Shown here one piece after another: positions 1 to 16,473 of a DNA stretch of 16,473 nucleotides. The position numbers and the translations under genes were made by a program. This DNA comes from a virus. The stretch is from the UHGV virus genome UHGV-0341991; one strand, 5' to 3'. Position 1 is the first letter of the stretch. Each line of letters starts with the position of its first letter. The notes beneath the pieces are model-generated. The model worked only from the letters and a program-made list of their open reading frames with translations, was not told the DNA's origin and did not search any database.

Positions 1-1
1 A

Positions 2-55
2 ATCCCCATACGCGGGGCAATTTCAGGGGTCAGCAGTGCTCTCACGGTCACCTCA
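2..55. repeat. Direct repeat copy 1 (54 bp); 53/54 identical to 436..489; may extend left of the window
   Basis: Read directly: atccccatacgcggggcaatttcaggggtcagCagtgctctcacggtcacctca here versus the same with T at the capitalised position at 436..489. Sequence 3' of it (56..124) is a degenerate in-frame match to the C-terminal codons of the KilA-N gene (..FNIVC* vs ..LDTVH*). Confidence 0.85.
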
Positions 56-134
56 GCAAACGATATTGAATGCATACAGAGAAAAAAACTCAGTCATCAC
101 GCAGTAAACTCCTTCACCAGTATTTCAAACTGGC

Positions 135-430
135 TGTTCAGGCCCGGTTCAGAGCTGATGCCCCTGTTTATGCAGGGGCGTGTCCTGCTGGAGCCTGAGC
201 CGGAACGTTATTCATCTTTCGCCAGCGGTGCCGTTCCGGCGGCACGCCACCAGCACGACGGATCACTGCCTCATTGCGGAACACGGCCCGAACGGCAGGA
301 TCATCCGCCAGCGGTTGTGATGCCGCCGGAACGGCACCGCTGGCGAAAGATGAATAACGTTCCGGCTCAGGCTCCAGCAGAACACGCCCCTGCATAAACA
401 GGGGCATCAGCTCTGAACCTGGCCTGAACA
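135..430. repeat. Large near-perfect inverted repeat: arms 135..244 and 321..430 (110 bp each, 2 mismatches), 76-bp spacer
   Basis: The reverse complement of 321..430 equals 135..244 except at positions 145 and 185. The two ORF-track entries 158..397(+) and 168..485(-) share the peptide MPLFMQGRVLLEPEPERYSSFASGAVPA, as expected for mirror-image artefacts of a palindrome. Confidence 0.9.
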
Positions 431-435
431 ATACG

Positions 436-489
436 ATCCCCATACGCGGGGCAATTTCAGGGGTCAGTAGTGCTCTCACGGTCACCTCA
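436..489. repeat. Direct repeat copy 2 (54 bp), forming the 3' flank and stop codon of the KilA-N gene
   Basis: 53/54 identity with 2..55; ends exactly at the TGA (revcomp of 487..489) of the 487..1296 CDS. Confidence 0.85.
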
Positions 490-1296
490 ATGAACGGTAT
501 CGAGCAGCTTTAACAGCTCAGGGAACCGGGATTCGAAGAAATGCGGCTGCGTCTCGCGCGGATTTGCAGGACTGGTGATGTTCTTGCCGAACATGCAGCC
601 TTTCGCCGTCAGCGACCAGAATTTTTTGATGTTGTTAATCGCGGTACGGCTGTATCGTTCGCGTTGTTCAACGATCCCCAGCTTCACCATCTGGTGATAT
701 GCCTGATTAGCCGTCAGGCGGATACCATACTGCTTCAGCAGTGCACTCAGCGACAGCGTGGGGCGACTTGAGCCATCAGGCGCGTCAGCAGGAGCATCAA
801 TGGCATAGCGCGGTGCCAGATTCGGTAAGCCAACAGCCTCCTGAAGCTTCTGACAGGCTCCAAGCACTGATGAGTTAGACAGATTTAATTCCCGGCGCAT
901 AAAGTCCAGCAGGATCACGCCAGCCTGCATCTTGTCAGCAGCCTGTCCGGATAATTTTTCCGGTGCGCTGGTTACCATGTCGAAAGTACGGATCACCTTC
1001 AGATGGAATGACGGGCTGATCCACATTGCATAGGCATACACCAGTTCTTTGCAGACATACGTCCCCTGGTTATTTCCGCCATTAATGACGCTAACTGGTT
1101 GATTTTGTTCCAGAGGCGGAATTCCACCCTCGGTGAAAAGTTGTTCAATCAATTCACAGGTTTGCTTATTGGAGAGCCAGTATTTCGGGCGGTTTTTTTG
1201 TTCTCCCCCGGCAGCCCTGTGCAGATCGTTCAGGCTGTAACGCCCATAAGCATCACGACGAACTTCAATACCATCAATGACCATCAGATTATTCAT
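487..1296 (-). CDS. Phage antirepressor-like protein, N-terminal KilA-N domain with ANT/KilA-C-like C-terminus
   Basis: N-terminal IDGIEVRRDAYGRYSLNDLHRAAGG..RPKYWL matches the KilA-N DNA-binding pattern from memory. Start set at ATG 1296 (MNNLMVIDG) because AGGAGA lies about 9 nt upstream; the track ORF extends to 1329 in frame. Confidence 0.7.
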   Translation of the reverse strand: MNNLMVIDGIEVRRDAYGRYSLNDLHRAAGGEQKNRPKYWLSNKQTCELIEQLFTEGGIPPLEQNQPVSVINGGNNQGTYVCKELVYAYAMWISPSFHLKVIRTFDMVTSAPEKLSGQAADKMQAGVILLDFMRRELNLSNSSVLGACQKLQEAVGLPNLAPRYAIDAPADAPDGSSRPTLSLSALLKQYGIRLTANQAYHQMVKLGIVEQRERYSRTAINNIKKFWSLTAKGCMFGKNITSPANPRETQPHFFESRFPELLKLLDTVH

Positions 1297-1315
1297 ACTT
1301 CGTTTCTCCTCTTGA

Positions 1316-1705
1316 TCAGGCGGCTGCACCCGCCGTTTTCTCGTACTTACTGATGGTGATCTCGACCTTCCCTTTCGGGATAACCGGTCCCCACTCCACC
1401 AGCATTCTTTTCACCTGTCTGTCGTCTTCCCACACACCCGCGTGGGTCAACGCGTCAAACAGCGCCTTGTTATAGTTGTCCAGATCGCGGATCCGGTTAT
1501 CCGGAGGAAACAACACGATCTCCACTGCAGCAGGTGCCGACGTTGGTTTTGGCAGACGACGTAACTGCTCAACTATTGCTGCGCACGCCGCGCTCTGAAA
1601 TTTTCGCCCCGCCGCGCTTATCAGGCTCTTACCAGCAAATGCCCCTTTGTTGGGGTGTCGCCAGTACGTGTTCACGCTGGGCGGGAAAGGCAGGATCAGC
1701 TTCAT
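1316..1705 (-). CDS. rusA: RusA-family Holliday junction resolvase (crossover junction endodeoxyribonuclease)
   Basis: MKLILPFPPSVNTYW.. and ..RDLDNYNKALFDALTHAGVWEDDRQV match the conserved RusA motifs (LP-PPS-N-Y; DLDN; DD-QV). Start overlaps the upstream stop (ATGA at 1702..1705). Confidence 0.85.
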   Translation of the reverse strand: MKLILPFPPSVNTYWRHPNKGAFAGKSLISAAGRKFQSAACAAIVEQLRRLPKPTSAPAAVEIVLFPPDNRIRDLDNYNKALFDALTHAGVWEDDRQVKRMLVEWGPVIPKGKVEITISKYEKTAGAAA

Positions 1706-2028
1706 ACTTTCAGGCCTCTCTCATGTAACCAGTGGGTTGCACGCAGCCTGGCGTTTTCCTCACCGGCAAGCAGTGAGCGGATAATCCCGACCGCCTCGCT
1801 GTCGTCGTCCTTCACCGCGGTATGAAGAGTGATACCCCGGGCCACGCCACGCTTTATCGTGATGACGCCTTTTTTCTCCAGTGCGCGAAGATGTTCCACC
1901 GCTGCATTCACTGAACGGTATCCCAGCATGGTTGCCACCTCCTGATTGGTTGGCGGGAAGCCACGTTCTTTCTGGTAAGAAATCAGCATATCCAGCACCT
2001 GCTGCTGGCATTGAGTTAACGTCGTCAT
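1702..2028 (-). CDS. LexA N-terminal (winged-helix DNA-binding) domain protein lacking the S24 peptidase domain
   Basis: QQQVLDMLISYQKERGFPPTNQEVATMLGYRSVNAAVEHLRALEKKGVITI parallels the LexA N-terminus ([46 protein letters not shown]). Only 108 aa, so no catalytic domain. ATGA overlaps at both ends. Confidence 0.65.
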   Translation of the reverse strand: MTTLTQCQQQVLDMLISYQKERGFPPTNQEVATMLGYRSVNAAVEHLRALEKKGVITIKRGVARGITLHTAVKDDDSEAVGIIRSLLAGEENARLRATHWLHERGLKV

Positions 2029-2678
2029 GCCGCCATCTCCCTGACCAGTTTTTCCGCCTGCTGGCGAACCTGCGCCAGAAACGCCTCACCACATGCCTCA
2101 AGTTCATCACGCCCGATGTAGCTGATTGCCGGTCCCTTCCAGGTCTTGTCGAAAACAGCAATAGCACCAGCGAAGAAAGCGCCTGTCGGCACCTGCTTCT
2201 CGTCCTTCGGTATAAACCAGGCAGGCAGTTCAAAACCAATACGCCCGCGAATAAAAGCAATATGATCTGCATCTTCCGGCCACCACACTTCGCTGGTGGC
2301 CGCTTTGATCAGGAAAACATAGCGCCCGCCCTTATCACGCATGACACTGGCATGTTTCATGATGTAACGCATGCCGGTGATGTATTGCCCCTCATGCTGA
2401 CTGGCGCGGCTGTATGGGGGATTACCAAAGGCAGCACCTTTAAGCTCCGCAAGACGTTCTGACCAGTCATGCGCCAGCGCGTTATCTTCCGCCGTGTAAT
2501 ACGCGGCACATTTGGCGTTATCACCGTCAGTAAACAGATCCAGAACAAACGGGCCAAACAGGGTGTTAATTCCCCAGAAAATGTTGTCCGGCGTGCGCCA
2601 CTGATCGCCCACTTCCTTCAGTTCATGGGCTGGTTTGTTCCGCAGTTCCACCAGCGCCTGGCAATATTTATTACTCAT
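2025..2678 (-). CDS. Phage Dam-like DNA N6-adenine methyltransferase (orphan MTase)
   Basis: FGNPPYS is the (D/N)PP(Y/F) catalytic motif, and the overall pattern fits the phage Dam family. Start chosen at ATG 2678 (MSNKYCQAL), overlapping the upstream TAA as TAATG; an in-frame alternative start exists at 2711. Confidence 0.8.
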   Translation of the reverse strand: MSNKYCQALVELRNKPAHELKEVGDQWRTPDNIFWGINTLFGPFVLDLFTDGDNAKCAAYYTAEDNALAHDWSERLAELKGAAFGNPPYSRASQHEGQYITGMRYIMKHASVMRDKGGRYVFLIKAATSEVWWPEDADHIAFIRGRIGFELPAWFIPKDEKQVPTGAFFAGAIAVFDKTWKGPAISYIGRDELEACGEAFLAQVRQQAEKLVREMAA

Positions 2679-3172
2679 TAAGCCCCCACGTAATTCCCTG
2701 ACAGATACCACTCTTCACCCGATGCAGCGCGCTTGCTGCTTTTCCGTAAGCACCGCTCACGACGCGCCAGAAAATTGTTTCGTTCTGGCTGGGAGTGGCT
2801 TTCACGGAATGCCGCCATCCACACGGTTGCAGCACGACGGTATAAGCCCCTGGACTCCAGTTCTTCAGCCTGGCGGGTCAGGCACAAAATCACCCGTGGA
2901 TCGTTAGTGCCGACATAGAAATTGCGCACAGGTCTGGTTTCTCGAACTGGTTGTGGTTCCGGTTCCTGCGCTCTCTCAGTCAGGCGCGGGAAATGTCTGC
3001 GTGTATCTCCTTCACAACGGTGAGCCACACGCCCACTCTGACGTAACTTGCTTGCTGACTGCAGAACGCGCTGCCGTGAGTAACCTGCAAAAGCATCCGC
3101 AATGTCTCCGGAAGTACACCCCGGATGGGCTTCAATGAATTTCTGAACTTCATTCAAAAGACTCATGATCAC
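2678..3172 (-). CDS. PerC/ANR-family-like transcriptional regulator (yfdN-like, 164 aa)
   Basis: C-terminal AEELESRGLYRRAATVWMAAF..RRERC resembles the PerC/ANR motif (LE-RGLWRRAA-RW...C), recalled from memory. The 164-aa length equals that recalled for K-12 YfdN. Start is GTG 3172 or ATG 3166; overlaps the upstream TGA. Confidence 0.5.
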   Translation of the reverse strand: MIMSLLNEVQKFIEAHPGCTSGDIADAFAGYSRQRVLQSASKLRQSGRVAHRCEGDTRRHFPRLTERAQEPEPQPVRETRPVRNFYVGTNDPRVILCLTRQAEELESRGLYRRAATVWMAAFRESHSQPERNNFLARRERCLRKSSKRAASGEEWYLSGNYVGA

Positions 3173-3987
3173 CCCCTGAATCCTGCCGGGATCTGGCTGT
3201 AGTCCACGTTGTCGTAACTGGCTTTGAAGTACGGGTCCTCGCGTCTGGCTGCAGATACCGCAGGAACTTCCCAGGATTCTTCGAAATGACGATCCGGACC
3301 AAAGAACGTAACAGCCTGTTTCACAAATTGTGTGCCGCTGTTACCCATCGCAGATACCCAGCCCGCGTAGCGTTTCACACCTTCCAGCATGGTTTCGGGG
3401 TTTACCCCCTCATTCAAACGGGCTTTCCAGGCTTTGAAGGCTGCAGATTTTGAATTGCCACCAGCACGTTTGGGATATACCAGCCATGCCTGCTCAAACT
3501 CCGGAGAGTATTCCGGTCGGTTTGAACGAACTCGCACGGACTCATCAACTGATGCACCAACAGCTATTGGTTCATTGACTGGTTCTTTGACTGGTTCAAA
3601 AGAGTGACTGGTTCTGGGTGAATCTCCTGCACTACCCCCTGGTGCAACTCCTGCACTACCTGGTGAATTTGCTGCACCAGATAGTGAATTATTTGCACTA
3701 CCCCCTAGTGAATCTCCTGCACCATCCAGATGAAGGAGATAGATATTACTTGAGTTACCTTTTTCACCTTTCCGGGTGACTTTTTTTACCAGCCCGGACT
3801 CACAAAGGGCCGCAATATGATTCATCACAGAACGTTTGCTAATCTCGCACTGGTCAGCAATATGCTGGTAGCTGGGCCAGCACTCCCCCTGATCGCTGGC
3901 ATTATCAGCCAGCTTGATCAGAACCAGTTTTCGCAATGGATTACCCACTCGAATTTTCATCGCTTTAACCATCAGCTCCATACTCAT
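3169..3987 (-). CDS. Replication initiation protein: N-terminal HTH, Gly/Ser/Ala-rich linker encoded by iterons, C-terminal DnaT-like domain (yfdO-like, intact)
   Basis: N-terminal KLVLIKLADNASDQGECWPSYQHIADQCEISKRSVMNHIAALCESGLV is an HTH of the phage replication-protein type. C-terminal YPKRAGGNSKSAAFKAWKARL..GTQFVKQAVTFF resembles the DnaT-like ssDNA-binding domain. Tandem DNA repeats lie inside the gene. Confidence 0.75.
   Translation of the reverse strand: MSMELMVKAMKIRVGNPLRKLVLIKLADNASDQGECWPSYQHIADQCEISKRSVMNHIAALCESGLVKKVTRKGEKGNSSNIYLLHLDGAGDSLGGSANNSLSGAANSPGSAGVAPGGSAGDSPRTSHSFEPVKEPVNEPIAVGASVDESVRVRSNRPEYSPEFEQAWLVYPKRAGGNSKSAAFKAWKARLNEGVNPETMLEGVKRYAGWVSAMGNSGTQFVKQAVTFFGPDRHFEESWEVPAVSAARREDPYFKASYDNVDYSQIPAGFRG
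3575..3730. repeat. Iteron-like tandem repeats inside the initiator gene: 3 copies of (t/g)tgactggttc at 3575..3614 and 5 copies of a 21-24 bp unit GTGAAT..TGCAC.A.CCCCT at 3618..3730; candidate origin
   Basis: Read directly; unit starts at 3618, 3642, 3663, 3684 and 3708. A moderately AT-rich stretch follows at 3731..3790. Lambda's origin has the same layout (iterons inside the O gene). Confidence 0.6.
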
Positions 3988-4208
3988 GCAGCACCTCCGA
4001 GATGCTTCATGTTTTTTCCGGAGCGAAAGGCTATAAGCGGCATACTGACGCGGTAACTACGGCCCAGCGGTTCACAAATCACCTTCTGACATTCACGGTC
4101 AACCAGGCTAACACGTAGAACATGCCCTGCAGGTGTGGTGTACCACTGACCCGGACGAGGACAACGGAAAGTCTGATTGGTAAACCGTTTGAAAATATTC
4201 CGGATCAT
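3984..4208 (-). CDS. Small basic hypothetical protein (74 aa)
   Basis: ORF with ATGA overlaps at both ends (3984..3987 and 4205..4208). No recognisable motif; Arg-rich and Asp-poor, so coding status is uncertain. Confidence 0.4.
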   Translation of the reverse strand: MIRNIFKRFTNQTFRCPRPGQWYTTPAGHVLRVSLVDRECQKVICEPLGRSYRVSMPLIAFRSGKNMKHLGGAA

Positions 4209-4750
4209 TTGCGCCCCCTTACCTCTGAAGGGTTCAGCGACAAATTTATGAGGCAGGCCAGTGCCGAAGCATCATTAATATAGTCATACAAGCTAACAGC
4301 CAGCGGAGATTCGGCTTTTGCCAACATAGGATAAAGCTGCTGCAGCCAGACCTGATGAATTGATGAAATGTAGGAATAGAGAACGCTGGCGTTATGTGCA
4401 ACGTCGCTCAGTACAGAGGGATTTGAAAGCTGTTTCTCCATCTGGTTAAAGGCATTGATGTATGCCTCTTTGAACTGGGCAGCACGTTTACCCGTGAAAC
4501 CCATAGCAAGAAACGCAAAGCCGTCGCGGGTTATTTGATAGCAAGGTAGTTTGCGGCCTGTGCAATCGGTGTAATCACTCGCCGAAAAATTGCGGGAAGT
4601 GAATGATGCAGAGCATTCAAGCGTGCGGATCTTTTTCAGTACATCGTCATGACGTTTGGAGAAGAAGTTGGCAACAGCCAGGGATGAAGTAACAGCCTGA
4701 CCATCAACGATGGCAATTTCAGGTTGAGTGAGGGTTGGGATCGTAGCCAT
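4205..4750 (-). CDS. Rha-family phage regulatory protein (181-aa form; the in-frame open frame continues upstream to 5356)
   Basis: MATIPTLTQPEIAIVDGQAVTSSLAVANFFSKRHDDVLKKIRTLE is the typical N-terminus of Rha-family proteins. ATG at 4750 is preceded by AAAGAGG. The 202 upstream codons (4751..5356) have no stop but only about 1% Asp, and contain a terminator-like hairpin. Confidence 0.6.
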   Translation of the reverse strand: MATIPTLTQPEIAIVDGQAVTSSLAVANFFSKRHDDVLKKIRTLECSASFTSRNFSASDYTDCTGRKLPCYQITRDGFAFLAMGFTGKRAAQFKEAYINAFNQMEKQLSNPSVLSDVAHNASVLYSYISSIHQVWLQQLYPMLAKAESPLAVSLYDYINDASALACLINLSLNPSEVRGRK

Positions 4751-4916
4751 GATGGCAGCCTCTTTGGTGATTTTTAATAACTCACCACCAAGGCTTTCCA
4801 CGACCTTATTGGTGGTGAGACGTACAGGGGTGGAAATACCGGTCACCAAAGAACCCGGCCCAACCGAAGTTGGCCCTGCACGCCCCACCATAATTTGGGC
4901 GTAATGCTGCTCATTA

Positions 4917-4941
4917 CACAAAAAAACCGCAAGAGCGCGGT
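4917..4941 (-). terminator. Candidate intrinsic terminator or attenuator inside the open frame upstream of Rha
   Basis: Minus strand reads aaccgc-gctctt-gcggtt followed by a 5-7 U tract (stem 4924..4929 with 4936..4941). The loop contains CGCTCTT. Confidence 0.35.
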
Positions 4942-5352
4942 TGTGCGCTTTGGTGAATTCCGAGTTTCCACGCCCGGCACCCGCTTTATAAGGTGCCTGA
5001 ACAGTGTAACGTCCCGGAATGGCAGAATCAATGTGCTGGTGGTCCTTCACACTCAACAAAATCACGCCTGAATTTCCACAAAGGACTAAAGCACTCATGC
5101 GGGTAGTCTTTGCGAAGATAGATAACGCGCTGTGTTTCTGGCTCCCAACGAATAACATGGACATAAAGCCCTCTTCCGTCACGAAACCAGCGGTTAAGTT
5201 CCTGCACAACTCGCCCCCCACAGTCAGGTAAAGTTCTCTGTGGTTACTTACAGCCAAGTGATTTGGTAATCTGCATTCATGCCGTAACAACAGGTGTTCA
5301 GCGACACTGACCACCAGCTGTTGCGACAAACGGTTATTTGCCGTTAAACTGT

Positions 5353-5904
5353 TCATGCGTTAGTTTCTCCACAGACACAAAACGCCACGACGCCCGGAGC
5401 TGCACACTCGCGGGCGTCACTCTTTTCTGGAGCGCAGAAGATTTTGTAGACCAGTGCTGCATGCTCCTGGAGCTTCGAAATTGACAGATACAACTCATCA
5501 TTAATTGCTGTCTGCTCGTGTGGCTCCACGACCCCATCTTCGATTGCCGAACGAATCTGCTTTGAGTAATTCCCGATCTGTTCGATGACTTCCAGCAGGC
5601 GCTGGTTTATATCGGCGTTCTCTACTTCCTCAATTTCAGGAAGCGATACGAACACCCCACCAGCAGACTGTGCGACAGCATCCGCAATGTAGTGAGTGCC
5701 AGCCGCGCGCTGTAAAACCATTGCCCATCCCAGCGGGAAAATCTGATCGCCATCTGCACGAAGGCGGTTGAATAAAGCGTTCTCTGTTACATCCAGCCAG
5801 TCAGCAGCTTCAGCGTAACCCCCAGGCAATGCCGCGATAGTTTTTCTGACAGCTTTCACGTACCACTCAGGTTGTTTTTCCACTTTCCAATGATGCTTAC
5901 CCAC
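5353..5904 (-). CDS. CII-position phage regulatory protein (183 aa), function unassigned
   Basis: Acidic, protein-like composition. GTG start at 5904 preceded by AGGAGG with a 6-nt spacer; overlaps the cro stop by 8 nt. Sits immediately downstream of cro, where lambdoid phages place cII-like regulators. Family assignment is a guess. Confidence 0.6.
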   Translation of the reverse strand: MGKHHWKVEKQPEWYVKAVRKTIAALPGGYAEAADWLDVTENALFNRLRADGDQIFPLGWAMVLQRAAGTHYIADAVAQSAGGVFVSLPEIEEVENADINQRLLEVIEQIGNYSKQIRSAIEDGVVEPHEQTAINDELYLSISKLQEHAALVYKIFCAPEKSDARECAAPGVVAFCVCGETNA

Positions 5905-6157
5905 GGCTTACCTCCTGTTCCTGTGGTTTAAACCCATTCTGGTTTTGGCTAGATTGAAAACGTGCCGGATAAAGAATCTGCATTTCGCTGATTTCACCCT
6001 TAAAAAAATTGGCCAGACGTTCTGCAAGATCGATAGATGGAATTTGTTCCAGTCTTTCAATACGACTCAGCGTCGCTGGATTGACCTGAACGCCCGCAGC
6101 AACATGCTGCAAAGTAAATCCGTGCGCCTTACGCACATTCCGTAATGGTGATTGCAT
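5897..6157 (-). CDS. Cro-like HTH (XRE-family) repressor
   Basis: KAHGFTLQHVAAGVQVNPATLSRIERLEQIPSIDLAERLANFF is a helix-turn-helix. Divergent from the CI-like gene; GGAGG lies 5 nt before ATG 6157. Confidence 0.75.
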   Translation of the reverse strand: MQSPLRNVRKAHGFTLQHVAAGVQVNPATLSRIERLEQIPSIDLAERLANFFKGEISEMQILYPARFQSSQNQNGFKPQEQEVSRG

Positions 6158-6254
6158 ATAACCTCCACATATTGCGTGATGAGCATATTATTTCACGCAA
6201 ATATTTTGCGCAAGTTGATTTGCTTAACGCGCAATAAAGAAATGTAATAAACGC
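6158..6254. promoter_or_regulatory. Divergent cro/cI promoter-operator region
   Basis: Repeated TTGC(R)/(Y)GCAA half-sites: TTGCGTGA-N13-TCACGCAA at 6172..6200, palindrome TTGCGCAA at 6206..6213, TTGCT-N5-CGCAA at 6220..6234. Leftward promoter candidate for cro: -35 TTGCGC (revcomp of 6208..6213), 17-nt spacer, -10 TAATAT (revcomp of 6185..6190). The cI ATG at 6255 has no obvious SD. Confidence 0.6.
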
Positions 6255-6947
6255 ATGAACATAGGAAATCGAGTCAGACAACTTCGCCAGGCGAAGAACA
6301 TGAAAATCGCCGATCTCGCTGAAGCAATAGGAGTGGATGCGGCGAATATCTCGCGCCTCGAAACAGGTAAGCAGAAACAATTCACTGAACAAGCCCTGAG
6401 TAATATTGCCAGGAGCTTAGGTGTTGATATTGCTGATCTCTTTACCTCAGACCTCAAAAGTAATACTGTATGTAAAAACAGTATTAGTGAGGATGTTGCG
6501 CAGGTGAAGGATGTATTCCGTATTGAAATGCTGGATGTCAGTGCCAGTGCGGGAAATGGCCTTATCCAGGGCGGTGATGTCATTGATGTGATTCATGCCA
6601 TTGAATACAGAACTGATAATGCTGTATCGATGTTTGGTGGACGACCAGCAAATCACATTAAAGTTATCAACGTTCGTGGGGACAGTATGTGTCCAACCAT
6701 TGAGCCAGGAGATCTCATCTTCGTTGATATCAGTATCAATCAGTTTGATGGGGATGGTATATATGTATTTGGTTTTGATGATAAAATTTACGTCAAACGA
6801 CTGCAAATGATACCTGATAAACTGCTGGTAATTTCTGATAATCAGATTTACCGCGAATGGGGAATTACCAGCGAAAACGAACACCGGTTTATGGTCTTTG
6901 GAAAGGTCTTAATCAGTCAGTCACAAACCCTTAAGCGACACAATTAA
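6255..6947 (+). CDS. CI-type prophage repressor: XRE HTH plus S24 (LexA-like) autopeptidase domain
   Basis: N-terminal HTH (MKIADLAEAIGVDAANISRLETGKQ). C-terminal VRGDSMCPTIEPGDLIFVD carries the Ser nucleophile motif and YVKRLQ the Lys general base, so RecA-stimulated autocleavage is expected. Confidence 0.85.
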   Translation: MNIGNRVRQLRQAKNMKIADLAEAIGVDAANISRLETGKQKQFTEQALSNIARSLGVDIADLFTSDLKSNTVCKNSISEDVAQVKDVFRIEMLDVSASAGNGLIQGGDVIDVIHAIEYRTDNAVSMFGGRPANHIKVINVRGDSMCPTIEPGDLIFVDISINQFDGDGIYVFGFDDKIYVKRLQMIPDKLLVISDNQIYREWGITSENEHRFMVFGKVLISQSQTLKRHN

Positions 6948-6968
6948 CCCCCTACCTCAACATCAATT

Positions 6969-6989
6969 AGCCACCAGAAGGTGGCTTTT
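6969..6989 (+). terminator. Intrinsic terminator downstream of the repressor gene
   Basis: agccacc-agaa-ggtggct followed by tttcatt. Confidence 0.55.
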
Positions 6990-7003
6990 CATTACTCACG
7001 CTA

Positions 7004-7041
7004 TTGCATATCTCGCAACAAAACACTTGCACATTACGCAA
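7004..7041. promoter_or_regulatory. Two operator-like 15-bp sites (TTGCA-N5-CGCAA at 7004..7018 and 7027..7041), candidate operator of the rightward early operon
   Basis: Same half-site family as the cro/cI intergenic sites; the two sites are centred 23 bp apart, immediately after the cI terminator. Confidence 0.5.
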
Positions 7042-7486
7042 TTTCATTTTATCTTTCTTTCCAGACCAACAAACAAGGTCCTAACAAAATTTGGTTGTAA
7101 CACGGCGTATGGCACATGCGTCGTTAGCGGTCTGGGGACGTTAAAGGGGACAATCCACTCCTTGCTCGAGCAGACAAACCAGGTAGCCGGAATGTGCAAG
7201 TCAATGAGGATGCTGATAAGACGCCTAACCAGCGTGGCGATTCGGTTTGACGCCTGGGAAGAGACCAGGGTGCAACGATGAGGGCATTTATGGAACCGCG
7301 ACAAAGTGTGGTGCCGTAACTGGCTAAGTGCTCTCAGCGTTGTGGTGAATGCGCAGGCTGATGCGCGAAAGACATTGCAGCTATTGCGGAAAAGAGCTGT
7401 TCGGCGGGGCAATTAAACGCCCGTGAGAGTCTGAAATAACCGCAAGCCGGAGATCAGCACCGGTCACCACAACAGCCACTGCTTTG

Positions 7487-7532
7487 GCGGTACCAGTTTG
7501 TACACTTGCTTCCGGCTGGTACCGCTCTTTTT
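7487..7532 (+). terminator. Terminator-like hairpin in the leader of the rightward operon, overlapping a boxA-like CGCTCTTTTTACAA
   Basis: gcggtaccag (7487..7496) pairs with ctggtaccgc (7516..7525), followed by tcttttt. CGCTCTTTTTACAA at 7523..7536 resembles rrn/lambda boxA (GCTCTTTAACAA). Confidence 0.45.

Positions 7533-16473: not shown

What the first reader, a model, noticed from the sequence alone, without database searches (positions are those of the whole stretch)
1..489. Near-perfect 110-bp-arm palindrome flanked by 54-bp direct repeats downstream of the KilA-N gene
Arms 135..244 and 321..430 are reverse complements with 2 mismatches, separated by 76 bp; this would form a hairpin or cruciform of over 100 bp. 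It lies between two 54-bp direct repeats (2..55 and 436..489, 1 mismatch). The right repeat is the 3' flank of the KilA-N gene; the left repeat is followed by a degenerate remnant of a homologous gene end. The layout suggests a palindromic MITE-like insertion, a recombination scar between paralogous antirepressor genes, or a structured RNA or terminator. An assembly artefact is also possible.
Basis: seen in the sequence. Interest (0 to 1): 0.65.

Follow-up and report, generated by a model that had tools for sequence, protein, structure and literature searches.

The report
Fold-back rearrangement scar in prophage gene
The palindrome is a one-off rearrangement scar in which the first part of an ordinary prophage gene (DUF968/YdfU) was copied backwards where two related E. 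coli prophages were joined; it is not a mobile element or an RNA signal, and one breakpoint lies exactly where the RecBCD repair enzyme cuts next to a Chi site.

Summary
Arms 135-244 and 321-430 are 108/110 complementary with a 76-nt spacer. Repeats 2-55 and 436-489 differ at one base.

The arms are codons 17-53 of the DUF968/YdfU gene, which normally follows KilA-N and precedes Q in lambdoid prophages.

w1-380 is 100% identical to one prophage type ('A', E. coli JNEC-KY173) in three pieces:
- w1-135, forward: the last 39 nt of an upstream gene plus the DUF968 start.
- w135-244, inverted: DUF968 nt 50-159.
- w243-380, forward: DUF968 nt 237-100.

From w340 to w14583 the window is 100% identical to a second type ('B', strain SCU-484). 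The two arm mismatches are the A/B SNPs. The left 'direct repeat' is the start of a second DUF968 copy, cut by the window edge.

The layout is sense, antisense, sense: a small inverted triplication with 2-nt and 1-nt junction microhomologies. Junction J1 lies 4 nt 3' of a correctly oriented Chi site, where RecBCD cuts.

Neither junction occurs in 5,426 complete E. coli genomes, 50,697 phage records or the contig collections; thousands of relatives have the undisturbed gene.

MITE, terminator and known RNA family are rejected. An artefact cannot be excluded without reads, but the Chi position favours an in vivo origin.

The parts
1..45 (-). First 45 nt of a second, A-type DUF968/YdfU gene copy (GTG start at w45-43). 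It runs off the left edge of the window. This is the core of the left 'direct repeat'.
   Evidence: w1-135 is 100% identical to L001 3193-3327, where the DUF968 CDS ends at 3237 (= w45).
46..96 (-). A-type intergenic DNA upstream of the second DUF968 copy. It includes the GAGGTGA Shine-Dalgarno. w56-69 keeps 10/14 similarity to the KilA-N 3' end, which marks a mosaic module boundary.
97..135 (-). Last 39 nt of the A-type 85-aa hypothetical gene (WP_001065350.1 homologue). It is a fragment only, cut off by junction J2.
   Evidence: L001 CDS 3289-3546 maps to w97 onwards; identity is 100% up to w135 and homology then stops.
135..136 (.). Junction J2. DUF968 position -89 (reading towards the gene) is joined to the inverted copy at nt 50, with 1-nt microhomology (T).
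   Evidence: Parental sequences compared.
135..244 (+). Left arm: an inverted copy of DUF968 nt 50-159 (codons 17-53), pure A-type.
   Evidence: 110/110 identical to L001 3188->3079 on the opposite strand; 97.3% to B-type loci.
243..244 (.). Junction J1. DUF968 nt 237 (sense) is joined to antisense nt 159, with 2-nt microhomology (CA on the + strand, TG on the gene strand). The position is Chi+4.
247..254 (-). Chi site 5'-GCTGGTGG-3' on the gene-sense strand (DUF968 nt 226-233). It is oriented to be recognised by RecBCD arriving from the Q/lysis side.
   Evidence: The cut position 4-6 nt 3' of Chi is from PMC5041463.
245..320 (-). Spacer or loop: DUF968 nt 160-235, present once here and colinear with the right arm.
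   Evidence: w243-700 is colinear with L002/L004.
321..430 (-). Right arm: DUF968 nt 159-50 of the KilA-N-linked copy. It is A-type at w339 and B-type at w381 and w420, and those two positions are the only arm mismatches.
   Evidence: SNP table.
340..380 (.). Interval of the homologous A/B exchange. Everything to the left is 100% A-type. Everything to the right, up to w14583, is 100% SCU-484-type.
   Evidence: Only 5 mismatches occur in 14,355 bp: w246, w339 and three at 14584-14593.
436..503 (-). Right 'direct repeat': the KilA-N stop (487-489), the Shine-Dalgarno and the first 44 nt of DUF968 (GTG at 479; alternative GTG at 485).
168..485 (-). Chimeric ORF of 105 aa (103 aa from GTG 479). 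It comprises DUF968 residues 1-79 plus 24 residues read from the inverted arm (PPERHRWRKMNNVPAQAPAGHAPA*).
   Evidence: It has no Pfam hit and is not on record in the gene index. No database protein carries this tail.
487..1296 (-). KilA-N domain gene (269 aa), intact. It is the upstream neighbour of DUF968 in the pR/nin operon.

Best explanation
The palindrome is a structural scar inside the pR/nin operon of a lambdoid E. coli prophage, not a functional element.

Read along the gene strand, the DNA runs as follows:
1. KilA-N, then DUF968 nt 1-237.
2. At J1 it turns back as the antisense of DUF968 nt 159-50.
3. At J2 it restarts 89 nt upstream of a second DUF968 copy and runs on, off the window, presumably towards Q.

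This is the sense-antisense-sense layout of an inverted triplication nested in a duplication (TID, or DUP-TRP/INV-DUP). It is the expected product of two template switches by one growing DNA strand.

Proposed steps (inferred):
1. A double-strand break on the Q/late-gene side was resected by RecBCD up to the Chi site at DUF968 nt 226-233. This left a 3' tail ending ...GCTGGTGGCGTG-3' (Chi+4).
2. The tail did not prime on the allelic template. Its terminal TG paired with CA 76 nt upstream on the same-sense strand (snap-back or sister strand) and 110 nt were copied backwards.
3. The end then switched, on 1 nt of homology, to an intact A-type duplex at position -89 and continued normally.
4. A homologous exchange 100-140 nt on the 5' side of Chi (w340-380) links this A-type material to the resident B-type prophage. 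Overall this is one homologous joint plus illegitimate joints, as in homology-facilitated illegitimate recombination.

Consequences (inferred):
- A truncated 103-105-aa DUF968 chimera.
- A possibly intact second DUF968 copy with its own ribosome-binding site.
- A 110-bp-stem hairpin in the delayed-early transcript.
- An interrupted DNA palindrome of the size class that SbcCD cleaves on the lagging strand.
For: Anatomy (shown):
- w1-135, w135-244 (inverted) and w243-380 are each 100% identical to adjacent parts of one A-type locus, L001.
- w340-14583 is 100% identical to the SCU-484 prophage.
- The two arm mismatches coincide with A/B SNPs.

Context (shown): mEp460, SCU-484 and every one of 15 other fetched loci show KilA-N -> 329-aa DUF968 -> Q.

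Junctions (shown): microhomologies are 2 nt and 1 nt. This is too short for a de Bruijn graph mis-join and typical of template switching or illegitimate joining.

Chi (shown):
- GCTGGTGG lies on the gene strand, followed by CGTG and then J1.
- RecBCD cuts 4-6 nt 3' of Chi (PMC5041463).
- Only 0.5% of positions on that strand of the operon lie at Chi+2..+6. That gives roughly p = 0.01 for the two donor ends, assessed post hoc.

Independent junctions at the same spot:
- A Logan contig carries a DUF968-Q deletion joint at Chi+1..+5.
- Among truncated DUF968 proteins, foreign junctions cluster at codons 66-79.

Known precedents: inverted triplications by template switching (PMC4689423) and HFIR in E. 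coli with 0-1-nt joints (PMC3240628).
Against: - No reads are available, so the two junctions are unverified. Neither occurs anywhere else that was searched, and the chimeric ORF is not in the gene index. A singleton is what a chimeric molecule or misassembly would also give.
- The third copy of nt 50-159, the rest of the second DUF968 gene and Q lie outside the window and are assumed.
- The Chi coincidence was noticed after the fact in a very Chi-rich region (9 sites in 16.5 kb).
- A 2-nt primer-template pairing is weak.
- The order of events cannot be reconstructed: fold-back first in an A-type phage and then exchange with B, or one break-induced event.
- The inverted arm is A-type at all three SNPs while the right arm is A/B mosaic. 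Pure self-templated snap-back therefore requires a later exchange or mismatch correction.
Confidence: 0.58

Rival explanations
1. Sequencing or assembly artefact. A chimeric molecule (a library-preparation or amplification template switch) or a mis-resolved repeat joined the DUF968 copies of two co-resident prophages. On this reading the palindrome does not exist in the cell.
For: - The structure is a singleton. It is absent from 5,426 complete E. coli genomes, 50,697 phage records, GTDB representative genomes, IMG/VR and JGI metagenomes.
- The chimeric ORFs are not on record.
- DUF968 is multi-copy in many strains (median 2 and up to 8 places per genome), so it is a classic assembly trouble spot.
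- The A/B 'crossover' could be bubble-popping between two copies.
- In vitro polymerase template switches also give inverted joints with short microhomology.
Against: - Junction microhomologies of 2 nt and 1 nt cannot arise from graph traversal. They need real molecules carrying them at consensus depth.
- Two such joints 110 bp apart in one chimeric molecule would be needed.
- J1 falls exactly at the RecBCD cut position of a correctly oriented Chi. An in vitro artefact has no reason to respect that.
- The sequence continues at 100% identity for 135 bp past J2 to what looks like an arbitrary window cut. The right end of the window is in the middle of zur.
Confidence: 0.27
2. A real rearrangement formed without RecBCD/Chi. 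Candidates are replication-fork template switching (FoSTeS/TID) or phage recombinase-mediated strand annealing between two prophages. On this reading the Chi adjacency is a coincidence.
For: - The sense-antisense-sense layout and short microhomologies fit generic template switching (PMC4689423).
- The region is so Chi-rich (9 sites against 0.42 expected) that a chance hit is not negligible, at about 1%.
- One of the other junctions at this spot is a Mu-like transposition, which is unrelated to Chi.
Against: - The exact Chi+4 position and the correct Chi orientation.
- A second independent deletion joint at Chi+1..+5.
- No pre-existing short inverted repeat at the base of the loop, which classical snap-back TID or ODIRA models expect.
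Confidence: 0.12
3. A functional element: a MITE-like mobile palindrome, an RNase III-processed regulatory hairpin or terminator controlling Q expression, or an invertible switch.
For: - The hairpin is extremely stable.
- It sits in the delayed-early transcript upstream of the presumed DUF968-Q genes.
- Lambda does use RNase III hairpins such as sib (own knowledge).
Against: - The arms are ordinary coding sequence of the flanking gene.
- There is no second copy anywhere.
- No relative conserves the structure.
- There is no T-tract.
- Rfam gives only sub-threshold generic hairpin hits.
- The flanking repeats are 54-68-bp gene starts, not target-site duplications.
- A translated ORF runs through most of the stem.
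Confidence: 0.03

Closest known systems
Tandem inversion duplication (TID, Salmonella/E. coli) and DUP-TRP/INV-DUP or inverted triplications (yeast ODIRA, human CNVs; PMC4689423)
   Same: Three copies with the middle one inverted. There is one head-to-head and one tail-to-tail joint. The triplicated core is nested within duplicated flanks. The asymmetric joints carry little or no homology.
   Different: - The scale is tiny: a 110-bp inverted core rather than kilobases to megabases.
- No pre-existing short inverted repeats lie at the joints.
- The outer copies come from two different prophage types.
- The third copy is not visible within the window.
Homology-facilitated illegitimate recombination (HFIR; shown in E. 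coli in PMC3240628)
   Same: One homologous joint (A/B exchange at w340-380) sits next to illegitimate joints with 1-2 nt of microhomology. Linear DNA processed by RecBCD is the presumed substrate.
   Different: HFIR normally inserts foreign DNA without an inverted fold-back segment. Here two illegitimate joints flank an inverted copy of the homologous anchor itself.
The Leach laboratory 246-bp interrupted palindrome in E. coli lacZ (111-bp arms, 24-bp spacer; PMC4245961, PMC3315005)
   Same: The arm length is almost identical (110 vs 111 bp), the setting is chromosomal, and the centre is interrupted. Such a palindrome forms a lagging-strand hairpin cut by SbcCD and is tolerated in rec+ cells.
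   Different: The spacer is 76 bp rather than 24 bp, which should lower hairpin formation. The arms have 2 mismatches. This one is natural rather than engineered. SbcCD sensitivity was not tested.
Chi-RecBCD end processing (PMC5041463)
   Same: The Chi octamer is in the active orientation for an enzyme arriving from the Q/cos side. The junction lies at nucleotide 4 on the 3' side of Chi, within the 4-6-nt cutting window.
   Different: The canonical outcome is RecA-mediated homologous invasion. Here the end appears to have primed at a 2-nt microhomology in inverted orientation.
MITEs and other palindromic mobile elements
   Same: Terminal inverted repeats flanked by direct repeats, at first glance.
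   Different: It is single-copy. The arms are host-gene coding sequence. The direct repeats are 54-68-bp gene starts rather than short target duplications.

Membership tests
MITE / palindromic mobile element | Multiple copies in the genome or in related genomes | tested here: not met
   No place in 5,426 E. coli genomes or 50,697 phage records covers more than one arm of w90-300 or >=80% of w1-520.
MITE / palindromic mobile element | Short target-site duplication flanking element-specific terminal repeats that are unrelated to the flanking genes | tested here: not met
   The flanking repeats are 54-68 bp and are the starts of two DUF968 copies. The arms are DUF968 codons 17-53.
Intrinsic terminator | Short GC-rich stem followed by a T/U run | tested here: not met
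   The terminator scan finds none in w1-500 on either strand. The stem is 110 bp with no T-tract.
Curated structured RNA family (Rfam) | Match at or above a family gathering score | tested here: not met
   There are only sub-threshold hits to plant miRNA precursors (best 89 bits against a gathering score of 200), which any long hairpin produces.
Inverted triplication (TID / DUP-TRP/INV-DUP) | Middle copy inverted between two direct copies, with one head-to-head and one tail-to-tail joint | tested here: inconclusive
   Both joint types and the inverted middle copy are shown. Only the first 45 nt of the third copy lie inside the window, so the third copy of nt 50-159 is inferred.
Inverted triplication (TID / DUP-TRP/INV-DUP) | Joints with microhomology or short inverted repeats | tested here: met
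   J1 has 2 nt (CA/TG) and J2 has 1 nt (T). No longer inverted repeat lies at the loop base.
Chi/RecBCD-generated DNA end | 5'-GCTGGTGG-3' on the strand that ends 3' at the break, with the break 4-6 nt to its 3' side | tested here: met
   The gene strand reads GCTGGTGG-CGTG|junction, that is Chi+4, or +2..+4 allowing for the microhomology. The cut window is from PMC5041463.
Chi/RecBCD-generated DNA end | Dependence on RecBCD and on the Chi sequence | not testable with these tools
   This needs genetics (recB/recC/recD mutants, Chi mutants).
SbcCD-sensitive interrupted palindrome | Long arms (about 100 bp or more) with a short central asymmetry | tested here: inconclusive
   The 110-bp arms match the 111-bp experimental case, but the spacer is 76 bp against 20-24 bp (PMC4245961).
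SbcCD-sensitive interrupted palindrome | Replication-dependent SbcCD cleavage; loss of viability in recA/recB hosts | not testable with these tools
   This requires an experiment.
DUF968 / YdfU protein family (for the 105-aa ORF) | Pfam PF06147 domain and C-terminal HNH-like motif | tested here: not met
   The chimeric ORF keeps only residues 1-79 and has no Pfam hit. The full 329-aa relatives carry PF06147 and HNHc_6.

The most novel reading that the evidence does not exclude
The scar is a natural footprint of a RecBCD-cut Chi tail (ending at Chi+4) that primed DNA synthesis at a 2-nt microhomology in inverted orientation. More generally, Chi sites inside prophage genes would then act as hot spots for illegitimate fold-back and deletion joints that help build lambdoid mosaics. 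Two further independent junctions lie within 5 nt of this same Chi: a DUF968-Q deletion and a Mu-like prophage insertion. Foreign junctions also cluster at DUF968 codons 66-79.
Probability: 0.3. Interest if true: 0.6.

Novelty: new member of a known kind. Interest (0 to 1): 0.33.

Why it matters
As a genome feature it is minor: a private rearrangement that truncates one copy of a non-essential prophage gene.

Its value is as a natural, nucleotide-resolved example of how lambdoid prophages are spliced together. One homologous exchange lies next to two microhomology joints with a fold-back, and one joint sits at the exact RecBCD cutting position beside Chi.

If reads confirm it, three things follow:
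- It would be field evidence that Chi-terminated ends can seed illegitimate, inverted joints.
- It would be a wild counterpart of the engineered 111-bp-arm palindromes used to study SbcCD.
- It would be a caution for annotation pipelines, which would otherwise call a spurious small ORF or a 'MITE' here.

Tried and rejected
- **MITE.** Rejected: single copy, and the arms are coding sequence of the flanking gene.
- **Terminator or known RNA.** Rejected.
- **Recombination between antirepressor (KilA-N) paralogues.** Rejected. KilA-N is intact, the left copy has a different upstream gene, and the repeated unit is DUF968.
- **Simple inversion of a segment.** Rejected. The flanks are in swapped order, which requires duplication (analysis).
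- **Site-specific target at DUF968 nt 237.** I considered this because a Logan contig (L020) breaks at the same nucleotide. It turned out to be the TG-terminated end of a Mu-like transposable prophage that lies next to many different genes elsewhere. It is therefore a transposition, about 2 nt away once the element's TG is assigned.
- **Pre-existing quasi-palindrome priming the fold-back.** The natural 16-nt inverted repeat at 300-315 / 336-351 is centred at w325, not at the palindrome centre w282. No complementarity beyond 2 nt exists at the loop base.
- **Finding the source contig or the left flank.** This failed:
  - Exact look-ups of four chimeric ORF versions, plus M-start variants, found nothing.
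  - KilA-N (7,312 blocks) and Rha (539 blocks) look-ups returned only normal loci.
  - Junction 30-mers found nothing in genome, viral or metagenome collections.
  - 18-mer scans gave only chance matches of 22-31 nt.
- **Protein search for the chimeric tail.** It found only frameshifted, contig-end or otherwise truncated DUF968 N-termini. None carries the PPERHRW... tail.

Full report
**1. Observation**

The repeats are exactly as described. Inverted arms 135-244 and 321-430 are 110 nt long and 98% complementary, with 76 nt between them. A direct repeat covers 2-69 and 436-503, and its first 54 nt differ at one base.

The single-strand fold is far beyond shuffled controls. RNA folds at -281.9 kcal/mol (z = -29) and DNA at -167 kcal/mol (z = -28).

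The neighbouring gene 487-1296(-) is a KilA-N gene.

**2. Context**

The minus strand of w487-6400 is the rightward early (pR/nin) operon of a lambdoid prophage. It reads Cro-like, CP76, Rha/Ash, replication, PerC, Dam, LexA-DBD, RusA, KilA-N.

In phage mEp460, in E. coli SCU-484 and in 15 further loci fetched through the KilA-N and Rha proteins, the order continues KilA-N, then a 329-aa DUF968/YdfU protein (PF06147 plus an HNH-like motif), then antiterminator Q.

The right 'direct repeat' therefore holds the KilA-N stop, the Shine-Dalgarno and the first codons of DUF968 (GTG at w479). The right arm and the spacer are DUF968 nt 50-235.

**3. Anatomy at nucleotide level**

blastn against three reference loci and a SNP table give the following. 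I number DUF968 from its annotated start, so g1 = w479.

- w243-700 is colinear with the KilA-N-linked 'B-type' loci. Homology stops abruptly at w243 (g237).
- w1-135 is 135/135 identical to an 'A-type' prophage of E. coli JNEC-KY173 (L001 3193-3327). This stretch covers the last 39 nt of an 85-aa hypothetical gene, the intergenic region and DUF968 g1-45.
- w135-244 is 110/110 identical to the same A-type locus in inverted orientation (g50-159).
- w243-380 is also 100% A-type.
- From w340 to w14583 the window has no mismatch to the SCU-484 prophage. The only five differences in 14,355 bp are w246, w339 and three at 14584-14593.

So there is a homologous A/B exchange in w340-380. The two mismatches between the arms (w381, w420) are simply the A/B SNPs, which means the palindrome was originally perfect.

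Read along the gene strand, the order is:

...KilA-N, g1 -> g237 | antisense g159 -> g50 | g-89 -> g45 -> (off window).

The left repeat is thus the beginning of a second DUF968 copy truncated by the window edge. The w1/w435 difference is a synonymous A/B SNP.

**4. Junctions**

J1 (w243/244) has 2 nt of microhomology and J2 (w135) has 1 nt. No longer inverted repeat exists at the base of the loop.

A simple inversion cannot give this order, because the flanks are swapped. It needs duplication. The layout is an inverted triplication nested in a duplication (TID, or DUP-TRP/INV-DUP; PMC4689423), which is the expected product of two template switches by one growing strand.

**5. Uniqueness**

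- No place in 5,426 complete E. coli genomes or 50,697 phage records spans either junction.
- Junction 30-mers are absent from GTDB representative genomes, IMG/VR and JGI metagenomes. The 18-mer matches there are chance hits of 22-31 nt.
- The chimeric ORFs are not in the 153-billion-gene index, and no database protein carries the antisense-derived tail.
- The A-type junction in its normal form occurs at 100% identity in 25 of 5,426 genomes. None of these is an SCU-484-like strain.

**6. A mechanistic clue**

The gene strand at J1 reads GTGCTGGTGGCGTG|CCGCCGG. GCTGGTGG is Chi (w254-247, g226-233), and the junction follows nucleotide 4 on its 3' side.

RecBCD cuts 4-6 nt to the 3' side of Chi on exactly this strand when it arrives from the 3' side (PMC5041463). 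Here that means arriving from the Q/lysis/cos direction.

A tail ending ...GCTGGTGGCGTG-3' could pair its terminal TG with CA at g158-159. Extending backwards from there gives precisely the observed 76-nt loop and inverted arm.

Only 0.5% of positions on this strand of the operon lie at Chi+2..+6. The coincidence is therefore about p = 0.01 for the two donor ends. It was noticed post hoc, in a Chi-rich region (9 sites against 0.42 expected).

Three further observations bear on this:

- An independent Logan contig (L022) carries a deletion fusing DUF968 to the C-terminal part of Q, with its joint at Chi+1..+5.
- Another contig (L020) breaks at g235-237. That break is the end of a Mu-like transposable prophage, so it is probably unrelated.
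- Among truncated DUF968 proteins with foreign tails, the break codons are 32, 47, 48, 66, 68, 74, 74, 78/79, 79, 105 and 113. This is a suggestive cluster next to Chi (codons 76-78). The numbers are small and the search is biased towards short proteins.

**7. Best explanation and rivals**

I consider the 'what' well established, at over 90%. It is a fold-back rearrangement of the DUF968 5' end at a joint between two lambdoid nin regions.

The 'how' is inferred. A Chi-terminated RecBCD end primes in inverted orientation, a second switch goes to an A-type duplex at g-89, and a homologous A/B exchange occurs 100-140 nt on the 5' side of Chi. This is an HFIR-like combination (PMC3240628).

The rivals are:

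- **Sequencing or assembly chimera.** The singleton status supports it. The 1-2-nt joints, the need for two joints and the Chi+4 position argue against it.
- **Generic template switching, with Chi as coincidence.**
- **A functional element (MITE, terminator, regulatory hairpin).** This is effectively excluded: there are no copies, no conservation, no T-tract, no Rfam family, and the arms are coding sequence.

**8. Likely consequences (inferred)**

- The KilA-N-linked DUF968 copy is truncated to a 103-105-aa chimera with no Pfam domain.
- The second copy keeps its Shine-Dalgarno and start, so it may be intact.
- The delayed-early transcript contains a 110-bp stem that RNase III could cut, although the chimeric ORF is translated through most of it.
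- At the DNA level, the arms match the 111-bp arms of the engineered interrupted palindrome that SbcCD cleaves on the lagging strand and that rec+ cells tolerate (PMC4245961). The 76-bp spacer here should reduce hairpin formation.

**9. Verdict**

The kind of event is known and this instance is new. Interest is modest, raised somewhat by the Chi+4 junction. The decisive test is read-level validation plus the sequence to the left of w1.

Noticed in passing
window 247-5664 and 12739-12746: Chi (GCTGGTGG) is strongly over-represented, with 9 sites in 16.5 kb against 0.42 expected from shuffles. Seven are on the minus strand, and six are co-oriented with the pR operon. They would protect against RecBCD entering from the Q/cos side.
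   Followed up: partly
L022 5001-5312 (Logan SRR14160800_227): An independent prophage carries a deletion that fuses DUF968 codon ~78 to the C-terminal part of an antiterminator Q gene. The joint lies at Chi+1..+5 of the same Chi site as junction J1.
   Followed up: partly
L020 6001-6303 (Logan SRR12206277_82); L021 5001-10463: A Mu-like transposable prophage is inserted in DUF968 at nt 235-237, within 2 nt of J1. The element has a TG-terminated end and carries Com, a cytosine methyltransferase, DUF826, DUF1378, a tail fibre gene and an invertase. In other E. coli genomes the same element end abuts comEC, dacD, pgrR and other genes.
   Followed up: partly
proteins P0001-P0093: Many short database 'proteins' are DUF968 N-termini followed by frameshifted, foreign or adapter-derived tails (for example LSLIHI / YTHLDVYKRQ from Nextera adapters). 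Foreign-tail break points cluster at codons 66-79, next to Chi.
   Followed up: partly
window 14598-16260: A 1.66-kb AT-rich island lies between the prophage end and zur. It encodes a 320-aa DUF2713 protein (15048-16010, minus strand). SCU-484 has 134 bp of other sequence there. Three SNPs at 14584-14593 mark that boundary.
   Followed up: partly
window 13337-14325 (minus strand): A Panacea-domain (SocA-like antitoxin) gene at 13753-14325 overlaps by 4 nt a 139-aa ORF with no Pfam hit at 13337-13756. The pair looks like a toxin-antitoxin module at the prophage end.
   Followed up: no
window 56-69 vs 490-503: The A-type intergenic DNA upstream of DUF968 keeps 10/14 identity to the last codons of KilA-N. 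This looks like the decayed edge of a mosaic module boundary shared by the two nin-region types.
   Followed up: no
window 179-385: Rfam E-value-mode hits to plant miRNA precursor families (MIR839, 89 bits against a gathering score of 200). This is a generic response of long-hairpin models to any long perfect stem, not homology.
   Followed up: yes
L013 10811-11820 (CP029579.1): No DUF968 gene is called in a gap of normal size between KilA-N and Q. It is probably a frameshifted pseudogene.
   Followed up: no
window 13000-16473: The prophage abuts zur. No integrase gene was noticed at this end, and none is annotated in the SCU-484 relative between the early-left genes and zur. The attachment site and integrase arrangement of this prophage family were not examined.
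   Followed up: no

What the first reader, a model, noticed from the sequence alone, without database searches (positions are those of the whole stretch)
3575..3790. Iteron array inside the replication-initiator gene: candidate phage origin
Three copies of tgactggttc and five 21-24 bp units (GTGAAT..TGCAC.A.CCCCT) are tandemly arranged inside the initiator gene, encoding its Gly/Ser/Ala/Pro-rich linker, with a more AT-rich stretch next to them. In lambda the origin lies inside the O gene as iterons bound by O itself.
Basis: partly seen in the sequence, partly recalled or inferred. Interest (0 to 1): 0.5.

Follow-up and report, generated by a model that had tools for sequence, protein, structure and literature searches.

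The report
Phage replication origin inside initiator gene
The repeats are real and are very probably the phage's replication origin, built like lambda's (initiator-binding sites inside the initiator's own gene) but belonging to a different, unstudied initiator family found in Shiga-toxin and Shigella phages, and followed by a short DNA box kept letter-for-letter identical in relatives from Pseudomonas to Vibrio.

Summary
Observation confirmed. The minus-strand gene 3169-3987 encodes a 272-aa HTH_36 winged-helix replication initiator, about 99% identical to those of phages SfV and mEp460 (the "Eru6" Stx-phage type).

Its disordered linker is encoded by five 15-bp dyad-symmetric units (GTGMA-N5-TKCAC, 3618-3722, spacing 24/21/21/24). 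These are followed by three GAACCAGTCA copies (3576-3614).

Evidence from 84 homologous loci:
- The units are selected as DNA, not as peptide. The half-sites fix otherwise rare codons, and the same 15-mer is read in two reading frames.
- The units fall into six sequence types that track the predicted recognition helix and wing.
- Unit number varies from 1 to 9 among near-identical prophages.
- The GAACCAGTCA repeats are not specificity iterons. They belong to a 37-bp box that is invariant even at synonymous sites in 69 dereplicated homologs. The box is independent of iteron type, C-terminal domain family and partner helicase or loader genes.
- The box occupies the position of lambda's conserved AT-rich unwinding region.

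Binding and origin activity are inferred, not shown. I rate it a new member of a known kind. What reads the box is unexplained.

The parts
3169..3987 (-). Replication initiator gene (272 aa). It is the only replication gene in the window.
   Evidence: ORF. Pfam HTH_36 44 bits (cut-off 25) and PHROG 270 'replication initiation protein' E=7e-88. 99.6% identical to SfV orf39 'replication protein' and 99% at DNA level to mEp460. No helicase or loader found in the window or in the complete mEp460 genome.
3733..3987 (-). [quoted passage not shown]
   Evidence: AlphaFold2 pLDDT 66-89 across this block, with helices 3-11, 17-28, 40-47, 51-63 and strands 67-73, 79-85. Foldseek returns only generic winged-helix hits, including DnaD N-terminal domain 2v79 and a plasmid Rep-DNA complex 5kbj. 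Residues 1-48 are near-invariant in 69 homologs; residues 49-74 are variable and track iteron type.
3708..3722 (.). Iteron 1 (gene order); gene strand GTGCAGGAGATTCAC.
3684..3698 (.). Iteron 2; gene strand GTGCAAATAATTCAC.
3663..3677 (.). Iteron 3; gene strand GTGCAGCAAATTCAC.
3642..3656 (.). Iteron 4; gene strand GTGCAGGAGTTGCAC (perfect GTGCA/TGCAC dyad).
3618..3632 (.). Iteron 5, box-proximal; gene strand GTGCAGGAGATTCAC. It directly abuts the invariant box and sits 24 bp from iteron 4, as in nearly all homologs.
3576..3617 (.). Family-invariant box; gene strand CCAGAACCAGTCACTCTTTTGAACCAGTCAAAGAACCAGTCA. It holds three GAACCAGTCA repeats at 3605-3614, 3588-3597 and 3576-3585. Candidate unwinding or helicase-entry element.
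   Evidence: Present with at most 6 mismatches in 31 nt in 83 of 84 homologs. Box codons use a single codon each in 69 dereplicated sequences, against a mean top-codon fraction of 0.56 in conserved N-terminal columns. Logo. Least stable duplex region on family average, z about +2. Single strands are unstructured.
3520..3723 (-). Codons 89-156: disordered linker whose DNA carries the iterons and the box.
   Evidence: pLDDT below 50 for aa 91-139 and 141-156. Length varies by whole units among near-identical proteins of 242 to 302 aa.
3172..3519 (-). Codons 157-272: C-terminal domain, the presumed recruitment domain for a DnaC/DnaB-type loader and helicase.
   Evidence: The PHROG C-terminal hits include families labelled replication protein, DnaD-like helicase loader and primosomal protein. 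In 26 of 31 loci with this C-terminal type the next genes are DnaC-like plus DnaB-like. At least 9 unrelated C-terminal families are fused to the same N-terminal module.
3723..3790 (.). Alternative candidate unwinding region.
   Evidence: GC 0.42. 98th percentile of low duplex stability in the window. On family average it is a secondary instability peak, and holds the least stable 30-mer of the gene in 18 of 69 homologs.

Best explanation
The segment 3576-3722 is the phage's origin of theta replication, lying inside its own initiator gene.

Proposed mechanism, all steps inferred unless stated:
1. Dimers of the N-terminal winged-helix domain (aa 1-85) bind the five 15-bp iterons. Each iteron has GTGCA and TKCAC half-sites 10 bp apart centre to centre. 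The iterons are phased 21-24 bp apart, so the bound proteins would lie on one face of the helix and form an O-some-like nucleoprotein complex.
2. This complex stresses the adjacent invariant box (three GAACCAGTCA repeats). The box is the positional counterpart of lambda's conserved AT-rich region. It is proposed to melt and serve as the entry site for the helicase.
3. The C-terminal domain recruits a DnaC-type loader and DnaB helicase. This phage encodes neither, so the host's proteins would be used.

Shown here: the anatomy, DNA-level selection on the repeats, covariation with the protein, and the gene context. Inferred: binding, unwinding at the box, and host helicase recruitment.
For: Repeats are non-random and confined to the array.

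Initiator identity and context:
- HTH_36 and PHROG 270 matches.
- Relatives carry DnaC-like plus DnaB-like genes, a lambda-P-like gene or a DnaB-like gene directly downstream.
- The viable phage mEp460, with a 99% identical replication region, has no other replication gene.

DNA-level selection on iterons:
- In 163 type-A units the centre is degenerate (0.3-0.9 bit), while unselected half-site positions are nearly fixed (A at position 4 in 162/163; T at position 10 in 161/163).
- The Ala codon within half-sites is GCA in 98/99 cases, against 17% elsewhere in the same genes.
- The Ser codon is TCA in 58/58, against 10% elsewhere.
- 20 of 163 units sit in another reading frame, so the same 15-mer encodes SAGDSP or VVQEIHQ.

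Architecture is conserved in 69 dereplicated homologs: 3-7 units, spacing 21-24 bp (rarely wider), last spacing 24 bp in nearly all, last unit abutting the box.

Specificity covariation:
- Six half-site types (GTGCA, GGGCR, GTGAC, TAGGC, TGCCR, TAGCA) track residues 50-60 of the predicted recognition helix and the wing.
- Mean mutual information with iteron type is 0.66 bit for aa 49-74 and 0.11 bit for aa 1-48.

Other points:
- Copy number ranges from 1 to 9 units in near-identical proteins.
- The linker is disordered.
- The box is invariant at synonymous sites, ends exactly at the N/C module junction, and is the least stable duplex on family average.
- The lambda-O family shows the same plan: variable iterons plus a conserved right-hand box CACAAAAGAC..ACAAAAGA in lambda, P22, HK544, Pmp10, phiEt88 and g341c.

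Published precedents: the lambda origin lies in the middle of O (PMC7466680); P22 and L gene 18 carry iterons (PMC8022706); the pSK41 RepA_N origin lies inside rep with a dispensable linker, and the pPR9 initiator with a PF13730 N-terminal domain replicates autonomously (PMC5703833).
Against: - There is no experimental evidence of binding, unwinding or origin activity for this family. The Eru papers state that nothing is known about replication of these phages.
- The box is only 55-58% AT. In this window it ranks at the 83rd percentile of instability, below the other flank at 3725-3790 (98th percentile). The site of melting is therefore uncertain.
- Covariation between iteron and protein is confounded by physical linkage and shared ancestry, because both lie in one gene.
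- No candidate reader of the box was identified.
- Some prophage variants have only 1-2 units. They may be defective, or they may show that few units suffice.
Confidence: 0.75

Rival explanations
1. The repeats are only coding repeats. Replication slippage created a flexible Gly/Ser/Ala/Pro linker and the DNA has no cis function.
For: The region encodes a disordered linker. Its length varies by whole units among close relatives, as slippage-prone coding repeats do.
Against: Conservation follows DNA logic, not peptide logic. Half-sites are fixed, including third codon positions (GCA 98/99 against 17% background; TCA 58/58 against 10%). The central 5 bp change the amino acids freely. The same 15-mer is used in two reading frames. 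The units show dyad symmetry and constant phasing across genera, and they covary with the recognition helix. Box codons are invariant at synonymous sites even in GC-rich Pseudomonas.
Confidence: 0.03
2. The units are genuine initiator-binding sites, but they serve regulation rather than origin firing. Possible roles are autorepression by roadblock, copy control or handcuffing, or incompatibility. The true origin would lie elsewhere.
For: In iteron plasmids the same Rep-binding repeats also mediate control (general knowledge). No strong AT-rich tract adjoins the array in this window.
Against: No other copy of the motif exists in the 16.5-kb early region. The arrangement matches the experimentally defined in-gene origins of lambda, P22 and pSK41 (PMC7466680, PMC8022706, PMC5703833). 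The array always travels with the invariant box and the N-terminal domain as one module, whatever helicase or loader partner follows.
Confidence: 0.1
3. This rival concerns the box only. The invariant 37-42 bp is not an unwinding element. It is either a conserved homology patch that promotes exchange of N- and C-terminal modules (a 'linker' sequence in the sense of modular phage evolution), or an element read in the mRNA.
For: Conservation stops exactly at the junction where at least 9 unrelated C-terminal families are joined to the same N-terminal module. The box is not strongly AT-rich in E. coli phages.
Against: Second-order selection for recombination is unlikely to hold 31 of 37 positions above 90% across phages of Pseudomonas, Vibrio, Aeromonas and enterics, while synonymous sites elsewhere are saturated. 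There is no RNA or DNA secondary structure beyond shuffled controls, no Rfam family and no promoter. Distant relatives keep the repeated AAyCAGTCA core while changing spacing and surrounding sequence, which points to a repeated binding motif. A functional box could also act as a recombination patch as a by-product.
Confidence: 0.12

Closest known systems
The lambda origin inside gene O (also P22 gene 18 and phage L gene 18)
   Same: The origin lies in the middle of the initiator gene. It has tandem dyad-symmetric iterons about two helical turns apart, bound by the N-terminal domain. The iteron set is lineage-specific and is followed, in the direction of transcription, by a box conserved across the family. 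The C-terminal domain is exchangeable and couples to the loader or helicase. Iteron number varies between relatives: 4 in lambda, 6 in Stx phages (PMC7466680).
   Different: The protein is not homologous to lambda O: Pfam HTH_36, not Phage_rep_O, and BLASTP gives no significant match to lambda O or P22 gp18. The iterons are 15-bp 5-N5-5 sites rather than 18-19-bp sites. The conserved box consists of GAAyCAGTCA repeats (about 56% AT) instead of the A-rich CACAAAAGAC..ACAAAAGA tract. This phage has no P-like loader or helicase gene.
RepA_N plasmid initiators of Firmicutes (pSK41) and the chimeric pPR9 initiator
   Same: An N-terminal winged helix binds Rep boxes located centrally in its own gene. 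The origin-encoded central part is a dispensable linker. The C-terminal domain is host-specific and contacts the primosome (DnaG). In pPR9 the N-terminal domain plus origin module was replaced by a phage-like PF13730 (HTH_36) module, and the rep region replicates autonomously (PMC5703833). Foldseek lists DnaD N-terminal domain 2v79 and Rep-DNA complex 5kbj among the winged-helix hits.
   Different: Pfam RepA_N is not matched. The hosts are Gram-positive and the elements are plasmids, not phages. Nothing comparable to the invariant box is described in the review read here, and I did not examine the pPR9 sequence.
Iteron plasmids of Proteobacteria (RK2 TrfA, F RepE, R6K pi, pPS10 RepA)
   Same: They combine an iteron array with an adjacent unwinding element made of short direct repeats (13-mers). 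Rep proteins are reported to bind one strand of that element sequence-specifically. This comes from my own knowledge and was not checked here.
   Different: Their origins lie outside the rep gene. Their Rep proteins have two winged-helix domains (Rep_3 family), which are not matched here. DnaA boxes are usual in those origins; I saw none here by eye.
'Eru5' and 'Eru6' replication regions of Shiga-toxin phages (Llarena et al. 2021, 2022)
   Same: The window is the Eru6 type: a Rha/Ash gene followed by an HTH_36 gene. It is 97.8% identical in protein to the reference phage Stx2a_WGPS2 (PMC8951638). The Eru5 initiator (Stx2a_F403) carries type-B iterons plus the box.
   Different: Those papers classify gene content only. 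They report no iterons or origin and state that nothing is known about the replication proteins of Eru phages.

Membership tests
In-gene iteron origin of lambda architecture (functional class) | The repeats lie inside the initiator gene, between a DNA-binding N-terminal domain and a separate C-terminal domain. | tested here: met
   Winged helix at aa 1-85, repeats encoding aa 89-140, C-terminal helices at aa 162-214. PHROG N-terminal hits end at aa 138-141, and most C-terminal hits start at aa 135-157.
In-gene iteron origin of lambda architecture (functional class) | At least 3-4 tandem units with internal dyad symmetry, phased about two helical turns apart. | tested here: met
   Five units GTGMA-N5-TKCAC with spacing 24/21/21/24. 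The same plan is seen in 69 homologs.
In-gene iteron origin of lambda architecture (functional class) | Iteron sequence is specific to, and covaries with, the initiator's DNA-binding domain. | tested here: met
   Six iteron types track residues 50-60 and the wing. Mutual information is 0.66 bit against 0.11 bit for aa 1-48. Caveat: the two are physically linked and share ancestry.
In-gene iteron origin of lambda architecture (functional class) | An adjacent easily melted (AT-rich) region on the downstream side of the iterons. | tested here: inconclusive
   The box plus 50 bp is 56% AT and is the least stable region on family average, z about +2. In this window it reaches only the 83rd percentile, while the upstream flank 3725-3790 reaches the 98th.
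In-gene iteron origin of lambda architecture (functional class) | The initiator binds the repeats, and the fragment supports autonomous replication. | not testable with these tools
   This needs EMSA or footprinting and a plasmid replication assay.
Lambda O protein family (Pfam Phage_rep_O) | Sequence homology of the initiator to lambda O or P22 gp18. | tested here: not met
   No Phage_rep_O hit at E up to 0.01. BLASTP best E is 0.02 to lambda O and 5.1 to P22 gp18, short spurious segments only.
HTH_36 (PF13730) winged-helix initiators | Pfam HTH_36 match above the gathering score. | tested here: met
   44.1 bits against a cut-off of 25, aa 17-67. All ten homologs scanned with Pfam also match.
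RepA_N plasmid initiators | Pfam RepA_N (PF06970) domain. | tested here: not met
   Not among the Pfam hits. There is only a sub-threshold DnaD_N match (24.3 bits against a cut-off of 27) and generic winged-helix fold hits.
Initiator-only replication module (no phage helicase or loader) | No helicase, loader, primase or polymerase gene in the phage. | tested here: met
   None found in the window. None is annotated in the complete genome of mEp460, which has the same replication region. The prophage holding this window is itself not seen in full.

The most novel reading that the evidence does not exclude
The invariant box of GAAyCAGTCA repeats is a sequence-specific recognition element, not merely an easily melted tract. 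It would be read, as duplex or as one melted strand, either by the near-invariant first 48 residues of the initiator or by a host factor common to Gammaproteobacteria. In that case it would be a universal origin-opening or helicase-entry cassette. Phages of Pseudomonas, Vibrio, Aeromonas, Pasteurellaceae and enterics would combine it freely with different iteron specificities and with different loaders (DnaC/DnaB, lambda-P-like, unknown, or none).
Probability: 0.35. Interest if true: 0.6.

Novelty: new member of a known kind. Interest (0 to 1): 0.45.

Why it matters
This initiator type drives replication of SfV-, ST64B- and mEp460-like phages and of the Eru5 and Eru6 Shiga-toxin phages, whose replication is described as unknown in the papers that classify them. 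Phage replication level influences toxin output.

The analysis gives a concrete, testable origin map: five iterons, a box, and predicted specificity residues. For example, N56 to R accompanies the change from GTGCA to GTGAC half-sites. It also identifies a large natural series of matched initiator and iteron specificities that could serve as orthogonal replicons.

The invariant box, together with the parallel conserved box seen here in lambda-type origins, bears on an old question: whether the 'AT-rich' side of phage origins is read sequence-specifically.

Tried and rejected
- The viral-contig scan with the protein alignment returned only relatives at least 98% identical and was useless for comparison. 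The genome-contig scan supplied the diversity.
- Sequence search of solved structures gave only spurious low-complexity hits. NCBIfam gave nothing above cut-off.
- The Rfam scan gave only a spurious sub-threshold miRNA hit.
- No sigma-70-like promoter lies in 3100-4300. The single terminator-like hairpin (3764-3779, + strand) is within chance expectation.
- Single-strand folding of the box shows less structure than shuffled controls. The iteron array folds only marginally better than shuffles, z about -1.6 to -1.7, as expected from its dyads.
- The exact GAATCAGTCA inside the annotated P22 origin looked like a cross-family link. It is part of P22's fourth degenerate iteron and is absent from HK544 and four other lambda-O-type origins, so I dropped it as coincidence.
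- By eye, the box contains no DnaA box or IHF consensus. I ran no formal scan.
- The C-terminal domain could not be identified. AlphaFold2 confidence there is 56-75, and Foldseek hits cover only the winged helix.
- Literature: searching papers for the box and peptide strings found only unrelated primers. The SfV genome paper (Allison 2002) is not held. The Weigel and Seitz replication-module review is cited by others but not held. An earlier description in subscription journals therefore cannot be excluded.
Full report
**1. Observation**

The window region 3000-4600 lies in a minus-strand ORF, 3169-3987, encoding 272 aa.
- Tandem Repeats Finder reports a period-12 array at 3568-3598 and a period-24/21 array at 3618-3722.
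- The repeat finder gives TGACTGGTTCT at 3576, 3588 and 3605, and the longer units.
- The degenerate unit GTGMANNNNNTKCAC occurs five times in the window, all in the array, against 0.10 expected; 0 of 200 shuffles reach five.
- Exact GAACCAGTCA occurs three times, only here.
- The repeats encode aa 89-140, a Gly/Ser/Ala/Pro-rich stretch that AlphaFold2 models as disordered (pLDDT below 50 for aa 91-156). The N-terminal winged helix (aa 1-85) is modelled confidently (pLDDT 66-89).
- Both flanks of the array are mildly AT-enriched, with GC 0.42.

**2. What the gene is**

The protein matches Pfam HTH_36 (44 bits, cut-off 25) and PHROG 270, 'replication initiation protein' (E=7e-88). Separate PHROG families cover the N-terminal part (ending at aa 138-141) and the C-terminal part (most starting at aa 135-157).

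It is 99.6% identical to SfV orf39, 'replication protein', and about 99% at DNA level to mEp460 and Stx2c phages. It is 87.5% identical to ST64B sb42, 68% to Aeromonas phage AsXd-1 and 48% to Vibrio phages.

The window is a lambdoid early region read backwards:
- cI-like repressor, 6255-6947 (+)
- cro-like, 5897-6157 (-)
- cII-like, 5353-5904 (-)
- Rha/Ash, 4205-5356 (-)
- a 74-aa ORF
- the initiator
- PerC-like, Dam, LexA-like, RusA and KilA-N genes

This is the 'Eru6' type of Stx-phage replication region. Its reference phage Stx2a_WGPS2 is 97.8% identical in this protein. [quoted passage not shown]

No helicase, loader or primase gene is present in the window. None is annotated in the complete genome of the viable phage mEp460.

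**3. Comparative sample**

A scan of one genome per species returned 80 loci with 39-78% identical proteins. They come from Pseudomonas, Enterobacter, Phytobacter, Erwinia, Xenorhabdus, Aeromonas, Shewanella, Marinomonas, Vibrionaceae and others. With three phage loci and the window, this gives 84 genes. After removing N-terminal blocks more than 90% identical in DNA, 69 remain.

**4. The 21-24-bp units behave as protein-binding DNA, not as coding repeats**

All 69 dereplicated loci show the same plan: 3-7 units (most often 4-5), start-to-start spacing of 21-24 bp with rare wider gaps, a final spacing of 24 bp in all but two, and the last unit abutting a conserved box.

Each unit is a 15-bp core of two 5-bp half-sites in inverted orientation around a 5-bp spacer.

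In 163 units of the window's type:
- The spacer is degenerate (0.3-0.9 bit).
- The unselected half-site positions are almost fixed (A at position 4 in 162/163; T at position 10 in 161/163).
- Inside half-sites the Ala codon is GCA in 98/99 cases, against 17% GCA among Ala codons elsewhere in the same genes.
- The Ser codon is TCA in 58/58, against 10% elsewhere.
- Twenty of the 163 units lie in a different reading frame. The same DNA 15-mer then encodes SAGDSP in one place and VVQEIHQ in another place of the same array (for example L093).

Selection therefore acts on the DNA motif.

Near-identical E. coli and Shigella proteins differ only by whole units. Lengths of 242, 250, 272, 286, 294 and 302 aa correspond to 1, 2, 5, 7, 8 and 9 units. 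The peptide is thus a tolerant linker.

**5. Specificity covariation**

Six half-site types occur: GTGCA/TKCAC, GGGCR/..GCCC, GTGAC/GTCAC, TAGGC/GCCTA, TGCCR/TGGCA and TAGCA.

Residues 1-48 of the protein are almost invariant across all types. Residues 50-60, in the predicted recognition helix (aa 51-63), and the wing differ by type:
- S[KR]RSV[MI]NHI with GTGCA
- SKRSxMRHI with GTGAC
- xRSTVKxHxR plus NGELNQSN with GGGCR
- DRSTVRKHIK with TAGGC
- SKSAVRNHI with TGCCR

Mean mutual information with iteron type is 0.66 bit for aa 49-74 and 0.11 bit for aa 1-48.

This is the pattern expected of an initiator and its cognate iterons. The caveat is that both lie in one gene and share ancestry.

**6. 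The TGACTGGTTC copies belong to an invariant box**

Aligning on the sequence after the last unit shows a 37-bp element, CCAGAAyCAGTCACTCTyyTGAAyCAGTCAw.GAACC. It is present with at most 6 mismatches in 31 nt in 83 of 84 loci, in the same frame in all but two.

The codons P-R-T-S-H-S-x-E use a single codon each (CCC, AGA, ACC, AGT, CAC, TCT, GAA) in all 69 sequences, including GC-rich Pseudomonas. By contrast, invariant residues in the N-terminal domain use all their synonymous codons. The mean top-codon fraction is 0.93 in the box and 0.56 in 42 conserved N-terminal columns. Even the Vibrio phage with a 48% identical protein is nearly identical in DNA here.

The box is independent of three things:
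- iteron type;
- the C-terminal domain, of which at least nine unrelated families are fused just after the box;
- the partner genes downstream. These are DnaC-like plus DnaB-like in 26 of 31 loci with the window's C-terminal type, lambda-P-like in 10 of 16 loci of another type, and an unknown 268-aa gene in 21 of 21 Pseudomonas-type loci.

More distant relatives keep only the repeated core AAyCAGTCA with altered spacing (Morganella IME1369_02, mEp044, Aggregatibacter S1249).

All 15 plasmid-database records matching the box are isolated hits. Where a gene is annotated under the match it is always a helix-turn-helix protein gene, and several of the records are 33-54 kb.

The box has no excess single-strand structure, no promoter and no Rfam match. 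On family average it is the least stable duplex stretch of the gene (z about +2), and it holds the least stable 30-mer in 28 of 69 genes. In this particular window that upstream stretch is the less stable of the two.

**7. Comparison with lambda-type origins**

In lambda the origin (iterons plus an AT-rich tract) lies in the middle of gene O. Stx phages have six iterons instead of four. The two iterons next to the AT-rich tract suffice in vitro, and O also binds single-stranded DNA (PMC7466680). P22 gene 18 and phage L gene 18 carry their own iterons (PMC8022706).

I compared lambda, P22, HK544, Pasteurella Pmp10, Erwinia phiEt88 and g341c. Their iterons differ, but a right-hand box CACAAAAGAC..ACAAAAGA is shared. 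That is the same plan as here, with different sequences and an unrelated protein.

A second precedent is the RepA_N family. pSK41 Rep binds boxes centrally within its own gene. The origin-encoded part is a dispensable linker, and the C-terminal domain contacts DnaG. In pPR9 the N-terminal domain plus origin module was replaced by a phage-like PF13730 module that replicates autonomously (PMC5703833).

**8. Mechanism proposed**

Dimers of the winged helix occupy the five phased iterons and build an O-some-like complex. The adjacent box melts and is the helicase entry site, possibly recognised sequence-specifically. The C-terminal domain brings in a DnaC/DnaB-type loader and helicase, supplied by the host in this phage.

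Shown: anatomy, DNA-level selection, covariation and gene context. Inferred: binding, the site of melting and the host partners.

**9. Verdict**

The 10-mer repeats are part of a family-invariant box rather than specificity iterons, and that box is the better analogue of lambda's AT-rich region.

The kind of element is well known. I rate it a new member of a known kind with moderate interest. The open point is what reads the invariant box.

Noticed in passing
window 1-16473: The window is a lambdoid prophage early region in reverse orientation. It holds a cI-like repressor (6255-6947, +), cro-like (5897-6157, -), cII-like (5353-5904, -), Rha/Ash regulator (4205-5356, -), then the initiator, PerC-like (2678-3172), Dam methylase (2025-2711), a LexA-DNA-binding-domain protein (1702-2028), RusA (1316-1705) and KilA-N (487-1329). 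The leftward operon runs up to an excisionase (12768-13076). It matches the 'Eru6' Stx-phage type.
   Followed up: partly
window 13337-14325 (-): A SocA/Panacea-domain antitoxin-like gene (13753-14325) is followed by a 139-aa gene of unknown function (13337-13756) that overlaps it by 4 bases. This is a possible toxin-antitoxin or defence pair beyond the excisionase.
   Followed up: no
window 3764-3779 (+), T-run to 3789: A terminator-like hairpin (TCACCTTTCCGGGTGA followed by CTTTTTTTAC) lies on the strand antisense to the initiator gene, inside the wing-coding AT-rich stretch. The count is within chance expectation for the region.
   Followed up: no
window 6575-6604: A period-9 tandem repeat (TGATGTCAT, 3.3 copies, 76% matches) lies inside the cI-like repressor gene.
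   Followed up: no
proteins P0001, P0003, P0021, P0028, P0042, P0018 (relatives of window 3169-3987): Near-identical E. coli and Shigella initiators differ only in repeat number: 1, 2, 5, 7, 8 or 9 iteron units. One variant has four instead of three EPV/GAACCAGTCA repeats. Whether the 1-2-unit versions sit in defective prophages is unknown.
   Followed up: partly
L089-L116 (Pseudomonas loci), about 3893-4699 in L089: All 21 initiators with the Pseudomonas-type C-terminal domain are followed by a conserved 268-aa gene with no Pfam match. It may be an uncharacterised helicase-loader-like partner.
   Followed up: no
L168 (P22) 2841-2985; L169 (lambda) 1120-1160; L170-L173: Lambda-O-type origins from E. 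coli, Salmonella, Erwinia and Pasteurella phages share a nearly identical right-hand box (CACAAAAGAC..ACAAAAGA) despite different iterons. P22's fourth iteron happens to contain GAATCAGTCA.
   Followed up: partly
L118 (Pseudomonas bharatica) 3001-3402: This is the only homolog without the box. The gene is truncated to 133 aa, probably a decayed prophage copy.
   Followed up: no
window 3633-3641 and 3699-3707: A G5/C5 tract (gene strand A-GGGGG-T) fills the 24-bp spacings. It is conserved before the last iteron in about 77% of homologs. It may be a bending or spacing element.
   Followed up: no

What the first reader, a model, noticed from the sequence alone, without database searches (positions are those of the whole stretch)
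4751..5356. 202-codon open frame upstream of the Rha domain looks non-coding and contains a terminator-like hairpin
The frame is open from 5356, where ATGA overlaps the upstream stop, down to the Rha domain. The translated peptide has only about 1% Asp and no recognisable domain. A good SD plus ATG at 4750 begins a canonical Rha N-terminus. Inside the extension, the minus strand shows a hairpin followed by U5-7 with CGCTCTT in the loop (4917..4941). This is either a fused N-terminal domain of unusual composition or a tR1/nutR-like regulatory leader that happens to be open; automated annotation would probably call the long ORF.
Basis: partly seen in the sequence, partly recalled or inferred. 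Interest (0 to 1): 0.5.

Follow-up and report, generated by a model that had tools for sequence, protein, structure and literature searches.

The report
Phage RNA switch hidden inside ORF
The odd 202-codon "extension" in front of the Rha antirepressor gene is not a protein domain: it holds a small gene in another reading frame and a known phage P4/P1-type small-RNA immunity switch, and its frame appears to be kept stop-free, a known design that annotation pipelines routinely miscall as one long protein.

Summary
The 383-codon frame, the ATGA overlap, 1% Asp, the SD plus ATG at 4750 and the hairpin plus U-run at 4942-4920 are all present.

The extension holds four things:
- A 59-aa DUF4222 gene (5207-5028) in a different frame, with pN/pS 0.14 there against 1.69 in the long frame.
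- A conserved promoter (5031-5003).
- An IsrK/SeqA-type sRNA (4996-4920, Rfam 62.5 bits).
- A C4/CI-type antisense RNA (4895-4808, 83.6 bits). Its loops are complementary to sites in IsrK and to the Rha ribosome-binding site.

These sites co-vary three ways across 10 specificity combinations.

The frame is not open by chance. It has no stop in 59/59 module variants, while the other two frames carry 26 polymorphic stop positions. Its pN/pS is about 1. Its start overlaps the stop of whatever gene lies upstream.

This matches phage P4's nested eta/kil genes. There, translation from upstream overrides RNA-mediated termination, and the short product starts at the homologous AUG.

Verdict: a new member of a known kind, with modest interest. 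Its main value is for annotation.

The parts
4205..5356 (-). Long 383-codon frame (eta-like). It is stop-free from the upstream gene's stop to the end of the Rha gene.
   Evidence: It is annotated as one CDS in mEp460, ST64B, cdtI and E. coli SCU-484. The frame is open in 59/59 module variants. Pfam Phage_ASH matches aa 117-213.
5353..5356 (-). ATGA junction. The start of the long frame overlaps the stop of the CII-like/YmfL gene (5353..5904).
   Evidence: Sequence. PF06892 matches the upstream gene. The same ATGA coupling recurs with about 7 unrelated upstream genes and in P4 between ORF88 and eta.
5210..5356 (-). First 49 codons of the long frame, with no clear coding signal in any frame.
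   Evidence: pN/pS is 0.50, 0.94 and 0.60 in the three frames. Variable sites by codon position are 17/21/17. No Pfam match.
5028..5207 (-). 59-aa DUF4222 gene in a different frame from the long ORF. It has a GTG start at 5207 and an SD GGGGGG at 5219-5214. Its TGA stop (5030-5028) lies inside the -35 hexamer.
   Evidence: PF13973 51.1 bits, E 9.5e-14. pN/pS is 0.14 in its own frame against 1.69 in the long frame. The peptide is conserved in diverged loci. PGAP annotates it as WP_001341559.1.
5003..5031 (-). Internal promoter: -35 TTGATT (5031-5026), 17-nt spacer, -10 TACACT (5008-5003), with +1 near 4996.
   Evidence: It is conserved in all upstream contexts, while homology is lost just upstream of it. 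It has the same geometry as the Gifsy-1 isrK promoter (TTGACA-17-TATATT, +1 seven nt on), whose activity was measured. It is too weak a consensus match for the generic scan.
4920..4996 (-). IsrK/SeqA-type small RNA. It carries target sites a1 (GUGGAAA, 4971-4965) and b1 (UCACCAAAG, 4956-4948).
   Evidence: Rfam RF01394 62.5 bits (gathering 50). There is a weak overlapping c4-a1b1 match. The same family hits the P4 PLE leader.
4918..4942 (-). Rho-independent terminator of the small RNA.
   Evidence: It is the last helix of the Rfam isrK model.
4808..4895 (-). C4/CI-type antisense RNA. Loop b' is CUUUGGUGA (4851-4843) and a' is UUUCCAC (4836-4830). It contains the AUG (4891-4889) that starts orf45 in Gifsy-1, which here is in frame with Rha.
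   Evidence: Rfam RF01695 83.6 bits (gathering 45). Fold z = -4.1. All 486 pair cells are paired and 11 pairs show double changes.
4759..4801 (-). Downstream targets a2 (GUGGAAA, 4801-4795) and b2 (UCACCAAAGAG, 4770-4760). b2 overlaps the Rha Shine-Dalgarno GAGG (4762-4759).
   Evidence: Three-way compensatory variation of a1/a'/a2 and b1/b'/b2 across 10 type combinations. P4 has the same layout.
4205..4750 (-). Rha-family antirepressor-like gene (181 aa). This is the short nested product.
   Evidence: PF09669 108 bits. pN/pS is 0.31-0.32. The ATG is invariant in 59 variants. The start context is homologous to P4 kil.

Best explanation
The 606-nt 'extension' is a composite, not a protein domain. 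Reading 5' to 3' on the minus strand it holds:
- about 147 nt with no coding signature;
- a real 59-aa DUF4222 gene in another frame;
- a constitutive-type internal promoter;
- an IsrK/SeqA-like sRNA ending in the observed terminator;
- a C4/CI-like antisense RNA;
- that RNA's downstream targets, of which b2 covers the Shine-Dalgarno of the Rha gene that starts at 4750.

Proposed mechanism. Steps marked 'inferred' rest on P4, P1 and Gifsy-1.

Transcripts from the internal promoter are untranslated. Most stop at the terminator and yield the small RNA. Read-through transcripts are processed to the C4-like RNA (inferred). Loops a' and b' of that RNA pair with a2 and b2; the complementarity is shown here. 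This pairing blocks Rha translation and favours termination before the replication genes (inferred). The small RNA carries decoy sites a1 and b1 that can titrate C4 and switch Rha on (inferred from Gifsy-1).

Transcripts from the early-right promoter are different. Ribosomes leaving the CII-like gene can restart at the overlapping ATGA and translate the stop-free long frame through the promoter, terminator and C4 region (inferred). This would prevent those RNA structures from forming and let transcription continue, as P4 eta does.

Selection therefore keeps the frame open but does not constrain the peptide. Both of those points are shown here.
For: RNA elements:
- Rfam gathering-level hits to isrK and C4 lie inside the extension.
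- C4 fold: z = -4.1.
- C4 covariation: 100% of cells paired, 11 pairs with compensatory changes, slid controls 35-47%.
- At least 4 a-types and 7 b-types change in concert at all three sites. Cognate duplexes are 7 nt for the a sites and average 9-10 nt for the b sites, against 4-5 nt for non-cognate pairs.
- The promoter hexamers are conserved across unrelated upstream contexts.

Other-frame gene: DUF4222 by Pfam, with pN/pS 0.14.

Long frame:
- pN/pS is 1.03, 0.88 and 1.01 over the module, against 0.31 in Rha.
- There are 0 stops in 59/59 variants. Polymorphic stop positions number 0, 15 and 11 in the three frames.
- The start is ATGA-coupled to many different upstream genes.
- Relatives with the same RNAs but a free-standing leader (N15, P7, Yersinia and Aeromonas phages) have stops in all three frames; in Gifsy-1 the homologous frame is closed by a TGA two codons before the orf45 AUG. 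The RNA sequence therefore does not force openness.

Homology to P4 eta/kil:
- The P4 locus gives the same Rfam hits.
- Phage_ASH covers the module in both the window and P4.
- The ATGA coupling and the b2-SD-AUG sequence are the same.
- The P4 mechanism is summarised in PMC10111431.
- The Gifsy-1 experiments are in PMC4825925.
Against: - No expression data exist for this locus. Translation of the long frame, the promoter activity, RNA processing and termination are all inferred from homologues.
- The internal promoter matches the consensus only 8/12 and failed the generic scan.
- The terminator hairpin is short (7 pairs).
- Upstream of the module, two of 43 variants break the long frame by 1-nt indels. 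The first ~100 codons are closely related across the sample, so their openness could be inherited and not selected.
- Codon-usage scoring does not discriminate between frames.
- One tandem cassette has a b2 that does not match its own b'.
Confidence: 0.7

Rival explanations
1. The 383-aa ORF is a genuine two-domain protein. Its N-terminal 'Ash' region works as protein, and the Rfam matches are incidental.
For: - The frame is open in all relatives and is annotated as one CDS in many records.
- Pfam Phage_ASH matches at 56 bits.
- PHROG 821 covers aa 61-383.
Against: - pN/pS is about 1 across the module and 1.69 where it overlaps DUF4222.
- The variable blocks change in the pattern required by RNA pairing, not by protein.
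- The C4 helices covary perfectly.
- The Ash profile coincides exactly with the RNA module in P4 too.
- The composition is odd: 1% Asp and no Trp.
Confidence: 0.1
2. The region is a purely non-coding leader. The open frame is a by-product of conserved RNA sequence and shared ancestry and is never translated.
For: - There is no amino-acid constraint.
- The first 49 codons show no coding signal.
- Gifsy-1, N15 and P7 work with free-standing leaders.
- Two variants break the upstream part of the frame.
Against: - There are 26 polymorphic stop positions in the other two frames and none in this one. If stops fell equally among frames, (2/3)^26 is about 3e-5.
- A start codon overlapping the upstream stop, often with a GGAGG, recurs in about 7 unrelated contexts.
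- Relatives with the same RNAs carry stops in every frame.
- P4 eta is reported to be translated and to prevent termination.
Confidence: 0.17
3. The region is a lambda-type tR1/nutR site, with boxA in the hairpin loop, that acts through an N-like antiterminator.
For: - CGCTCTT in the loop resembles boxA. This is a sequence observation, and the boxA consensus is from my own knowledge.
- The position, downstream of cro and the cII-like gene, is right for tR1.
Against: - The heptamer is not conserved in close relatives, which have CTCAT, CTTCA or TAGA.
- The hairpin is the terminal helix of the isrK/SeqA family, also found in P4, N15 and P88, which lack N.
- No boxB-like element was noted.
Confidence: 0.02

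Closest known systems
Phage P4 immunity region: nested eta/kil genes with seqA-t1, CI RNA and seqC (Forti et al. 1999, J Bacteriol 181:5225, as summarised in PMC10111431)
   Same: - Same Rfam families in the same order.
- A long ORF spans the internal promoter, terminator and antisense RNA.
- Its ATG overlaps the upstream gene's stop.
- Phage_ASH matches the module in both.
- The b2-SD-AUG sequence is nearly identical, and the short product starts at the homologous 'EAAIMAT'.
   Different: - The short product here is a 181-aa Rha-domain protein, not the 65-aa Kil.
- The host element is a lambdoid phage (mEp460/SfV/ST64B type) and the cassette sits in its early-right operon, not in a satellite's left operon.
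- A DUF4222 gene in another frame sits between the coupled start and the promoter.
- The a and b specificities differ.
Gifsy-1 isrK-orf45-anrP locus (Hershko-Shalev et al. 2016, PMC4825925)
   Same: - IsrK sRNA with the same promoter geometry and terminator.
- A C4-like element (STnc1160) follows it.
- An antirepressor-like gene lies downstream, and its ribosome-binding site is embedded in target sequence.
   Different: - In Gifsy-1, orf45 is a separate 45-codon ORF that ends in AUGA at the anrP start. A TGA two codons upstream of its AUG closes the frame.
- Here the same AUG is in frame with Rha and with 155 upstream codons.
- The Gifsy-1 locus lies downstream of antQ, not in the early-right operon.
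P1/P7 immI operon: c4 antisense RNA, icd, ant1/2
   Same: - An antisense RNA is processed from the same transcript it controls.
- It has upstream (a1, b1) and downstream (a2, b2) targets.
- It controls an antirepressor.
- Specificity-determining loops vary between heteroimmune phages.
   Different: - P7 has stops in all frames across the module.
- P7 has no isrK-type terminator hit.
- It has a separate icd gene.
- Its antirepressor is Ant, not Rha.
N15 cB RNA and antirepressor operon
   Same: isrK and C4 family hits with the same spacing, upstream of small ORFs.
   Different: No frame is open across the module. The first ORF (gp32) starts inside C4, as orf45 does.

Membership tests
C4/CI antisense RNA (Rfam RF01695) | Covariance-model score above the gathering threshold | tested here: met
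   83.6 bits against 45, full-length 1-87
C4/CI antisense RNA (Rfam RF01695) | Long outer stem enclosing two hairpins, supported by covariation | tested here: met
   The MFE structure equals the consensus, z = -4.1. 486/486 cells are paired and 11 pairs have double changes.
C4/CI antisense RNA (Rfam RF01695) | Loop sequences complementary to upstream and downstream targets on the same transcript, with the downstream target covering a ribosome-binding site | tested here: met
   a' pairs with a1 and a2 over 7 nt. b' pairs with b1 and b2 over 9-11 nt. b2 overlaps GAGG. The sites co-vary three ways.
C4/CI antisense RNA (Rfam RF01695) | Maturation by RNase P and repression in vivo | not testable with these tools
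   Known for P1 and P4 from the literature (my own knowledge). No data exist for this locus.
IsrK / P4 SeqA RNA (Rfam RF01394) | Score above the gathering threshold, with a terminal Rho-independent terminator | tested here: met
   62.5 bits against 50. The terminator scan found the hairpin.
IsrK / P4 SeqA RNA (Rfam RF01394) | Own promoter immediately upstream | tested here: inconclusive
   TTGATT-17-TACACT is conserved in all contexts and has the same geometry as the tested Gifsy-1 promoter. It matches the consensus only 8/12 and the scan did not call it.
IsrK / P4 SeqA RNA (Rfam RF01394) | Acts in trans to activate translation of the read-through mRNA | not testable with these tools
   Shown only for Gifsy-1.
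P4 eta/kil-type nested gene | One ORF spans the internal promoter, seqA/terminator, antisense RNA and seqC | tested here: met
   Frame 5356-4205 has no stop. The same holds in 59/59 variants and in P4, SfV, P88 and others.
P4 eta/kil-type nested gene | Start codon coupled to the stop of the upstream gene | tested here: met
   ATGA at 5356-5353. It recurs in about 7 unrelated contexts and in P4.
P4 eta/kil-type nested gene | Sequence homology to P4 Eta (Pfam PF10554 Phage_ASH) | tested here: met
   56.2 bits against a cutoff of 26, at aa 117-213. P4 Eta scores 82.2 bits.
P4 eta/kil-type nested gene | Translation of the long frame prevents termination | not testable with these tools
   Reported for P4. 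Here there is only the indirect signature: the frame is kept open with pN/pS about 1.
P4 eta/kil-type nested gene | Short product is Kil | tested here: not met
   The short product carries a Rha domain. Only the first ~10 residues align with Kil.
Gifsy-1 isrK-orf45-anrP operon | Separate orf45 that ends in AUGA at the antirepressor start | tested here: not met
   Here GCC ATC ATG GCT continues in frame. Gifsy-1 has TCATTATGA.
Rha family regulator (PF09669) | Rha domain above the Pfam threshold | tested here: met
   108.3 bits against 29.9, aa 223-308.
DUF4222 (PF13973) | Domain match and purifying selection in its own frame | tested here: met
   51.1 bits against 27. pN/pS is 0.14.
Lambda nutR/tR1 | Conserved boxA and boxB | tested here: not met
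   The boxA-like heptamer varies among close relatives. boxB was not searched for specifically.

The most novel reading that the evidence does not exclude
The cassette (promoter, IsrK, C4 and targets) may be a portable in-frame 'plug-in'. On this reading it attaches to the 5' end of various antirepressor-type genes, always recruits translation from whichever gene lies upstream, and carries freely reassorting a and b 'address' loops. At least 4 a-types and 7 b-types were seen, sometimes as tandem cassettes of different address.

That would imply a large RNA-based cross-immunity network linking lambdoid prophages, P2-like phages, P4-like satellites and PICIs. It would also imply that a Pfam protein family (Phage_ASH) is essentially the translated shadow of an RNA module whose only protein-level requirement is the absence of stop codons.
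Probability: 0.35. Interest if true: 0.55.

Novelty: new member of a known kind. Interest (0 to 1): 0.35.

Why it matters
The case resolves an apparent paradox. A long frame that is statistically far too open to be chance still looks non-coding. The reason appears to be that selection acts on the act of translation and on RNA pairing, not on the peptide.

Practically, public records, including RefSeq/PGAP, annotate a 383-aa 'Rha' protein (also called 'peptidase' or 'transcriptional regulator' in some records). That call swallows two regulatory RNAs, a promoter and a real small gene. Related sequence is found in about half of complete E. coli genomes: 2834 of 5426 have a match, and 475 cover at least 80% of the query.

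Recognising the cassette gives testable predictions:
- a non-SOS route to prophage induction through an RNA-controlled antirepressor;
- RNA-determined heteroimmunity among Stx-converting and other enteric phages.

Tried and rejected
The long frame scores mildly positive mainly because it lacks stops.
- The generic sigma-70 scan found no promoter. I located the promoter by conservation and by comparison with Gifsy-1.
- Forti et al. 1999 (PMC94026) is not held in the library. The P4 mechanism is cited through PMC10111431 and, for details of the abstract, from my own memory.
- I considered that the first 49 codons plus DUF4222 form one gene read by a frameshift at the G-run. One variant (L098, G7) fuses them. 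However, 41 of 43 variants keep them apart and ST64B has no slippery run, so I rejected the idea.
- The very long upstream extensions of the frame (up to 417 open codons upstream of the C4 AUG, first ATG up to 360, e.g. L056) looked to me like antisense translation of opposite-strand genes. I did not verify this and did not count them as evidence.
- I did not pursue PHROG 1170 or a possible link to e14 YmfM.
- I did not run structure prediction or the large protein searches, because they would not discriminate between the hypotheses.

Full report
**The observation**

The minus-strand ORF 4205..5356 is 383 codons long. Its ATG at 5356-5354 overlaps the TGA of the upstream 183-aa gene as ATGA. 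That upstream gene is a CII-like/YmfL protein (PF06892). The first 202 residues have 1.0% Asp and no Trp. A GAGG lies 8 nt before the ATG at 4750, and the Pfam Rha domain starts 20 residues later.

The hairpin AACCGCG-CUCU-UGCGGUU at 4942-4925 is followed by a U-run to 4920. The terminator scan picks it up, and it folds at -8.8 kcal/mol. The 202-codon stretch has no stop, where shuffles give 9.9 on average and are stop-free about once in 10,000. The other two frames carry 13 and 10 stops. The description is accurate, and the openness needs an explanation.

**What is inside**

Rfam at gathering thresholds finds two RNAs on the minus strand inside the extension:
- isrK (RF01394) at 4996-4920, 62.5 bits;
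- C4 antisense RNA (RF01695) at 4895-4808, 83.6 bits.

A weak match to the 'a1,b1 targets of C4' family overlaps isrK. C4 folds into the family consensus with z = -4.1. On 18 diverse homologues all 486 pair cells form standard pairs, and 11 pairs show changes on both sides. Slid controls reach only 35-47% pairing.

Upstream of isrK sits TTGATT (5031-5026), a 17-nt spacer and TACACT (5008-5003), with +1 seven bases further on. These hexamers are conserved in every genomic context sampled, while homology disappears about 10 nt upstream of the -35. The geometry equals that of the Gifsy-1 isrK promoter, whose activity has been measured.

**A real gene in another frame**

Positions 5207-5028 encode a 59-aa protein with a GTG start and a GGGGGG Shine-Dalgarno six bases upstream. 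It matches Pfam DUF4222 at 51.1 bits. Among 43 variants, pN/pS over this stretch is 0.14 in the DUF4222 frame and 1.69 in the long frame. The peptide is conserved in diverged loci through many synonymous changes. PGAP annotates it in some E. coli genomes. Its stop codon lies inside the -35 hexamer. The first 49 codons (5356-5210) show no coding signature in any frame.

**RNA-RNA addresses**

Aligning relatives shows six short hypervariable blocks in an otherwise conserved module. They are:
- a1 and b1 inside isrK;
- b' and a' in C4;
- a2 and b2 just upstream of the Rha start.

In 59 unique module variants there are at least 4 a-types and 7 b-types, in 10 combinations. The three copies of each site change together so that a' stays complementary to a1 and a2, and b' to b1 and b2. 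Cognate duplexes are 7 nt for a and average 9-10 nt for b. Non-cognate pairs reach 4-5 nt. b2 always abuts or overlaps the GAGG/GGGG of the Rha ribosome-binding site. One chimeric exception was seen in a tandem array. This is the logic of P1/P7 c4 and P4 cI immunity.

**Is the long frame coding?**

The amino-acid sequence is not selected. pN/pS in the long frame is 1.03, 0.88 and 1.01 over the three module segments, against 0.31-0.32 in the Rha gene. Yet the frame is kept open. All 59 variants have zero stops. The other two frames always have stops and show 15 and 11 polymorphic stop positions, against none in the long frame.

The RNA sequence does not force this. N15, P7, a Yersinia phage and an Aeromonas phage have the same RNA families but carry stops in all three frames. 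Gifsy-1 has a TGA two codons before the orf45 AUG.

In many unrelated contexts the first ATG of the frame overlaps the stop of whatever gene lies upstream (ATGA), often with a GGAGG, about 19 nt before the -35. In the window's lineage the coupled start lies 300 nt further up because the DUF4222 gene is interposed. There, two of 43 variants break the frame by single-base indels.

**The known precedent**

Phage P4 gives the same Rfam hits in the same order: isrK family at the PLE leader, then C4 as the CI RNA. A 197-199-codon ORF spans them. Its ATG overlaps the stop of ORF88 (GCATGATGATG). Its sequence around the downstream target, Shine-Dalgarno and inner AUG (UUCACAGGAGGCUGCCAUCAUGGCUAC) is nearly identical to the window's (UCACCAAAGAGGCUGCCAUCAUGGCUAC). 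Pfam Phage_ASH matches exactly this module in both P4 and the window.

According to the summary of Forti et al. 1999 in PMC10111431:
- the promoter internal to eta is constitutive;
- its transcript is terminated through CI/seqA interactions and processed to CI;
- the truncated product Kil is made on read-through;
- full-length Eta is translated only from an upstream promoter, coupled to the upstream gene;
- that translation prevents termination.

The Gifsy-1 paper already equates IsrK with P4 SeqA RNA and STnc1160 with CI.

**Most likely mechanism here**

Transcripts from the internal promoter yield the small RNA and, by read-through and processing, the C4-like RNA. C4 pairs with a2 and b2 and blocks Rha translation. 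By analogy it also blocks transcription into the replication genes downstream (3169..3987 and beyond). The small RNA's a1 and b1 sites can titrate C4, as in Gifsy-1, which would give a route to antirepressor synthesis and induction.

Transcripts from the early-right promoter carry ribosomes from the CII-like gene into the long frame. These ribosomes pass through the terminator and C4, which would make those transcripts immune to the RNA control.

What is shown here:
- the RNAs and their covariation;
- the complementarities;
- the other-frame gene;
- the stop-free, unconstrained frame;
- the recurrent start coupling;
- the homology to P4.

What is inferred: promoter activity, processing, termination, and translation of the long frame.

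**Annotation**

mEp460, ST64B, cdtI, several Stx phages and PGAP (in a genome whose 701-nt query region is 100% identical) call the full long ORF. Other records start it at internal ATGs. None of the records examined annotates the RNAs.

**Verdict**

This is a clear, well-supported instance of a known regulatory design in a lambdoid phage context, fused to a Rha-family gene. It is a new member of a known kind and of modest interest.

Noticed in passing
window 5028-5207 (-): A 59-aa DUF4222 gene lies wholly inside the annotated 383-aa ORF but in another frame. Its stop codon is embedded in the -35 hexamer of the internal promoter. It is missing from the mEp460 annotation and from some PGAP annotations.
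   Followed up: yes
window 4718-5008 (-); L127 (P4) 8330-8704 (-): Pfam PF10554 (Phage_ASH, 'ash family protein' in PGAP) aligns exactly to the translated seqA/terminator/CI/seqC RNA module in both P4 and this window. pN/pS there is about 1, so the family looks like the protein shadow of an RNA element. No paper in the searched library mentions this.
   Followed up: partly
L117 3137-5100, L032 7023-8100, L106 (-) 9211-10300: Some prophages carry two or three tandem cassette-plus-Rha units with different a/b address types. Each unit is ATGA-coupled to the preceding Rha gene. The third unit of L117 is chimeric: its b' does not match its own b2.
   Followed up: partly
L098 and L043 (relatives of window 5208-5222): Single-base indels in or next to the G6 run upstream of the DUF4222 start change which frames are joined. 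L098 (G7) fuses the first 49 codons to DUF4222, giving a 110-codon ORF.
   Followed up: partly
L056 about 10300-11400: In some loci the frame through the module stays open for 360-417 codons upstream. I read this stretch by eye as an inserted opposite-strand gene pair, so the open frame there is probably antisense translation and not a real domain. This was not checked.
   Followed up: no
window 4205-4208 (-): The Rha stop overlaps the start of the next 74-aa ORF (3984..4208) as ATGA. The early-right operon therefore appears to be a chain of translationally coupled genes.
   Followed up: no
L138 149-447 (-): The Yersinia phage locus carries an Rfam ryfA match (134.6 bits) about 1 kb upstream of its isrK/C4 module.
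   Followed up: no
L133 1476-1760 (Stx2a-converting phages, 48 records): In this large Stx2a group the frame across isrK and C4 is open only from a stop that lies between the -35 and -10 positions. This is an intermediate architecture that was not examined further.
   Followed up: no
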